This document shows positions 1 through 11,216 of a stretch of DNA of 11,216 nt, piece after piece. How positions within the stretch are numbered: the stretch's first letter is position 1; the number at the start of each line of letters is the position of its first letter. The translations under genes and the position numbers were made by a program. Origin of the DNA: a virus. The notes under the pieces were generated by a model. It searched no databases. It saw nothing but the letters and a program-made list of their open reading frames with translations, and was not told the DNA's origin. The stretch lies in UHGV virus genome UHGV-0117334. One strand, written 5' to 3'.

Positions 1-18
1 TGCGGTTACTCTGCTCAT
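1..18 (-). CDS. 5' end of an Rz-like i-spanin gene (only first ~6 codons in window; continues beyond the left edge)
   Basis: Minus-strand ATG at 16-18 overlaps the lysozyme stop (ATGA). Encoded start MSRVTA matches the N-terminus of lambda Rz as I recall it. Position downstream of holin and endolysin is canonical. Confidence 0.35.
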
Positions 19-515
19 TGCTGCCCCCACAAACAGACTTCACGCTCAATCTCACGGCGAGTCATCAGCCCTTTCCATTGCTTGCCGCCAGCATATGTCC
101 AGCGACGTAGTTGATCACATGCACCTTTGATATCGCCCTGGTTGATTTTGCGAAGAAGTGTCGATGTTCTGAAATTGCCTGCACCCACGTTGTAAACGAA
201 CGAGTAAAGAGCACCACGCGTTGTTTCCGGTATATCGACTTTGATGTACGGGTTAATTTGTCTGGCGACAGTAGCAAGGTCTTTATTCAGGAGAGCTTTG
301 CATTCTGCTTCGGTATACGTTTTACCGAGCATAATGTCTTTTCCTGTATGCCCGTAACATACAGTCCATACACCAACGATGTCTTTGTAGGGGTTATGTC
401 TCACACCTTCCAGACCATCGTTGCCGCTCGGACCAGAGATGAGCACAGATGCTATGGCAATAGCCCCGCCACCAATAGCAGTTGCGACAGCTTTGCGTAA
501 TGATGACTGCATCAT
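15..515 (-). CDS. SAR-type endolysin (T4-type / GH24 phage lysozyme)
   Basis: 166-aa ORF. N-terminal Gly/Ala-rich hydrophobic segment ([21 protein letters not shown]) is typical of a signal-anchor-release domain, followed by a GLEG...D...T lysozyme catalytic region. Closely resembles phage 21 R / E. coli RrrD-type lysozymes from memory. Start ATG overlaps the holin stop (ATGA at 512-515). Confidence 0.9.
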
Positions 516-784
516 ATTTCCTTCGGTGCTCTCTTTCCCAATTCACCAATAACCATCGCCGTGGCGGAAATATTATTGGCATCAGTTTTATCCAATATGT
601 CCTGCAATATCTTCGTGCGCTTCATCTGCTCGCGTTTATTGAGCCGGTATGTAAGTACACCGAGGATAATGCTGAACGCGACACCGATAATGAAGCCCCA
701 ATCCTGCAATGACAGGCTGGCAAAGAACGCAGTAAGACCAGCACTACCATAAGATGCGCTGCTGTATCGTTCATCCATCTTCAT
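512..784 (-). CDS. class II holin (S21-like pinholin candidate)
   Basis: 90-aa ORF directly upstream of and overlapping the endolysin. Two predicted TM helices ([10 protein letters not shown] and [16 protein letters not shown]), Met-Lys-Met dual-start motif, charged C-terminus. GAGGT Shine-Dalgarno 7 nt upstream of the ATG. Confidence 0.8.
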
Positions 785-879
785 ATCTCTTACCTCGCAA
801 TAGTTGCTGAGGTTTCGGCTTGGAAACTATACGGCGAGAAATAACCCCATCAAAAACGGCAGGGGAATATATTCTTCAG

Positions 880-2001
880 TTACTCAAATAACTTTTTCAC
901 TTCATCAACTGTCTGAAGATAACGTTCACCCTCAATCTCAATACCGATTGCCTGACGACCTAACTTCAGCGCGGCTTTAATAGTAGAGCCTGATCCCATA
1001 AAGAAATCGGCAACGATATCTCCGGGGCGGGAACTACTTTTTATAATATGTTCCATCATCGCTGCAGGTTTTTCACATGGGTGCTTGCCAGGATAATATT
1101 GCACAGGAGGAAACTCCCATACATCGGTATAAGGTACATCAGCAGTAACATGAAATGGGCGGCGCAAATTTTCATACTGAGCCTTCAAATCATCATACTG
1201 CTTCTTTACTTCCTCATAACGCAATTTCAGATCGCTATAACGCTTTTCATGTTCTGAATAATCAACATTAAAAGGATATGGACACGGGACACCGAGTGAA
1301 TCTGCCTTCCTGCGAAATAATTCGCATAGTTTATTAAAATCACTTAATGATGGAAGCCGCCACTGCGAATAAGAAAACCAGTGCGAACACATCTGCTTTC
1401 CTGTTGCTGAATTAATGTCTGCGGCTGATATATCTAACTGACGGCGAGCCAGCGAAAAAGCATCAATTAGTGGAGAAAAAATATTTTTTCTTAAATCTGC
1501 ACATTTTGAAGCATAACCTGACTGACCTTTAGCATAACCTGACGCGCCGTAATGCTCTGCAAATAATATTCTTTCAGTGGCAGGAAAATAAGCCCTTAAA
1601 CTTTCTTTATGACAACCGCGCCACATACCACTGGGTTTAGCCCAAATGATATGGTTCAGAACATTGAAACGGTCGCGAGTTAATAATTCAATTTTTGACG
1701 CAAGGCGAGAGCCGGTAAACATATACAGGCTGCCATTAGGGGCCAATATCCGCCAAAATTCTGCCAAAAATTCATCAATCCACCCCAAAAAGTCAGCATC
1801 GCTATCCCACTGGTTATCCCATGCGTTAGCCTTTACGCCGAAGTATGGTGGGTCTGTTGCAATCAAATTGACCGAGTTATCAGGGATGGTTTTGATAAAT
1901 TGCAGAGAATCTGCGCAAACGAGTTGCGCGCCATGAATATTAGTGGTTTTGAACATAGCTATTATTTTTTTGCCTGGGTAAGCTAACCCGGCGATGCGCA
2001 T
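880..2001 (-). CDS. orphan DNA methyltransferase, beta-class amino-MTase (N6-adenine or N4-cytosine)
   Basis: 373-aa ORF with DPPY catalytic motif near the N-terminus (LIATDPPYFG) and SAM-binding motif I near the C-terminus (DFFMGSGSTIKAA), the circularly permuted order of beta-class MTases. Carries a coiled-coil-like insert (EHEKRYSDLKLRYEEVKKQYDDLKAQYENLRR). No restriction endonuclease partner in the window. No obvious SD before ATG 2001; an alternative start exists at Met16 (~1956). Confidence 0.85.
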   Translation of the reverse strand: MRIAGLAYPGKKIIAMFKTTNIHGAQLVCADSLQFIKTIPDNSVNLIATDPPYFGVKANAWDNQWDSDADFLGWIDEFLAEFWRILAPNGSLYMFTGSRLASKIELLTRDRFNVLNHIIWAKPSGMWRGCHKESLRAYFPATERILFAEHYGASGYAKGQSGYASKCADLRKNIFSPLIDAFSLARRQLDISAADINSATGKQMCSHWFSYSQWRLPSLSDFNKLCELFRRKADSLGVPCPYPFNVDYSEHEKRYSDLKLRYEEVKKQYDDLKAQYENLRRPFHVTADVPYTDVWEFPPVQYYPGKHPCEKPAAMMEHIIKSSSRPGDIVADFFMGSGSTIKAALKLGRQAIGIEIEGERYLQTVDEVKKLFE

Positions 2002-2091
2002 CGCGGGTGGGCTTTAGGTTCAGCCTATAGCTCTGGCATGGGTTGACCGCAGGACAAGCTGCAACTTGTCCTGCGCCCACTTTTCAGGCAC

Positions 2092-2116
2092 AAAAAAACC
2101 GCCATAAAGGCGGCTT
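2092..2116 (-). terminator. rho-independent terminator candidate (minus strand)
   Basis: On the minus strand: GC stem CCGCC/GGCGG (with G-U closing pair), 5-nt loop, then a run of 7 U. Lies between the two-gene leftward operon (2704->2224) and the methyltransferase. Confidence 0.5.
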
Positions 2117-2201
2117 GTTGGCTGTTGGGTACAAAAAACCCAACTTAACAAAACAATAACTAAAAACCGTAATTTTGCCAAGCTTTTTCGTTTTTGTGCT
2201 G

Positions 2202-2219
2202 TGCGACCGTGGTCGCACA
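2202..2219. repeat. 18-bp palindrome TGCGACCGTGGTCGCACA, copy 1 of 3; SopB/ParB-type centromere-like site candidate
   Basis: Exact 18-mer shared with 6403-6420 (reverse orientation) and 8848-8865. Arms TGCGACC/GGTCGCA around a GT centre. Differs from the recalled F sopC SopB site TGGGACCACGGTCCCA by one base per arm. Intergenic, followed by TTTTT on the + strand. Confidence 0.6.
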
Positions 2220-2223
2220 GTTT

Positions 2224-2451
2224 TTAGAAAGTTGCCTGCTTATATTCATCGGTCAAAGAATATCGACCAGACCCGCTACGCTTTGCAACCCCAAAACAGA
2301 TCATCTGTTCGATGATAAATTCAACGGCAGCTTGACTCAAAAAACAGGCTTCGCTTAACTCTTTCAGGGAAATGCGTGGGTATCCACGCATAACACATTC
2401 CACACTCAGGGCCGCTTCAGTCATATTTCCACGAATTTCATTAATATTCAT
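2224..2451 (-). CDS. hypothetical small protein (75 aa), possible winged-helix DNA-binding fold
   Basis: ORF with GAGAGG SD-like sequence about 6 nt upstream of the ATG. Follows the upstream small gene closely (13-bp gap). No recognisable catalytic motif. Confidence 0.55.
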   Translation of the reverse strand: MNINEIRGNMTEAALSVECVMRGYPRISLKELSEACFLSQAAVEFIIEQMICFGVAKRSGSGRYSLTDEYKQATF

Positions 2452-2464
2452 AACGCCTCTCTAA

Positions 2465-2704
2465 TCAATCTTGAAACTGGAAATCAACATCAGCCATAAA
2501 GCGGTTCAACTCAGCCAGTTTTGGCCCCATAGTCCCAACTAAGCGACCAGCCAGTCGGTCTGCCAGGTTGGTACTGTTGAAACCATATTCCTTTTCGAAA
2601 CGTTCAACCTTCTGCCACAACTCATACAGTTCGTTAGCTATCTCCGCAACGTCGTCGCGCATTTTTTCGTTACCTTGATAATTCATAATATCCTCCAAAT
2701 TCAT
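2465..2704 (-). CDS. hypothetical small protein (79 aa as drawn; more likely 73 aa starting at the internal ATG 2686)
   Basis: ORF from the track. The internal ATG at 2684-2686 (Met7) is preceded by a strong GGAGG SD 5 nt upstream, whereas ATG 2704 has none. Divergent from the toxin-antitoxin operon. Confidence 0.55.
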   Translation of the reverse strand: MNLEDIMNYQGNEKMRDDVAEIANELYELWQKVERFEKEYGFNSTNLADRLAGRLVGTMGPKLAELNRFMADVDFQFQD

Positions 2705-2774
2705 ATAGTTAGTGGGTTATTGCCCCTCAATGACACGAACTGTAACTCTGCCAAACGAACACATCCAGTGTTAT

Positions 2775-2792
2775 TTTCACTTTTTAGTGAAA
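2775..2792. promoter_or_regulatory. palindromic operator candidate upstream of the toxin-antitoxin operon (TTTCACT-N4-AGTGAAA)
   Basis: Perfect 7-bp inverted repeat with a 4-bp T spacer, about 60 bp upstream of the toxin ATG in the divergent promoter region. Type II TA operons are typically autoregulated through such sites. Confidence 0.45.
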
Positions 2793-2850
2793 TTTTTAAT
2801 TTGCGCTTTTTTCTTGTTTTGGTGTATTTTATGGCTATGGAGGCTATAAT

Positions 2851-3174
2851 ATGTTTAACGTGATAACCCACCCTGCAGCACTGGATGAACTGCTTGAACT
2901 ACCAGATGATTTGCGAGGTCGCATGACCAGATTAATTGAGCGACTGGAGAAGGAAGGCAACAAACTGAAGATGCCCCATAGCCGTGTAATAGGTGGAGGG
3001 CTTTTTGAACTACGAGTAGGGGATAAAAACATCGCAAGAACGCTGTACGCCTACGCGACTGGTAACGAAATTTATCTATTGCATGCTTTTGTCGAAACAA
3101 CGAAATATAACAAACAGAAAACACCGGTGAAGGCTATCGAAATCGCCAGAACTCGCCTGAAGGAGATGAACTGA
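2851..3174 (+). CDS. type II toxin, Gp49-like / HigB-like (RelE/ParE superfamily)
   Basis: 107-aa ORF with the family hallmark pattern ...RTLYAYATGNEIYLLHAFVETTKYNKQKTPVKAIEIARTRL. GGAGG SD 7 nt upstream of the ATG. Stop overlaps the start of the downstream HTH gene (TGATG). Confidence 0.8.
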   Translation: MFNVITHPAALDELLELPDDLRGRMTRLIERLEKEGNKLKMPHSRVIGGGLFELRVGDKNIARTLYAYATGNEIYLLHAFVETTKYNKQKTPVKAIEIARTRLKEMN

Positions 3175-3461
3175 TGAAAGCGAAAGGCATCCCGTTTAAC
3201 GAAGTAAAAGAAAAACTTCTCAACACTCCAGAAGCCATCAAAGGATATGAAGAGGCCGATAAAGAGCTGGAGATGGTCGAAATGTTATACGAAATGAGGG
3301 AAAGAGCAGGTTTAACGAAGTCAGCTCTGGCTGAACGAATGGGATTGCGCCCGTCAGCTATCAGCCGCCTGGAAAGCAATCCTTTAGGGGCAAGCATGAA
3401 AACTTTATCAAAATATGCCCAAGCATGCGGTGCAACGATTAATATTAATGCCGTCTATTGA
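3174..3461 (+). CDS. XRE-family HTH antitoxin (HigA-like) partner of the upstream toxin
   Basis: 95-aa ORF translationally coupled to the toxin. Helix-turn-helix segment LTKSALAERMGLRPSAISRLE. Toxin-first gene order is typical of HigBA-type modules. Confidence 0.8.
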   Translation: MKAKGIPFNEVKEKLLNTPEAIKGYEEADKELEMVEMLYEMRERAGLTKSALAERMGLRPSAISRLESNPLGASMKTLSKYAQACGATININAVY

Positions 3462-3478
3462 TTAGACCCTTTTCGCTA

Positions 3479-3498
3479 CCCCGTCCAGAAGGGCGGGG
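3479..3498. terminator. hairpin between convergent genes (possible bidirectional terminator)
   Basis: CCCCGTCC-AGAA-GGGCGGGG stem-loop (8 bp with one G-U pair) between the end of the antitoxin (+) and the end of the 72-aa ORF (-). Flanking U-tracts are weak. Confidence 0.35.
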
Positions 3499-3504
3499 TG
3501 TGTA

Positions 3505-3723
3505 TCAATGATGCAAACACTCAACAGCAATAACTTGTTGGCAATTCTGAGCAATCTCCCGCGACATACTAACAAGTCGTGAAATCTCGCCAAGATGCAA
3601 GCTGGCTTCTGGAGAAGCCAGAGCAACGCTAACCAGATCCAAAACGGCGTCGATGTCTTTTAGGTTTGATCCGAGTTCTTCAAGAGTTGATACAGGTGCT
3701 TCAGTCATTGAATCTAATACCAT
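3505..3723 (-). CDS. hypothetical small acidic protein (72 aa); candidate SOS-controlled antirepressor
   Basis: ORF lies immediately downstream (minus strand) of a near-consensus LexA box and an operator-like sequence. No clear SD before the ATG, so the translation start is uncertain. Function inferred from context only. Confidence 0.4.
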   Translation of the reverse strand: MVLDSMTEAPVSTLEELGSNLKDIDAVLDLVSVALASPEASLHLGEISRLVSMSREIAQNCQQVIAVECLHH

Positions 3724-3747
3724 TTAATTAAAAAAGGTTATTTGATA

Positions 3748-3763
3748 CTGTATAAAATTACAG
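3748..3763. promoter_or_regulatory. LexA (SOS) box CTGT-N8-ACAG
   Basis: tACTGTATAAAATTACAGgg matches the E. coli LexA consensus TACTGTATATATATACAGTA at 16 of 20 positions, with an AT-rich 8-bp spacer. Sits 25-40 bp upstream of the minus-strand 72-aa ORF. Confidence 0.6.
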
Positions 3764-3773
3764 GGTAAAACTC

Positions 3774-3791
3774 AAATTTTATAGCCAACTT
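3774..3791. promoter_or_regulatory. operator-like sequence related to the repressor/cro operators
   Basis: AAATTTTATAGCCA is identical over 14 nt (16 of 18 over the extended site) to 7601-7618 in the repressor/cro intergenic operator region. Confidence 0.4.
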
Positions 3792-3964
3792 TCAATGGAT
3801 TAACTGGTTAAATATCTTTGTAGTCCGATACTTATGTTCCCTTCCTACGCCTCGCCCAACCACTTTCAAAAGCCCATCACCACCATCAGAAAAGCTCTTT
3901 TCGCTTCGTTTTCTCATCATTTCAAAAACTATGCCTTTTTGTTTATTTATCATTCCGTGACCAG

Positions 3965-4291
3965 TCACACTTTGAGCACAAGTTTCAGCCTCGTAGTTGT
4001 AAGGTGACATGAGCCTTCACCATCAAAAATACATTCTGAAACAGGCATTTTCTGACCACATCGCGGGCAAGTAGTAGATAGCTGCTTCTGCAGCTCCTTA
4101 TAGTTTTTCCTGATCAGCAGACCGATGACTTCATTCTCTGAATATGGAACTCGTCCCGGTCTACGCAATACACAAATTTCCCCCAACATACGTAGCTCGT
4201 CAGGTTCCAGAATCCAGTCCCGTCTTGATGTGCCTTCCTTCTTCAACCGTTCCCTGCGTCTCCTTTGCCGTTCTGCAGCTGTCAGCGCCAT
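3965..4291 (-). CDS. hypothetical protein with C-terminal Zn-ribbon (CPRC...C..C) and Arg/Lys-rich N-terminus
   Basis: 108-aa ORF with strong GGAGG SD 4 nt upstream of the ATG. Motif CPRCGQKMPVSECIFDGEGSCH. Last gene of the leftward early operon. Confidence 0.6.
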   Translation of the reverse strand: MALTAAERQRRRRERLKKEGTSRRDWILEPDELRMLGEICVLRRPGRVPYSENEVIGLLIRKNYKELQKQLSTTCPRCGQKMPVSECIFDGEGSCHLTTTRLKLVLKV

Positions 4292-4310
4292 AAATCCTCC
4301 TGAAAATTAC

Positions 4311-4865
4311 TTAACCCAATGCAGGAAGTGAAACAGAAAACTGAATATGACCATCCGGAGTTACCGGAGAGTTGCCAGCCTCATACGCGACCCTTATCCA
4401 GTGCATAAACATTTCAGTACTTACACATCCACAATCAACATCAATTTTGTCATGCTGCTGTTCCAGCCATTGCTCAAAAGTTAACTTGTAAGTTTGGCTT
4501 ACAGGTTTGGCTTCCAGTTCTGCTACGCGCTGTTTTGCAGCATCCAGTTCAATCGACAATTTTTCCAACTGCTCTTTATGCTTCTTGTATTCCTGATATG
4601 CGTGCCAGGACTGACCTTTGCGCACACTATCAGTAATATCAGTAATCTGTTCTGGTGTTAGCGTGGTCAGTGGCTGTGCTGGGAAAATCAGCACTTTCCC
4701 GGAATCCCAATCAAAACCAGCGTGAATTGACTGAACCTCAACTGAGGGTGTTGAACCAATGCTGCCAGGCGAATGAATAACGATTGTTACATCCATATCG
4801 CAACGCTGGCTGTGTTTGTTGGACAAGATACGATTCACCAACTCAGAAAATTTGGAAAATTTCAT
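4311..4865 (-). CDS. hypothetical protein (184 aa)
   Basis: ORF whose start overlaps the stop of the upstream gene (ATGA). Central coiled-coil-like segment (KEQLEKLSIELDAAKQRVAELEAK). No recognisable catalytic motif. Confidence 0.65.
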   Translation of the reverse strand: MKFSKFSELVNRILSNKHSQRCDMDVTIVIHSPGSIGSTPSVEVQSIHAGFDWDSGKVLIFPAQPLTTLTPEQITDITDSVRKGQSWHAYQEYKKHKEQLEKLSIELDAAKQRVAELEAKPVSQTYKLTFEQWLEQQHDKIDVDCGCVSTEMFMHWIRVAYEAGNSPVTPDGHIQFSVSLPALG

Positions 4866-5152
4866 GCTGATTCCCCTTTCTCTGCTCTCTCCTGTCGGAA
4901 CATCACTATCATCAGGTCGCCTTTTGTCGCTATCTTGGCTGTTGTGCCTGGCTCAATGCGGCTAAGTTCAAATGCGTCATAGAACGCCTCTAACACTTTC
5001 TGGCGTCTTTCCTGTTTGCGGTGCTTTCCCCACTGCTTTAGAAAAACAGAGGCCGCCCACTTCCCCGCACTGAACATGATGTAAAACCAACCGAGAAGTG
5101 CCAGACCGATATTTATGGCCGTATCGATCGTTATCGTGGTGTCGATATTCAC
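4862..5152 (-). CDS. hypothetical small membrane protein (96 aa)
   Basis: Start overlaps the upstream stop. One predicted N-terminal TM helix (INIGLALLGWFYIMFSAG) followed by a basic stretch. Confidence 0.55.
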   Translation of the reverse strand: MNIDTTITIDTAINIGLALLGWFYIMFSAGKWAASVFLKQWGKHRKQERRQKVLEAFYDAFELSRIEPGTTAKIATKGDLMIVMFRQERAEKGESA

Positions 5153-5571
5153 TACGCCACCTCCTGAAAATTTCCCTGATAAAAAGCCAGCACACGCTGC
5201 ATAACTTCACTTTTCCGGCAATCGTGACAAATCATGTTCAAGCGCCTGTCGTAACGACGTATTTCTCCGTCAGGTAATGACCAGATAAGGTCTGGATCAA
5301 CCACTACCGATGTCTTCGGCTTTACTCTTGATAGTTTTTTACGGGCGTTTTGCCAGTCCTTGCGTGCTTGTGCAGACAGAAATATCCCGGAGCCAGAGAT
5401 ATACAAATCACCACTGGCAGCAAGCTCTCTTGATAAACGACTAACAGCACACCGGCTAATACCAGTTTCATCCGCAAGTTGCCTAACCGTTCCTCGTCCA
5501 TTCAGGCGCACGAGTTCCACAATTTGTTTATTCAGTTCTTCCCTCTGTTCTGGTGTAAAAGCCTTTGCCAT
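5152..5571 (-). CDS. putative DNA-binding protein with (winged) helix-turn-helix
   Basis: 139-aa ORF; HTH-like segment GTVRQLADETGISRCAVSRLSREL. Start overlaps the exonuclease stop (TAATG), indicating translational coupling. Confidence 0.65.
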   Translation of the reverse strand: MAKAFTPEQREELNKQIVELVRLNGRGTVRQLADETGISRCAVSRLSRELAASGDLYISGSGIFLSAQARKDWQNARKKLSRVKPKTSVVVDPDLIWSLPDGEIRRYDRRLNMICHDCRKSEVMQRVLAFYQGNFQEVA

Positions 5572-6170
5572 TACGATTCTCCTTGCCCTTTTACAAGACG
5601 GGAGAAAATTGCTGATACATATTTATCCTGATGAATAGCATCAGCCAGGGCATTGTGTCGTTCGCCATCAAATGGCATATCTTTTTTAGGATTAAAACCA
5701 ATAAACTGACCAAGGTTAACGATTGTTCGAACATCCTGATCATTAAAATATTCCCACGGACAGGCTAAGCCAACGCGCTCATAAGCACCGCGTAAAATTA
5801 CATTATCGAACGTTGCTCCATTTCCCCATACTTTCAATTTTTTTAAATTACATGCATGGCAAGTAATAAAGTGTGATAATTCAAAAAGTGCATCCTTAAT
5901 ATCAAGGGCATCATTAGTACAAATTGCTGCTCTGGCTTCCTTGCTCTGTTTCAACCACCATAAAATGGTATCACCATCGGCGACACCACCATTCAACATC
6001 GAGCTTCTGAGATTCACTGGTACATAAAAAGTAGGACCTAATTCCTCACTTTCTGGAGAAAAAAACACTGCCCCGATAGAAACAATTGGAGCACATGTGT
6101 TAGTACCCATTGTTTCAAGGTCAATCATTACATCAGACCGTTTCCTGTCGTAAATAATCTGATTAGTCAC
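5571..6170 (-). CDS. DEDDh-family 3'-5' exonuclease (DnaQ-like fold)
   Basis: 199-aa ORF with Exo I motif MIDLETMG, an Exo II-like Asp (GATFDN) and Exo III motif H-x4-D (ERHNALADAIH). GTG start with GAGGAG SD 8 nt upstream. Confidence 0.8.
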   Translation of the reverse strand: MTNQIIYDRKRSDVMIDLETMGTNTCAPIVSIGAVFFSPESEELGPTFYVPVNLRSSMLNGGVADGDTILWWLKQSKEARAAICTNDALDIKDALFELSHFITCHACNLKKLKVWGNGATFDNVILRGAYERVGLACPWEYFNDQDVRTIVNLGQFIGFNPKKDMPFDGERHNALADAIHQDKYVSAIFSRLVKGQGES

Positions 6171-6193
6171 GAATAATTCTCCTCAACGTTTAT

Positions 6194-6397
6194 CTATACC
6201 CAAATTTTCTGTTGATATGTTCTGGATGGTTTTGGCGTTCTTTCTGATTCAGGTAAATGAACATAAACGCAATATCCATCACCTAAAAAATCAGAACGAA
6301 CAACCAGAACTTTCTTACCACGCCGCCGATAAGTATCTGAAAGACGCTCTGCTTCATCATGCGTCATCGGCCCCTGCTTAAATGGCGTTATTTTCAT
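6194..6397 (-). CDS. hypothetical small protein (67 aa from ATG 6397; track ORF extends to 6421 via a GTG inside the palindrome)
   Basis: ORF in the leftward operon. The 18-bp palindrome sits 6-23 nt upstream of the ATG, over the ribosome-binding region. Confidence 0.5.
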   Translation of the reverse strand: MKITPFKQGPMTHDEAERLSDTYRRRGKKVLVVRSDFLGDGYCVYVHLPESERTPKPSRTYQQKIWV

Positions 6398-6698
6398 TTT
6401 CTTGTGCGACCACGGTCGCACCCTCTCTGATTTCCAAGTAACGCTTAATCCAAAGATTTTCTATATGCTTATTACCTGGCTGATTTGATAAATACCAATC
6501 GGCAATTACAGACTGCTTATTACTATCTGGTCGTGTCCTGTAACCACAAGTTGGACACCAGATAACATATTCATTTCTTACCCCCGAATACCTTAATTCT
6601 GGCTTCGACGGTTTCCTGAACATAACTTGTTTACAAAGGCAGAATGGCACTTCCTGCCCGATGGCGTTTGATGATTTCACTGCGCTTCTCCGCCGCAT
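6378..6698 (-). CDS. hypothetical Zn-ribbon protein (CPTCGYR motif); start uncertain
   Basis: 106-aa ORF from the track. Its 5' 68 nt overlap the upstream 236-aa gene, and an internal ATG at 6623 would give 81 aa. The C-terminal residues ATVVAQ are encoded by the palindrome. Confidence 0.5.
   Translation of the reverse strand: MRRRSAVKSSNAIGQEVPFCLCKQVMFRKPSKPELRYSGVRNEYVIWCPTCGYRTRPDSNKQSVIADWYLSNQPGNKHIENLWIKRYLEIREGATVVAQENENNAI
6403..6420. repeat. 18-bp palindrome, copy 2 of 3 (reverse orientation); centromere-like site candidate
   Basis: TGTGCGACCACGGTCGCA on the + strand is the exact reverse complement of the 18-mer at 2202-2219 and 8848-8865. Overlaps the 3' end of the 106-aa ORF and the translation initiation region of the next gene. 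Confidence 0.6.
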
Positions 6699-7341
6699 TT
6701 AATAATGCAGTTCGATTTAAGCTCAGACATCGCGACTTAATTAAAAGCCAGCGTTCTTTATAATCTTGTCTCCAGCTATCAATAGATATATTCAGTAGAA
6801 AACTCAGATGCCTGTCCTGTTCTCTCTCATCAACTGCCTCAGCACACGTAAGTTCTGATTTAACCTGCTGTGCCGCGTAATAAATCAATTTCCGCATGGC
6901 TTTTTTCGTGGAGGCCTTCATTTTTTTAAAGCCGCCCCCCGAATGAGCAACCAGAAAATCAAGCCATAACCACTGACAAACAATCACATCATTGTTGTAA
7001 TCAGGCTTGCATCCGTAGCAATAATAAAGCCAGGCTGATTCCTCGTTATTCAACTGACCAATAGCCCTGCGCCAGCTGGCGCTCTGAAAATCAATATCAG
7101 TGAGCAACATTGATGATTGTTTAAATGTTTTCCCCTGGTGGAATCTAACCGGCTCAGCAGGAACGGACACTTCGTATGAGTTATCATCACCTACACTGAT
7201 TGACCGGACTGGTTTATTGTTAAAGCGTCCTGATCTGCCTAGACGCATCTGCTCAAGCTGGACCTCTAGGATGCCACGCTGGCGATAATGAATATCAGCC
7301 AATGCCGTGGATACGCAGCTGCGTATATACTCAAGCTCCAC
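6631..7341 (-). CDS. hypothetical protein (236 aa); Q-like late antiterminator candidate by position
   Basis: GTG start with AAGGAG SD about 10 nt upstream, immediately after cro. Several Cys residues (CYGC...C). Antiterminator role is inferred only from the cB-cro-Q gene order recalled for N15-like phages, not from a recognised motif. Confidence 0.6.
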   Translation of the reverse strand: MELEYIRSCVSTALADIHYRQRGILEVQLEQMRLGRSGRFNNKPVRSISVGDDNSYEVSVPAEPVRFHQGKTFKQSSMLLTDIDFQSASWRRAIGQLNNEESAWLYYCYGCKPDYNNDVIVCQWLWLDFLVAHSGGGFKKMKASTKKAMRKLIYYAAQQVKSELTCAEAVDEREQDRHLSFLLNISIDSWRQDYKERWLLIKSRCLSLNRTALLNAAEKRSEIIKRHRAGSAILPL

Positions 7342-7579
7342 GCTTACGGCTCTCCTTAATCGACTGCTTTACCCGCCGAGTTGTAAAGTCACTCTTCAGC
7401 TTGTAAGCAGTACGAACTTCAATATCACTTTGCCGCAATGAAGGAATCTCTCCAGCGGTTAACCATTGGTAAACAGCACCGGGTGTTACACCTACCCCAG
7501 CCGCTGCTTTTTCTACACTGCCAAAGTGGCGAATAAGTTCTTCTGGTTTCATGCGGTTATTATAAGCAATAAATCGCAT
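7331..7579 (-). CDS. cro: Cro-like HTH regulator
   Basis: 82-aa ORF divergent from the repressor. HTH segment FGSVEKAAAGVGVTPGAVYQWL is typical of Cro/YdaS-type proteins. An alternative start at ATG 7552 (MKPEEL...) lies just downstream of a TATAAT-like hexamer. Confidence 0.75.
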   Translation of the reverse strand: MRFIAYNNRMKPEELIRHFGSVEKAAAGVGVTPGAVYQWLTAGEIPSLRQSDIEVRTAYKLKSDFTTRRVKQSIKESRKRGA

Positions 7580-7580
7580 T

Positions 7581-7620
7581 TAAAGCCAGCTATAATAAAT
7601 AAATTTTATAGCCAGCTATA
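7581..7620. promoter_or_regulatory. operator region: two 14-bp palindromes TA(A/T)AGC-CA-GCTATA between divergent repressor and cro genes
   Basis: TAAAGCCAGCTATA (7581-7594) and TATAGCCAGCTATA (7607-7620) are spaced 26 bp centre to centre in the 64-bp intergenic region; the second ends 23 bp before the repressor ATG. Confidence 0.6.
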
Positions 7621-7643
7621 AGAAGATCATTTATGATTAAGCT

Positions 7644-8240
7644 ATGAAAACACGAGGCGAACGACTGAAAGCACGCCGTTTAGAGATGAAGCTGACGTTG
7701 CGAGAAGTTGCTGAGGCTGTCGATATCTCTATTGCAGGCGTCCAAAACTTAGAACGTGGCGACGTAATGCCGTCACTGGAGATAGGTATTGCCCTGGCTA
7801 AGTGCTTACGCAAGCCAGTGCATTGGGTGCTATATGGGACAGAATATGACCCTGATCGCATTCCTGTTATTGGCACAACTGAAAGTGGGCCGGATGAAGA
7901 GTGGAAGCCGGGACAGGTTCCAAATACTGAGCGATTCCTGCCATTCATCAGCCAGCGCAATACTGTGTATGCGTTAACTATCAGCAATCTTACGCAGGGA
8001 AACTATCAGCCAGGCGATTTTCTCCTGGTCGATTCTGCGCTGGAACTGGTCCCCGGCGAGGATGTTCTGGTTCGTGATACTGCAGGAAATATCACTATCC
8101 AGCGCCTGGCCCGTTTTGATGATGAAAATTACTATCTGGATGGAACAAACTCACAACGCGCCATCTTCAGGAAAAGCGATCTTGAATTTGTTCACCAAAT
8201 AGTCGGAACGATCAAATCATTCATGGTTGAGGGTAGATGA
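7644..8240 (+). CDS. phage repressor, CI/CB-type (N-terminal XRE HTH, C-terminal beta-rich domain)
   Basis: 198-aa ORF. HTH segment LTLREVAEAVDISIAGVQNLERG. The C-terminal domain resembles the oligomerisation / peptidase-like domain of CI/LexA-type repressors, but I could not pick out a clear Ser-Lys catalytic dyad by eye. No SD before the ATG, so it may be translated from a leaderless or short-leader mRNA. Confidence 0.85.
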   Translation: MKTRGERLKARRLEMKLTLREVAEAVDISIAGVQNLERGDVMPSLEIGIALAKCLRKPVHWVLYGTEYDPDRIPVIGTTESGPDEEWKPGQVPNTERFLPFISQRNTVYALTISNLTQGNYQPGDFLLVDSALELVPGEDVLVRDTAGNITIQRLARFDDENYYLDGTNSQRAIFRKSDLEFVHQIVGTIKSFMVEGR

Positions 8241-8341
8241 CTTAATACGGGGTTTATTGTTTGCTGTAAATCTGGTTTAATGCAGGGCATATGTTCTGTG
8301 GGTTGACTCAGGTTACAGCAGCAGAAAAAAGACGAAAAAAA

Positions 8342-8370
8342 ACCCGAGTCGGCAAACTCGGGTCCTTTTC
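8342..8370 (+). terminator. rho-independent terminator downstream of the repressor gene
   Basis: A-tract, then 8-bp stem ACCCGAGT/ACTCGGGT with 6-nt loop, then CCTTTTC. Located about 100 bp after the repressor stop. Confidence 0.6.
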
Positions 8371-8485
8371 AGGAAGCAGCCACAACAACGCGACAGATTC
8401 CGTCAATTCAAGATGCGTTTATTGTGGCTGCTCCTGCGGATTTTTTCAACCCGAAAAAACATAATTCGCATGGAATGGCTAAAAA

Positions 8486-11020
8486 ATGACATTAAACGAT
8501 TTCTATGCGGATCGCTTTGGCAGCGATCCGTTCTCGCTAATTGAAGCAGCACGGGATGAAATAACCGAGCTGGCACAGATGGCTGGTATCAACTGGCCTG
8601 CCTGTTCCGACAACATCCAACTCAACCCTCGCGGGGGGGGTGAGCGTTACTCTTCATACAATAAAACATCTCCAGAAGCTCTCGAAAAGAGCCTGAAAGG
8701 ACGCGTAGAAATTTACTCCAGGCTGGAACACAGCAAAGGGATTGATTACCCGTTCATTAACTTCGTCCATAAAGGCAGCGATGCTGGCTCATGGAGCGGT
8801 TTCTCCTTCCTGTTTTCTGAATATCGCCGTGAGCAACAACGGAATAATGCGACCGTGGTCGCACAACCGGAAGAAGAACGGGCAAGAATAGAACGTCAGG
8901 CCGAAGCACGTCGTCGCCGTGAAGAACAAAAACGAATTAATGACCTGAAAAACAACCAAATGGACCATGAACGTTTGCTGGGATGGCTGGCATTCCACAG
9001 TGCTTGGGAACATGCTCCTGCAGAAGACGGCTCATGGCCATATGCGATTAAAAAAGGTATTCGTGACGTTTTTAATTCGTGTGATGTGCGTCGCGTGACC
9101 AGTCACGACAGCGCAAAATGGAGCAGGGGGCCAACCACGTATATGGCTATCCCTCTGGCTCACCTGGACGGTCGTTACGATGGTCGTATTGTTGGTTGGC
9201 AGAGAATCGACAAACAAGGTGGAAAATACCAGACCAGCGCCGTAACCAGCGGCGATTTCGTCGGTGCCTGCTTTGTTATCGGTGAGCTGAAAGGGGCGCA
9301 AAACATCGCTGTTACAGAAGGTTTTGCTACTGGTGCATCCATCTGGCTTGCCACGAAAAAAGATAAACGCTTTGACGCTGTGGTTGTCGCTGTATCCGCT
9401 AACAACATGGTTCATGTTGTGGAACAACTGGTAAACATGTACCCGGCGGCAAAAATCACCTGCGCACTGGATAATGACCGGAAATCAGCTACAGAAGGAA
9501 AAGGGAATACCGGCCTGCGGACTGGCTATGAAATCTTATCGAAATTCAACGATGTCCGCTGCGTCTATCCAACTTTTGAAGACGATCCGCAAATGGAGTG
9601 CAGTGACTTCAACGACCTGCACAAACTACGTGGACTTCGTGAAACAGCACGTCAACTGTTTGCAACTGCAAACCGCCTGAAAACTGGCACTGATTTGCTA
9701 TCTCTGACGCTCAACCGCCTGAAGACAATTAAGCGGGATAACCGTCGTACTTTTGCCAAAGAGCTGCTGAGAGCGGTGGATATTGGCATGCTAACCTGTC
9801 CGGTTCCTAACAGTCCGTCAGACTTATTTAACATGTTCTGCATCGTTCTGCGTGAAATGGGGCTGGAAAATATCTATCGCGCTACGGTAAAAGACCACAT
9901 TGCCCGTCGCCTGAATAAAAAGTGCCGTATTGCCCAGGCTCCGCGCTCATTCAGCGAACGCATAACTGATCCCAATAAACGTCCTCAACATATCACCTAT
10001 AAGCGTTTTGAAACTTCGGTAATGACCGATGACGTCCTGAAGTACGTGCAATCACTACAGGGGATAGTCATCGTCCGTGCTGGTATGGGTTCCGGCAAAT
10101 CTACTGGATTGTTACGACCGTTAATGCATAGCTCAGAACGTGGTATCTCTGTTGCTCACCGTGTCTCCCTTATTGGTGGCCTGTGGGAAATGATGACAGA
10201 AGGAAAAGGTGTAAAAGCCGATATCCTGCACTATCAGGACCCTGGCTATCAGGAAATGGCTCCATACGCCAGTAAACTGACCATCTGCATAAACTCGATT
10301 GTTAAAAACTGCTGGCAACCGTTGATGCGCCAGCACGACTATTTTGGCTTTGACGAGGCCACACAAGGGCTACGTGCCGTTCTTTCCGGTCGGGCTATGG
10401 AAAACCCGGTGGCTGTATTCCATACGCTAATTGACGCGCTGGCCAGAACGGAACAACACCCAATCATGGTGGATGCTGATGCGAACGATCTGCTGGTTGA
10501 CCTGGCTGAACTGGCTATGAAACGCCGTGAAGAACTAGGTTTACCGGCATGGCTGCAGATCCACGTAATTGAATTACCTGTTGATGTTCGCAACCGCGAA
10601 ACAGGTGAGCCAATCCGGGTTTTTTATACAGAAAAAGATCGCATTATGACCGAGGTGGTGAAAGCTGTATCGGATGGCGAAAAAATCATGTTGGCCACCG
10701 ACAGCTCCACCTTTGCAGAAGATGTGACAGCCACCCTGAGAATGCATTTTCCTGGTAAGAAATTTCTGTGTGTAAACCAGAAAAGTAAACAGGATGAAGA
10801 AGTCGATGCCTTTACCAACCAGCCAAAAGTAATGGTGATGAAATACGATGGACTGATCTACAGTCCGTCAATTTCCTCCGGGGTGTCATTTGAGAAAAAA
10901 CATTTTGACCGTCATTTCGGCATGTTCTGCGGTGAAGTTGTGCCCAGCGACGCAGTGCAAATGCTACGCCGCGACCGTACAGCAAAAGAATTTATTATCG
11001 GCTTTGAAAGATACGGATAA
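8486..11020 (+). CDS. repA: replication protein: Toprim-type primase fused to a P-loop helicase (RepA-like primase-helicase)
   Basis: 844-aa ORF. Toprim motifs (IAVTEGFATGASI with catalytic Glu; CALDNDRK DxD motif). Walker A (GMGSGKST) and Walker B-like (YFGFDEATQG) in the C-terminal half. Same strand as and downstream of the repressor, as recalled for repA in N15-like phage-plasmids. Gene symbol is by architecture only. Confidence 0.85.
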   Translation: MTLNDFYADRFGSDPFSLIEAARDEITELAQMAGINWPACSDNIQLNPRGGGERYSSYNKTSPEALEKSLKGRVEIYSRLEHSKGIDYPFINFVHKGSDAGSWSGFSFLFSEYRREQQRNNATVVAQPEEERARIERQAEARRRREEQKRINDLKNNQMDHERLLGWLAFHSAWEHAPAEDGSWPYAIKKGIRDVFNSCDVRRVTSHDSAKWSRGPTTYMAIPLAHLDGRYDGRIVGWQRIDKQGGKYQTSAVTSGDFVGACFVIGELKGAQNIAVTEGFATGASIWLATKKDKRFDAVVVAVSANNMVHVVEQLVNMYPAAKITCALDNDRKSATEGKGNTGLRTGYEILSKFNDVRCVYPTFEDDPQMECSDFNDLHKLRGLRETARQLFATANRLKTGTDLLSLTLNRLKTIKRDNRRTFAKELLRAVDIGMLTCPVPNSPSDLFNMFCIVLREMGLENIYRATVKDHIARRLNKKCRIAQAPRSFSERITDPNKRPQHITYKRFETSVMTDDVLKYVQSLQGIVIVRAGMGSGKSTGLLRPLMHSSERGISVAHRVSLIGGLWEMMTEGKGVKADILHYQDPGYQEMAPYASKLTICINSIVKNCWQPLMRQHDYFGFDEATQGLRAVLSGRAMENPVAVFHTLIDALARTEQHPIMVDADANDLLVDLAELAMKRREELGLPAWLQIHVIELPVDVRNRETGEPIRVFYTEKDRIMTEVVKAVSDGEKIMLATDSSTFAEDVTATLRMHFPGKKFLCVNQKSKQDEEVDAFTNQPKVMVMKYDGLIYSPSISSGVSFEKKHFDRHFGMFCGEVVPSDAVQMLRRDRTAKEFIIGFERYG
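8848..8865. repeat. 18-bp palindrome, copy 3 of 3, inside the primase-helicase coding sequence
   Basis: TGCGACCGTGGTCGCACA identical to 2202-2219. Encodes the residues ATVVAQ of the replication protein. Confidence 0.6.
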
Positions 11021-11021
11021 G

Positions 11022-11216
11022 GGATACCGTAATGCGGCTTTGAACTTCGCTTCGGGTTTCGCTGATCAAAATGTTTATATCGAGGTCATGAAACACATGT
11101 TAAAGGCGAAGCCGGAAGTCAAGGTGGATATCTTGAACTGGATAGGCCGTGAAAGCAAATGCCCGTCTAAACATGACGTGATCAAGAATCTGGAACTTCG
11201 TTTTGATCTACCAGCG
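11022..11216 (+). CDS. open reading frame in the +1 frame relative to repA, running off the window end; either a frameshifted C-terminal continuation of the replication protein or a separate downstream gene
   Basis: This frame is open from 10857 to 11216 with no stop, overlapping the last 164 nt of repA. Both frames look protein-like. First in-frame ATG is at 11088. Confidence 0.4.

Follow-up and report, generated by a model that had tools for sequence, protein, structure and literature searches.

Candidate late-gene control region orthologous to that of phage N15, with a separate covarying methylase leader RNA, in an Escherichia telomere phage

In phage lambda, the late promoter pR' has the order TTGACT-N17-TAAATT-N6-AACGAT-GGG, in which AACGAT is the sigma-dependent pause element where lambda Q loads. 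At the com-mom genes of phage Mu, an SD-sequestering hairpin is opened by the zinc-ribbon protein Com. In phage N15, p52 was reportedly identified as the late promoter by Northern blots and lacZ fusions, a remote Q homologue is said to antiterminate there, terminator sequences reportedly lie between p52 and the first ORF, and late expression is said to be raised by IR3 in cis along with SopAB and IR2 (Ravin, Rech and Lane 2008, J Bacteriol 190:3538). The general scheme by which Q proteins load at a sigma-dependent pause has been described, and the Q82 family (PF06323) stands out in it as the sole Q family with neither a structure nor a defined loading mechanism (PMC9388147).

The window analyzed here (the whole stretch of DNA, 11.2 kb) is 97.7–97.9% identical over 98% of its length to the Escherichia phages YDC107_1 and PhiR46_1. 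It also matches, more distantly, N15, phiKO2 and telomere phages of Klebsiella. The taxonomy of YDC107_1 places it in Ravinvirus, the genus of N15, and the genes of the window stand in the N15 order (cB / cro-Q ... gp50-gp51 / methylase-holin-lysozyme); by sequence, the window is assigned to a Ravinvirus, an N15-like telomere phage with a linear plasmid-prophage. In PhiR46_1, which is complete and 97.7% identical, the same strand runs on into the Rz, terminase, head and tail genes, and the downstream late genes are colinear on one strand (judged from PhiR46_1 for the part beyond the window). PhiR46_1 also encodes telL/telR, ParA and ParB, the par genes lying outside the window. The gene context, from repA toward the lysis genes, is as follows.

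8486-11020, plus strand: repA
8847-8865, no strand assigned: third centromere-type palindrome, inside repA, at the position of N15 IR1
7644-8240, plus strand: cB repressor
7331-7579, minus strand: cro
6631-7341, minus strand: Q antiterminator, 236 aa, Q82 family (PF06323, E = 2e-84)
6402-6421, no strand assigned: second centromere-type palindrome, downstream of Q, at the position of N15 IR2
Between Q and the RelE/antitoxin pair in gene order: a run of small early genes
After the small early genes and before gp50, plus strand: RelE/antitoxin pair
2465-2704, minus strand: gp50
2224-2451, minus strand: gp51
Between gp51 and the methylase gene: the spacer under study, 267 bp
880-1956, minus strand: DNA methyltransferase, 358 aa, the first late gene (PF01555, E = 1e-46)
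512-784, minus strand: holin (Pfam holin match)
15-515, minus strand: endolysin (Pfam Phage_lysozyme match)

The methylase start was placed at ATG 1956 (1956-1954) and not at the longest-ORF ATG at 2001, as it is annotated in YDC107_1, phiKO2, PY54 and two plasmids and as the alignment of relatives also indicates. Small ORFs of 53, 46 and 44 aa within the spacer, one of them annotated in PhiR46_1, were rejected as coding, because they span the promoter, terminator and hairpins described below and because the indels of relatives are not multiples of three.

The spacer region aligns with N15 41124-41400 over 276 bp at 83.5% identity and is flanked by gp51 and methylase homologues. In the GenBank record of N15 (NC_001901), the interval from gene 51 to gene 52 carries annotations of a -35, a -10 and a rho-independent terminator, and the TTGGCA, TATTGT and CCGCC/GGCGG plus T7 of the window align with N15 41162-67, 41185-90 and 41229-50, respectively. 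The phiKO2 record carries, in the same order, a 'putative late promoter', a 'terminator' and a 'putative plasmid partitioning site'. Bases 2089-2220 (minus strand) are thereby identified, from the alignment, as the orthologue of the N15 gene 51-gene 52 spacer. The arrangement as such is already known biology, that of phage N15 and of the annotations of N15 and phiKO2, and the predicted late promoter here is the homologue of N15 p52. For comparison across lineages, an exact-pattern scan of viral contigs and of phage and plasmid records gave 47 distinct region sequences, from which 21 representatives of less than 97% identity were used; these cover the N15, phiKO2 and PY54 lineages and several others, and the whole arrangement is kept in the 21 non-redundant relatives. 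The elements of the spacer, in the direction of late transcription, are listed below.

2199-2220, no strand assigned: centromere-type palindrome CTGTGCGACC-GT-GGTCGCACAG, 22 bp, 4 bp after the gp51 stop codon
2182-2198, minus strand: A-tract-rich spacer CACAAAAACGAAAAAGC separating palindrome and -35
2176-2181, minus strand: -35 TTGGCA, found by scan, identical to the N15-annotated -35, invariant in the N15 and phiKO2 lineages
2153-2158, minus strand: -10 TATTGT, found by scan, 17 bp after the -35, homologous to the N15 -10 TATCTT
2139-2147, minus strand: -10-like TAAGTT plus GGG, at about -1 to +8, candidate sigma-dependent pause element
2124-2144, minus strand: 5'-proximal RNA hairpin GUUGGGU / ACCCAAC, at about +3 to +23
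2092-2116, minus strand: intrinsic terminator T1, stem AAGCCGCC/GGCGGUUU, loop UUUAU, U7
2038-2080, minus strand: leader helices P1 (2080-2076 with 2042-2038) and P2 (2075-2048, the 11-bp hairpin)
1957-2037, minus strand: rest of the leader, with single-stranded AAGCCCAC, hairpin P4 (2007-1987) and an A-rich stretch to the methylase ATG

The original prediction, made from the letters of the window, had named an 11-bp-stem hairpin, a minus-strand intrinsic terminator, a 7-bp-stem hairpin, a possible minus-strand promoter (TTGGCA-N17-TATTGT) and a palindrome followed by T5. Each was recovered where it had been placed, the promoter at 2181-2153, where it aligns with the N15-annotated -35 and -10, and the T5 on the plus strand. 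The broader interpretation, a late promoter/terminator module, is supported by the orthology with the N15 spacer, with Q dependence in this phage following by inference. Alongside the features shared with N15 (the position between the gp51 and methylase genes, the -35 TTGGCA, the palindrome core, the terminator stem and TAAGTTGGG), there are differences in detail: the -10 is TATCTT in N15 and TATTGT here, and the 5' hairpin stem contains G-U pairs in N15 whereas it is a perfect 7-bp stem here.

Scanning for promoters and terminators is no proof by itself, because the counts in the whole window do not rise above those of shuffled sequence (14 promoter-like sites found vs 18.6 expected, and 12 terminator-like sites vs 10.8 expected); the weight comes from conservation. 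A TAnnnT hexamer stands at the -10 place in all 21 relatives, always 17 bp after a TTGnnA -35, although the hexamers and the spacer between them vary by lineage. The -10 TATTGT of the window is imperfect, an observation that counts against the late-promoter account. Upstream of the -35, the N15 and phiKO2 lineages share a conserved AAAAYGAAAAAG within the A-tract-rich spacer, and the stretch 2182-2198 could possibly be UP-element-like or bent.

In the element that follows the -10, with the consensus TA(A/T)G(T/C)TGG(G/C), T1, A2, G4, T6, G7 and G8 are invariant (6/8 positions in the 21 relatives), and the element starts 5 nt after the -10 in every one of them. The resulting order, TTGGCA-N17-TATTGT-N5-TAAGTT-GGG, matches that of lambda pR' in having a sigma-70 promoter with a -10-like hexamer and GGG within 5–6 nt, followed by an intrinsic terminator and then by lysis and morphogenesis genes. 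From this likeness, TAAGTT-GGG becomes a specific candidate for the site at which polymerase pauses and a Q82-family protein loads, and pausing there would be expected. Overlapping it, the hairpin at 2124-2144 has a 7-bp stem and a 7-nt loop (-10.4 kcal/mol, z = -3.6). A hairpin can form at about +3 to +25 in 21/21 relatives, from stems that differ (GGG:CCC, GGC:GCC/GCU) and include G-U pairs, changes that fit an RNA of late-transcript sense; a role in pause stabilization or 5'-end protection is speculation.

Terminator T1 lies between the promoter and the late genes and coincides with the annotated terminator of N15 and phiKO2. Its stem (2116-2096) comprises eight pairs, five of them G-C, around a loop of five, and is followed by U7 (2098-2092); the fold has an energy of -12.9 kcal/mol (z = -2.9). 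Both the CCGCC/GGCGG stem and the T7 are invariant in the 21 relatives, whereas the loop varies. With +1 near 2146, a transcript ended at T1 would be ~53–56 nt long, compared with a terminated RNA of 194 nt in lambda.

The 236-aa protein that the original prediction had put forward as a Q candidate proved to be a Q82-family antiterminator, matching PF06323 over 228 of 236 residues (E = 2e-84), and is 66.9% identical to N15 gp40. It has no sequence similarity to lambda Q, and a comparison of its sequence with solved structures found no related structure; it was therefore given neither the lambda-Q nor the Q21 fold. Its gene adjoins the promoter in lambda, but lies 4.45 kb upstream of it here (Q end 6631, -35 at 2181, with ~13 ORFs between), as in N15, where a Q of the same family (67% identity) is likewise remote (gap ~5.4 kb; Q end 35747, -35 at 41162). 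The proposed resemblance to a lambdoid pR'-qut-tR' arrangement thus stood for the layout of promoter, -10-like element and terminator, and failed in two respects: Q is not adjacent, and the 11-bp hairpin falls outside the cassette. We know of no QBE consensus for Q82-family proteins. No motif shared with the late regions that follow the Q82-family Q genes of the lambdoid phages PhiR47_2, Gifsy-1, PPompW and phiES15 was found, and for that reason no QBE is proposed.

The distance of Q, together with the lack of a recognized Q-binding element at the promoter, would also suit a different account, in which the elements are unrelated neighbors: T1, ~110 nt after the gp51 stop codon on the same strand, would end the early gp50-gp51 transcript, and the methylase would have a constitutive or otherwise regulated promoter with no role for Q. 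We consider this account improbable. T1 is downstream of the promoter, so that transcripts from that promoter must pass it; promoter, -10-like element and T1 keep a fixed spacing in 21/21 relatives in a layout that copies lambda pR'; every lineage with the cassette also has a Q gene; and Q-dependent readthrough was reportedly found in the N15 experiments. Within the preferred reading of a Q-controlled late switch, T1 may in addition end the upstream gp50-gp51 transcript, thereby serving both roles.

The original prediction had further placed a centromere-like site beside the promoter, and this was borne out. The sequence GTGCGACCNNGGTCGCAC occurs three times in the window (2201, 6404 and 8847), against 0.00 expected, and the copy beside the promoter has the core GTGCGACC-GT-GGTCGCAC at 2201-2218. 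The same core, GTGCGACC-NN-GGTCGCAC, is shared by the N15 IR1-IR4 oligonucleotides (PMC7205306 Table 4). IR3 is the N15 copy that precedes the N15 promoter, and palindrome 2199-2220 is, on sequence and position, the homologue of this SopB-binding site. The phiKO2 record, in addition to its site at the promoter, annotates partition sites downstream of Q and within the replicase gene, matching the other two palindromes of the window. SopB/ParB sites such as those of F sopC and N15 IR1-IR4 share with the palindrome a 16–18-bp inverted repeat, (T/G)G(G/C)GACC-NN-GGTC(C/G)C(A/C). As in N15, the copies are dispersed, whereas in F they are clustered, and ParA and ParB are encoded by a close relative: PhiR46_1 has both genes and five palindrome copies, compared with four copies in N15. 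The palindrome with its T5 was also considered as a plus-strand terminator: it folds well, but no plus-strand gene runs into the site, and N15 is without the T-run.

The promoter-proximal copy differs from other SopB/ParB sites in that its spacing from the late promoter is helically phased in every lineage; a plasmid centromere site flanking the promoter is itself a difference from lambda. A palindrome stands upstream of the promoter in 21/21 relatives, its center 51, 62–63 or 94 bp from TAAGTT, and the steps of 11 and 32 bp correspond to whole helical turns. Its sequence follows the lineage, being either of the N15 type (GTGCGACC) or of the F/PY54 type (TGGGACC). That the specificity switches while the helix face is kept argues for a functional contact with the promoter, in agreement with the N15 report, and the phased distance points to a possible transcriptional role besides partition.

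Conservation within the region is highest after T1, where identity to N15 is 88% vs 64–82% for the neighboring genes. Hairpin 2048-2075 (11–12 bp, arms CGCAGGACAAGU/GCUUGUCCUGCG) folds, with its flanks, at -25.4 kcal/mol (z = -5.4), an energy equaled by none of 200 shuffles, and for the 194-nt leader as a whole the fold has z = -5.3. The equivalent of 2080-2038 folds alike in 21/21 relatives: P1 (5 bp, RUGGG/CYYRU) encloses P2 (9–13 bp), with a 3' internal loop of 4–6 nt.

To follow the leader beyond these relatives, other viral contigs were searched with the methylase protein, giving homologues at 51–72% identity. Many of them carry the leader (P1, P2, single-stranded AAGGCCCA, P4 and the A-rich stretch) without the N15 promoter, and some of these also lack T1. 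In one type (L135), a Q21-family Q gene (PF06530) with a promoter and terminator of its own has a gp51-like ORF downstream of it, and the leader comes after the stop codon of that ORF; in L140 and L148, it comes after a different promoter and terminator; and in another type (L116), a Com-family zinc-ribbon ORF (PF10122) is placed between the leader and the methylase. AT-rich methylase homologues of the L118 type are without the leader. P1 and the first start codon are 126–135 nt apart in 27/27 leaders.

Because stem lengths differ between lineages, RNAalifold on a MAFFT alignment of the whole leader gave a poor consensus, and the structure was assessed by per-sequence folds, arm-swap controls and a count of pairs on a re-anchored alignment. 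P1 and P2 fold in all 27 diverse leaders from 26 different P2 arm pairs, and native P2 hairpins average -14.7 kcal/mol vs -5.9 for arms swapped between sequences. In the alignment, 88.7% of cells are paired vs 29–43% with partners slid by 1–3 columns, 67 cells are changed on both sides vs 11–27 in the slid controls, and the covariation score is 0.457 vs 0.05–0.15; the observed values were reached in 0/500 shuffles. P4 is likewise present in 27/27 leaders, with 20 different arm pairs. In P1, only G-U-compatible changes occur, which fits an RNA of late-transcript sense and not a DNA structure. A long-range pairing of GUGGGC with a distal GCCCAC was also considered and rejected, showing A-C mismatches in L012, L047, L135 and L150; the proximal CCCAU partner is preferred since its pairing is kept through G-U changes.

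These results bear on whether the hairpins, including 2048-2075, form one tR'-like block of several terminators or attenuators that Q would override, with the 11-bp hairpin as a second terminator. The strength of that hairpin (-25 kcal/mol), its position 17 nt after the U7 tract of T1 and the two terminator-like sequences reportedly mentioned in the N15 abstract all speak for such a block. However, the bases that follow the hairpin are GGUCAACCCAUGCC, with no U-tract, so that it does not qualify as an intrinsic terminator. Moreover, together with P1, P4 and the fixed 126–135-nt distance, the hairpin also occurs where methylase or com-methylase genes have neither the N15 promoter nor T1, and one leader directly follows a gp51-like ORF downstream of a Q21-family cassette. 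A multi-terminator block is accordingly rated very unlikely. Since the leader is found behind other promoters and covaries, hairpin 2048-2075 is best assigned to a methylase-linked 5'UTR and not to a pR'/tR'-like cassette; by covariation, it is helix P2 of a 5'UTR of ~130 nt that ends at the methylase ATG.

An Rfam scan of the whole window (E ≤ 1) gave chance-level matches only (AgrB at 27.3 bits vs a threshold of 40, ctRNA_pGA1 at 22.9 bits vs 45), and both the leader and the short transcript were below gathering thresholds. Judged by its absence from Rfam 15 and by a limited literature check, the leader is apparently undescribed. The most likely function, which we suggest with low confidence, would be control in cis of methylase (or com) translation or of mRNA stability. 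The wider proposal, to which we give slightly less than an even chance, is that the ~130-nt leader represents an undescribed 5'UTR motif of one phage methyltransferase family (or of com-methylase operons), mobile between late-promoter cassettes and acting as a cis-regulator or as the binding site of a phage protein; an example of such a binder would be the gp51-like winged-helix protein that often precedes the leader. The L116-type relatives, with their Com-family ORF between leader and methylase, resemble Mu com-mom in this respect and also in a GUGCC/GGCAC hairpin after the com ORF that encloses AGGAGG (identified by eye). By contrast, a com gene is absent from the window, where the leader runs directly up to the methylase ATG, and Mu mom is not a methyltransferase; we know of no described counterpart of the ~130-nt leader in Mu.

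That the main product of the promoter is instead the ~55-nt terminated transcript, acting in trans as a small RNA with the late-promoter role secondary, is the least probable reading, for although a 62-nt segment folds well (z = -5.0) and the 5' and T1 hairpins are both conserved, no Rfam family scores above threshold, no target was found for it, the pause element accounts for the conservation of the 5' part, and lambda makes an analogous 6S RNA without a known function of its own.

The minus-strand interval 2220-2089 is probably a late-gene control region, the counterpart of the N15 IR3-p52-terminator region, working by the steps that follow. From the elements observed, their conservation, the gene context and the orthology with N15, we infer pausing, Q loading and dependence on Q and SopB in this phage. 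The sigma-70 promoter (TTGGCA/TATTGT) would start transcription at ~2146, and TAAGTT plus GGG in the first transcribed bases would hold the sigma-containing RNA polymerase close to the promoter, as at lambda pR'. Without Q, the polymerase would stop at T1 and release an RNA of ~55 nt. After induction, Q made from the early cro-Q operon would load onto the paused complex, leading to readthrough of T1 and of the structured leader into the methylase, holin, endolysin and Rz genes; in the joined-cos form, transcription would run on into the terminase, head and tail genes. Binding of SopB to the phased palindrome would stimulate the promoter, linking the partition proteins to late transcription as reported for N15.

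What the analysis adds to the known arrangement is the phasing of the palindrome, the invariant -10-like element and the separate methylase leader RNA, of which only the leader could be new. A common E. coli plasmid-prophage would follow the N15 scheme, with a remote Q for its late genes and a partition site at the late promoter, and the helical phasing, kept despite the switch of palindrome, provides independent support for the coupling of partition and late transcription reported in N15. The invariant TAAGTT-GGG offers a concrete candidate for the pause and loading site of a Q82-family protein, and the methylase leader stands as a clean RNA candidate with covarying helices.

A leader RNA precedes the methylase gene in the window and recurs in other viral contigs, as follows.

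Window 1957-2083, minus strand: leader RNA of ~130 nt, made up of helices P1 and P2, single-stranded AAGGCCCA, helix P4 and an A-rich tail
L135:1368-1503: leader RNA
L116:1205-1333: leader RNA
L108:1373-1503: leader RNA
L107:1374-1503: leader RNA

The leader runs up to a start codon, either that of this methylase family or that of a com gene ahead of the methylase, and it has no match in Rfam. The late-promoter cassettes upstream of it differ between loci. Two contigs have the following upstream regions.

L135:927-1100 (lambdoid-type contig): Q21-family late antiterminator Q (PF06530), then TTGACT..TAAAGT, the direct repeat GTCCG-N4-GTCCG and a terminator
L048:6288-6350 (N15-like contig): promoter, -10-like element and 5' half of T1 (the intrinsic terminator after the late promoter) all replaced by unrelated sequence

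In L135, a gp51-like ORF comes after the terminator, followed by the leader and then the methylase, and the TTGCCTGAAAT after the terminator resembles the GTGCCTGAAAA that follows T1 in the window. In L048, the leader and methylase are still present; the replacing sequence may be a mobile-element end, and this contig may be a natural variant without the promoter.

The longest ORF for the methylase, which begins at 2001 and encodes 373 aa, extends too far across window 1957-2001; conservation, together with most annotations, puts the methylase start at ATG 1956. The 53-aa ORF at window 2020-2181, which the PhiR46_1 record lists as a hypothetical protein (14790-14951), spans promoter, terminator and hairpins and is probably spurious.

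Across 21 loci, the distance from the centromere palindrome (window 2199-2220) to the -10-like element (measured at 2147) takes the discrete values of 51, 62-63 or 94 bp, corresponding to whole helical turns, and the palindrome sequence is of the N15 type (GTGCGACC) at some loci and of the F/PY54 type (TGGGACC) at others. Two extra perfect palindromes lie just downstream of the lysis genes in PhiR46_1 (17793-17810 and 18013-18030); PhiR46_1 has five dispersed palindrome sites, whereas four are described for N15. The YDC107_1 record (CP025712.1), taken as a whole, carries the protelomerase, antirepressor and repA regions as inverted duplicates, and parAB is absent from it. This has the look of an assembly read through the hairpin telomere and not of a true genome structure.

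Further elements were located elsewhere in the window.

785-879, minus strand: weak hairpin CCCC..GGGG then TTATTTCT, in the methylase-holin gap
853-826: promoter-like site flagged by the scan
2851-3461, plus strand: RelE/ParE-like toxin (107 aa) and HTH antitoxin (95 aa)
3774-3790: 17-bp copy (AAATTTTATAGCCAACT) of the 26-bp repeat, upstream of the small ORF 3505-3723
7568-7619: two tandem 26-bp repeats (AATAAAT...TTTAWAGCCAGCTAT), between cro and the repressor gene cB
8335-8370: strong 16-pair hairpin with T-runs on either side, between cB and repA

The tandem repeats occupy the position at which N15 has its CB operators, and the 17-bp copy may be an additional operator. The toxin and antitoxin, homologues of N15 genes 49 and 48, sit within the early operon on the strand opposite to it. 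N15 and phiKO2 both have a (bidirectional) terminator annotated at the site homologous to the 8335-8370 hairpin. In the methylase-holin gap, N15 has an annotated terminator and the window only the weak hairpin.

In L116 (1331-1500), a Com-family zinc-ribbon ORF (PF10122) separates the leader from a methylase that starts with TTG, an arrangement also found in L117, L150, L156 and L158. In these contigs, the Com ORF is followed by a hairpin (GUGCC/GGCAC) enclosing AGGAGG, and, by analogy with Mu, translation of the methyltransferase looks to be under com-mom-style control.

Follow-up and report, generated by a model that had tools for sequence, protein, structure and literature searches.

The three copies of a 16-bp palindrome found in the 11,216-nucleotide stretch of the virus genome UHGV-0117334 analyzed here (the window) very probably belong to a set of five parS-like centromere sites dispersed over a linear phage-plasmid of the N15 family. 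The window represents the right arm of an N15-like linear phage-plasmid of E. coli: its DNA is ∼98% identical to that of the phages PhiR46_1 (97.7%) and YDC107_1 and ∼75% identical to that of N15 and phiKO2. One end of the contig is chimeric, with a junction to foreign DNA at 11007/11008 that truncates the repA gene. Among 5,426 complete E. coli genomes, the element was present in 17, on plasmids only.

The exact 18-mer TGCGACCGTGGTCGCACA occurs on the plus strand at positions 2202-2219 and 8848-8865 and on the minus strand at 6403-6420, precisely where the earlier note had placed its three copies. The accompanying claim that this recurrence could not be a matter of chance also held, as 0.01 matches would be expected in a shuffled window and none of 200 shuffles got to 5. 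No further matches to the 18-mer with up to three mismatches were detected in the 11,216-nucleotide window, apart from palindromic self-hits. The element is palindromic, as had been described, but the 18-mer itself is off the true symmetry by one base: the symmetric unit is the 16-bp core TGCGACCnnGGTCGCA, located at 2202-2217, 6405-6420, and 8848-8863; in two of the three copies, the palindrome reaches a full 18 bp, GTGCGACCnnGGTCGCAC. The central dinucleotide of the core, GT or AC, is set by the orientation only. The copies are separated by gaps of 4.2 kb and 2.4 kb and are thus single dispersed sites rather than members of a tandem array. The count of three stands for the window, but not for the replicon, whose total in this lineage (as seen in PhiR46_1) is five, because the equivalent of the N15 site IR4 is doubled; its two copies lie 220 bp apart, just beyond the window.

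The centromere sites of phage N15, IR1 to IR4, are printed in Table 4 of PMC7205306; they are bound by the N15 SopB protein, which also makes foci on a 4xIR array in vivo (PMC7205306). Comparison with that table showed that TGCGACCnnGGTCGCA is the core of all four IR sites. N15 and the window share not only the 16-bp core and the dispersed layout but also the positions of IR1 (at about codon 122 of repA), IR2 (after the Q gene), and IR3 (20 to 21 bp upstream of the −35 element of the late promoter). The two phages belong to different species (∼75% DNA identity) and differ in the central dinucleotides and in the number of sites, four in N15 versus five in the lineage of the window; in addition, a single mismatch breaks the symmetry of the repA copy in the N15 record, and the copy in the window is a perfect palindrome. 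The linear prophage phiKO2 from Klebsiella oxytoca shows the same core, the same dispersal, and the same gene positions for the three copies of the window. Its record, NC_005857, contains four 18-bp annotations of a “putative plasmid partitioning site” with the core TGCGACCnnGGTCGCA; these four sites (versus five), in another host genus, are known by annotation prediction only. All N15-group genomes that were checked carry 4 to 7 dispersed copies, with 4 in N15, phiKO2, and MStein, 5 in PhiR46_1, and 7 in 48ST307. The identity of the cores and the orthologous positions in N15 (IR1 to IR3) and phiKO2 support the reading as N15-type dispersed SopB centromere sites that the earlier note had proposed.

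That note had also pointed to a search for sopA and sopB genes on the rest of the replicon. Neither gene is found within the window, but the operon is present in PhiR46_1 and on the IMG/VR contig 3300045988_145448. PhiR46_1, the closest complete relative, encodes both ParA and ParB, and its ParB matches the structures of F SopB with an E value of 6e-39. It was used as the sopAB reference in preference to YDC107_1, because the record of the latter, assembled as a fold-back, does not include the sop arm. The same SopB is encoded on 3300045988_145448; over the 1,578 bp that were compared, this contig and the window are 99.9% identical. Altogether, 15 IMG/VR contigs combine the site arrangement with SopB, in a search that detects close relatives only (N15 itself was missed), so that absence from this list carries no meaning. 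In this lineage, as in N15, the SopA/SopB operon lies in the other arm; its SopB is 74% identical to that of N15 and has a recognition helix of the same type.

All the specificity determinants of SopB are said to reside in residues 177-198/179-200 (PMC2910045). The base-contacting residues Arg190, Arg195, and Arg219 have conserved equivalents in the PhiR46_1 protein, whose recognition helix (EGVDRNIISRC) is of the type seen in N15 (EGIDRNIVNRC) and not of that seen in F (ENISRKIITRC). The residues around the conserved Arg are DRN in PhiR46_1, N15, and phiKO2, all with TGCGACC sites, and SRK in the three with TGGGACC sites (F, PY54, and P840). This correspondence is valid for the N15 group, F, and PY54; as a universal specificity rule, it had to be rejected, since the distant Vibrio phage K242 combines SRK with TGCGACC.

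The gene contexts that had been described for the three copies (beside a hairpin/terminator region, at the translation start of a small gene, and within repA) all proved accurate. Site 1 (2202..2217), a putative SopB-binding palindrome with the exact core, is the orthologue of N15 IR3 and of the phiKO2 site at 45385. It lies between the late promoter and the stop codon, 4 bp away, of a gp51 homologue (2224..2451, minus strand). The promoter-like site, of the late, Q-dependent type (2153..2181, minus strand), consists of a −35 element TTGGCA (2181-2176) and a −10 element TATTGT (2158-2153) and aligns with the annotated −35/−10 elements of N15 (41162/41185) and with the “putative late promoter” of phiKO2. 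Site 1 is located 20 bp upstream of its −35 element, abutting an A-rich UP-like tract. On the 3′ side of the promoter, the terminator scan detected a hairpin (2096..2116, minus strand), the presumed target of Q antitermination, which aligns with the annotated N15 stem-loop at 41229-41250 and with the phiKO2 terminator. When site 1 was aligned with its counterparts in N15, phiKO2, MStein, 48ST307, and PY54, the core was invariant and the flanks were variable. In 53 of 54 stretches from IMG/VR viral contigs, representing 34 distinct contexts, 20 to 21 bp separate the site from the −35 element.

Site 2 (6405..6420), likewise a putative SopB-binding palindrome with the exact core, is the orthologue of N15 IR2 and of the phiKO2 site at 40346. 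It is found 211 bp downstream of the Q antiterminator gene (6631..7341, minus strand; Pfam Phage_antiter_Q, E = 2e-84), in the final codons of a small ORF with a weak match to Lar (“orf QD1,” 6378..6698, minus strand). The ATG (6394) of the small ORF that follows is 10 nt downstream of the site; if that ORF is annotated as in YDC107_1, the site overlaps its GTG start. In PY54, its counterpart lies within the annotated Lar-like ORF44.

Site 3 (8848..8863), the putative SopB-binding palindrome orthologous to N15 IR1 and to the phiKO2 site at 37906, is contained in codons 121-126 of repA and encodes the peptide ATVVA. The repA gene (8486..11007, plus strand), coding for a primase/replicase, is represented by its N-terminal ∼840 codons, and codon alignment places the site at an identical position in all relatives. 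The peptide ATVVAQ is indeed found in two ORFs, as amino acids 122-127 of RepA and 94-99 of the Lar-like ORF, as had been noticed; this sharing merely follows from the palindrome and is not significant in itself.

The resemblance to the F plasmid centromere that had first drawn attention to these palindromes was correctly described as a difference of one base per arm. The F sopC site is TGGGACCACGGTCCCA (oligonucleotide sopC2 in PMC3597684), with TGGGACC in place of TGCGACC, and the single-base difference between the F and N15-type sites is stated in PMC2910045. Both are 16-bp palindromes bound by homologous SopB proteins through the same helix-turn-helix, and N15 SopB is reported to be functional on F sopC, whereas F SopB makes no use of the N15-type site (PMC7205306). 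In F, however, the sites form 10 to 12 tandem 43-bp repeats next to sopB. Identity with F sopC was therefore rejected: the core has C/G rather than G/C at positions 3/14, and its copies are single and kilobases apart. Nor does the core correspond to parS of chromosomal ParB proteins (consensus TGTTNCACGTGAAACA), from which it differs in most arm positions, as seen in the parS oligonucleotides of PMC3597684.

The Yersinia telomere phages PY54 and vB_YenS-P840 also have dispersed single palindromes and a SopB homologue, SpyB. Their sites occupy the same positions, i.e., in the repA codons, after Q in the Lar-like ORF, before the methylase gene of the late operon, and after the lysis genes. They differ in being of the F type, TGGGACCnnGGTCCCA, in eight copies, and the SpyB helix, ENISRKII, is as in F. 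The repA codons of both phages are altered to fit the F-type site, so that the RepA peptide is GTTVP instead of ATVVA, a change that the switch of the site would have forced. All sites and the SopB helix have switched in concert between the N15 type (C at position 3) and the F type (G at that position, as in PY54 and P840), and the site positions were retained throughout. In every copy the arms are the same, amid DNA that is otherwise ∼75% identical; together with the RepA residues that follow the site type, this suggests that the sites are selected at the DNA level.

Orthology and the literature on N15 point to SopB binding and partition activity in the phage represented by the window. A SopB dimer, a member of the ParB family encoded in the other arm, would recognize each 16-bp core through its helix-turn-helix, and the bound SopB would nucleate a more extensive partition complex of SopB and DNA. 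Such complexes could then be moved apart on the nucleoid by the SopA ATPase, so that each daughter cell would keep the low-copy prophage.

The alternative that fares best is that the palindromes do bind SopB but that their selected role is mainly regulatory. SopB bound at the sites, or spreading from them, would tune the late promoter and the expression of the Q region and repA, or would bring the late promoter and the Q gene together; any one site could then carry partition. This appears possible, albeit rather less probable than not. An effect on the expression of the late genes, repA, or the Q region is suggested by the literature on N15 and by the positions of the sites, as these adjoin the late promoter, follow Q, and sit in repA. 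In 2008, Ravin, Rech, and Lane reportedly connected the Sop system of N15 with the expression of its late genes, and the title of that paper speaks for a regulatory role. Such a link fits the 20- to 21-bp spacing to the late-promoter −35 element fixed in 53 viral contig stretches. A regulatory role is also favored by the fact that PY54 and P840 keep all three positions (downstream of Q, upstream of the late promoter, and within repA) despite the switch to F-type sites. However, plain inheritance with coevolution of the sites would explain this positional conservation equally well, and both the number of sites (4 to 8) and the extra positions differ among relatives. Moreover, a regulatory role would complement the centromere reading rather than replace it. 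It can be tentatively suggested that selection acts on the fixed positions as such and that the centromere is a part of the lytic control circuit across the telomere-phage group, a suggestion supported by the retention of the positions through the concerted switch.

It is very unlikely that the palindromes are operators of another DNA-binding protein of the phage or the host, such as a small HTH regulator encoded in the window, instead of SopB sites. Several HTH proteins are encoded there, and a perfect 16-bp palindrome is typical of a dimer operator. Still, the foci of N15 SopB were obtained on arrays made solely of such sites (PMC7205306), the site type covaries with the SopB recognition helix in the N15 group, F, and PY54, and the CB repressor operators of the immunity region are a distinct palindrome, TTATAGCCAGCTATAA.

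Slightly less probable still is that the palindromes act in RNA as hairpins or transcription terminators. In N15, part of IR4 falls within a stem-loop whose annotation reads putative terminator, sites 1 and 2 are found at gene ends, and the transcript of site 2 could form a stem of 7 bp immediately upstream of a start codon. Nevertheless, the terminator scan called none of the three sites, which lack a T-run on the transcribed strand, and its sole nearby call was the hairpin at 2116-2096; site 3 lies in the middle of repA, and the local fold at site 2 is not significant (z = −1.47). The arms are, furthermore, identical in all copies without compensatory variation, which indicates recognition of sequence and not of structure. 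The idea that the 18-mer represents a generic repeat of the host or recurs by chance is scarcely credible: nothing was found in its favor, and against it stand the shuffling result, the plasmid-only occurrence in E. coli, the confinement of the site to conserved positions in SopB-encoding telomere phages, and a search of 185,579 species genomes. That search, which has no bearing on E. coli chromosomes, gave at least 120 matches to the 16-mer, among which the matches listed were all single, isolated, and in unrelated taxa, with none in Escherichia.

As N15-type sites, these palindromes are already known and are not new; they are unannotated in both close GenBank relatives, PhiR46_1 and YDC107_1. 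The identification of the centromere sites adds little to existing knowledge, namely, that an N15-like phage-plasmid of E. coli, found in gut metagenomes and in isolates, has retained the dispersed SopB centromere that N15 and phiKO2 possess. The 16-mers can serve as a simple marker in the annotation of elements of the N15 family, and partition incompatibility can be predicted among N15, phiKO2, and the phage of the window, because all of them share the site. The regulatory link has already been published for N15; the new part would be that the switch was concerted across the family and that the geometry at the promoter is strict. The conserved geometry at the late promoter offers a defined construct for probing the published link between Sop and late expression.

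Exact copies of the 18-mer TGCGACCGTGGTCGCACA are found in the window at positions 2202-2219 and 8848-8865 on the plus strand and 6403-6420 on the minus strand. The earlier note had listed the same three copies, and its count is borne out. A chance recurrence or a repeat of the host genome is an unlikely source of these palindromes, as only 0.01 matches are expected in the shuffled window and the repA segment of this element, detected in 17 of the 5,426 complete E. coli genomes, is plasmid-borne every time. The symmetric 16-bp core, TGCGACCnnGGTCGCA, occupies positions 2202-2217, 6405-6420, and 8848-8863, and two of these copies show the longer palindrome GTGCGACCnnGGTCGCAC. No further matches to the 18-mer with up to three mismatches were detected in the window beyond palindromic self-hits, and there is a single extra half-site, which is the chance level.

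Positions 1-11007 of the window are 98% identical to Escherichia phages YDC107_1 and PhiR46_1 and ∼75% identical to phiKO2, N15, and the Klebsiella and Enterobacter relatives. The matching phages are linear phage-plasmids of the N15 family (Ravinvirus), and the gene content agrees with assigning the window to this family: it includes lysozyme and holin genes, an N6 DNA methylase (880-2001, minus strand), homologues of gp51 and gp50, a toxin-antitoxin pair, early genes followed by Q (6631-7341, minus strand), then cro and the cB repressor, and repA (from 8486). The toxin-antitoxin pair consists of two adjoining ORFs of 107 and 95 amino acids (2851-3461, plus strand), counterparts of N15 genes 49/48, which are annotated as a RelE/ParE-type toxin with an HTH antitoxin; it is a predicted second plasmid-maintenance device in this arm. 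Similarity to the phages ends at position 11007 for all relatives, and the last 209 bp (11008-11216) encode a peptide 98.6% identical to the product of a family 16 glycoside hydrolase gene of Parabacteroides distasonis. The 11007/11008 boundary looks like a chimeric junction, probably an artefact of metagenome assembly. The window repA meets a stop codon at 11018-11020, giving 844 amino acids versus ∼1,330 in the relatives; this probably does not reflect a genuine truncation.

The natural centromere sites of N15, IR1 to IR4, all share the core found in the window (PMC7205306). Its copies in the N15 genome are located at 33480 (in repA, with one mismatch), 35931, 41125, and 45562. The last of these, IR4 (45562-45577), coincides with a stem-loop at 45560-45584 that is labelled in RefSeq as a “putative rho-independent terminator.” phiKO2 carries four perfect copies, each annotated as a “putative plasmid partitioning site.” PhiR46_1 has five, one each within repA, behind Q, and behind gp51, plus a pair spaced by 220 bp that follows the lysis genes, so that the window holds three of the five; the other two would be expected some 0.8 and 1.0 kb outside it, past position 1. 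Site numbers in the N15 group range from 4 to 7. Klebsiella phage 48ST307 has two copies instead of one ahead of the late promoter (15133 and 15180, 47 bp apart), and an additional copy (27548) lies within the structural-gene region. In contrast, the site of the F plasmid, TGGGACCACGGTCCCA (taken from the published sopC sequence), is one nucleotide per half-site away from the N15 core (PMC2910045). F SopB is functional only with its own sopC (PMC7205306), and all specificity determinants reside within SopB residues 177-198 in F or 179-200 in N15 (PMC2910045).

The positions of the sites are conserved as well. In repA, the palindrome falls on identical codons in all relatives compared (xxT GCG ACC GTG GTC GCA), encoding ATVVA at approximately residues 122-126; the amino acid just before it varies (N, G, or H), but the third base of its codon is always T. 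The site after Q falls in the final codons of a Lar-like ORF, 10 nt 5′ of the ATG of the next ORF, and its flanks vary around an invariant core. At the late promoter, the gp51 stop codon is followed by the site, a 20-bp A-rich tract, the −35 element TTGGCA, the −10 element, and a terminator hairpin, with the promoter and terminator agreeing with those annotated in N15 and phiKO2. An IMG/VR scan that allowed gaps of 10-40 bp between the site and TTGGCA found 54 stretches. In 53 of them, representing 34 distinct sequences, this context recurs and the gap measures 20 or 21 bp. On the transcribed strand, the spacer between this site and the −35 element (2160-2201, minus strand) reads CAGCACAAAAACGAAAAAGC; it is rich in A and similar to a UP element, which would have the palindrome spanning roughly −71 to −56.

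PhiR46_1 encodes ParA (Pfam AAA_31/CbiA) and ParB, the latter matching the solved F SopB structures with E=6e-39 and showing 74% identity to N15 SopB and likewise 74% to phiKO2 SopB. Its recognition helix (EGVDRNIISRC) is similar to those of N15 (EGIDRNIVNRC) and phiKO2 but unlike that of F (ENISRKIITRC), and the protein retains the counterparts of Arg190, Arg195, and Arg219, the arginines that contact bases. An IMG/VR contig that shares 99.9% identity with the window across 1,578 bp encodes a SopB matching the PhiR46_1 protein at 100% identity, and the site arrangement and SopB are found together on 15 IMG/VR contigs. The closest relative, YDC107_1, shows no partition genes because its record is missing the sopAB/tail-fibre end. 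In that GenBank record (CP025712.1), the right arm (repA, gp36, BRO, and protelomerase) appears twice in inverted orientation, an apparent assembly error in which the sequence folds back at the hairpin telomere.

The data thus show that the window sites match those of N15 in sequence and occupy orthologous positions, that sopAB is present in the lineage, and that the recognition helix is of the N15 type. Core identity and positional orthology support the earlier reading of the palindromes as SopB sites of an N15-type centromere; judging from sequence, this is the dispersed centromere already known from N15, carried here by one of its close relatives. An operator for another protein is unlikely: the site type co-varies with the SopB helix among close relatives, N15 SopB foci formed on a 4xIR array (PMC7205306), and the cB operators in the window are a different palindrome. 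A role as a terminator or RNA hairpin is not supported.

In the Yersinia phages PY54 and P840, eight F-type sites, TGGGACCnnGGTCCCA, are scattered over the genome, in PY54 at 508, 6566, 26513, 31240, 34394, 39870, 40976, and 44409 and in P840 at equivalent positions. Among them are copies at the same repA codons, in the Lar-like ORF after Q, ahead of the methylase gene of the late operon, and behind the lysis genes. The SpyB helix of these phages, ENISRKII, is F-like, and their RepA reads GTTVP at the site, whereas the N15 group has ATVVA, so that the codons change along with the type of centromere. In Vibrio phage K242, there are three to four sites of the N15 type, with the core TGCGACCnnGGTCGCA (6508, 33489, 38343, and 39639), although the ParB of this phage has the SRK helix of F; a simple residue-to-base rule therefore fails in distant relatives. 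Aeromonas phage phiARM81ld contains 9-12 dispersed copies of a different palindrome of 17 bp, TGGGGCCAnTGGCCCCA, which may be a candidate ParB site or a terminator; examples are those at 2510, 7034, 24403, 35272, 39335, 43291, and 47018, and most copies are located where genes end.

In the ParB/SopB family, a SopB dimer binds the palindrome via its HTH and serves as the nucleus of a larger complex, with segregation driven by SopA (PMC7205306, PMC2910045). By analogy with the family, a SopB dimer of the window phage would bind the palindrome through its HTH and nucleate such a complex for SopA-driven segregation, and SopB assembled at the sites close to Q and to the late promoter might additionally aid late gene expression. 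Such an effect in N15, with SopB complexes near Q and the late promoter helping late gene expression, was reportedly described by Ravin et al. in 2008. It is a tentative and rather doubtful suggestion that the conserved site positions were themselves selected for regulation, with a coordinated change of specificity in the sites and the SopB helix between the lineages of N15 and PY54. By their sequences, dispersed centromere sites look general among the telomere phages.

Follow-up and report, generated by a model that had tools for sequence, protein, structure and literature searches.

A gp49-gp48-type toxin-antitoxin cassette of an N15-like linear phage-plasmid, with an unusual catalytic loop in its sequenced toxin

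Do two small overlapping genes in the virus genome UHGV-0117334 form a working toxin-antitoxin module, and is the palindrome in front of them its operator? We addressed this in a stretch of 11,216 nucleotides (hereafter the window), for which a preliminary description had proposed a Gp49/HigB-like toxin, an XRE antitoxin and a palindromic operator. The reading we favor, with a probability of roughly 85%, is that an N15-like (Ravinvirus-type) linear phage-plasmid carries its gp49-gp48 toxin-antitoxin cassette at this locus; the cassette would be a type II module of the Tad-Ata/HigBA type and work by a mechanism that we infer from homology. The features of the locus are as follows (coordinates in the window):

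2775-2792, no strand assigned: inverted repeat TTTCACT-TTTT-AGTGAAA, with 100% complementary arms at 2775-2781 and 2786-2792; predicted operator.
2801-2806, + strand: predicted -35 element TTGCGC, a consensus prediction, beginning 8 nt past the palindrome.
2823-2830, + strand: predicted -10 region, TGTATT (2823-2828) or alternatively TATTTT (2825-2830, with an 18-nt spacer).
2839-2843, + strand: Shine-Dalgarno sequence GGAGG of the toxin gene, 7 nt 5' of the ATG and invariant in close relatives.
2851-3174, + strand: toxin gene with ATG start, encoding 107 aa of the Gp49/Tad/HigB-type RelE-fold ribonuclease family.
3087-3113, + strand: mutation patch unique to this toxin gene, in which 21 nt stand in place of about 9 nt, plus a synonymous A>T at 3087.
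3160-3165, + strand: Shine-Dalgarno sequence AAGGAG of the antitoxin gene, inside the 3' end of the toxin gene and 8 nt 5' of the ATG.
3174-3461, + strand: antitoxin gene, encoding 95 aa; orthologue of N15 gp48.
3477-3500, no strand assigned: GC-rich 10-bp hairpin, lacking a U-tract on both strands, within the 43 nt that separate the antitoxin gene from gp47.
3505-3723, - strand: gp47 gene, convergent with the antitoxin gene across that gap.

Gene order and DNA similarity identify the window as part of a linear phage-plasmid of the N15/phiKO2-like kind. It keeps the N15 order of lysozyme, holin, methylase, gp51, gp50, gp49-gp48 and gp47, is syntenic with genes 47-54 of N15 and phiKO2, and continues downstream with Q, Cro, a CI-type repressor and RepA. 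Escherichia phages YDC107_1 and PhiR46_1 share 94% DNA identity with the window; together with the synteny, this bears out the phage element that the preliminary description had named as the carrier. All E. coli matches (17/17) lie on plasmids. The two genes are orthologous to N15 gp49-gp48, with protein identities of 86.9% for the toxin and 86% for the antitoxin, and they share with N15 gp49-gp48 and phiKO2 Gp49-Gp48 the position between gp50 and gp47, the gene order, the coupling, the upstream dyad TTTCACT-TTTT-AGTGAAA and the predicted promoter layout. The window differs from N15 in the toxin (107 aa with K82E, K83T and a KYNK insertion, against 103 aa), in the -10 element (TGTATT/TATTTT against TATATT) and in the gap to gp47 (43 nt against ~380 nt). 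The module is already known: the N15 version has been published and RefSeq annotates relatives, labeling those of the gp49 toxin as type II RelE/ParE toxins. It therefore matters little for discovery, the N15 cassette having been experimentally described in 2007. The Pfam Gp49 family takes its name from these N15 genes.

The toxin matched the Pfam Gp49 profile (PF05973) over its full length (1-90/90) with 86.8 bits (gathering score 23.9), and also phrog_2523 (E 5e-38); the family is COG4679. For the antitoxin, Pfam HTH_3 scored 47.7 bits (cut-off 23), and both family assignments are far above chance level. A profile of the gp49 family matched Streptococcus pneumoniae HigB (6af3, E 6e-14) and Mycobacterium tuberculosis HigB1 (E 1e-8). 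The family profile was required for this, as a single-sequence PDB search with the toxin was insignificant (E 0.4); NCBIfam contained no model for the toxin, and Pfam HigB_toxin did not match it. AlphaFold2 predicted a beta-alpha-alpha-beta4-alpha structure with a long C-terminal helix (pLDDT 91.9), to which Foldseek aligned 6af4 and 7nbu with TM-scores of 0.79 and 0.74, RelE structures also being matched. The preliminary description had proposed an HMM search and had made its toxin depend on RelE/ParE-fold homology; the search places the protein above the Gp49 cut-off, the profile finds HigB structures, and the Gp49/HigB-like call holds by Pfam, HigB profile and Foldseek matches alike. The strong toxin Shine-Dalgarno sequence it had noted is present as the GGAGG at 2839-2843.

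The antitoxin combines a ~30-aa N-terminal segment with an XRE-type helix-turn-helix at residues 36-90, the latter confirmed by the HTH_3 match from the proposed HMM search. It is 100% identical to a protein of plasmid pEND_Eco 123-2 and matches phrog_1373, a transcriptional regulator; weak PDB sequence matches were to HipB, HigA2 and S. pneumoniae HigA (6af3_B), and NCBIfam gave sub-threshold matches to HipB and MqsA-type models only. The toxin-first, overlapping pair was described correctly, the toxin stop TGA (3172-3174) and the antitoxin ATG (3174-3176) having one base in common in a TGATG junction. An overlap of this kind (TGATG, TAATG or ATGA) was kept in all relatives examined, and the antitoxin Shine-Dalgarno region, GAAGGAGATGA, did not vary in six relatives. 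Two small, adjacent, co-oriented and coupled genes with an XRE-HTH antitoxin constitute the reverse (toxin-first) HigBA/Tad-Ata architecture. The N15 gp49-gp48 study reportedly found a second, weaker promoter 5' of the antitoxin gene and a bactericidal effect of toxin overexpression; inspection of the window by eye revealed no convincing internal promoter at that place.

Several characterized systems share parts of this design. Tad-Ata of Paracoccus aminophilus plasmid pAMI2, the prototype of the Tad-Ata/RelE-COG5606 group (Makarova 2009, PMC2701414), has a toxin of the same family (COG4679/DUF891/Gp49), the toxin-first order and an XRE-HTH antitoxin, but is by its description a distant relative, carried by an alphaproteobacterial plasmid and not a phage-plasmid. 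HigBA2 of Acinetobacter baumannii plasmid pAB120 is a reverse-order operon with a Gp49-domain toxin that stabilizes its plasmid; its antitoxin represses the promoter, the complex does so more strongly, and its toxin is ~20% identical to Tad-type toxins (PMC5906591). The classical HigBA of plasmid Rts1 (Proteus vulgaris) is likewise toxin-first and pairs a RelE-fold, ribosome-dependent RNase with an HTH antitoxin (PMC5906591). Its HigB belongs to another toxin sequence family, and its operators overlap -35 and -10, whereas the window dyad lies upstream of the predicted -35. S. pneumoniae HigBA (6AF3/6AF4) and M. tuberculosis HigB1 of the TAC system (7NBU/7AWK) show the Gp49-type RelE fold predicted for the window toxin, including its long C-terminal helix, at 24-28% identity. 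Both HigB toxins carry the same E-x-R, N, R, F-x-K and Q-K set, from which the window toxin lacks the lysine at F+2, and their beta4-alpha3 loop is shorter. TAC moreover needs a SecB-like chaperone, which is absent from the window, while the HTH protein HigA of S. pneumoniae binds to palindromes located upstream.

This unique change in the catalytic loop sets the window copy apart, and it probably either weakens the toxin or is an assembly error. The DNA of the patch (3087-3113) reads GTCGAAACAACGAAATATAACAAACAG in place of the ordinary allele GTAAAAAAGACACAG, which turns FVKKT-QKTP into FVETTKYNKQKTP in frame and lengthens the beta4-alpha3 catalytic loop by four residues. The reference constellation comprises a basic residue preceding beta1 together with E-x-R, N, R, F-x-K and Q-K (K58, E66, R68, N73, R77, F93, K95, Q98 and K99 of M. 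tuberculosis HigB), with residue roles taken from PMC9098466 and PMC7984235. The window toxin retains R45, E53, R55, N60, R63, F80, Q89 and K90, yet the set is incomplete: Glu (E82) stands at the F+2 lysine, Thr takes the place of the lysine after it, and Q-K is preceded by a four-residue insertion. The lysine two residues past F80 is invariant in 44/44 homologues and, by the family profile, aligns with the catalytic K95 of M. tuberculosis HigB and with S. pneumoniae K92. The "apparently intact" module of the preliminary description is thus not borne out in its toxin half. In the M. tuberculosis loop, K95, Q98 and K99 contact mRNA, and K95A abolishes toxicity (PMC9098466). In S. pneumoniae HigB, mutation of the corresponding lysine (K92A) reduces toxicity only slightly (PMC7984235). 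K82E on its own need not abolish toxicity, and one of the inserted lysines, K85 or K88, might take over from the lost one.

The window toxin is either a disarmed allele or an artefact. An assembly or sequencing artefact of a low-coverage metagenome contig, the true element having a 103-aa toxin, is a possibility that we take seriously without preferring it. The allele is confined to one SPAdes contig with a k-mer coverage of 2.33 (cov_2.327 in its name), it stands alone in the protein database, where none of the 5.8 billion clusters holds another protein with this loop, and its patch DNA has no exact match in IMG/VR viral or JGI metagenome contigs. Moreover, between 2000 and 3640, over some 1.6 kb, the window is identical to the sequenced plasmid pEND_Eco 123-2 apart from the patch and a one-T deletion at 2773, in a T-run. 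If the patch is artefactual, the cassette is simply wild-type. However, a clean in-frame replacement of 9 by 21 nt is atypical of short-read error, a search of both strands of the window for a chimera donor of the 21-nt patch returned nothing longer than 9-11 nt, and independently degraded toxin alleles, truncated or fused, are known in nature and common for the gp49 family in public data. Should the patch be genuine, an attenuated or dead toxin is most likely, and the locus would then serve mainly as an autoregulated repressor and antitoxin remnant.

It is less probable still that the cassette is fully functional, the 107-aa protein being an active ribonuclease that stabilizes the phage-plasmid by post-segregational killing. 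The reading frame is unbroken and has strong translation signals, the model of the fold has the high pLDDT given above, seven of eight residues with an implicated role in M. tuberculosis HigB remain (R45, E53, R55, N60, R63, F80 and K90), and the insertion brings two lysines; the mild defect of S. pneumoniae K92A would also agree with an active toxin. But the charge is reversed at an otherwise invariant lysine, the neighboring K83 is gone as well, the loop in contact with mRNA and 16S rRNA has gained four residues and has no counterpart in the protein database, and K95A makes M. tuberculosis HigB non-toxic. That the remodeling is real and selected, changing toxin activity, substrate preference or antitoxin sensitivity without killing the toxin, is very improbable, though it would amount to a natural loop-swap neofunctionalization in a phage-plasmid Gp49-type HigB. 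Taken together, the window copy and the truncated or fused public alleles suggest that the toxin half often decays while the antitoxin/repressor half is kept, and calls of an "intact toxin-antitoxin" system from ORF integrity alone therefore need caution.

By analogy with the systems above, an undamaged gp49-gp48 cassette would be transcribed from a single promoter into a bicistronic, translationally coupled mRNA. The first product would be a RelE-fold, ribosome-dependent mRNA endonuclease, in keeping with the ribonucleases described among Gp49-type HigB proteins (PMC9098466, PMC7984235), and the second a dimeric XRE-HTH protein whose N-terminal part may neutralize the toxin. The antitoxin, alone or more strongly with the toxin, would bind TTTCACT-N4-AGTGAAA just 5' of the predicted -35 and repress the operon, much as Gp49-type HigA represses its own promoter, with stronger repression by the complex (PMC5906591), and as S. 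pneumoniae HigBA binds palindromes 5' of its own operon (PMC7984235). On loss of the low-copy prophage, the labile antitoxin would decay and the toxin would halt growth, stabilizing the element. The title of Dziewit et al. 2007 (J Bacteriol 189:1983), as cited in PMC2701414, PMC5906591 and PMC3581621, presents N15 gp49-gp48 as a stabilizing toxin-antitoxin system. To the extent that these citations convey it, this published role of the N15 orthologue (PMC2701414, PMC5906591) agrees with the plasmid-prophage maintenance that the preliminary description had suggested.

The same description had also offered abortive infection, and a cassette that mainly defends the lysogen against phages rather than maintaining the prophage is unlikely. 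Some type II toxin-antitoxin systems do act in phage defense, and prophages often carry defense genes. However, PADLOC-DB defense-system models assigned neither protein to a system: the toxin gave a weak partial match to NsnC (E 4e-4, 17.7 bits), and the antitoxin matched generic HTH models. We found no literature on a defense role for N15, whose orthologue has replicon stabilization as its published function, and a disarmed toxin could serve in neither role.

The perfect palindrome TTTCACT-N4-AGTGAAA was correctly reported at 2775-2792, and the window contains no second copy of the pattern at up to 3 mismatches. Dinucleotide-preserving shuffles of the 164-nt intergenic region (34% GC) produced a perfect inverted repeat with 7-nt arms and a loop of 0-8 nt in 506 of 5000 cases (~10%), and the palindrome by itself, within the window, could be chance. 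It rises beyond chance because relatives show covariation. Across 43 distinct relatives, 93% of the dyad cells are paired, and 15 cells are changed on both sides, compared with 2.9 +/- 1.5 in shuffles (0/500 reached that number). The compensated variants include TTTCTCT/AGAGAAA, TTTCTAT/ATAGAAA, TTTATCT/AGATAAA, ATTCACT/AGTGAAT and TTTAGTTA/TAACTAAA. Spacing is constant, at ~76 nt to the ATG and 8 nt to the predicted -35, and the dyad keeps its distance to the ATG where the cassette sits in unrelated genomic surroundings, as on the chromosome of Xenorhabdus and at other loci that lack gp50, gp51 or gp47. Different dyad classes pair with different HTH recognition helices, in a correlation that is imperfect (relatives L007 and L010, with a CTC core, and L008, with a CAC core, all have PSAITRLE) and confounded by phylogeny. 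The constraint on the dyad is not absolute, since single left-arm mismatches are tolerated in close relatives and the Klebsiella group has AGTTAAA. Covariation of this kind is equally compatible with an RNA or DNA hairpin and with a protein site.

The predicted promoter elements are conserved relative to the palindrome: TTGnGn stands at a constant distance from it in N15, phiKO2 and more distant relatives, TGTATT aligns with TATATT and an upstream TGG of N15 and phiKO2, and alignments of relatives show a conserved GGTATATTT block in the -10 region. A stricter consensus promoter scan did not call this -35/-10 pair and returned nothing relevant on the + strand 5' of the toxin gene. The center of the palindrome would lie ~52-54 nt 5' of the predicted transcription start; the whole dyad precedes the predicted -35 and does not overlap the core promoter. 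Most type II operators overlap -35 or -10. The best reading of the dyad is nevertheless a predicted operator of the antitoxin or of the toxin-antitoxin complex. The operator of the preliminary description thus gains indirect support from covariation and from its fixed position relative to the promoter, but the site is placed 5' of the predicted -35 and not over it. The compensated dyads, the constant spacing and the helix correlation give a candidate operator for the N15-type antitoxin, and its predicted location over the UP-element region, not the core promoter, would be unusual among type II systems.

A weak rival of the operator reading, and slightly less probable than a defense role for the cassette, is that the palindrome is a + strand intrinsic terminator, insulating the toxin-antitoxin promoter or ending a small upstream transcript. 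The N15 GenBank record labels the same stem-loop a "putative rho-indep. transcription terminator" (2924-2944), TTTTTAATTT follows directly 3' of the stem in the window, four one-sided changes yield G-U pairs, and covariation would suit a hairpin equally well; a sub-threshold RyhB covariance-model match also uses the palindrome as its terminator. Yet the stem has 7 AU-rich pairs, its RNA hairpin reaches only -6.2 kcal/mol, the terminator scan made no call at the palindrome, and the T-run is not kept (TTTGCC in N15, ATTCTC in phiKO2). The 2.8 kb upstream of the palindrome within the window contain no + strand gene to terminate. In the Xenorhabdus locus, the closest upstream ORF of at least 50 aa is encoded on the opposite strand, and the closest ones on the + strand end >200 nt before the dyad. 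A constant distance to -35 is something a terminator does not need. The operator reading would correct the "terminator" label in the N15 record.

Two further candidates in this region were rejected. The only + strand promoter-like site, at 2682-2709, overlaps the start of gp50 and has no conserved counterpart in N15. The RyhB sRNA match (Rfam RF00057, 2729-2799) reached 26 bits, below the gathering score of 55; it recurs only in the near-identical relative L112 (25.3 bits) and is absent from N15, phiKO2 and KpLi5.

At the other end of the operon, the terminator scan made no call after the antitoxin gene. The 54 nt at 3462-3515, which contain the GC-rich hairpin, fold on the + strand with -22.4 kcal/mol (z = -3.45), and the hairpin at 3477-3500 is probably a transcript end or stabilizer.

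The window carries orthologues of gp49 and gp48 of the linear phage-plasmid N15. The preliminary description had reported a toxin-first pair overlapping at TGATG, with a strong Shine-Dalgarno sequence and an upstream perfect palindrome TTTCACT-N4-AGTGAAA, and all of these elements are present. The arms TTTCACT (2775-2781) and AGTGAAA (2786-2792) match perfectly around a TTTT spacer in a pattern that occurs once within the window, and the toxin stop TGA (3172-3174) shares one base with the antitoxin ATG (3174-3176).

2775-2792: palindrome (dyad) TTTCACT-TTTT-AGTGAAA
2851-3174, + strand: toxin ORF, 107 aa, ATG start, Shine-Dalgarno GGAGG at 2839-2843
3174-3461, + strand: antitoxin ORF, 95 aa, AAGGAG ahead at 3160-3165

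Profile searches bear out a Gp49/HigB-like toxin with an XRE antitoxin: the toxin matches Pfam Gp49 end to end (PF05973; 86.8 bits, cut-off 23.9) and the antitoxin matches HTH_3 (47.7 bits) and in sequence also weakly resembles HipB, HigA2 and the HigA partner chain from S. pneumoniae. The Gp49 family takes its name from the N15 protein. A profile of 45 toxin homologues retrieved S. pneumoniae HigB (6af3, E 6e-14) and M. tuberculosis HigB1 (7nbu/7awk, E 1e-8), on which an AlphaFold2 model of the toxin (pLDDT 91.9) superposed with TM-scores of 0.79 and 0.74, respectively, and ~0.6 on RelE structures. Because of these HigB matches and the RelE-like predicted fold, the toxin does have RelE/ParE-fold homology, the lack of which had been named as grounds for rejecting the assignment.

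On sequence comparison, the window is part of an N15/phiKO2-like linear phage-plasmid. It shares 94% DNA identity with Escherichia phages YDC107_1 and PhiR46_1 and 77% with phiKO2; the 17 E. coli replicons matched at 92-98% identity are all plasmids, and in PLSDB it matched 35 plasmids (92-98% identity), 34 of them non-mobilisable. Toxin and antitoxin are 86.9% and 86% identical to N15 gp49 and gp48, the surrounding genes are arranged as in N15 (lysozyme, holin, methylase, gp51, gp50, gp49-gp48, gp47), and Q, Cro, a CI-type repressor and RepA lie farther along. The module is already known: gp49-gp48 is among the loci titled a toxin-antitoxin stabilising system, as a tad-ata homologue (Dziewit et al. 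2007), and Makarova 2009 (PMC2701414), Armalyte 2018 (PMC5906591) and Sala 2012 (PMC3581621) cite it as a stabilising system. Relatives also bear the RefSeq label 'type II toxin-antitoxin system RelE/ParE family toxin'; its detection here is a rediscovery.

The dyad alone is unremarkable, since a perfect repeat with 7-nt arms and a loop of 0-8 nt arises in ~10% of dinucleotide-preserving shuffles of the intergenic region (164 nt, 34% GC). From GTDB genomes and IMG/VR we drew 79 loci whose homologues range from close to moderately distant, giving 58 distinct upstream 100-mers, 43 of which were aligned. Throughout these 43 the dyad occupies identical columns, ~76 nt upstream of the ATG and 8 nt upstream of a conserved promoter-like TTGnGn-16/17-(TGn)TATATT. 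Complementarity holds in 93% of cells, both-sided changes occur at 4 of 7 positions, and double-change cells number 15 against 2.9 +/- 1.5 in shuffles (0/500), a covariation signal abolished by sliding the partner column. Compensated dyads include TTTCTCT/AGAGAAA in Xenorhabdus, TTCTCT/AGAGAA with 6-nt arms in Erwinia, and TTTCTAT/ATAGAAA, TTTATCT/AGATAAA, ATTCACT/AGTGAAT and TTTAGTTA/TAACTAAA. Loci without gp50, gp51 and gp47, among them a chromosomal Xenorhabdus copy with unrelated genes alongside, still carry dyad and promoter, so the dyad is part of the cassette and not of the adjoining phage genes. Dyad classes also track the antitoxin recognition helix (PSAIS/TRLE with a CAC core, PSTITQLE with TTTAG...CTAAA, SQSGINSLM with CTAT, AQSALNRLE with ATCT), an imperfect correspondence, confounded by common descent. 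Gp49-type HigA proteins autorepress (PMC5906591) and bind palindromes upstream of their operon (PMC7984235). From covariation, fixed position, cassette linkage, helix tracking and this behaviour of HigA, we predict, with a probability of roughly 0.7, that the dyad is an operator for the antitoxin or the toxin-antitoxin complex. Its position would be atypical, the centre lying ~52-54 nt upstream of the predicted start, in the UP-element zone and not over the -35 or -10, a placement that depends on the predicted promoter.

That the palindrome is instead a rho-independent terminator, as the N15 record putatively annotates the same stem-loop, seems very unlikely. Its RNA folds at only -6.2 kcal/mol, a terminator scan gives no call there, the T-run on its 3' side is not conserved, and within the window no + strand gene lies in the 2.8 kb upstream; at the Xenorhabdus locus the closest ORF of at least 50 aa upstream runs on the opposite strand, and over 200 nt separate the dyad from the ends of the closest + strand ORFs of that size. 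A covariance-model match to the sRNA RyhB does use the palindrome stem as its terminator, but this match is not reproduced in other relatives beyond L112, a near-identical locus.

2729-2799, + strand: full-length, sub-threshold RyhB-model match (26 bits against a gathering score of 55; E 0.005-0.03)

As neither N15 nor phiKO2 shows it and L112 is its only recurrence, the RyhB-like sRNA is probably a chance match.

Several further features surround the predicted operator. In many Klebsiella-type and other relatives (loci L001, L003, L103, L105, L106, L010, L133 and L139), the -35 upstream of the toxin gene is followed immediately by GTGAAA, resembling a third half-site (TTGnGTGAAA); this may be an extra repressor contact overlapping the core promoter, and it is missing in the E. 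coli subgroup, including the window, which has TTGCGCTTTTTT. In the T-run left of the palindrome (2773) the closest relatives have one T more (TTATTTTTCACT, against TTATTTTCACT in the window); the shorter form is a polymorphism, as L094, L098, L102 and L111 share it in the alignment. Between gp50 and the palindrome (2733-2768), blocks CTCAAYGACACRAACTGTAACTCTG and CACATCCAG hardly change among N15, phiKO2, KpLi5 and E. coli relatives while their flanks vary, and Erwinia loci without gp50 hold similar words (AGCTCTGCC, CACGTAAAC); no convincing promoter on either strand, partition site or Rfam family accounts for them.

The earlier reading was right in family and architecture and plausible in its operator, but "apparently intact" was too generous. 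All 44 full-length homologues read F-x-K-K-T/Q/S/R followed directly by x-K/T/E-T/M-P, whereas the window toxin reads F-V-E-T-T-K-Y-N-K-Q-K-T-P: ~9 nt (AAAAAAGAC) have become 21 nt (CGAAACAACGAAATATAACAA), with a synonymous change at 3087, and 2000-3640 is otherwise identical to plasmid pEND_Eco 123-2 apart from the T lost at 2773. In a profile alignment the lost lysine, K82, corresponds to K95 of M. tuberculosis HigB and K92 of S. pneumoniae HigB. The K95A mutant is neither toxic nor able to inhibit translation, and the A-site codon is enclosed by K95, Q98 and K99 of the beta4-alpha3 loop (95-101) (PMC9098466); the S. pneumoniae K92A mutant has only a mild defect (PMC7984235). In our model the fold is kept and the enlarged loop is less confident (block 81-90, pLDDT 71). 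The allele, from ENA assembly ERZ1742538 (contig NODE_916_length_11216_cov_2.327), is a singleton among 5.8 billion protein clusters, and the lesion DNA was not found in IMG/VR or JGI metagenome contigs. We lean towards a real allele and, if it is real, consider it rather likely to be attenuated or inactive. Natural decay is plausible, as public data often hold truncated, frameshifted, internally deleted or toxin-antitoxin-fused alleles of this same toxin (independent protein database matches P0048, P0050, P0053, P0057, P0059, P0060, P0061, P0064, P0068 and P0080), some on contigs up to 242 kb; P0060, a toxin N-terminus fused to the antitoxin HTH, represents a cluster of 13 member sequences. 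Decay of the toxin with the antitoxin kept appears common in the family. The patch also creates an antisense promoter-like site, whose -10 falls within the inserted bases and is missing from the ancestral sequence.

3104-3131, - strand: TTCACC-16-TATATT with upstream TG, 9/12 matches

By homology, one promoter would give a coupled bicistronic gp49-gp48 mRNA; gp49 would be a ribosome-dependent mRNA endonuclease, which gp48 would neutralise while repressing transcription at the dyad. When the low-copy linear prophage is lost, the antitoxin would decay and growth would be arrested, stabilising the element; the killing step is doubtful in the window's copy. For the defence role by abortive infection also suggested earlier, a search with defence-system models gave no supporting evidence.

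Two flanking features concern gp50 and the far end of the cassette.

2465-2704, - strand: gp50 mechanical ORF, start at 2704
3477-3500: strong GC-rich 10 bp hairpin between convergent gp48 and gp47

The gp50 product, a YubE-family protein (PF27407), probably starts at ATG 2686 (73 aa), which has a Shine-Dalgarno GGAGGAT at 2690-2696 and is the start used by the ENA gene call, annotated relatives and phrog_4830 (profile 1-73 to residues 7-79). The 54-nt stretch holding the hairpin folds at -22.4 kcal/mol, with no U-tract on either strand; the gp48-gp47 gap is 43 nt in the window, whereas it is ~380 nt in N15. The record of pEND_Eco 123-2 (68 kb) describes it as circular. Several IMG/VR contigs of 44-92 kb hold two cassette copies in opposite orientation (loci L089/L095, L108/L109, L119/L129, L120/L124 and L123/L128), as expected if linear phage-plasmids with hairpin telomeres had been assembled into inverted dimers joined head to head.

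What the first reader, a model, noticed from the sequence alone, without database searches (positions are those of the whole stretch)
3505..3791. Near-consensus LexA box plus operator-like site upstream of a small ORF: candidate SOS-triggered antirepressor switch
tACTGTATAAAATTACAGgg (CTGT-N8-ACAG at 3748-3763) is a strong LexA box, and 11 bp further upstream is a 14-nt exact copy of part of the repressor/cro operator region. Both precede the minus-strand 72-aa ORF. The repressor shows no obvious autocleavage dyad, so induction through a LexA-controlled antirepressor (as reported for N15 AntC, coliphage 186 Tum and Gifsy phages) is plausible, with possible dual LexA plus phage-repressor control.
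Basis: partly seen in the sequence, partly recalled or inferred. Interest (0 to 1): 0.6.

Follow-up and report, generated by a model that had tools for sequence, protein, structure and literature searches.

The report
SOS-controlled antirepressor of N15-like phage
This is the counterpart, in an N15-like linear-plasmid phage of E. coli, of the known antC switch: a small antirepressor gene kept silent by the host LexA protein until DNA damage, so it is real but ordinary; only a possible extra phage-repressor site next to it is new.

Summary
CTGTATAAAATTACAG (3748-3763) is the only CTGT-N8-ACAG in the window. It scores like working E. coli LexA boxes, and no shuffled window matched it. It lies 37 nt upstream of a small minus-strand ORF.

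The window is the right arm of an N15-like telomere phage, about 98% identical to Escherichia phages YDC107_1 and PhiR46_1. The ORF is the positional and sequence counterpart of an unannotated N15 ORF between genes 47 and 48. That ORF carries one of only two strong LexA boxes in N15, so I take it to be antC (Mardanov & Ravin 2007).

The box sits at a fixed distance from the start codon in all 34 distinct upstream variants found, and in a 43%-identical relative. The conserved start is the second ATG (3708), giving 67 aa rather than 72.

The repressor is 78% identical to N15 CB. It has Gln in place of the catalytic Lys and no Ala-Gly cleavage site.

The operator-like site (3779-3794) matches the main operator at 13 of 16 positions and ranks fifth with an operator matrix. 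It occurs only in this sub-lineage, has a poor right half and lies upstream of the -35. Dual control is therefore unproven.

Verdict: correct reading, new member of a known kind, low interest.

The parts
3505..3708 (-). antC orthologue: a 67-aa small antirepressor candidate (stop codon 3505-3507). An optional in-frame 5-codon extension reaches the non-conserved ATG at 3723.
   Evidence: tblastn gives 57% identity to the unannotated N15 ORF at 39604-39807, E 2e-17, and hits only telomere phages. The ATG at 3708 is invariant in 7 phages, while the 3723 ATG is lost or closed by a stop in others. It matches PHROG 6301 over its full length and PHROG 10889 'anti-repressor' at E 1.4e-6. AlphaFold2 predicts a helical hairpin, H9-30 and H39-66, pLDDT 88.
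3746..3765 (.). LexA (SOS) box TACTGTATAAAATTACAGGG, core CTGT-N8-ACAG at 3748-3763.
   Evidence: It is the only such site in the window. Its heterology index is 5.89, within the range of known boxes, and 0 of 200 shuffles reach it. It is present at 54-58 nt from the start codon in all 34 distinct upstream variants and in the distant homologue L071. It is the most conserved block of the upstream region, with a mean majority fraction of 0.92.
3747..3752 (-). Inferred -10 hexamer TACAGT, inside the promoter-proximal half of the LexA box.
   Evidence: This is an inference from the sequence. The hexamer is invariant in all lineages and lies 17 nt downstream of the TTG of the inferred -35. It was not called by the consensus scan, because only 8 of 12 positions match.
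3770..3775 (-). Inferred -35 hexamer TTGAGT (TTGCGG in N15).
   Evidence: The TTTG is invariant across 33 distinct sequences. The assignment as a -35 is an inference.
3779..3794 (.). Operator-like site TTATAGCCAACTTTCA, resembling operator OR3. It spans about -39 to -54 from the inferred transcription start and overlaps the stop codon of the upstream gp47-like ORF.
   Evidence: It matches OR3 at 13 of 16 positions and is the only site with 3 or fewer mismatches outside OR, with 0.05 expected. It ranks 5th in the window with a matrix built from the five N15 CB operators, 13.3 bits against 12.9-22.1 for true sites and 9.3 for the next hit. It is identical in 6 window-clade variants and absent from the YDC107_1, N15 and phiKO2 clades.
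3774..3790 (.). 17-nt stretch repeated at 7601-7617 (16 of 17 identical, 14 of them contiguous).
   Evidence: family D9.
3478..3499 (.). G+C-rich hairpin between the converging antC and higA-like genes. It is a likely bidirectional transcription stop but has no clear U-tract.
   Evidence: the hairpin CCCCGCCC-UUCU-GGACGGGG is part of a -17.1 kcal/mol fold (z = -1.1, not exceptional). The terminator scan did not call it.
7557..7621 (.). OR operator region between cro and cB: OR1-like at 7557-7572, OR2-like at 7580-7595, and OR3 TTATAGCCAGCTATAA at 7606-7621.
   Evidence: The operators are identical or near-identical in the window, YDC107_1, PhiR46_1, N15 and phiKO2. N15 annotates this region as a CB binding region. 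The 16-bp OR3 is reported as the CB target (PMC4488713). These are the top three matrix hits.
7644..8240 (+). CB prophage repressor (198 aa), an HTH plus a degenerate S24-like domain; the presumed target of AntC.
   Evidence: It is 78% identical to N15 CB. LexA Lys156 aligns with Gln, Ser119 with Thr, and there is no Ala-Gly. Pfam finds HTH_3, and Peptidase_S24 scores below its cut-off.
7331..7579 (-). cro (lytic repressor). It heads the early leftward gene run that ends just upstream of antC.
   Evidence: Pfam P22_Cro, E 2.4e-22.
8254..8269 (.). OL-type CB operator upstream of repA.
   Evidence: It is the 4th-ranked matrix hit, 13.9 bits, and is homologous to the annotated N15 OL region.

Best explanation
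The region is the induction trigger of an N15-like linear plasmid-prophage (genus Ravinvirus). It is the orthologue of the N15 antC module.

Proposed mechanism:
1. In a lysogen, host LexA binds the SOS box at 3746-3765. The box covers the -10 hexamer and the spacer of a weak sigma-70 promoter (-35 at 3775-3770, -10 at 3752-3747, transcription start near 3740). This keeps the single-gene transcription unit silent.
2. DNA damage activates RecA, LexA cleaves itself, and the promoter opens.
3. A 67-aa helical-hairpin protein (3708-3505) is made.
4. It binds the CB repressor (7644-8240), which cannot cleave itself, and removes it from the OR and OL operators. That releases cro, Q, the lytic genes and repA.

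Shown here: the box, its strength, its family-wide conservation at a fixed distance from the start codon, the homology and shared gene position with N15, the conserved start codon, and the loss of catalytic residues in CB.

Inferred: the promoter hexamers and the transcription start. Also inferred, from the published N15 work: LexA binding, SOS induction and the AntC-CB contact.
For: The window is 98% covered at 97.9% identity by Escherichia phage YDC107_1 (Ravinvirus), and is related to N15 and phiKO2.

The gene order matches N15 genes 46 to 49, with the ORF in the unannotated gap between genes 47 and 48: gp46-like, gp47-like, small ORF, then the converging gp48/gp49 toxin-antitoxin pair. The protein is 57% identical to the N15 ORF (E 2e-17), and hits occur only in telomere phages.

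N15 carries CTGTGTTTATATACAG at the same position upstream. The N15 genome has only two strong LexA boxes: this one, and one in front of the umuD-like gene 26. Published sources state that AntC is a LexA-controlled antirepressor of N15 (PMC3121763). They also state that antC is a separate gene outside immA and immB whose product acts against the prophage repressor (PMC4488713).

Box strength and uniqueness. The box is present in 34 of 34 distinct upstream variants from 67 loci, 33 of them with an exact CTGT-N8-ACAG. It is also present in a 43%-identical homologue from a metagenome. The box is the most conserved upstream block, while the 4 nt between it and the -35 vary freely.

PHROG 10889 'anti-repressor' matches at E 1.4e-6. 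CB is 78% identical to N15 CB and has Gln at the catalytic Lys position. The N15 repressor was shown to be non-proteolytic under SOS induction (PMC10432266).

All 11 matches in complete E. coli genomes are on 36-68 kb plasmids, as expected for linear plasmid prophages.
Against: Nothing was measured for this phage: no LexA binding, no induction, no AntC-CB contact.

The primary paper (Mardanov & Ravin 2007) is not in the held library. The equation 'N15 ORF 39619-39831 = antC' therefore rests on elimination, on my recollection of that paper, and on secondary citations. No database names any family member AntC; all are 'hypothetical protein'.

The promoter hexamers are weak (8 of 12 positions) and the consensus scan did not call them. 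The Shine-Dalgarno sequence before the 3708 ATG is poor: only a conserved GGTA at -13 to -10.

AntC here is only 52-57% identical to N15 AntC, so its specificity for this CB is assumed.
Confidence: 0.88

Rival explanations
1. Dual control. In this sub-lineage the antC promoter is governed by LexA and also by the phage's own CB repressor, or by Cro, through the OR3-like site at 3779-3794. The antirepressor would then be held off twice in the lysogen, or tuned or shut off by Cro after induction. This adds to the main explanation rather than replacing it.
For: The site matches OR3 at 13 of 16 positions, or 16 of 17 when the flank is included. It is the only match with 3 or fewer mismatches outside OR, with 0.05 expected. 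With a matrix built only from the five N15 CB operators it ranks 5th in the window, directly after OR3, OR2, OR1 and OL. It scores 13.3 bits, equal to the weakest true operators (12.9-13.9) and well above the next hit at 9.3. Only 12% of shuffled windows contain any site that good, and this one lies in a promoter region that is about 1% of the window. True N15 operators carry 0-3 mismatches to the same consensus. Compared with the sequence common to the other clades, all five differences in this lineage move towards the OR3 sequence (read).
Against: YDC107_1, PhiR46_1, N15 and phiKO2 use the identical OR3 operator. Yet they have 5-7 mismatches at the homologous place, so the site is not a conserved feature of the module.

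Within the window clade everything from 3810 to the start codon is nearly invariant, so identity there does not show selection.

The right half-site TGAAAG breaks the T at position 2, which is invariant in every recognised half-site. The related PY54 Cro did not bind OR3 half-sites (PMC4488713).

The site is solitary, with no partner 24-26 bp away for cooperative binding.

It lies at about -39 to -54, upstream of the -35, where a bound repressor need not block RNA polymerase.

If only the 12 half-site positions are counted, 0.78 such sites are expected per window.

Only OR and OL sites are reported for N15 CB (PMC4488713).
Confidence: 0.2
2. The operator-like site is a by-product without function. 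It would be a chance convergence in A+T-rich intergenic DNA, or a short recombination patch copied from OR3. antC would then be controlled by LexA alone, as in N15.
For: The site is absent from sister clades that have the same operator. The right half is poor, the position is unfavourable, and significance is weak on a half-site-only count. Several unrelated exact 13-14-nt repeats occur in the same window (D14, D18, D19, D20).
Against: The full-length match is rare by chance, and it falls precisely in the promoter region of the gene that counteracts the protein binding that operator.
Confidence: 0.7
3. The LexA box is real, but the small protein is not an antirepressor. It could be another SOS-induced accessory protein, with the true inducer of this phage encoded elsewhere.
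For: No experiment exists for this protein. It has no Pfam or NCBIfam family. The fold search gave nothing significant. All database names are 'hypothetical protein'.
Against: It is homologous to, and in the same position as, the only N15 ORF that fits the published description of antC. It matches the PHROG 'anti-repressor' family. The repressor cannot cleave itself, so some SOS-linked inactivator is needed (PMC10432266).
Confidence: 0.06
4. The palindrome is a chance match to the LexA consensus and has no regulatory role.
For: The bare pattern CTGT-N8-ACAG appears at least once in 13% of shuffled windows.
Against: The full 20-mer score is never reached in 200 shuffles. The box is kept at a fixed distance in 34 of 34 variants and in a 43%-identical relative, while neighbouring bases vary.
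Confidence: 0.02

Closest known systems
AntC of coliphage N15 (Mardanov & Ravin 2007, J Bacteriol 189:6333; cited in PMC3121763, PMC4488713, PMC10432266)
   Same: Same phage group. Same place in the genome, between gp47 and the gp48/gp49 toxin-antitoxin pair. Homologous small protein: 57% identity in the tblastn match, 52% over the 67-aa alignment, with an invariant SPEASLH loop. LexA box at the same distance from the start codon. Same TTTG -35 and TACAGT -10. The partner repressor is 78% identical and likewise lacks the catalytic Lys. Same OR3 operator.
   Different: The protein sequence has diverged by about half, including the whole C-terminal tail. The neighbouring gp47-like gene carries a 29-aa internal deletion. 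An OR3-like site sits just upstream of the -35, which N15 lacks. Nothing has been tested experimentally for this phage.
Tum of coliphage 186
   Same: Works the same way: a LexA-repressed promoter drives an antirepressor that binds a non-cleavable repressor (PMC3121763).
   Different: Tum is 146 aa and its second half resembles DinI (PMC3121763). The protein here is 67 aa with no Pfam family at all. It sits in a different phage type (P2-like). No sequence relationship was found.
GfoA / GftA antirepressors of the Salmonella Gifsy prophages
   Same: Small LexA-controlled antirepressors encoded outside the immunity region, acting by binding a non-cleavable repressor (PMC3121763).
   Different: They are found in lambdoid integrated prophages. 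No similarity was detected: tblastn hits of the window protein in the phage collection are confined to telomere phages. Cross-talk between prophages is known for Gifsy but unknown here.
N15 AntA (gp30) of the immA anti-immunity operon; P22 Ant-type antirepressors
   Same: They also counteract the prophage repressor of the same phage group.
   Different: They are large proteins, controlled by a small processed RNA and transcription termination rather than by LexA (title of Ravin et al. 1999, as cited in PMC4488713). They are unrelated in sequence and lie on a different part of the genome, outside the window.
CTXphi PrstA, controlled jointly by LexA and the phage repressor RstR
   Same: It is a precedent for a phage promoter governed by both LexA and the phage's own repressor (cited in PMC8044961). 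This is what the dual-control reading would resemble.
   Different: In CTXphi the doubly controlled promoter drives the phage's own replication and early genes, not an antirepressor. No binding data exist for the site found here.

Membership tests
N15 AntC-type LexA-controlled antirepressor module | Small protein homologous to N15 AntC | tested here: met
   57% identity, E 2e-17, to the N15 ORF at 39604-39807. 26 invariant columns, including SPEASLH, across 6 lineages. Caveat: identifying that N15 ORF as antC rests on elimination, on recollection of the paper, and on secondary citations.
N15 AntC-type LexA-controlled antirepressor module | Separate locus outside immA and immB, at the end of the early leftward gene run | tested here: met
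   The order gp46-like, gp47-like, ORF, then converging gp48/gp49 homologues is the same in the window, YDC107_1, phiKO2, KpLi5 and N15. PMC4488713 describes antC as a separate gene.
N15 AntC-type LexA-controlled antirepressor module | LexA box overlapping the promoter of the gene | tested here: met
   Box at 3746-3765 with heterology index 5.89, reached by 0 of 200 shuffles. Conserved in 34 of 34 variants and in L071. It overlaps the inferred -10; the promoter itself is inferred.
N15 AntC-type LexA-controlled antirepressor module | Partner prophage repressor that cannot cleave itself | tested here: met
   CB is 78% identical to N15 CB. It has Gln at LexA Lys156, Thr at Ser119 and no Ala-Gly. 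S24 scores below the Pfam cut-off. N15 cI was shown to be non-proteolytic (PMC10432266).
N15 AntC-type LexA-controlled antirepressor module | LexA binds the promoter and the gene is induced by DNA damage | not testable with these tools
   This needs a gel shift and a reporter assay. It is reported for N15 only.
N15 AntC-type LexA-controlled antirepressor module | The protein binds and inactivates CB | not testable with these tools
   This needs a pull-down or a derepression assay. No complex prediction was available.
186 Tum family | Protein of about 146 aa with a DinI-like C-terminal half | tested here: not met
   The protein is 67 aa and matches no Pfam family at E <= 0.01. The description of Tum is from PMC3121763.
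P22 Ant / N15 AntA-type antirepressors | Large protein with recognised antirepressor domains | tested here: not met
   The protein is 67 aa with no Pfam or NCBIfam hit.
CB/Cro operator of N15-type phages (for the site at 3779-3794) | 16-bp site with two-fold symmetry and TTA at the start of both half-sites | tested here: inconclusive
   The left half TTATAG is perfect. The right half TGAAAG matches at 4 of 6 and breaks the invariant T2. The site matches at 13 of 16 overall and scores 13.3 bits, equal to the weakest true operators.
CB/Cro operator of N15-type phages (for the site at 3779-3794) | Conserved in relatives that use the same operator | tested here: not met
   There are 5-7 mismatches at the homologous place in the YDC107_1, N15 and phiKO2 clades, although OR3 is identical in all of them.
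CB/Cro operator of N15-type phages (for the site at 3779-3794) | Bound by CB or Cro | not testable with these tools
   This needs a gel shift or a footprint.

The most novel reading that the evidence does not exclude
In this widespread E. coli/Shigella sub-lineage of N15-like phages, the antirepressor promoter has acquired a working copy of the OR3 operator. CB, or Cro, and LexA would then jointly control antC. A repressor directly holding down the gene for its own antagonist would sharpen the induction threshold, or let Cro switch antC off after commitment. That wiring has not been described for LexA-controlled antirepressors.
Probability: 0.18. Interest if true: 0.45.

Novelty: new member of a known kind. 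Interest (0 to 1): 0.2.

Why it matters
The result gives a function to a gene that every database copy calls 'hypothetical protein'. These contigs come from E. coli, Shigella and other enterobacteria. The N15 reference record does not annotate the gene at all.

It also corrects the start codon.

It predicts that these linear plasmid prophages are induced by DNA-damaging agents through LexA rather than by repressor cleavage. That bears on whether SOS-inducing antibiotics mobilise them.

The mechanism itself has been known since 2007, so the conceptual gain is small. The only open point is whether the extra operator-like site adds repressor feedback onto the antirepressor promoter.

Tried and rejected
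1. The primary N15 antC paper could not be read, by DOI or by PMC id. Full-text searches for antC found only two secondary sources.

2. Database names gave no function. Exact-sequence cluster look-ups for the N15, phiKO2 and window proteins return only 'hypothetical protein' or 'Gp47'. Pfam and NCBIfam return nothing.

3. The word-indexed homologue search found only close relatives. The exhaustive HMMER search found just 4 cluster representatives among 1.84 billion proteins, so the family is narrow and no link to Tum or the Gifsy antirepressors appeared.

4. A Foldseek search of the hairpin model against viral structures gave no hit at E <= 0.001. A two-helix hairpin is too simple to be informative.

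5. The consensus promoter and terminator scan called nothing in 3400-4100. The promoter is therefore assigned from conservation only.

6. Rfam found nothing in the window.

7. The 20-mer perfect LexA palindrome with up to 3 mismatches finds nothing, because the site has 5 mismatches, all in the weakly conserved centre and the last two bases. A matrix score was used instead.

8. I planned a covariation test: do lineages with different operators carry their own operator upstream of antC? It failed because N15, phiKO2 and the E. coli clades all share the same OR3.

9. I looked for a second, cooperative operator 24-26 bp on either side of 3779-3794 by reading the sequence. There is none.

10. The 72-aa reading of the ORF was rejected in favour of 67 aa.

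11. The locus of the distant homologue P0050 was not found in viral contigs. It was recovered from metagenome contigs.

Full report
**What the window is**

A megablast of the whole window against phage genomes gives 98% coverage at 97.9% and 97.7% identity to Escherichia phages YDC107_1 (genus Ravinvirus) and PhiR46_1. It gives weaker, partial matches to phiKO2, several Klebsiella telomere phages and N15.

The ORF map and the annotation of those records show the right arm of an N15-like linear plasmid-prophage:
- lysozyme, holin and DNA methylase at the left end
- gp51- and gp50-like genes
- a HigB/HigA-type toxin-antitoxin pair (2851-3461, + strand)
- a long minus-strand early gene run from cro (7331-7579) through Q, an exonuclease and gp46/gp47 homologues, down to the small ORF of the finding
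- to the right of the divergent operator region, the CB repressor (7644-8240) and the primase-helicase repA (8486 onward)

In complete E. coli genomes the 3462-3830 segment occurs in 11 of 5426 genomes. All copies are on plasmids of 36-68 kb, as expected for this lifestyle.

**Checking the observation**

The sequence at 3746-3765 reads TACTGTATAAAATTACAGGG. CTGT-N8-ACAG occurs once in the window. The bare pattern is not very rare: 0.14 are expected and 13% of shuffles have one.

The site scores 5.89, and the training sites range from 1.0 to 9.9 with a median of 5.7. It is the best site in the window. The next independent site scores 10.2 and lies inside repA. None of 200 shuffled windows reaches 5.89.

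The '14-nt copy' is also real. 3774-3787 equals 7601-7614, and the match extends to 16 of 17 positions (D9).

**What the small ORF is**

A tblastn of the 72-aa translation against 50,697 phage records hits only 13 records, all telomere phages. The closest relatives annotate it 'putative gp47', 'Gp47' or 'hypothetical protein'.

In N15 the match is 57% identical (E 2e-17). It falls at 39604-39807, in an unannotated gap between gene 47 and the converging gene 48/49 toxin-antitoxin pair. That is exactly the arrangement in the window.

The N15 sequence upstream reads CCCTGTGTTTATATACAGTATTAAATAACC. The window's minus strand reads CCCTGTAATTTTATACAGTATCAAATAACC.

A scan of the whole N15 genome finds only two strong LexA boxes. 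One lies just before the umuD-like gene 26. The other lies before this ORF.

The primary paper on N15 antC (Mardanov & Ravin 2007) is not in the held library. Three open papers give the relevant facts:
- AntC of N15 is a LexA-controlled antirepressor (PMC3121763).
- antC is a separate gene outside immA and immB, and its product acts against the prophage repressor (PMC4488713).
- The N15 repressor is not cleaved on SOS induction (PMC10432266).

By elimination, and in line with my recollection of the paper, the N15 ORF is antC and the window ORF is its orthologue. A match to PHROG 10889, annotated 'anti-repressor' (E 1.4e-6), agrees with this.

**Start codon**

I aligned the upstream regions of seven telomere phages. 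The ATG at 3723 is CTG in phiKO2 and CGG in NAR688 and KpLi5. In YDC107_1 it is followed by a stop at codon 3. The ATG at 3708 is invariant.

The conserved product is therefore 67 aa (3505-3708). The five extra codons may or may not be used in this phage.

AlphaFold2 on the single sequence predicts two helices, residues 9-30 and 39-66, joined by the invariant SPEASLH loop, with mean pLDDT 88. Fold comparison was uninformative.

The family is narrow. An exhaustive HMMER search of 1.84 billion cluster representatives returns four.

**Conservation of the box**

I collected 67 loci from phage records, assemblies, IMG/VR and two bacterial genomes. They give 34 distinct 140-nt upstream sequences.

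Every one has a LexA box 54-58 nt upstream of the conserved ATG, measured from the promoter-distal end of the core. 33 of them have an exact CTGT-N8-ACAG, and phiKO2 has CATGT. Their heterology indices run from 1.8 to 7.0.

A homologue only 43% identical, recovered from a metagenome contig, carries CACTGTAATTATATACAGTG at the same place, with the same TTTGCG upstream.

In an alignment of 33 distinct sequences the box is the most conserved block, with a mean majority fraction of 0.92. The 4 nt between it and the upstream TTTG score 0.52.

This is a phylogenetic footprint, not merely low divergence.

**Promoter (inferred)**

The invariant TTTG and the invariant TACAGT give TTGAGT-17 nt-TACAGT. 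The -35 is at 3775-3770 and the -10 at 3752-3747. This puts the -10 and the spacer inside the LexA box and the transcription start near 3740.

The match to consensus is weak (8 of 12 positions), and the consensus scan did not call it.

A G+C-rich hairpin (3478-3499) separates antC from the converging higA-like gene, but it has no clear U-tract.

**The repressor**

The 198-aa CB is 78% identical to N15 CB. The catalytic Ser aligns with Thr. There is no Ala-Gly cleavage site.

Pfam detects the HTH, and finds an S24-like domain only below its cut-off.

**The operator-like site**

The cB-cro intergenic region contains TTATAGCCAGCTATAA (7606-7621), TTAAAGCCAGCTATAA (7580-7595) and TTATTATAAGCAATAA (7557-7572). 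The first is identical in YDC107_1, PhiR46_1, N15 and phiKO2. It corresponds to the 16-bp palindromic OR3 reported as the CB target (PMC4488713).

The site upstream of antC, TTATAGCCAACTTTCA (3779-3794), matches it at 13 of 16 positions. It is the only match with 3 or fewer mismatches outside OR, with 0.05 expected.

With a matrix built only from the five operators I parsed from the N15 CB-binding annotations, the window's top hits are OR3, OR2, OR1, OL and then this site. It scores 13.3 bits. The true sites score 12.9-22.1, the next hit scores 9.3, and 12% of shuffled windows have any site that good.

Several points count against function:
- The homologous place in the YDC107_1, N15 and phiKO2 clades has 5-7 mismatches, although these phages use the same operator.
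- The right half TGAAAG breaks a T that is invariant in all recognised half-sites.
- The related PY54 Cro did not bind OR3 half-sites.
- The site has no neighbour for cooperative binding.
- It lies at about -39 to -54, upstream of the -35.
- If only half-site positions are counted, 0.78 such sites are expected per window.

I rate real CB or Cro control of antC at about 0.2.

**Comparison with what is known**

In mechanism this is the LexA-controlled antirepressor design described for 186 Tum, N15 AntC and the Gifsy GfoA/GftA proteins (PMC3121763).

By membership it belongs with N15 AntC. Homology, gene position, the LexA box and a non-cleavable partner repressor were all tested here and met. 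LexA binding and the AntC-CB contact cannot be tested with these tools.

It is not a Tum-type protein: it is 67 aa, not 146 aa, and has no DinI-like half. It is not a P22 Ant or N15 AntA-type protein either.

**Verdict**

What was found is the orthologue of a module published in 2007, sitting in a phage whose databases leave the gene unnamed.

Novelty: new member of a known kind. Interest is low (0.2). The only loose end with some novelty is the lineage-specific OR3-like site beside the promoter.

Noticed in passing
window 2202-2219, 6405-6422, 8848-8865: There are three dispersed copies of an 18-19-nt palindrome, TGCGACC(G/A)(T/C)GGTCGCA (D1, I1, I2). The same sequence is annotated 'putative plasmid partitioning site' twice in phiKO2. 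These are most likely the scattered centromere sites of the Sop-type partition system of N15-like linear plasmids. One lies inside repA and one at the start of a small early ORF.
   Followed up: partly
window 3792-4010 (-): The gp47-like ORF just upstream of antC has an in-frame internal deletion of 29 residues relative to gp47 of N15, phiKO2 and YDC107_1. Its listed start lies inside the gp46-like gene; the homologous start is the Met at residue 20 (PHROG 13995 matches in two pieces). The gene may be decaying in this lineage. Assembly L010 of the same clade has no gene called there.
   Followed up: partly
window 2851-3461 (+): A Gp49/HigB-like toxin (107 aa) and an HTH antitoxin (95 aa) converge on antC. 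The same pair (N15 genes 49 and 48) flanks antC in every relative examined. The antirepressor and the addiction module are therefore a conserved neighbourhood sharing one hairpin, 3478-3499.
   Followed up: no
window 10614-10633 (-): A second, weaker LexA-like 20-mer, TTCTGTATAAAAAACCCGGA (heterology index 10.2), lies inside the repA coding sequence. It lacks the second CAG arm and is probably chance.
   Followed up: no
N15 genome (NC_001901) 21658-21677: The strongest LexA box in N15, TACTGTATAAAAAAACAGTT, lies just upstream of the umuD-like gene 26. N15 therefore carries two SOS-controlled units. The corresponding region is outside this window.
   Followed up: no
window 7568-7619: The OR2 and OR3 operators sit within two tandem 26-nt units, AATAAAT..TTTA.AGCCAGCTAT, that are 81% identical (D4). 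This gives the 26-bp operator spacing. OR1 lies 23 bp further on.
   Followed up: no
window 3709-3723 and homologous loci: The motif (A/C)(T/G)GGTA, 12-15 nt before the conserved ATG, has an invariant GGTA in all lineages, including the 43%-identical relative. It may be the weak ribosome-binding site. In phages where it forms an ATG it may be an alternative start.
   Followed up: partly
N15 genome 28576-28591: An operator-like 16-mer, TTATAGTTTGCTTTAC (2 half-site mismatches), lies between genes 32 and 33 in the immA anti-immunity region of N15. It may be a CB site controlling that operon. It was not examined further.
   Followed up: no

Follow-up and report, generated by a model that had tools for sequence, protein, structure and literature searches.

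The block of seven small genes lying between the Q antiterminator gene and an SOS-controlled antC-like gene in the viral DNA analysed here (UHGV-0117334, 11,216 nucleotides, hereafter the window) is likely an accessory-gene patchwork, bounded by Q and the IR2 site on one side and antC on the other, whose genes are exchanged independently and do not form one machine. Three parts would make up this patchwork: a backbone head conserved across telomere phages and consisting of a Lar-like zinc ribbon, p75 and a DEDDh exonuclease; a recombination hot spot occupied by the lambdoid nin/ea-type genes DUF977, DUF4752 and a truncated coiled-coil protein; and the backbone gene gp46, followed by gp47. Each product probably has a role of its own, in host takeover, DNA-end metabolism, anti-restriction or anti-exclusion. 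The window is the right arm of an N15-like (Ravinvirus) linear plasmid-prophage of Escherichia coli, and annotated public phages and plasmids match it at 95-99% identity; across the whole block this level of DNA identity is kept by 16 E. coli plasmid-prophages and by the phages PhiR46_1 and YDC107_1 (Ravinvirus), and the gene order of N15, phiKO2 and KpLi5 is colinear with the window. Such small accessory genes after the Q regulator are ordinary in N15-type linear plasmid-prophages and amount to no new coordinated nuclease, DNA-binding and membrane system.

All seven open reading frames (ORFs) lie co-oriented on the minus strand from Q to the LexA-controlled antC, each with a Shine-Dalgarno site. 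The upstream border is Q (6631..7341, minus strand; PF06323, E=2e-84; phrog_304; 67% identical to N15 gp40), which is overlapped out of frame by the Lar-like gene (6378..6698, 106 aa) over 50 nt if the latter starts at GTG 6680, preceded by GGAG, and over 68 nt if it starts at ATG 6698. The next gene, p75 (6194..6421, 75 aa), overlaps the Lar-like gene by 20 nt (from ATG 6397) to 44 nt, and a 23-nt gap containing GAGGAG separates it from the exonuclease gene (5571..6170, 199 aa). Three tight junctions follow, namely TAATG to the DUF977 gene (5152..5571, 139 aa), TAGTG to the DUF4752 gene (4862..5152, 96 aa) and ATGA to the gene of a modular coiled-coil protein (4311..4865, 184 aa), and these overlaps would allow translational coupling from the exonuclease to the coiled-coil protein in this lineage. 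A 19-nt gap with AGGAGG then leads to the gp46 homologue (3965..4291, 108 aa). An eighth co-oriented ORF (3792..4010, minus strand, 72 aa; phrog_13995, E=2.1e-13), which is 36% identical to the N15 gene 47 product, lies beyond the block as it was originally delimited, overlaps gp46 by 46 nt and is part of the same gene series. At the downstream border, a LexA box CTGTATAAAATTACAG (3748..3763) precedes the antC-like gene (3505-3723; phrog_6301, weakly an anti-repressor phrog), whose product shares 57% identity with an N15 ORF that lies between genes 47 and 48 and carries no annotation. The claim of the preliminary description that seven consecutive, tightly packed genes stand between Q and an SOS-controlled locus is thus borne out by the ORFs and by the TAATG, TAGTG and ATGA junctions read in the sequence; moreover, homologues in other phages were found for all seven, which are therefore genes and not chance ORFs.

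The sequence between the block genes was also searched for a convincing terminator or promoter, and none was found. A late-promoter-like site (2181-2153, minus strand) and an intrinsic terminator (2116-2096, minus strand), whose equivalents are annotated upstream of the methylase gene 52 in N15 and phiKO2, lie at some distance, the late promoter analogue being about 1.8 kb beyond the cassette and about 4.5 kb downstream of the Q gene; the region at 2096-2218 is presumably the target of Q. Since no internal promoter or terminator is seen and the late promoter analogue lies beyond the cassette, it is reasonable to assign these tightly packed co-oriented genes directly downstream of cro-Q to an early or delayed-early position, as had been proposed, and, as Q also overlaps the first gene, we infer that on induction transcription of the CB-repressed cro-Q operon most likely runs on into the block.

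The exonuclease gene may start at GTG 6170 (199 aa) or at ATG 6128 (185 aa), and the protein matches PF16473 over 176 of 177 profile positions, with 225.9 bits (cut-off 27; E=3.5e-67). Across 40 homologues with 56-81% identity, D17, E19, D122, H172 and D177 are invariant. An AF2 model (pLDDT 87.1, pTM 0.85) gave T4 DexA (8kel, TM 0.75, E=7e-12) and RNase T (TM 0.71) as its best matches among solved structures in Foldseek, and T4 DexA is also reached by phmmer (E=1.4e-7), although only 22% identical. The PF16473 family, the complete DEDDh pentad and the fold are common to the window protein, T4 DexA, E. coli RNase T and M. tuberculosis Rv2179c, and the protein is accordingly classed, by profile and predicted structure, as a putative Rv2179c-like DEDDh 3'-5' exonuclease with an RNase H-like DnaQ fold. 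Judged from the catalytic residues and the fold, it would act as a stand-alone Mg-dependent enzyme which trims 3' ends of single-stranded DNA, RNA or oligonucleotides. Its ortholog is the PY54 gene 51 product (60% identical), and homologues with 67-70% identity are found just before xis/int, beside DUF551, Ea22 or DndB genes; in the lambdoid ea region such relatives are found in the early-left operon, at its int-proximal end, with Ea22 or DUF551 genes as neighbours in E. coli and a DndB gene in Salmonella.

The Lar-like protein (phrog_6795, E=1.5e-45) more likely starts at GTG 6680, giving 100 aa, than at ATG 6698, and the 5' end of its gene, which encodes the first CxC knuckle, overprints the 3' end of Q. 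A zinc ribbon is predicted from its cysteines C20-x-C22 and C48-x2-C51, with a first knuckle that is CxC and not CxxC, and the CxC...CxxC pattern is kept in every homologue that retains the N-terminal segment. The overlap with Q recurs in N15, phiKO2 and PY54, where the protein is 79%, 72% and 49% identical, respectively. Only 10 clusters of this family were found among 5.8 billion proteins, and the family appears restricted to telomere phages. Membership in the Lar restriction-alleviation family was rejected on score, because the profile search gave 21.1 bits for PF14354 (cut-off 28.6) and 19 bits for TIGR03655 (cut-off 39.6). The PHROG label is "Lar-like", and the Lar/RalR protein of the Rac prophage, a restriction alleviation protein and reported DNase toxin (PMC4041452), is likewise small and rich in Cys, of the zinc-ribbon type predicted for the window protein, with an alignable CxC...CxxC-x2-RT...W pattern; however, it lacks the conserved 40-residue C-terminal extension of the window protein. 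As for p75 (phrog_1212, E=1.8e-25), the PHROG alignment begins at residue 9, and the start is probably ATG 6397, giving 67 aa. Its identity is 53% to the unannotated "orf QD1" of N15, 51-56% to the phiKO2 and KpLi5 proteins and 45% to that of PY54, while relatives in lambdoid prophages, about 44% identical, are located 2-6 kb downstream of DUF977.

In the 3' end of the Lar-like ORF, at the point where the p75 ORF has its 5' edge, lies the palindrome GTGCGACCACGGTCGCAC (6404..6421), a putative SopB-binding partition (centromere) site of the IR2 type, which the preliminary description had overlooked although it sits inside the cassette. An identical sequence is annotated in phiKO2 as "putative plasmid partitioning site", and the palindrome agrees with the IR2 oligonucleotide of N15 given in PMC7205306. 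Altogether, IR-type palindromes of the form GTGCGACC-NN-GGTCGCAC, 16-18 bp long, occur at 2201-2218 (by its palindrome match a putative IR3-type centromere), 6404-6421 and 8847-8864, at the positions known from N15 and phiKO2, and the three match annotated phiKO2 sites and the N15 IR1-4 oligonucleotides (PMC7205306). They have the features of the dispersed N15-type Sop centromere, and SopB binding is predicted for them.

In the middle of the block, the DUF977 protein matches PF06163 over positions 1-134 of 134 (103.7 bits against a cut-off of 22.1; E=1e-29), and weak matches to helix-turn-helix families fall on residues 10-55; it is predicted to combine an N-terminal winged helix-turn-helix with a Ren-like C-terminus. 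It belongs to phrog_142 (E=2.7e-42), labelled "Ren-like exclusion protein", and shares this PHROG and a C-terminal motif with lambda Ren, to which only the C-terminal 20 residues align (50% identity, pairwise E=8e-6). Lambda Ren is an anti-exclusion protein that neutralises Rex exclusion. The DUF4752 protein matches PF15944 with 130.8 bits (cut-off 27; E=1.9e-38), and its earlier designation as a membrane protein depends on a single marginal N-terminal hydrophobic helix at residues 12-30, where the Kyte-Doolittle mean over 19 residues peaks at 1.58, and is itself marginal. The 184-aa coiled-coil protein is modular, with phrog_6026 covering residues 1-113 and phrog_368 and phrog_924 further on, and carries an in-frame 35-codon C-terminal deletion relative to YDC107_1, pAH01-1 and others. 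In GenBank it is labelled "Ea22" or "PmgU"; the profile search gave no PF13935 match at E<=0.1 and BLASTP no similarity to lambda Ea22, and the former label is therefore unsupported. PF13935 is matched by an alternative gene that occupies the coiled-coil slot in relatives.

The last gene of the seven encodes a homologue of N15 gp46, phiKO2 gp45 and their KpLi5 counterpart with 77-79% identity (77% over 108 aa to N15 gp46), and its position before gp47/antC is kept in all three phages; relatives at 35-40% identity are found in epsilon15-like phages. Besides a basic N-terminal helix it has a C-terminal C-x2-C-x8-C-x7-C pattern, in which C75, C78, C87 and C95 are invariant, and with the label "transcriptional regulator" of its PHROG (phrog_536, E=5.4e-32) it is probably a small zinc-binding, regulatory protein. 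Taken over the whole block, six of the seven proteins can be placed in established Pfam or PHROG families (the Lar-like zinc ribbon, phrog_1212, the Rv2179c/DexA-type exonuclease, DUF977, DUF4752 and N15 gp46), the seventh being the coiled-coil protein, and the opinion that only the exonuclease can be recognised no longer stands. Compared with the known anti-phage defence models of PADLOC-DB, the block proteins gave only two weak generic matches, to a DEDDh model (E=0.005) and to a CasR HTH model (E=0.003).

Neighbourhood comparisons point to the mosaic nature of the block. Counts were made by tblastn with single queries over the closest 80 loci per anchor, a scheme in which distant partners could be missed. 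By this measure the exonuclease adjoins DUF977 in none of about 70 lambdoid DUF977 loci, and where it is present there it is encoded on the opposite strand, 5.5 kb or more away; among 64 DUF4752 loci outside N15-type elements, the coiled-coil protein accompanies DUF4752 in about 49, DUF977 in 6 and the exonuclease in 1. The combination of exonuclease, DUF977 and DUF4752 is found in one lineage only; elsewhere the three belong to separate operons with other neighbours, and in chromosomal lambdoid prophages DUF977-DUF4752 follows the replication genes, as lambda ren does. Furthermore, the interval from DUF977 to gp46 exists in 14 variants of 860-2379 bp on near-identical flanks, GC3 shifts across adjacent genes from 0.29 in the exonuclease through 0.41 to 0.57 in DUF4752, and parts of the block have separate matches, at 91-95%, in P1-like and Stx phages. 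The DUF977-gp46 stretch is thus a recombination hot spot, and the earlier suggestion of a hot spot finds support in the gene turnover of this part of the block.

The preliminary description had further imagined that the exonuclease, DUF977 and DUF4752 form a nuclease, DNA-binding and membrane module for anti-defence or superinfection exclusion. The 1-nt stop/start overlaps TAATG and TAGTG which join the three genes, with ATGA to the next one, the invariance of the arrangement in 15 of 17 close relatives and the placement of DUF977 in the PHROG that holds the anti-exclusion protein Ren all speak for such a module. However, the arrangement is limited to one lineage of at least 95% identity, within which the close relatives L017 and L020 lack DUF4752 entirely, and the adjacency is gone in every other context examined; in addition, the differing GC3 of the three genes indicates separate origins, PADLOC gave no match of substance, and the membrane assignment is marginal. 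With no conserved co-occurrence beyond this phage lineage, we give this module a very small chance. The same description held that assignment of all members to ordinary, unrelated families with no conserved co-occurrence would speak against it; this is largely what was found for the exonuclease, DUF977 and DUF4752 core, but not fully for the head of the block, where four phages, N15, phiKO2, KpLi5 and PY54, all have the Lar-like gene, p75 and a DEDDh exonuclease from either of two families downstream of Q, gp46 being shared by the first three.

This recurrence raises another reading, in which the head is one functional unit specific to telomere phages, for example an anti-restriction or DNA-end-processing device that could protect or mature the incoming or replicating linear hairpin-ended genome, with the zinc-ribbon protein directing, regulating or partnering an exonuclease of either family. 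The three PY54 counterparts keep 49%, 45% and 60% identity, compared with 31-33% for Q, cI or cro, the exonuclease slot is maintained despite the swap of family, and in N15 gp41 the exonuclease is fused with a genuine Lar domain (PF14354, 47.5 bits, cut-off 28.6), hinting at partnership. Nevertheless, common descent of the backbone accounts for the co-occurrence and needs no functional link, five other ORFs separate the three genes in PY54, and exonucleases with 60-70% identity are common in unrelated prophages that have no Lar-like or p75 neighbour. Moreover, the Lar-like ORF shows no detectable relatedness to the Lar domain of gp41 (hhalign probability 1.4%) and a weak one to Rac Lar/RalR (12%), and the embedded IR2 site partly forces conservation of its 3' end; SopB at this site could also tie expression of the head to partition and the late-gene switch. 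We regard this unit as unlikely, while the recurrence in four telomere-phage lineages and the exonuclease-Lar fusion in N15 leave room for a real one. The exonuclease might, alternatively, be a prophage defence gene of the TONDO/ISG20 type, a moron serving outside the lytic cycle and shielding the lysogen against single-stranded RNA phages by trimming their 3' ends. Its active site is intact, and in a 2026 preprint DEDDh exonucleases carried by prophages and plasmids are reported to protect E. coli from MS2 and Qbeta (PMC13344964); but the TONDOs were chosen there as ISG20 homologues (cd06127 lineage), usually with an auxiliary domain (PMC13344964), whereas the window protein belongs to PF16473, is closest to T4 DexA and is encoded behind a repressed early promoter with none of its own. 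Both are DEDDh enzymes, the TONDOs being of a different subfamily as far as can be judged from their description, and such a role seems highly improbable. An accessory-gene patchwork thus remains our preferred reading of the block.

Regarding known systems, the closest is the interval of N15 genes 40-47, from Q to antC, with its equivalents in phiKO2, KpLi5 and PY54. The window and the N15-type interval have in common the order cB, cro, Q, the Lar-like ORF overlapping Q, the IR2 centromere and p75, then a DEDDh exonuclease, variable genes, gp46 and gp47, and finally the LexA-controlled antC, a RelE/HigA pair, gp50/51 and IR3 with the late promoter. Several differences are evident. The middle genes gp42-45 of N15 are swapped in the window for the lambdoid DUF977, DUF4752 and coiled-coil protein genes; the exonucleases of N15, phiKO2 and KpLi5 are of the RNase_T family (PF00929), whereas those of the window and PY54 are of PF16473; the exonuclease is fused to the Lar domain in N15 gp41 but stands alone in the window; and the distance from Q to the late promoter, about 4.5 kb here, is reportedly about 6 kb in N15. 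The lambda ren/nin and ea regions offer a wider parallel, being composed, like the block, of small mosaic genes, most of them dispensable, that lie in early operons and overlap at their stop/start codons, although the ren/nin genes lie between P and Q whereas the block genes lie downstream of Q.

Megablast matched the stretch at 3400-7700, which contains the block of seven minus-strand genes at 3965-6698, over its whole length and with 95-99% identity to plasmids of ~46 kb from 16 complete E. coli genomes, and also to the phages PhiR46_1 and YDC107_1, both Ravinvirus; near-identical copies of the block are already public and annotated. In the same search, the cB-cro-Q part showed 73-75% identity to N15, phiKO2 and related Klebsiella phages. 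In gene order the window follows the right arm of N15: repA (8486 onward, plus strand) and the cB repressor gene (7644-8240, plus strand), then, on the minus strand, cro, Q and the seven cassette genes, and past the cassette a gp47-like ORF, a LexA box with an antC-like gene, a RelE/HigA pair (plus strand) and gp50/51, after which come the late promoter and terminator and then Dam methylase, holin and lysozyme. Therefore the cassette corresponds in position to N15 genes 41-46 plus two unannotated ORFs. Two of the cassette ORFs, those for the Lar-like protein and the 75-residue p75, carry no annotation in the N15 and phiKO2 reference records.

All seven tightly packed ORFs listed in the preliminary description are present on the minus strand at the coordinates given there, the refinements being start choices and an eighth ORF, and as all seven have homologues in other phages they are genes. 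The first, for the Lar-like protein, starts within Q (stop at 6631), at ATG 6698 or more probably at GTG 6680 behind GGAG; the second, for p75, starts within the first, and ATG 6397, the point at which the PHROG profile begins, is its likeliest start. A 23-nt gap with GAGGAG separates p75 from the exonuclease gene, the next junctions are TAATG (exonuclease/DUF977), TAGTG (DUF977/DUF4752) and ATGA (DUF4752/184-aa protein), and a 19-nt gap with AGGAGG leads from the 184-aa protein gene to the N15 gp46 homologue. Between the seventh ORF, which it overlaps, and the LexA box comes the eighth co-oriented ORF (3792-4010; phrog_13995, 36% identity to N15 gp47). Scanning for promoters and terminators gave counts no higher than the shuffle expectation and nothing convincing within the block, and an Rfam search of the whole window at E<=0.1 returned a single sub-threshold chance match, outside the cassette region.

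Beyond the block, genes for a RelE/ParE-type toxin and a HigA-like HTH antitoxin lie convergent to it at 2851-3461 (plus strand), a position kept in N15 (genes 49/48), phiKO2 and KpLi5. Upstream of the antC-like gene stands a perfect LexA box (CTGT-N8-ACAG) at 3748-3763, and the 17-nt stretch directly upstream of the box, AAATTTTATAGCCAACT, shares 94% identity with a portion of the cB/cro operator-promoter repeat (3748-3790 vs 7601-7617), a likeness which suggests that the antC promoter has a CB half-site or a promoter element similar to that of cro. The antC-like protein itself shows 57% identity to an unannotated N15 stretch between genes 47 and 48 (9605-9808 of the N15 locus, L003); since ORF 3792-4010 matches gene 47, the N15 record appears to be without an antC CDS.

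The 199-aa product of the third gene is a bona fide Rv2179c-like DEDDh exonuclease. It matches PF16473 with E=3.5e-67, and its active site is intact, with D17, E19, D122, H172 and D177 invariant among 40 homologues; its AF2 model (pLDDT 87) finds T4 DexA (TM 0.75) and then RNase T as the best solved structures, and phmmer relates it to DexA at E=1.4e-7. The annotation 'exodeoxyribonuclease VIII' is a mislabel. Homologues fall in 2410 clusters, mostly of ~190 aa, in Enterobacterales, and stand-alone ones (67-70% identity) are located just upstream of xis/int, adjoining DUF551/Ea22 or DndB genes.

It had been claimed that only the exonuclease was recognisable, which is wrong in view of the PHROG and Pfam assignments of the other cassette proteins. 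The Lar-like protein (106 aa; 6378-6698) belongs to phrog_6795, 'Lar-like restriction alleviation protein' (E=1.5e-45). Against the curated families it scores 21 bits for Pfam Lar and 19 bits for TIGR03655, both under the cut-off, and a sub-threshold Lar match was the sole result of the NCBIfam search; hhalign against Rac RalR aligned the CxC...CxxC-RT...W pattern with a probability of just 12%, and profile-profile comparison with the Lar domain of N15 gp41 gave 1.4%. The family comprises ten clusters among 5.8 billion proteins, a homologue search returned close relatives alone, and outside the window members were noted in N15, phiKO2, KpLi5 and PY54. The two Cys pairs are kept wherever the N-terminal segment is present. 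In the window and in these four phages the 3' end of Q invariably contains the start of this ORF, read in another frame, and the overlap is ~50-95 nt (6631-6698 in the window, 5654-5748 in N15, 7240-7331 in the phiKO2 locus L107 and 2944-3032 in the PY54 locus L198); the overprinted part encodes the first Cys knuckle (CxC) and is kept even in PY54, whose Q has 31% identity. The p75 protein (75 aa) falls in phrog_1212 and has relatives in N15 ('orf QD1'), phiKO2, PY54 and lambdoid and Stx-associated prophages.

The remaining genes are likewise assigned. The DUF977 protein (139 aa; PF06163, E=1e-29) has a winged-helix signal at its N-terminus, belongs to phrog_142, 'Ren-like exclusion protein', and shares 50% identity with lambda Ren over its C-terminal 20 residues; the DUF4752 protein (96 aa, E=1.9e-38) has a single marginal hydrophobic segment. 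Literature searches on DUF977, DUF4752 and phage Rv2179c-like proteins found nothing relevant. The 184-aa protein is modular, with phrog_6026, a coiled coil and phrog_368/924; its assignment to Ead/Ea22 was rejected, as it has no Pfam Ead/Ea22 membership and is unrelated to lambda Ea22, and the annotation 'Ea22' is a mislabel. Relative to L001, L002 and other relatives, it carries an in-frame 105-bp deletion (4311-4345 in the window) of 35 C-terminal codons kept by all relatives; the deleted module, AFGGDKYFIDGVFQPLRYERDCE.AVVAAGGVV.W, ends the last gene before gp46 in every other variant. On near-identical backbones the DUF977-gp46 interval takes 14 forms, from 860 to 2379 bp long, the window's being the shortest, and they carry DUF4752, varied coiled-coil/DUF551 chimeras and up to ~5 extra ORFs; the close relatives L017 and L020 have other genes here, among them one for a true Ead/Ea22 protein, and lack DUF4752. 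The versions have a common 3' end and linker motifs such as NSPVTPDG. This mosaic interval documents a gene-exchange hot spot that could be mined for accessory functions.

The last protein (108 aa) is a homologue of N15 gp46 (77% identity; phrog_536, 'transcriptional regulator') with an invariant C-x2-C-x8-C-x7-C pattern. The homologue search found close relatives alone, and its AF2 model, from an 18-sequence alignment, has a mean pLDDT of 60, falling below 50 at the zinc-binding C-terminus; compared with the sequences of solved structures, gp46 and the DUF977 protein gave weak HTH or chance matches and nothing else. Relatives with 35-40% identity are found in epsilon15-like phages and prophages (Salmonella phage epsilon15, 39334-39573; prophage L105, 6147-6485), and the L105 copy is found two genes upstream of that for the small terminase, a position that hints at a role in late-gene control.

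The preliminary description proposed that the exonuclease could form, with a DNA-binding and a membrane partner, a module for anti-defence, host takeover or superinfection exclusion. Regarding this proposal, PADLOC defence models gave nothing meaningful in the cassette, and co-occurrence was surveyed from three anchor genes in a viral contig collection, with all cassette proteins mapped by tblastn. The exonuclease anchor gave 17 loci of the same lineage, all with Q, Lar-like, p75, exonuclease and DUF977 at 95-100% identity, and four distant loci without any cassette partner. Around the DUF977 anchor (~70 lambdoid loci, DUF977 at 71-76% identity) an adjacent exonuclease was found in none; in 17 loci an exonuclease match (51-56% identity) lies at least 5.5 kb off on the opposite strand, and p75 relatives lie 2-6 kb downstream. 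For DUF4752, among 64 loci beyond the N15 lineage the coiled-coil protein accompanies it in ~49, DUF977 in six and the exonuclease in one. In annotated chromosomes DUF977-DUF4752 directly follow the replication genes, the position of lambda ren, and Ea22-like, DUF4752 and DUF551 genes are also found after gene P. The GC3 of the exonuclease, DUF977 and DUF4752 genes is 0.29, 0.41 and 0.57. Together, co-occurrence and composition indicate that the trio is an accident of one lineage and no conserved system. A Rac/Sakai-type lambdoid prophage (L104) has near dicB in the early-left operon, from 13908 onward, a long gene labelled '3'-5' exonuclease', whose coordinates correspond to ~820 aa, and PHROG profiles of 823, 530 and 436 aa carry the Rv2179c-like domain at or towards the C-terminal end; the opposite-strand matches in the lambdoid DUF977 loci (L046-L103) may be parts of such long proteins.

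The head of the block fares differently from the trio. In N15, phiKO2, KpLi5 and PY54, the phages covered by the comparison, p75 and a DEDDh exonuclease always come after Q. N15, phiKO2 and KpLi5 have an exonuclease from the RNase_T family (PF00929) and the window and PY54 an Rv2179c-like one, with no pairwise similarity between the two types. N15 gp41 (gene 41, 6161-7075 of L003) combines its exonuclease with a genuine Lar domain (PF14354, 47.5 bits), a fusion that is concealed by the RefSeq name 'DNA polymerase exonuclease subunit'. Between PY54 and the window, identity is 49% for the Lar-like protein, 45% for p75 and 60% for the exonuclease, and 31-33% for Q, cI and cro. Since the head co-occurs across real divergence, the module proposal is partly supported here, and we keep in consideration that the three genes form a functional unit specific to telomere phages. 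This is nevertheless improbable in our judgement: common descent of the backbone and frequent horizontal spread of the exonuclease are simpler explanations. The finding of a DEDDh exonuclease and a Lar-like gene right after Q in every telomere phage examined poses the small testable question of why they are kept there.

The block also carries a palindrome overlooked before, GTGCGACCACGGTCGCAC at 6404-6421, which is, judged by its sequence, the SopB-binding centromere site IR2 of N15 type. The Lar-like ORF contains this site in its final codons, where it encodes the conserved EGATVVAQ, and the p75 ORF has it at its edge. The palindrome occurs again at 2201-2218, directly upstream of the late promoter, where it is the equivalent of IR3, and within repA at 8847-8864. 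The N15 IR1-4 oligonucleotides (PMC7205306) match the window palindromes. The same sequences are annotated as partition sites in the phiKO2 record. As IR2 is coding sequence in two ORFs that the N15 annotation lacks, the IR2 mutations described in the literature might have changed the encoded proteins as well; with IR2 inside coding sequence and Lar-like and p75 absent from the N15 and phiKO2 reference records, the annotation is herewith corrected. Ravin, Rech and Lane reportedly described in 2008 that in N15 ~6 kb separate Q from the late promoter p52 and that IR2, IR3 and SopAB assist late expression; on that view the cassette would be simply the DNA between IR2 and IR3. A lambda-like Q-dependent late operon right after Q was considered and rejected; the promoter/terminator analogue lies at 2096-2181, in agreement with the N15 and phiKO2 annotation.

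On induction, LexA cleavage would let AntC inactivate CB, as in N15. Pcro would then fire and, with no credible terminator in the way, transcription would continue across cro, Q and the block. Within the block, the exonuclease is predicted to trim 3' ends of single-stranded DNA or RNA, the Lar-like protein may alleviate type I restriction, DUF977 might counter exclusion as Ren does, and gp46 is possibly a regulator. Both the parts of the block and the kind of region are known, and it is the combination that is new; the cassette is the N15-lineage equivalent of the nin/ea accessory regions of lambda.

Follow-up and report, generated by a model that had tools for sequence, protein, structure and literature searches.

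An N15-like phage-plasmid right arm with a chimeric Parabacteroides end in a gut metagenome contig

Introduction

Telomere phages of the N15 type form an established group of phage-plasmids (PMC7969092; bioRxiv 10.1101/2025.09.12.675607). In N15 and phiKO2, the prophage repressor CB acts at O_L to repress repA and thereby lowers copy number, and CB of both phages is without self-cleavage residues (PMC4997575). One of the N15 centromere sites lies within repA (PMC2847241). For the gp49/gp48 pair of N15, toxicity and stabilisation were reported by Dziewit et al. 2007, as cited in PMC5906591, and gp49 is recorded in RefSeq as a RelE/ParE-family toxin.

Here we analyse the virus sequence UHGV-0117334, a window of 11,216 nt that is the whole of one metaSPAdes contig from a gut metagenome (NODE_916_length_11216_cov_2.33, coverage ~2.3x). 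A sequence-only reading had proposed that its architecture is that of an N15-like phage-plasmid rather than of an integrated lambdoid prophage. We found that positions 1-11007 are almost certainly the right-arm part of an N15-like (Ravinvirus) temperate Escherichia siphovirus of the phage-plasmid type, to which a chimeric tail is joined.

Results

When the window was compared with N15, phiKO2 and phage-plasmid collections, as that reading had advised, its best DNA matches were the Ravinvirus, or N15-like, telomere phages. Positions 1-11007 share 97.9% nucleotide identity with Escherichia phage YDC107_1 (CP025712.1) and 97.7% with Escherichia phage PhiR46_1 (PV340565.1), each alignment covering 98% of the window. 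Identity across the aligned parts is 74.8% for phiKO2 (54% of the window) and 75.7% for N15 (NC_001901; 29% of the window). All genes within 1-11007 are intact and match their counterparts in the complete phages YDC107_1 and PhiR46_1 at 95-100% identity, barring two small ORFs at 3505-3723 (76%) and 3792-4010 (46%). The proposed architecture is thus supported by DNA and protein identity, and it is supported as well by gene order, operators, centromere sites and relatives that are found only as plasmids (coordinates in Table 1).

The immunity region has the layout of the N15 immB switch. CB is 78% identical in amino acids to N15 gp38; its N-terminal domain matches PF01381 (E=3e-11), and its Peptidase_S24 match is sub-threshold (21.3 vs 23.3 bits), which fits the lack of self-cleavage residues reported for CB of N15 and phiKO2 (PMC4997575). 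From residue 10 on, Cro shares 87% identity with N15 gp39. Translation of cro probably begins at the internal Met at 7552, since the longer ORF would overlap O_R1, and a 73-aa form is called by PGAP in one relative. As the sequence-only reading had stated, cro is followed directly by a Q candidate: the start of Q, which is 67% identical to N15 gp40, overlaps cro by 11 nt. Using the rule for CB sites in PMC4997575, we found three O_R operators, with the number and spacing of the CB operator interval annotated in N15 (O_R3 is the same as there, with 1 nt changed in O_R1 and 2 nt in O_R2), and two O_L operators in the same 23-nt register as in N15.

The repressor and the large primase-helicase gene are indeed adjacent and co-oriented, with 245 nt between cB and repA. 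RepA residues 1-841 are 82% identical to N15 gp37, and RepA is 99% identical to that of YDC107_1; it contains the Pfam domains Toprim_3 (residues 274-383) and Herpes_ori_bp (residues 521-674). Against the NCBIfam model CyRepA1 it scores 182 bits over half of the model; truncation of the protein keeps this score under the cut-off of 200. RepA of the relatives has 1,327-1,331 aa. Here the chimeric join supplies a stop codon at 11020; hence, the 844-aa ORF is artificially short, the real protein being ~1,330 aa. The leader between cB/O_L and repA contains a hairpin terminator that is invariant across N15-like phages and aligns with the N15 stem-loop at 33979-34013 and with a phiKO2 feature annotated as a 'putative bidirectional' terminator.

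Centromere-like palindromes had also been noticed, and three of them match the N15 SopB centromere core, GTGCGACC-NN-GGTCGCAC (IR1-4 sequences, including the IR2 oligo, from PMC7205306 Table 4), at positions orthologous to N15 IR1-IR3; a shuffled sequence is expected to give 0.00 copies. The flanks of the site inside repA match N15 33479-33496 (reverse complement), those of the site downstream of Q match N15 35930-35947, and the third site, just 3' of the gp51 homologue, aligns with N15 41124-41141; it precedes the late promoter by ~20 nt.

The Gp49-family toxin named in the sequence-only reading is present, and its gene is followed directly by the antitoxin gene in one operon, with a one-base overlap at 3174. 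Judged by its sequence, the pair fits the definition of a Gp49/HigB-type, tad-ata-like type II toxin-antitoxin system. On the minus strand, positions 2096-2181 align with N15 41162-41250, where a -35, a -10 and a terminator are annotated. Q antitermination probably acts on this promoter and terminator, which lie ahead of the methylase and lysis genes.

The right end of the contig has another origin. Positions 10986-11216 are identical to Parabacteroides distasonis NM39_I3 over 231/231 nt, and 11000-11216 are 97.7% identical to P. distasonis TSDC17.2, whereas the tail (11008-11216) has no match in E. coli genomes. The 22-mer at 10986-11007 occurs both in repA of YDC107_1 and PhiR46_1 and in two P. 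distasonis genomes. The interval described in the sequence-only reading runs to 11216 and so includes this non-phage end, which went unnoticed there.

Table 1. Features of the window (strand given where assigned)
Feature	Position	Strand	Details
Late promoter	-35 TTGGCA 2181-2176; -10 TATTGT 2158-2153	-	consensus scan
Terminator after late promoter	2116-2096	-	consensus scan
SopB centromere site (N15 IR3 orthologue)	2201-2218		GTGCGACCGTGGTCGCAC, exact core
Gp49-family toxin	2851-3174	+	PF05973, E=1e-24; 87% identical to N15 gp49
HTH antitoxin	3174-3461	+	HTH_3, E=2e-12; 86% identical to N15 gp48
SopB centromere site downstream of Q (N15 IR2 orthologue)	6404-6421		GTGCGACCACGGTCGCAC, exact core
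Q-type late antiterminator	6631-7341	-	PF06323, E=2e-84
cro lytic repressor	7331-7579	-	PF14549 P22_Cro, E=2e-22
O_R operators	O_R1 7557-7572; O_R2 7580-7595; O_R3 7606-7621		16 bp each, T-A-N10-T-A
cB prophage repressor	7644-8240	+	HTH_3 N-terminal domain, degenerate S24-like C-terminal domain
O_L operators upstream of repA	8254-8269; 8277-8292		aligned with N15 O_L interval 34056-34094
Hairpin terminator between cB/O_L and repA	8335-8370		terminator scan
repA, 5' part only (~840 of ~1,330 codons)	8486-11007	+	primase/helicase replication initiator, multidomain
SopB centromere site inside repA (N15 IR1 orthologue)	8847-8864		ATGCGACCGTGGTCGCAC, one core mismatch
22-nt shared sequence, mis-join point	10986-11007		AAGAATTTATTATCGGCTTTGA
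Foreign DNA	11008-11216	+	fragment from within a Parabacteroides distasonis gene for a family-16 glycoside hydrolase

Discussion

On the evidence of its sequence, the join between repA and P. distasonis DNA is an assembly chimera, a de Bruijn-graph mis-join via the shared 22-mer. We draw this from the shared 22-mer together with the low coverage, the truncation of both partners in mid-gene and the cross-phylum origin. Could the junction instead be a real molecule, formed in the gut by illegitimate or microhomology recombination of the phage-plasmid with P. distasonis DNA? A shared sequence of 22 nt could in principle allow microhomology-mediated joining, and if true, the junction would directly show that an enterobacterial phage-plasmid had captured DNA across phyla. 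However, an overlap of 22 nt equals two consecutive 21-mers, a classic sign of a k=21 graph mis-join, here at a coverage of 2.33, and by chance alone a 46-kb element should share ~5 22-mers with 1 Gb of community DNA. Moreover, the contig stops 209 nt beyond the join, such a recombination would cost the element its essential repA, and the junction is absent from the other assemblies searched (JGI metagenomes and IMG/VR). We consider a real recombinant very improbable. An integrated lambdoid prophage, with the non-phage DNA at the right end as its chromosomal junction, has even less to commend it and is scarcely conceivable, although the contig does end in seemingly 'chromosomal' DNA and its lysis genes (2-505) share 92-93% nucleotide identity with many integrated lambda-like phages. 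This only 'chromosomal' flank is a mid-gene fragment from another phylum: the junction falls in the middle of both repA and the glycoside-hydrolase gene, at a 22-mer native to both genomes, and the Bacteroidota species concerned is not a host of the N15-like phage group. The sequence-only reading had found no lambda-like O/P genes, integrase or attachment site, and we agree: among the 20 called genes there is no Pfam or PHROGs match to integrase or lambda O/P families, and the window contains no att-like repeat and no tRNA (ARAGORN). In replication, immunity and partition, the window follows N15 rather than lambda. A search of 5,426 complete E. coli genomes gave 23 matching places, all of them on plasmid records, and the cro-cB-repA segment was found on no chromosome. 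The integrated-prophage reading is effectively refuted.

The relatives also bear on the physical state of the element. In PLSDB, 454 of the 467 matching records are non-mobilizable plasmids. The full-length relatives encode protelomerase and SopA/ParB, have telL/telR ends and are without a tyrosine integrase; their TelN is 77% identical to that of N15, the 22-bp telO palindrome is identical, and sopAB occurs in PhiR46_1, whose SopA and SopB share 93% and 76% identity with those of N15, and in pZ1323HEC0355-3. The YDC107_1 record contains a perfect palindrome of 2 x 368 nt centred on the telomere cut site, the product expected when sequencing reads through a hairpin end. A defective or circular plasmid derivative, or DNA from free virions, in place of a functional linear prophage-plasmid, is unlikely, though less so than the two readings above. 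PLSDB includes several short or partial relatives (16-38 kb), one 45.9-kb relative was deposited as circular, and a metagenome gives no physical state, so that virion and prophage DNA look the same. Yet the genes of 1-11007 are as complete as in the two intact phages, apart from the two divergent ORFs; fragmented assemblies or hairpin read-through account for the relatives that are too short or too long, and where a 46-kb record encodes protelomerase, a 'circular' tag probably reflects deposit convention. The N15-like phage-plasmid remains the reading we adopt. Since telN, telRL, sopAB, the 3' third of repA and the structural genes lie off the contig, a linear-plasmid state of UHGV-0117334 would be that of its ~98% identical relatives.

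For this copy, we infer from experiments on N15 and phiKO2 how its genes are regulated, its linear hairpin state and the function of its toxin-antitoxin pair. Lysogens would keep the phage unintegrated, as a linear plasmid of low copy number whose ends are hairpins, and the contig would hold five functional units of this lifestyle: the immB switch, the 5' part of repA, centromere sites, the toxin-antitoxin module and the late promoter region. CB bound to the three O_R operators would shut off cro-Q, and on the two O_L operators it would throttle repA and hence copy number. RepA would fire from an origin inside repA itself, of which the contig holds the 5' two-thirds. The three dispersed SopB-binding sites would serve the sopAB partition system, and the Gp49/HTH module would penalise plasmid loss. 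The Q-dependent late promoter and terminator would lead into the genes for methylase, holin and endolysin.

GenBank already contains this lineage at ~98% identity, and there is little new biology here; the use of the analysis is in annotation. The contig is properly labelled as part of a Ravinvirus phage-plasmid and not as a lambdoid prophage. The last ~210 bases and the 844-aa 'RepA' are artefacts that should be kept out of protein databases and host-assignment pipelines, and left uncorrected the chimera would suggest a false cross-phylum host range spanning Escherichia and Parabacteroides.

The closest known systems are YDC107_1, PhiR46_1 and ~27 'plasmids' of ~46 kb from E. coli, Shigella, E. 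fergusonii and E. albertii, which share 97-99% nucleotide identity over 1-11007 as well as gene content and order, operators, centromere sites and leader. They differ in the two small ORFs already named; in the comparison with YDC107_1/PhiR46_1 the Ea22-like ORF is the shorter form in UHGV-0117334 (184 aa vs 219 aa, a 660-nt gene), and the Parabacteroides tail is found in UHGV-0117334 only. N15, the type species of Ravinvirus, shares the order repA-cB-cro-Q...gp46-gp52 at 67-87% amino acid identity (gp46 77%, gp50 81%, gp51 75% and gp52 84%, in N15 order), together with the three O_R and two O_L operators, the IR1-IR3 positions, the late promoter and terminator and the gp49/gp48 pair. With only ~75% nucleotide identity, the phage in the window is another species than N15; N15 genes 41-45 are replaced by 3'-5' exonuclease, DUF977/Ren-like, DUF4752 and Ea22-like genes, and the holin and endolysin are lambda-type rather than N15-type (the lysozyme is 33% identical to that of N15). 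phiKO2 and the Klebsiella telomere phages 48ST307, NAR688 and KpLi5 have ~75% nucleotide identity across Q-cro-cB-repA and a nearly invariant repA leader and terminator, whereas their host genus, genome size (51-55 kb) and accessory genes differ. Lambda and the lambdoid prophages share the endolysin-holin module, the layout of Q and a CI/Cro-like switch; in contrast to lambda, the window is without int/xis/att, O/P and N, its relatives are never chromosomal, its repressor would also control a plasmid replication gene, and it carries centromere sites.

An N15-like element with plasmid relatives

The sequence is one complete metagenome contig of low coverage (ENA ERZ1742538, NODE_916_length_11216_cov_2.327390; name format of a SPAdes-type assembler), and with the window being the entire contig, flanking features were judged from relatives. 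Gene content was determined by ORF listing and with Pfam, NCBIfam and PHROGs, which gave 20 called genes. A sequence-only reading had proposed an N15-like phage-plasmid rather than an integrated lambdoid prophage, citing an adjacent, co-oriented repressor and large replication gene, cro followed directly by Q, a Gp49-family toxin, dispersed centromere-like palindromes, and the lack of integrase and lambda O/P genes. We found all of these: cB and repA lie on the same strand 245 nt apart, cro and Q overlap on the other strand, the toxin is paired with an HTH antitoxin, three palindromes occupy N15-orthologous places, and 0 of the 20 called genes match an O/P or integrase family (Pfam, PHROGs). 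No tRNA was found in the window, and no Rfam family reached the gathering threshold anywhere in it.

Megablast against phage records gave Escherichia phage YDC107_1 (CP025712.1), classified as Ravinvirus, at 97.9% identity across 98% of the window and PhiR46_1 (PV340565.1) at 97.7% identity, followed by N15 (75.7% over the aligned parts, 29% of the window) and Klebsiella phage phiKO2 (74.8% over the aligned parts, 54% of the window). A search of 5,426 complete E. coli genomes located the cro-cB-repA segment at 23 places in 18 of them; every one of these places is on a plasmid replicon, with 0 on chromosomes. The segment also matches 467 plasmid records in PLSDB (454 of them non-mobilizable). 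The genome of PhiR46_1, carried by isolate ECOR13, is linear (46,290 bp), has telL and telR annotated at its ends, encodes ParA/ParB and lacks an integrase; compared with N15, its TelN, SopA and SopB show 77, 93 and 76% identity, and the 22-bp telO palindrome of N15 telRL (CCATTATACGCGCGTATAATGG) recurs unchanged at its ends. Similarly, RefSeq plasmid pZ1323HEC0355-3 has a PGAP-annotated protelomerase, SopA, ParB and a CyRepA1 RepA, and the one recombinase it encodes, a serine recombinase of 184 aa between inverted tail-fibre assembly genes, is presumably a fibre-switching invertase. At NZ_CP148365.1 74-628, in an N15-like E. coli phage-plasmid, a 184-aa serine recombinase adjoins genes for tail fibre and tail-fibre assembly that are partial and inverted; it is probably a host-range invertase of the Hin/Gin/Cin type, and a serine invertase should not be taken for an integrase in screens of N15-like elements.

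The YDC107_1 record is perfectly palindromic, with two exact arms of 368 nt, about the telomere cut site (...CCCATTATACGC|GCGTATAATGGG...) near 36742, with telN, repA and other genes mirrored (28021-36551 vs 36934-46299) and sopAB not annotated. Since a covalently closed hairpin read through by a long read yields such a perfect palindrome, this looks like an assembly reading through a hairpin telomere, and is indirect physical evidence of the linear hairpin form. Several E. coli 'plasmid' relatives are 61-91 kb long and match at two places, probably through the same read-through artefact. The Ravinvirus relatives, the N15 gene order and the plasmid-only places support the phage-plasmid reading; telN, telRL and sopAB of the present copy lie beyond the contig.

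The right end is chimeric

Matches to the relatives all stop at 11007, and the RepA frame meets a stop at 11020; RepA of the relatives has 1,327-1,331 aa. Past 11007, the tail has no similarity to YDC107_1 or N15. It has 0 matches in any complete E. coli genome, which rules out both an IS element and a chromosomal junction from that species. We found that the tail comes from the interior of a Parabacteroides distasonis gene for a family-16 glycoside hydrolase: 11000-11216 is 97.7% identical to strain TSDC17.2, 10986-11216 is identical to NM39_I3 at 231 of 231 positions, and a 40-mer from the tail occurs in P. distasonis only, among 185,579 species representatives. The 375-kb record NZ_OY725779.1 ('plasmid 34' of P. 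distasonis TSDC17.2-1.1) has housekeeping genes on it (recQ, murB, upp, nth, HU); its plasmid label is probably wrong, the record being a piece of chromosome.

The window is phage through 11007 and P. distasonis from 10986, with 22 shared bases (AAGAATTTATTATCGGCTTTGA), or two consecutive 21-mers, native to both parents; for a 46-kb element set against 1 Gb of community DNA, chance alone should yield about 5 such 22-mers. Coverage of the contig is 2.3x, and it continues for 209 nt beyond the join, which cuts both genes mid-frame and brings in a partner from a different phylum. Searches of JGI metagenome contigs and of IMG/VR did not recover the junction; hence, a real recombinant has no independent support. 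We are nearly certain that the right end is an assembly mis-join, and neither an integration junction nor a real recombinant. Since P. distasonis DNA is joined to repA via the 22-mer, the 844-aa 'RepA' deposited from this contig is a chimeric, truncated product. The useful correction is this tail together with the artificially truncated RepA.

Immunity region and partition sites

Features of the window and their N15 counterparts (aa, amino-acid identity)
Feature	Position	Strand	Description or window sequence	N15
Methylase ORF	880-2001		373 aa	gp52, 84% aa
Palindrome	2048-2075		CGCAGGACAAGCTG/CAACTTGTCCTGCG	kept
Late terminator	2116-2096	-		aligns with annotated terminator
Late promoter	2181-2153	-		aligns with annotated -35 and -10
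Predicted SopB-type site	2201-2218			IR3
Gp49-family toxin	2851-3174			gp49, 87% aa
HTH antitoxin	3174-3461			gp48, 86% aa
ORF	6378-6698		match to Lar-like restriction-alleviation PHROG family
Predicted SopB-type site	6404-6421			IR2
Q antiterminator	6631-7341	-	PF06323, E=2e-84; overlaps cro by 11 nt	67% aa
cro	7331-7579	-	P22_Cro, E=2e-22	87% aa
Predicted O_R1	7557-7572		TTATTATAAGCAATAA	TTATTATAATCAATAA
Predicted O_R2	7580-7595		TTAAAGCCAGCTATAA	TTAAAGCTAGGTATAA
Predicted O_R3	7606-7621		TTATAGCCAGCTATAA	identical
HTH repressor CB	7644-8240	+		78% aa
cB-repA leader	8241-8485		245 nt
Predicted O_L1	8254-8269		TTATTGTTTGCTGTAA	TTATTGCTGACTATAA
Predicted O_L2	8277-8292		TTAATGCAGGGCATAT	TTAATCCGATCTATAC
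Leader terminator hairpin	8335-8370
Promoter-like site	8449-8421	-
repA, large replication gene	start 8486	+	Toprim_3, Herpes_ori_bp, CyRepA1 domains	RepA(1-841), 82% aa
Predicted SopB-type site	8847-8864		one mismatch	IR1

The CB operators of N15 and phiKO2 are 16-bp T-A-N10-T-A sites (PMC4997575), and the predicted operators in the window have exactly the layout published for these phages; in N15, the annotated O_L shares its register with both O_L sites of the window. At its longest (82 aa, from 7579), the cro ORF overlaps O_R1, so the true start is probably the internal Met at 7552 (73 aa), where N15 Cro and the PGAP call in one relative begin. In the C-terminal domain of CB, Peptidase_S24 matched below threshold only, in agreement with the reported absence of self-cleavage residues from N15 and phiKO2 CB (PMC4997575).

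The palindrome GTGCGACC-NN-GGTCGCAC occurs three times in the window, with 0.00 expected from shuffled sequence. The N15 centromere consists of four dispersed inverted repeats, IR1-IR4 (sequences in PMC7205306 Table 4), all of which contain this palindrome, at 33479 (inside repA), 35930 (after Q), 41124 (after gene 51) and 45561. The orthologous positions of the three window sites, their matching flanks and the published placement of one N15 centromere site within repA (PMC2847241) argue that these are real SopB-type sites.

A conserved leader before repA

We found that the leader between cB and repA is conserved above its flanking genes, with invariant blocks and a mean column identity of 88% across six phages (the window, N15, phiKO2, the Klebsiella phages 48ST307 and KpLi5, and one Enterobacter phage), against about 75% for coding DNA. 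Between the O_L/promoter region and the start codon of repA sits an invariant terminator hairpin, whose phiKO2 equivalent is annotated as 'putative bidirectional'; two further hairpins follow 3' of it. From the minus-strand promoter-like site, a countertranscript of about 85 nt could run as far as this terminator. Folding of the leader beats shuffled sequence on both strands (z = -4.1 and -4.3). Covariation across the six phages is negligible because the sequence hardly varies (term +0.59, most pairs invariant), and is too weak to prove structure. Together, these features hint that attenuation or a countertranscript takes part in controlling repA; none of the papers searched describes either an attenuator or an antisense RNA for this leader in N15. 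The N15 ori probably lies in the 3' part of repA, which is absent from the window; the window retains the 5' 2.5 kb of the gene. Replication of N15 initiates within repA, and its copy number is about 5 per cell (PMC2847241).

Late region

The late promoter and terminator precede the methylase and lysis genes, and are presumably where Q acts. Downstream of the terminator, in the methylase-gene leader, lies a 28-nt near-perfect palindrome (2048-2075); most N15 substitutions in it preserve pairing (A-T to G-C), and one arm position in N15 would pair only as G-U. It may form a second RNA hairpin of the Q-dependent late transcript. The methylase ORF matches N15 41342-42433, and this homology begins about 280 nt ahead of where gene 52 is annotated to start (41621), which suggests that the N15 annotation may start too late.

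Proposed mechanism

The following scheme draws on experiments with N15 and phiKO2, carried over via 67-87% protein identity and near-identical sites. In the lysogen, CB on O_R1-3 would silence cro-Q, and CB on O_L1-2 would keep repA transcription, hence copy number, low. RepA would prime replication in both directions from an origin inside repA itself (PMC2847241), TelN would resolve the replicated telomeres, SopA and SopB on the dispersed centromere sites would partition the copies, and the Gp49/gp48 pair would disfavour plasmid-free segregants. Upon induction, Cro and Q would be made, and Q would allow RNA polymerase from the late promoter to pass the terminator into the methylase, lysis and structural genes.

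Comparison with N15 and lambdoid phages

All compared genes of the window keep the N15 order (remaining amino-acid identities: gp46 77%, gp50 81% and gp51 75%). In contrast, N15 genes 41-45 are swapped for 3'-5' exonuclease, DUF977/Ren-like, DUF4752 and Ea22-like genes. These genes, common to lambdoid phages, form a mosaic stretch (4311-6170), within which 4513-5153 is 91.6% identical to phage vB_EcoM-Ro157c2YLVW. A further mosaic stretch, the lysis cassette (15-784), is lambda-type; about 100 lambdoid phages match bases 2-505 only, because the holin and endolysin are lambda-type. The element is of a type already known, and its lineage has already been sequenced.

Follow-up and report, generated by a model that had tools for sequence, protein, structure and literature searches.

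The window, by which the whole stretch of 11,216 nucleotides from the virus genome UHGV-0117334 is meant, was compared over positions 7000-8400 with a phage collection (BLASTN), which gave 98.6% identity to Escherichia phage PhiR46_1, 98.0% to YDC107_1, and, with 99% of the query covered, about 74% to N15, phiKO2 and a number of telomere phages of Klebsiella and Enterobacter. The gene order, with Q and cro on one side of the intergenic region and cB and repA on the other, is identical in the window, N15 and phiKO2. Judged by its sequence, the window belongs to the N15-like telomere phage-plasmids of E. coli, and the region discussed here is the immB (primary immunity) region of the linear plasmid-prophage. 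Its genes and predicted operators are the following:

6631..7341, minus strand: gene of a Q-like antiterminator (Pfam Phage_antiter_Q, 2e-84), downstream of cro and in a common operon with it
7331..7552, minus strand: cro, lytic repressor of 73 aa (Pfam P22_Cro, 2e-22), true start at ATG 7552
7557-7572: predicted operator OR1, TTATTATAAGCAATAA, homologue by position of N15 OR1 (TTATTATAATCAATAA), matching it at 15/16 positions
7580-7595: predicted operator OR2, TTAAAGCCAGCTATAA, homologue of N15 OR2 (TTAAAGCTAGGTATAA) and phiKO2 OR2 (TTAAAGCCAGGTATAA)
7606-7621: predicted operator OR3, TTATAGCCAGCTATAA, 16/16 identical to OR3 of both N15 and phiKO2
7644..8240, plus strand: cB, prophage repressor of 198 aa with an N-terminal HTH_3 and a degenerate S24-like C-terminal domain
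8254-8269: predicted operator OL2, TTATTGTTTGCTGTAA, upstream of repA, homologue by position of N15 TTATTGCTGACTATAA
8277-8292: predicted operator OL1, TTAATGCAGGGCATAT, homologue by position of N15 OL1 (TTAATCCGATCTATAC), overlapping the -10 hexamer TTTAAT of PL
8486..11007, plus strand (ORF 8486-11020): repA, primase/helicase replication gene (Pfam Toprim_3 and Herpes_ori_bp)

The CB protein is 78% identical to CB of N15, 77% to that of phiKO2 and 100% to RefSeq WP_001495876.1. Its HTH_3 domain is recognised with an E-value of 3e-11, and its Peptidase_S24 match of 21.3 bits stays under the cut-off of 23.3 bits. Compared with N15, the helix-turn-helix carries three changes near where the recognition helix begins (D27G, I30L and A31P) and is otherwise conserved; the predicted helix opens with I-A instead of the L-P found in N15 and phiKO2, so that affinities could differ. 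Cro is 76% identical to its N15 and 80% to its phiKO2 counterpart, matches the N15 Cro structures PDB 2HIN/6ON0 (E = 2e-32) and carries a recognition helix, PGAVYQW (Pro H1, Tyr H5, Gln H6), that is invariant relative to both phages. Homology of repA to its relatives stops at about position 11007, and the RefSeq name of the homologues is 'plasmid replication protein, CyRepA1 family'. A search of the whole window against Rfam at gathering thresholds returned zero matches, and the region is thus not explained by any known RNA element.

The immB operators OR1-OR3 and OL1-OL2 of N15 were reportedly described by Lobocka and colleagues in 1996. The GenBank record of N15 immB (U45242.1) lists three 16-bp protein_bind features for CB between cro and cB, namely OR1, OR2 and OR3, and two further CB sites over the repA promoter, OL1 and OL2, the latter bearing the erroneous label "OR2". 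According to Hammerl et al. (2016; PMC4997575), all five operators are bound by N15 CB, and EMSA in the same study demonstrated that phiKO2 CB binds OR1-3 and OL1-2 as well as the N15 operators, that Cro binds OR3 alone and that OR3 half-sites are bound by neither protein. The minimal target comprised 18 bp for CB and 16 bp for Cro, the outermost base pairs were found to determine specificity, and the pattern T-A-N10-T-A is common to all operators (PMC4997575). CB was reported to be devoid of the RecA-cleavage and active-site residues, and reporter work in phiKO2 placed one cB promoter, P1, near cro and a second, P2, at the border of OR3 (PMC4997575). For N15 Cro and OR3 a KD of about 90 nM was determined, with OR1 and OR2 unbound, and a co-crystal was solved on a symmetric consensus site that departs from OR3 at a single central base pair; the fold of this Cro is all-alpha, with a dimer interface unlike that of lambda Cro (Hall et al., 2019; PMC6649833). 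Furthermore, phiKO2 CB loops OL to OR in vivo (loopometer paper, PMC8053113), and induction of N15 needs AntC, a member of the SOS regulon, according to the passages of PMC4488713 and PMC3121763 that cite this work.

A preliminary description of the window had drawn attention to two palindromes, TAAAGCCAGCTATA at 7581-7594 and TATAGCCAGCTATA at 7607-7620, and had read them as operators of a repressor/cro switch. Its statements on the sequence hold: the palindromes start 26 bp apart, both have a 6-2-6 architecture (TATAGC-CA-GCTATA), and they are flanked by the cro-like ORF on the minus strand and the repressor ORF 7644-8240 on the plus strand. A repeat finder returned the same elements as a 26-nt direct repeat (7568-7593 and 7594-7619, 81% identical) and as 16-nt arms (7580-7595 and 7606-7621). 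The reading as switch operators is supported as well, given that the palindromes are orthologous to OR2 and OR3 of N15 and phiKO2 in position, spacing and sequence. The proposed 14-bp unit has to be extended, as the functional unit is one of 16 bp, with a minimum of 18 bp for CB, and the number of intergenic operators rises from two to three, since OR1 had been overlooked, as had the OL1/OL2 pair upstream of repA.

Each of the three intergenic sites coincides with putative promoter elements. OR1 contains the -10 hexamer TATAAT of cro (7564..7559, minus strand), located 6 nt upstream of the cro ATG. OR2, together with T7596, forms a TATAAT (7591-7596) that might serve as a plus-strand -10 for cB; the site matches N15 OR2 at 14/16 positions and the proven OR2 sites of N15 and phiKO2 at 14-15/16, and its sole difference from the window's OR3 is the change of T4 to A. 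OR3 covers the -35-like TAGCCA (7609-7614) of a candidate cB promoter. The start-to-start spacings of 23 bp (OR1-OR2) and 26 bp (OR2-OR3) equal those in N15, the OR segment of the window aligns without indels to the annotated N15 sites, and T-A at positions 2-3 and 14-15, the T-A-N10-T-A pattern, is present in OR1, OR2, OR3, OL2 and OL1.

Two quantitative approaches bear on the assignment. The ten proven N15 and phiKO2 operators were combined into a symmetrised weight matrix, with which 11,201 positions of the window were scanned, and the four highest scores fell on OR3 (22.4 bits), OR2 (20.4 bits), OR1 (14.7 bits) and OL2 (14.0 bits). A phylogenetic footprint over 19 related loci, which represent 11 distinct OR segments, found 6 variable columns among the 48 of the operators as opposed to 10 among the 17 of the spacers (Fisher p = 4e-4). 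Within the operators OR1 and OR2 the variation is mainly central (in OR1 confined to positions 9, 10 and 12), while outer positions and dyad symmetry are kept and the spacers drift. OR3 is invariant in 19/19 loci, a count made after anchoring on the exact 16-mer, which was nevertheless present wherever the region of a locus was intact.

Orthology, spacing, sequence identity and the phylogenetic footprint are the basis obtained in this analysis, and with a probability of roughly 0.93 they identify the palindromes as OR2 and OR3 of an N15-like immB region, forming together with OR1 an array of three 16-bp operators amid the divergent cro/Q and cB promoters. We infer from the same sequence data that the sites would be bound by the phage's own CB and Cro, that the promoters would be in use and that leaderless starts are plausible.

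The array is a member of the N15/phiKO2 operator family, which was first described in 1996 and dissected between 2015 and 2019. The likeness to N15 (U45242.1) comprises the gene order, the 16-bp operators with their 23/26-bp spacing, the identical OR3, the OL pair over the repA promoter and the -10 hexamer TATAAT inside OR1 beside the cro ATG; the differences are a DNA identity of about 74%, a CB identity of 78%, an OR2 that is nearer to OR3 in the window, and OL2 and OL1 sites that are more degenerate there. With phiKO2 the window has in common five T-A-N10-T-A operators, the identical OR3 and the CC centre of phiKO2 OR2, whereas OR1 of phiKO2 reads TTATTATATTCGATAA and CB and Cro are 77% and 80% identical. 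Specific to the clade of the window are only details, namely the OR2 one base from OR3, the more degenerate OL sites and a frameshifted ATG upstream of cB. The value of the assignment lies mainly in annotation, as it supplies the set of OR1-OR3 and OL1-OL2 together with the cro start at 7552 and the cB start at 7644, and the operators have their orthologues in a non-lambda genetic switch that is among the better characterised.

Orthology with N15 and phiKO2 suggests the following mechanism. CB dimers on OR1-OR3 would shut the lytic cro-Q promoters, which overlap the operators, and would autoregulate cB. Bound to OL2 and OL1 (8254-8292), CB would in addition repress the repA promoter and thereby set the copy number of the plasmid, and a CB-mediated DNA loop could bridge OL and OR. 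Cro, acting on essentially OR3 alone, would turn cB transcription off. Induction would proceed via the small antirepressor AntC, whose predicted promoter at 3747-3775 has a perfect LexA box; as the sub-threshold S24 match suggests a CB without a functional self-cleavage domain, induction would be expected to depend on this SOS-controlled protein.

On the repA side, GenBank U45242.1 marks the N15 homologue of OL2 as a CB protein_bind feature, and this feature overlaps the -35 of PL, the repA promoter; the OL pair of the window is homologous to OL2/OL1 of phiKO2 as well. OL1 is degenerate in the clade of the window (6.8 bits), and control of repA may thus rest mainly on OL2. By homology, the second promoter under CB control is the repA promoter, with OL1/OL2 as its predicted sites.

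The switch works like that of lambda, yet it is not a member of the lambda family. Both have three tandem imperfect palindromes between divergent repressor and cro genes, a Cro that prefers OR3 and stops repressor synthesis, and a second operator cluster beyond the repressor gene that allows long-range looping. The lambda operators, however, measure 17 bp rather than 16 bp and their half-site sequences are unrelated; Cro of the N15 type is all-alpha, belongs to Pfam P22_Cro and occupies a single operator, whereas the lambda-fold Cro binds all three OR sites; and in the N15 type a plasmid replication gene is under the control of OL, and a LexA-controlled antirepressor brings about induction, CB not being RecA-cleavable.

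How closely Cro of the window follows the N15 pattern is a separate matter: in this clade a single base separates OR2 from OR3, so the restriction of Cro to OR3 may not carry over in every detail. It is possible, although rather unlikely, that the switch is N15-like except that Cro also binds OR2 and partly represses its own promoters, which would bring it nearer to the lambda pattern. The number of mismatches between OR2 and OR3 drops from three in N15 through two in phiKO2 to one in the window, one half-site of the window's OR2 is fully consensus with only base pair 4 of the other half-site changed, and the recognition helix of Cro equals that of N15. That single change, A-T to T-A at position 4, is however the very one said to disrupt the Gln H6 contact, and phiKO2 Cro binds its own OR2 only at 1-2 uM (PMC6649833). 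Action of Cro essentially through OR3 is the preferred reading.

The preliminary description had also noted, at 3774-3791, a sequence sharing 14 identical nucleotides with the operator region, and had suggested that the same repressor controls a second promoter there. This part of the window contains the following elements:

3505..3708, minus strand: antC-like gene
3746..3763: LexA (SOS) box, TACTGTATAAAATTACAG, in the promoter of the antC-like gene
3779-3794: 'third site', TTATAGCCAACTTTCA, with one perfect OR3 half-site plus the centre, matching OR3 at 13/16 positions

The antC-like ORF encodes 67 aa and is homologous to the ORF behind the SOS box of N15. Its promoter, placed by eye and by conservation with N15, would consist of a -35 TTGAGT (3775..3770) and a -10 TACAGT (3752..3747) separated by a 17-bp spacer, and a scan for consensus promoters over 3600-3950, around the third site, returned nothing at threshold. 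A perfect CTGT-N8-ACAG, CTGTATAAAATTACAG, at 3748-3763 lies between the two hexamers and overlaps the -10, and N15 and every E. coli-clade relative have the LexA box at the corresponding position. LexA control is a feature that the antirepressor AntC of N15 has in common with Tum of coliphage 186, and the third site adjoins an SOS box; the regulator in these cases is host LexA, though, and not CB. The third site itself would span about -39 to -54 relative to the antC promoter, which is beyond the core promoter and not a repressing position.

The shared sequence as such is real, the 14-mer AAATTTTATAGCCA being present at 3774-3787 and at 7601-7614. An exact match of at least 14 nt linking the 75-nt OR segment to any other part of the window appeared in 2 of 400 dinucleotide shuffles, and the third site, with 13.2 bits, ranks fifth in the window, 0.11 such sites being expected per shuffled window; under the looser test of up to three mismatches to the 14-mer, 1.37 chance matches are expected per window. 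The T-A-N10-T-A pattern is absent, with T-C at positions 14-15, and the right half read outward, TGAAAGTT, has G at the invariant position 2. The TGA with which the upstream minus-strand ORF stops (3794..3792) falls within the site.

Its distribution among relatives is patchy. At the homologous position the site is absent in N15, which reads AACGATACAACCATTT, and nothing similar occurs in phiKO2. Among the 12 E. coli-clade relatives, seven have the third site, while the other five (PhiR46_1, L011, L012, L013 and L014) have AACTTTACGGTCAATT instead, which agrees with OR3 at 9/16 positions; three of these five encode the exact CB of the window. Two RefSeq-named CB variants were each found with either allele, and among the 12 relatives the association looks random. 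PLSDB contains 12 records with the allele type of the window and 16 with the other. In one relative, L009, the site reads TTATAGCCAGCTTTCA, which is one step nearer to OR3 and scores 15.4 bits, and the related genomes contain sporadic, non-conserved matches of 12.5-13.7 bits at other places.

Two further accounts of the shared 14-mer were considered and rejected. As a -10 or extended -10 (TGGCTATAAAAT, minus strand) it has no acceptable -35 at a distance of 16-18 bp at either location, and as a patch of OR3 introduced by gene conversion it should differ as a block, whereas the alleles differ by scattered substitutions, with 5/24 differences in the site region and a similar density upstream. 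As a separate observation, an operator-like sequence, GTAAAGCAAACTATAA, lies upstream of immA in relatives.

The suggested control of a second promoter through the site at 3774-3791 is not supported, as only one half-site is intact, T-A-N10-T-A is broken and the resemblance is allele-specific. The third site is probably not an operator, and the 14-nt match at 3774-3787 is most likely an allele-specific partial resemblance beside the antC promoter, without operator function. The opposite view, that it is an auxiliary CB operator, weak and maybe aided by looping with OR/OL 3.8 kb away, through which CB modulates the LexA-controlled antC promoter, appears improbable. It draws on the rarity under shuffling of an exact 14-nt match to OR3 and its flank, on the location directly upstream of a regulated promoter, on the higher-scoring version in L009 and on a score that falls within the range of proven weak operators (N15 OR1 12.9 bits, N15 OL1 10.9 bits, phiKO2 OR1 9.6 bits), and DNA looping is within the ability of phiKO2 CB (PMC8053113). 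Yet the broken pattern is one that all ten proven operators possess, and half-sites of OR3 itself were bound by neither CB nor Cro in EMSA (PMC4997575). The absence from N15, phiKO2 and five of the 12 clade relatives, three of them with the exact CB, argues against such a function, as do the 12 PLSDB records of the window's type against 16 of the other, the distance from the core promoter and the non-conserved matches of comparable score elsewhere in related genomes. Moreover, the stop codon dictates the degenerate half (minus strand), which the non-matching allele shares, five of the 14 matching bases belong to the flank beyond the operator, and ten of the 14 are plain A/T. In the N15/phiKO2 literature cited here there is no report of CB binding at the antC promoter. 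If the auxiliary operator did exist, CB would add a phage-encoded layer over the LexA-regulated antC in an allele subset of E. coli N15-like plasmid-prophages, and this would amount to a direct feedback from repressor to antirepressor that is undescribed for telomere phages.

That the palindromes are a mere by-product of a 26-bp tandem duplication carrying promoter hexamers (GCTATAAT), and not protein-binding sites, is highly implausible, because, despite the 81% identity of the 26-nt repeats and the -10-like TATAAT and TATAAG in the two copies, CB and Cro bind the identical OR3 in vitro, a crystal structure shows N15 Cro on a near-identical symmetric consensus, and dyad symmetry and outer positions have persisted alongside drifting spacers.

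We now return to the operator array of the N15 type and to the start codons of the flanking genes. The preliminary description had referred to the first ATG of cro, which in the ORF lies at 7579; homology places the start at ATG 7552 instead (MKPEEL; N15, phiKO2 and RefSeq annotation). The upstream ATG, which falls between OR1 and OR2, is shared by only some of the relatives: the triplet at 7579 reads CAT in these and CAA, TAA or AAA in the others. An 82-aa cro ORF beginning at 7579 was rejected, as the P22_Cro domain begins at its residue 11 and the ATG is not conserved.

The same description had stated that neither gene has a canonical Shine-Dalgarno sequence, and indeed no GGAG-like Shine-Dalgarno lies within 15 nt of the cro or the cB start codon. 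A promoter scan gave as its sole match a candidate cB promoter, TAGCCA-17-TATGAT, at 7609-7637. In both genes a -10 hexamer is located 6 nt upstream of the true ATG (TATAAT for cro; TATGAT for cB, ATG 7644), and from this placement transcripts are predicted to start at or beside the A of the ATG, which makes leaderless or short-leader cro and cB transcripts plausible. The lambda cI mRNA made from PRM is leaderless.

Between OR3 and cB an SD-like AAGAAG (7620-7625) is followed by a mini-ORF of four codons (ATG 7633 to TGA 7647), the stop of which overlaps the cB ATG. This arrangement offers a candidate alternative route of translation for leadered cB transcripts. In N15 and phiKO2 the upstream ATG is in frame with cB (MIKG/MINR-MKTRG), whereas in the window it is out of frame, owing to a 1-nt deletion relative to N15 that leaves the four-codon mini-ORF. 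With regard to leadered transcripts, the cB promoters of phiKO2 sit further upstream of the gene than the -10 of the window with its distance of 6 nt (PMC4997575).

Within the clade of the window, a single base (T4 to A) separates OR2 (7580-7595) from OR3, whereas OR2 differs from OR3 at three positions in N15 and at two in phiKO2. Cro binds only OR3 in both of these phages, but in the window's clade it might bind OR2 as well. The following element lies at the start of cB:

7620-7647: SD-like AAGAAG followed by a 4-codon mini-ORF (ATG 7633, TGA 7647)

The stop codon of the mini-ORF overlaps the cB start codon in the form ATGA, an arrangement that may allow translational coupling. The same upstream ATG is in frame in N15 and phiKO2, where CB is four residues longer, while in the E. 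coli clade it opens a mini-ORF because of a 1-nt deletion.

A putative SOS-controlled locus and its neighbours are found on the left of the window:

3746-3763: LexA SOS box TACTGTATAAAATTACAG, overlapping the -10 element of the promoter of the ORF below
3505..3708, (-) strand: 67-aa ORF (MTEAPVSTLEEL...) behind the SOS-box promoter
2851-3174 and 3174-3461, both (+) strand: RelE/ParE-type toxin and HTH antitoxin pair, adjoining the antC locus

The LexA box is a perfect SOS box that N15 and every E. coli-clade relative retain. The ORF behind it is homologous to an unannotated N15 ORF that likewise lies behind the SOS box of that phage and is presumably antC, the LexA-controlled antirepressor gene. 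A toxin-antitoxin pair stands beside the antC locus in N15 (genes 49/48) and phiKO2 (gp49/gp48) as it does in the window.

When scanned with the CB matrix, the weight matrix built from ten proven N15/phiKO2 operators, relatives show a sequence resembling an operator, GTAAAGCAAACTATAA or TTCAAGCAAACTATAA, with a score of 12-14 bits. It is located upstream of the immA (icd/antA/antB) locus, at a position outside the window:

N15 (L002): 12748-12763
phiKO2 (L004): 13943-13958
PhiR46_1 (L003): 13745-13760

These three divergent telomere phages keep the sequence at the same place, where it may serve as an additional binding site for CB or represent only a conserved promoter.

The repA leader contains two elements:

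8335-8370: strong bidirectional terminator hairpin
8449..8421, (-) strand: antisense promoter-like TTGAAA-17-CACAAT

Their counterparts in N15 are annotated as a leader terminator and as 'Pinc', the promoter of a putative antisense RNA; a whole-window Rfam scan at gathering thresholds returned no family match for the leader elements. Further downstream, N15-like repA homology stops abruptly at about 11007, and the stretch from 10986 to the end (11216) matches a Parabacteroides distasonis plasmid record at 97.8%, the matched segment being a glycoside hydrolase family 16 gene. Since the homology break coincides with this match and the two sides overlap by 22 nt, the right end looks like a chimeric join of the metagenome assembly, and the 'truncated' repA product of 844 aa, compared with about 1331 aa for RepA of relatives, would therefore be an artefact.

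Lastly, the 18-bp palindrome GTGCGACCGTGGTCGCAC occurs in three copies with 0 or 1 mismatch, where none would be expected by chance:

2201-2218
6404-6421
8847-8864

The phiKO2 record labels this palindrome 'putative plasmid partitioning site', referring to dispersed centromere-like sites.

Follow-up and report, generated by a model that had tools for sequence, protein, structure and literature searches.

Why does the replication gene repA of an N15-like element stop after 844 codons, and why does a second reading frame remain open across that stop up to the last nucleotide of the DNA? This question is raised by the 3' end of the window, by which we denote the entire stretch of 11,216 nucleotides analysed here. 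Our inspection of the reading frames confirms the observation itself, which had been made before in a sequence-only reading: the repA ORF occupies positions 8486–11020 of the plus strand, encodes 844 aa and is closed by a TAA, and the frame in which position mod 3 equals 0 has its final stop at 10854–10856 and is then open for 120 codons (10857–11216) up to the window end, which is likewise the end of the contig. Both peptides quoted in that reading are correct, that is, ...AKEFIIGFERYG* for the end of the 844-aa ORF and ...KGYRNAALNFASGFADQNVYIEV... for the second frame. Since the chance probability of a 120-codon open stretch is only ∼0.0015 at this base composition, the second frame exceeds chance expectation and demands an explanation. 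It had been proposed that a single-nucleotide indel separates two parts of one RepA, that repA is a pseudogene, that a separate gene starts downstream, or that an error of sequencing or assembly is involved. The evidence collected here leads to an answer of the last kind: with a probability of roughly 0.87, the contig end is an in-silico chimera, created by the assembler from an N15-like phage and the gut bacterium Parabacteroides distasonis. Neither a frameshift nor a pseudogenised repA nor a further gene downstream is thus involved; the contig end is not a biological feature and holds no biological novelty. The features on which this assignment rests are collected in Table 1.

Table 1. Features at the 3' end of the window, with strand and the evidence for each.
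Feature	Position	Strand	Evidence
5' part of N15-type repA, codons 1–840	8486–11007	+	Identity to YDC107_1; Pfam
Alternative frame within repA, open by chance	10857–10985	+	43 codons, P ∼0.1
Exact 22-mer AAGAATTTATTATCGGCTTTGA, native to both parents	10986–11007		Phage identity through 11007; Parabacteroides identity from 10986
Internal fragment of a P. distasonis chromosomal gene (1155-aa protein)	11008–11216 (209 nt)	+	DNA identity; BLASTP
TAA closing the 844-aa ORF	11018–11020	+	Direct reading of the sequence; three-way alignment
ATG suggested as start of a downstream gene	11088–11090	+	Alignment numbering: internal Met339 of the Parabacteroides protein

RepA of the N15 type is a replication protein acting as primase, helicase and origin-binding protein, and RepA of N15 (gp37), Gp35 of phiKO2 and RepA of YDC107_1 are multifunctional proteins of this kind comprising ∼1320–1330 aa. 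The earlier statement that RepA proteins of N15-like elements are about 1300 aa long is borne out by RepA of phage YDC107_1 (1327 aa, AUO37518.1, encoded by 3984 nt at CP025712.1:28021–32004) and by uncut phage relatives, in which the repA frame exhibits 1328–1348 open codons; the 844-aa ORF is thus truncated. Positions 1–11007 of the window are colinear with the Ravinvirus (N15-like) Escherichia phages YDC107_1 and PhiR46_1 at 97–98% identity. For the region 8400–11007, the ungapped alignment with YDC107_1 reveals 2559 identical positions out of 2608 (98.1%). The genes follow each other in the order lysozyme, holin, DNA methylase, a Gp49/HTH pair, several small ORFs, exonuclease, Q antiterminator, cro, cB-like repressor and repA, so that repA is located downstream of a cB-like repressor gene as it is in N15. 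The identity to the phage breaks off exactly at position 11007, and from 11008 onwards it is at background level in every register. Where the window departs to ERYG and the stop, RepA of YDC107_1 proceeds with ...IIGFDKARAK..., the continuation of phage repA beyond 11007 being ...GATAAAGCTCGTGC...; the gene following repA in YDC107_1 is a gp36-like gene 3 kb further on.

Up to the point of departure, the gene resembles an intact repA. Pfam profiles applied to the 844-aa product yield a match to Herpes_ori_bp (28.3 bits, cutoff 20; region ∼521–674) and one to Toprim_3 which is slightly under the cutoff (25.3 versus 27.2 bits; Toprim-like region at residues 274–383), and the same two matches are obtained for full-length RepA of YDC107_1. 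Both the N-terminal Toprim region and the central helicase/origin-binding region of an N15-type RepA are therefore found in the window. In contrast, the full length of ∼1320–1330 aa including the C-terminal part is not reached: with only codons 1–840 being present, ∼487 C-terminal residues are absent when compared with the RepA proteins of N15, phiKO2 and YDC107_1, which is a property of the contig and not of the phage. Residues 1–840 are colinear with RepA of YDC107_1, and the 840 shared codons exhibit 41 synonymous versus 7 non-synonymous codon differences (and thus 7 amino-acid differences) and not a single indel. This pattern of substitutions is that expected of an intact gene kept under selection and speaks against a decaying pseudogene, so that pseudogenisation, offered before as one explanation of the early stop, finds no support. 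The repA gene of the real phage is probably intact, with ∼1327 codons, and the contig leaves it at codon 840.

The DNA which follows belongs to another organism. Positions 10986–11216 are identical to P. distasonis NM39_I3 at 231 of 231 positions, and to the P. distasonis record NZ_OY725779.1 at 226 of 231. They encode residues 305–381 (77 codons) of an 1155-aa protein in the gene's own frame, which is the frame with position mod 3 equal to 0 described above. Consistently, a BLASTP comparison aligns the second-frame peptide with residues 298–381 of the P. distasonis protein (E = 2e-52). This protein, WP_009275971.1, is annotated as ‘family 16 glycoside hydrolase’ and comprises, according to Pfam, HEAT repeats and two 3-keto-disaccharide hydrolase/DUF1080 domains. 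Its 1155-aa ORF is intact in NM39_I3, and the gene is chromosomal, with SusD, arylsulfatase and oxidoreductase genes as neighbours. The window peptide differs from the protein of strain TSDC17.2-1.1 in a single amino acid (V/M) and represents a 77-codon internal piece, devoid of start, stop and promoter. The match to NZ_OY725779.1 came from a plasmid collection, in which the record resembles a chromosomal contig labelled as plasmid. A search of 50,697 phage records in distant mode retrieved no DNA match for the tail 10990–11216, and a near-mode search of complete E. coli genomes was equally without a match, which rules out both a mosaic module of phages and an insertion from E. coli. The Pfam search with the second-frame peptide yielded no match, a result that is uninformative by itself. 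Base composition does not help to tell the two parts apart either, the G+C content amounting to 45.3% for the phage-derived part and to 44.5% for the tail.

These two parentages bear directly on the idea that a one-nucleotide indel near 11015–11022, either real or resulting from a sequencing error, has split RepA. Such a frameshift would account for an ORF of 844 aa where relatives have ∼1327 aa and for a second frame which is open across the stop. However, (i) the best match of the second-frame peptide to the 1327-aa RepA in BLASTP has E = 36, (ii) the phage DNA identity does not resume in any register beyond 11007, (iii) the DNA downstream is 100% identical to P. distasonis, and (iv) all relatives possess one continuous repA frame. 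When the two frames are compared with RepA, as had been recommended in order to locate a switch of frame, homology to RepA simply ends at 11007 and the second frame contains none. A split or pseudogenised repA is therefore exceedingly improbable. The locus resembles cases of programmed frameshifting, or of indel pseudogenes, in phage replication genes only in that an ORF ends under an open overlapping frame; in contrast to such cases, its second frame is devoid of homology, no slippery site is implied, and the DNA downstream is that of another phylum.

We likewise give next to no credence to an independent gene starting at the ATG of Table 1 in a phage whose RepA would naturally comprise only ∼844 aa. 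There is indeed an ATG in the open frame at this position, but it corresponds to an internal methionine of the 1155-aa Parabacteroides protein, and the frame is open already upstream of it. Moreover, DNA resembling the tail is found in none of the phage records searched, and the closest phages encode a RepA of 1327 aa followed by gp36-like genes. Homologues with an intact protein of ∼844 aa, accompanied by a conserved gene in the second frame, had been named as the finding that would refute the idea of a split repA; the relatives exhibit one continuous repA frame instead. Insertion of an IS element, an intron or a homing endonuclease gene into repA was considered as well and rejected, since the foreign DNA lacks an element end; it is colinear with the Parabacteroides chromosome and comes from the interior of a polysaccharide-utilisation gene of housekeeping type.

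The place at which one parent gives way to the other can be located precisely. Since the match to the phage extends to 11007 and that to Parabacteroides starts at 10986, the crossover lies inside the 22 nucleotides common to both. The 22-mer was found in YDC107_1 and in 13 stretches of 12 IMG/VR contigs on the one hand, and in four Parabacteroides records (three species genomes and NZ_OY725779.1) on the other. In both parents it lies within a long continuous reading frame, with the repA frame of uncut phages running through it and the Parabacteroides frame passing through it within 1159 open codons. The 15 occurrences in phages are all flanked by phage sequence on either side (58–60 of 60 positions on the left, with the right at background level), and the four in Parabacteroides are all flanked by Parabacteroides sequence on either side; among the 22-mer occurrences scanned, hybrid flanks are found in this contig only. 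In exact-match searches of finite collections, patterns of 47 nt and 36 nt spanning the hybrid junction were absent from IMG/VR, from the JGI metagenome contigs and from the GTDB species genomes (0 matches), and the reciprocal junction was absent from IMG/VR, the one collection scanned for it.

Knowledge of the crossover also explains how the deceptive arrangement of frames came about. The second frame consists of two parts. Codons 44–120 (10986–11216) are the Parabacteroides gene, and the 43 codons before them lie inside repA, in an alternative frame which is open there by chance; in all true phage relatives this same frame is open for 63 codons only. Because the repA-internal stretch shares its phase with the Parabacteroides frame by coincidence, the ‘second ORF’ appears longer than the foreign fragment. 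Conversely, the last four residues of the 844-aa ORF (E-R-Y-G) are a wrong-frame translation of Parabacteroides DNA, and the TAA which closes it is not a stop codon of repA: it is an out-of-frame triplet of the Parabacteroides gene, in which GAT AAG is read as ..A TAA G... 

Could phage and bacterial DNA have been joined in nature? A real recombinant molecule, in which N15-like phage DNA became connected with a P. distasonis gene across phyla via the 22-bp microhomology, has in its favour that a microhomology of this length could plausibly serve illegitimate recombination, and it would constitute a very recent cross-phylum DNA joint in the sampled community. Several findings make it highly improbable, however. 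Each side is 98–100% identical to its own parent, without amelioration, and the junction was not encountered in any other assembly scanned. The contig has a coverage of 2.3x and ends one read length past the junction, and the length of the microhomology coincides with k+1 for the smallest default k of the assembler. Moreover, no route is known by which a plasmid-prophage of Enterobacteriaceae with the host range of N15-like phages could enter Bacteroidota.

The properties of the contig point to the computer instead. When the 844-aa product was looked up by exact match, one contig from one sample was retrieved, ena:ERZ1742538:NODE_916_length_11216_cov_2.327390, and the window is identical to this entire contig, NODE_916 of ENA assembly ERZ1742538 (11,216 bp). 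Its k-mer coverage, given in the contig name as 2.33, is as low as fits a low-coverage chimera, and the contig stops 209 nt past the shared string, i.e., after about one Illumina read. The name follows the NODE_length_cov pattern with the stated length being the real number of bases, which is the SPAdes convention. The default k values of SPAdes and metaSPAdes are 21, 33 and 55, the smallest thus being 21. The assembler, its version and the k-mer set used for ERZ1742538 are accordingly deduced from the contig name together with these defaults, and the type of sample is deduced as well; a literature search for the accession ERZ1742538 found no mention of it. The breakpoint lies in an exact string of 22 nt, which is longer than the smallest k if the default of 21 was used.

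We propose the following course of events. Positions 1–11007, from the lysis genes through cB into repA, are genuine DNA of a Ravinvirus-like linear plasmid-prophage of Escherichia, and positions 10986–11216 are genuine P. distasonis chromosome, and by chance the 22-base string is common to the two genomes. If k = 21 was used to build the de Bruijn graph, this 22-mer would amount to one edge and two vertices common to both genomes, where the phage and Parabacteroides paths would merge; at k = 33 or 55 the two paths would stay separate. Since the shared length is 22, merging of the paths is expected at the k = 21 stage only. With a coverage of ∼2.3x, neither read pairs nor coverage would have indicated the right exit, and the assembler may have taken the Parabacteroides branch and come to a halt about one read later. 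As multi-k SPAdes presumably reuses the k = 21 contigs as pseudo-reads at larger k, the join could persist into the final contigs. The outcome is of a purely formal nature: repA is cut after codon 840 and continues with four codons of nonsense followed by a TAA in the wrong frame, and the Parabacteroides frame mimics a ‘+1 ORF’. It is the chimeric join which accounts for the shortfall of RepA at 844 aa. Intergenomic assembly errors have been described to arise where repeats shared between species coincide with low coverage (metaSPAdes paper, PMC5411777), and species of low coverage are those most likely to enter chimeric contigs, with filtering below ∼10x having been advised (PMC7881036).

A chimeric molecule or read generated in the laboratory, by template switching at the 22-bp microhomology during library PCR or whole-genome amplification, would leave the same picture, and the contig end is an artefact in either case. 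A crossover inside an exactly shared 22-mer is what template switching would produce as well, the coverage is so low that one read could be enough to determine the path, the foreign tail of 209–231 nt is about one read long, and the junction is unique to this contig. Nonetheless, 22 nt equals k+1 for k = 21 and merges the paths without any hybrid read, so that a hybrid molecule is needless, and PCR chimeras mostly arise from templates that are close relatives and have far longer homologous stretches in common. We thus consider a laboratory chimera unlikely and infer that the join originated in the k = 21 stage of the assembler rather than in a chimeric read; that the contig end is an artefact of one kind or another, chimeric reads included, is nearly certain. 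Of the explanations put forward in the sequence-only reading, the one invoking sequencing or assembly error thereby stands in part: the error is most probably one of assembly, yet it consists in a chimeric join between genomes and not in an indel.

The contig shares the hallmarks of inter-genome chimeric contigs known from metagenome assemblers that build de Bruijn graphs from short reads (SPAdes/metaSPAdes, MEGAHIT), that is, flanks which are 98–100% identical to different organisms, a switch within an exact string of about the smallest k, very low coverage, and a short misjoined tip. The biological significance of the contig end is nil, and its practical value is that of a warning. Before annotation, NODE_916 of ERZ1742538 should be trimmed at 10985/11007. 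If left untrimmed, it gives rise to a false ‘truncated RepA’ along with a false orphan ORF, and to a false link between the phage and a Bacteroidota host or a false call of an ‘auxiliary glycoside hydrolase’. Screening the ends of low-coverage contigs for a sudden switch of parentage would weed out such false findings.

The string at which the two genomes meet here is no conserved repeat between species of the rRNA or IS-element type but a 22-mer which two unrelated protein-coding genes have in common by chance. The contig illustrates cleanly how a k+1-mer shared in this way generates a chimeric tip at low coverage. For a phage of 46.7 kb compared with one genome of 5 Mb, the expected number of shared 22-mers is only ∼0.03. 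For the same phage compared with 0.5–2 Gb of distinct metagenome sequence, however, it rises to ∼3–10, and collisions of this type are therefore to be expected in a gut sample.

The three copies of an 18-bp palindrome found in the window resemble sopC-like centromere sites, which are dispersed along N15-type linear plasmid-prophages (see the table). The copy at 8847-8864 lies within the replication gene repA, and is matched exactly by a site in phiKO2 gene 35 that is annotated as a 'putative plasmid partitioning site'. Such sites are already known from these elements, and on this reading the palindromes would be an anticipated feature. The two neighbouring ORFs encoding Gp49 and HTH_31/HTH_3 proteins, which are located on the strand opposite to that of the surrounding genes, resemble a plasmid-prophage-borne toxin-antitoxin pair of the HigB/HigA type. 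The N15-like Escherichia phage YDC107_1 has this pair too.

Features of the window
Feature	Position	Strand	Remark
18-bp palindrome RTGCGACCNNGGTCGCAC, three copies	2201-2218, 6404-6421, 8847-8864		
Two neighbouring ORFs: Pfam Gp49, 107 aa; HTH_31/HTH_3, 95 aa	2851-3461	+	
Left contig end	1-14 and 15-512	-	start maps to YDC107_1 position 19360
Patch of loosened colinearity	3852-4319		gp47/gp46-like small-ORF region

In comparison with YDC107_1, the contig starts within the phage's 'bacteriophage lysis family protein' gene, immediately downstream of the lysozyme gene. Its left end is a simple contig break, and nothing there points to another chimeric join. Colinearity with YDC107_1 is loosened in a sole patch, where identity is 93.8% (across 3869-4319) and the flanking blocks are separated by ~88 bp less in the window than in the phage, which probably reflects ordinary phage mosaicism or an indel.

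One of the Parabacteroides distasonis records that match the contig's tail (NZ_OY725779.1; 375 kb) is designated 'plasmid 34' of strain TSDC17.2-1.1 and is entered in PLSDB as a circular plasmid. It carries the chromosomal housekeeping genes murB, upp and HU as well as a polysaccharide-utilisation locus, and is probably a chromosomal contig wrongly labelled as a plasmid.

Finally, two of the IMG/VR stretches carrying the 22-mer common to phage repA and the P. distasonis gene (L009 and L010) come from a single viral contig, 3300045988_113976 (56,122 bp), on which the 22-mer occurs twice, on opposite strands. An N15-like contig with an inverted repA duplicate could have been assembled head-to-head, across either a hairpin telomere or a replication intermediate, or could be another misassembly.
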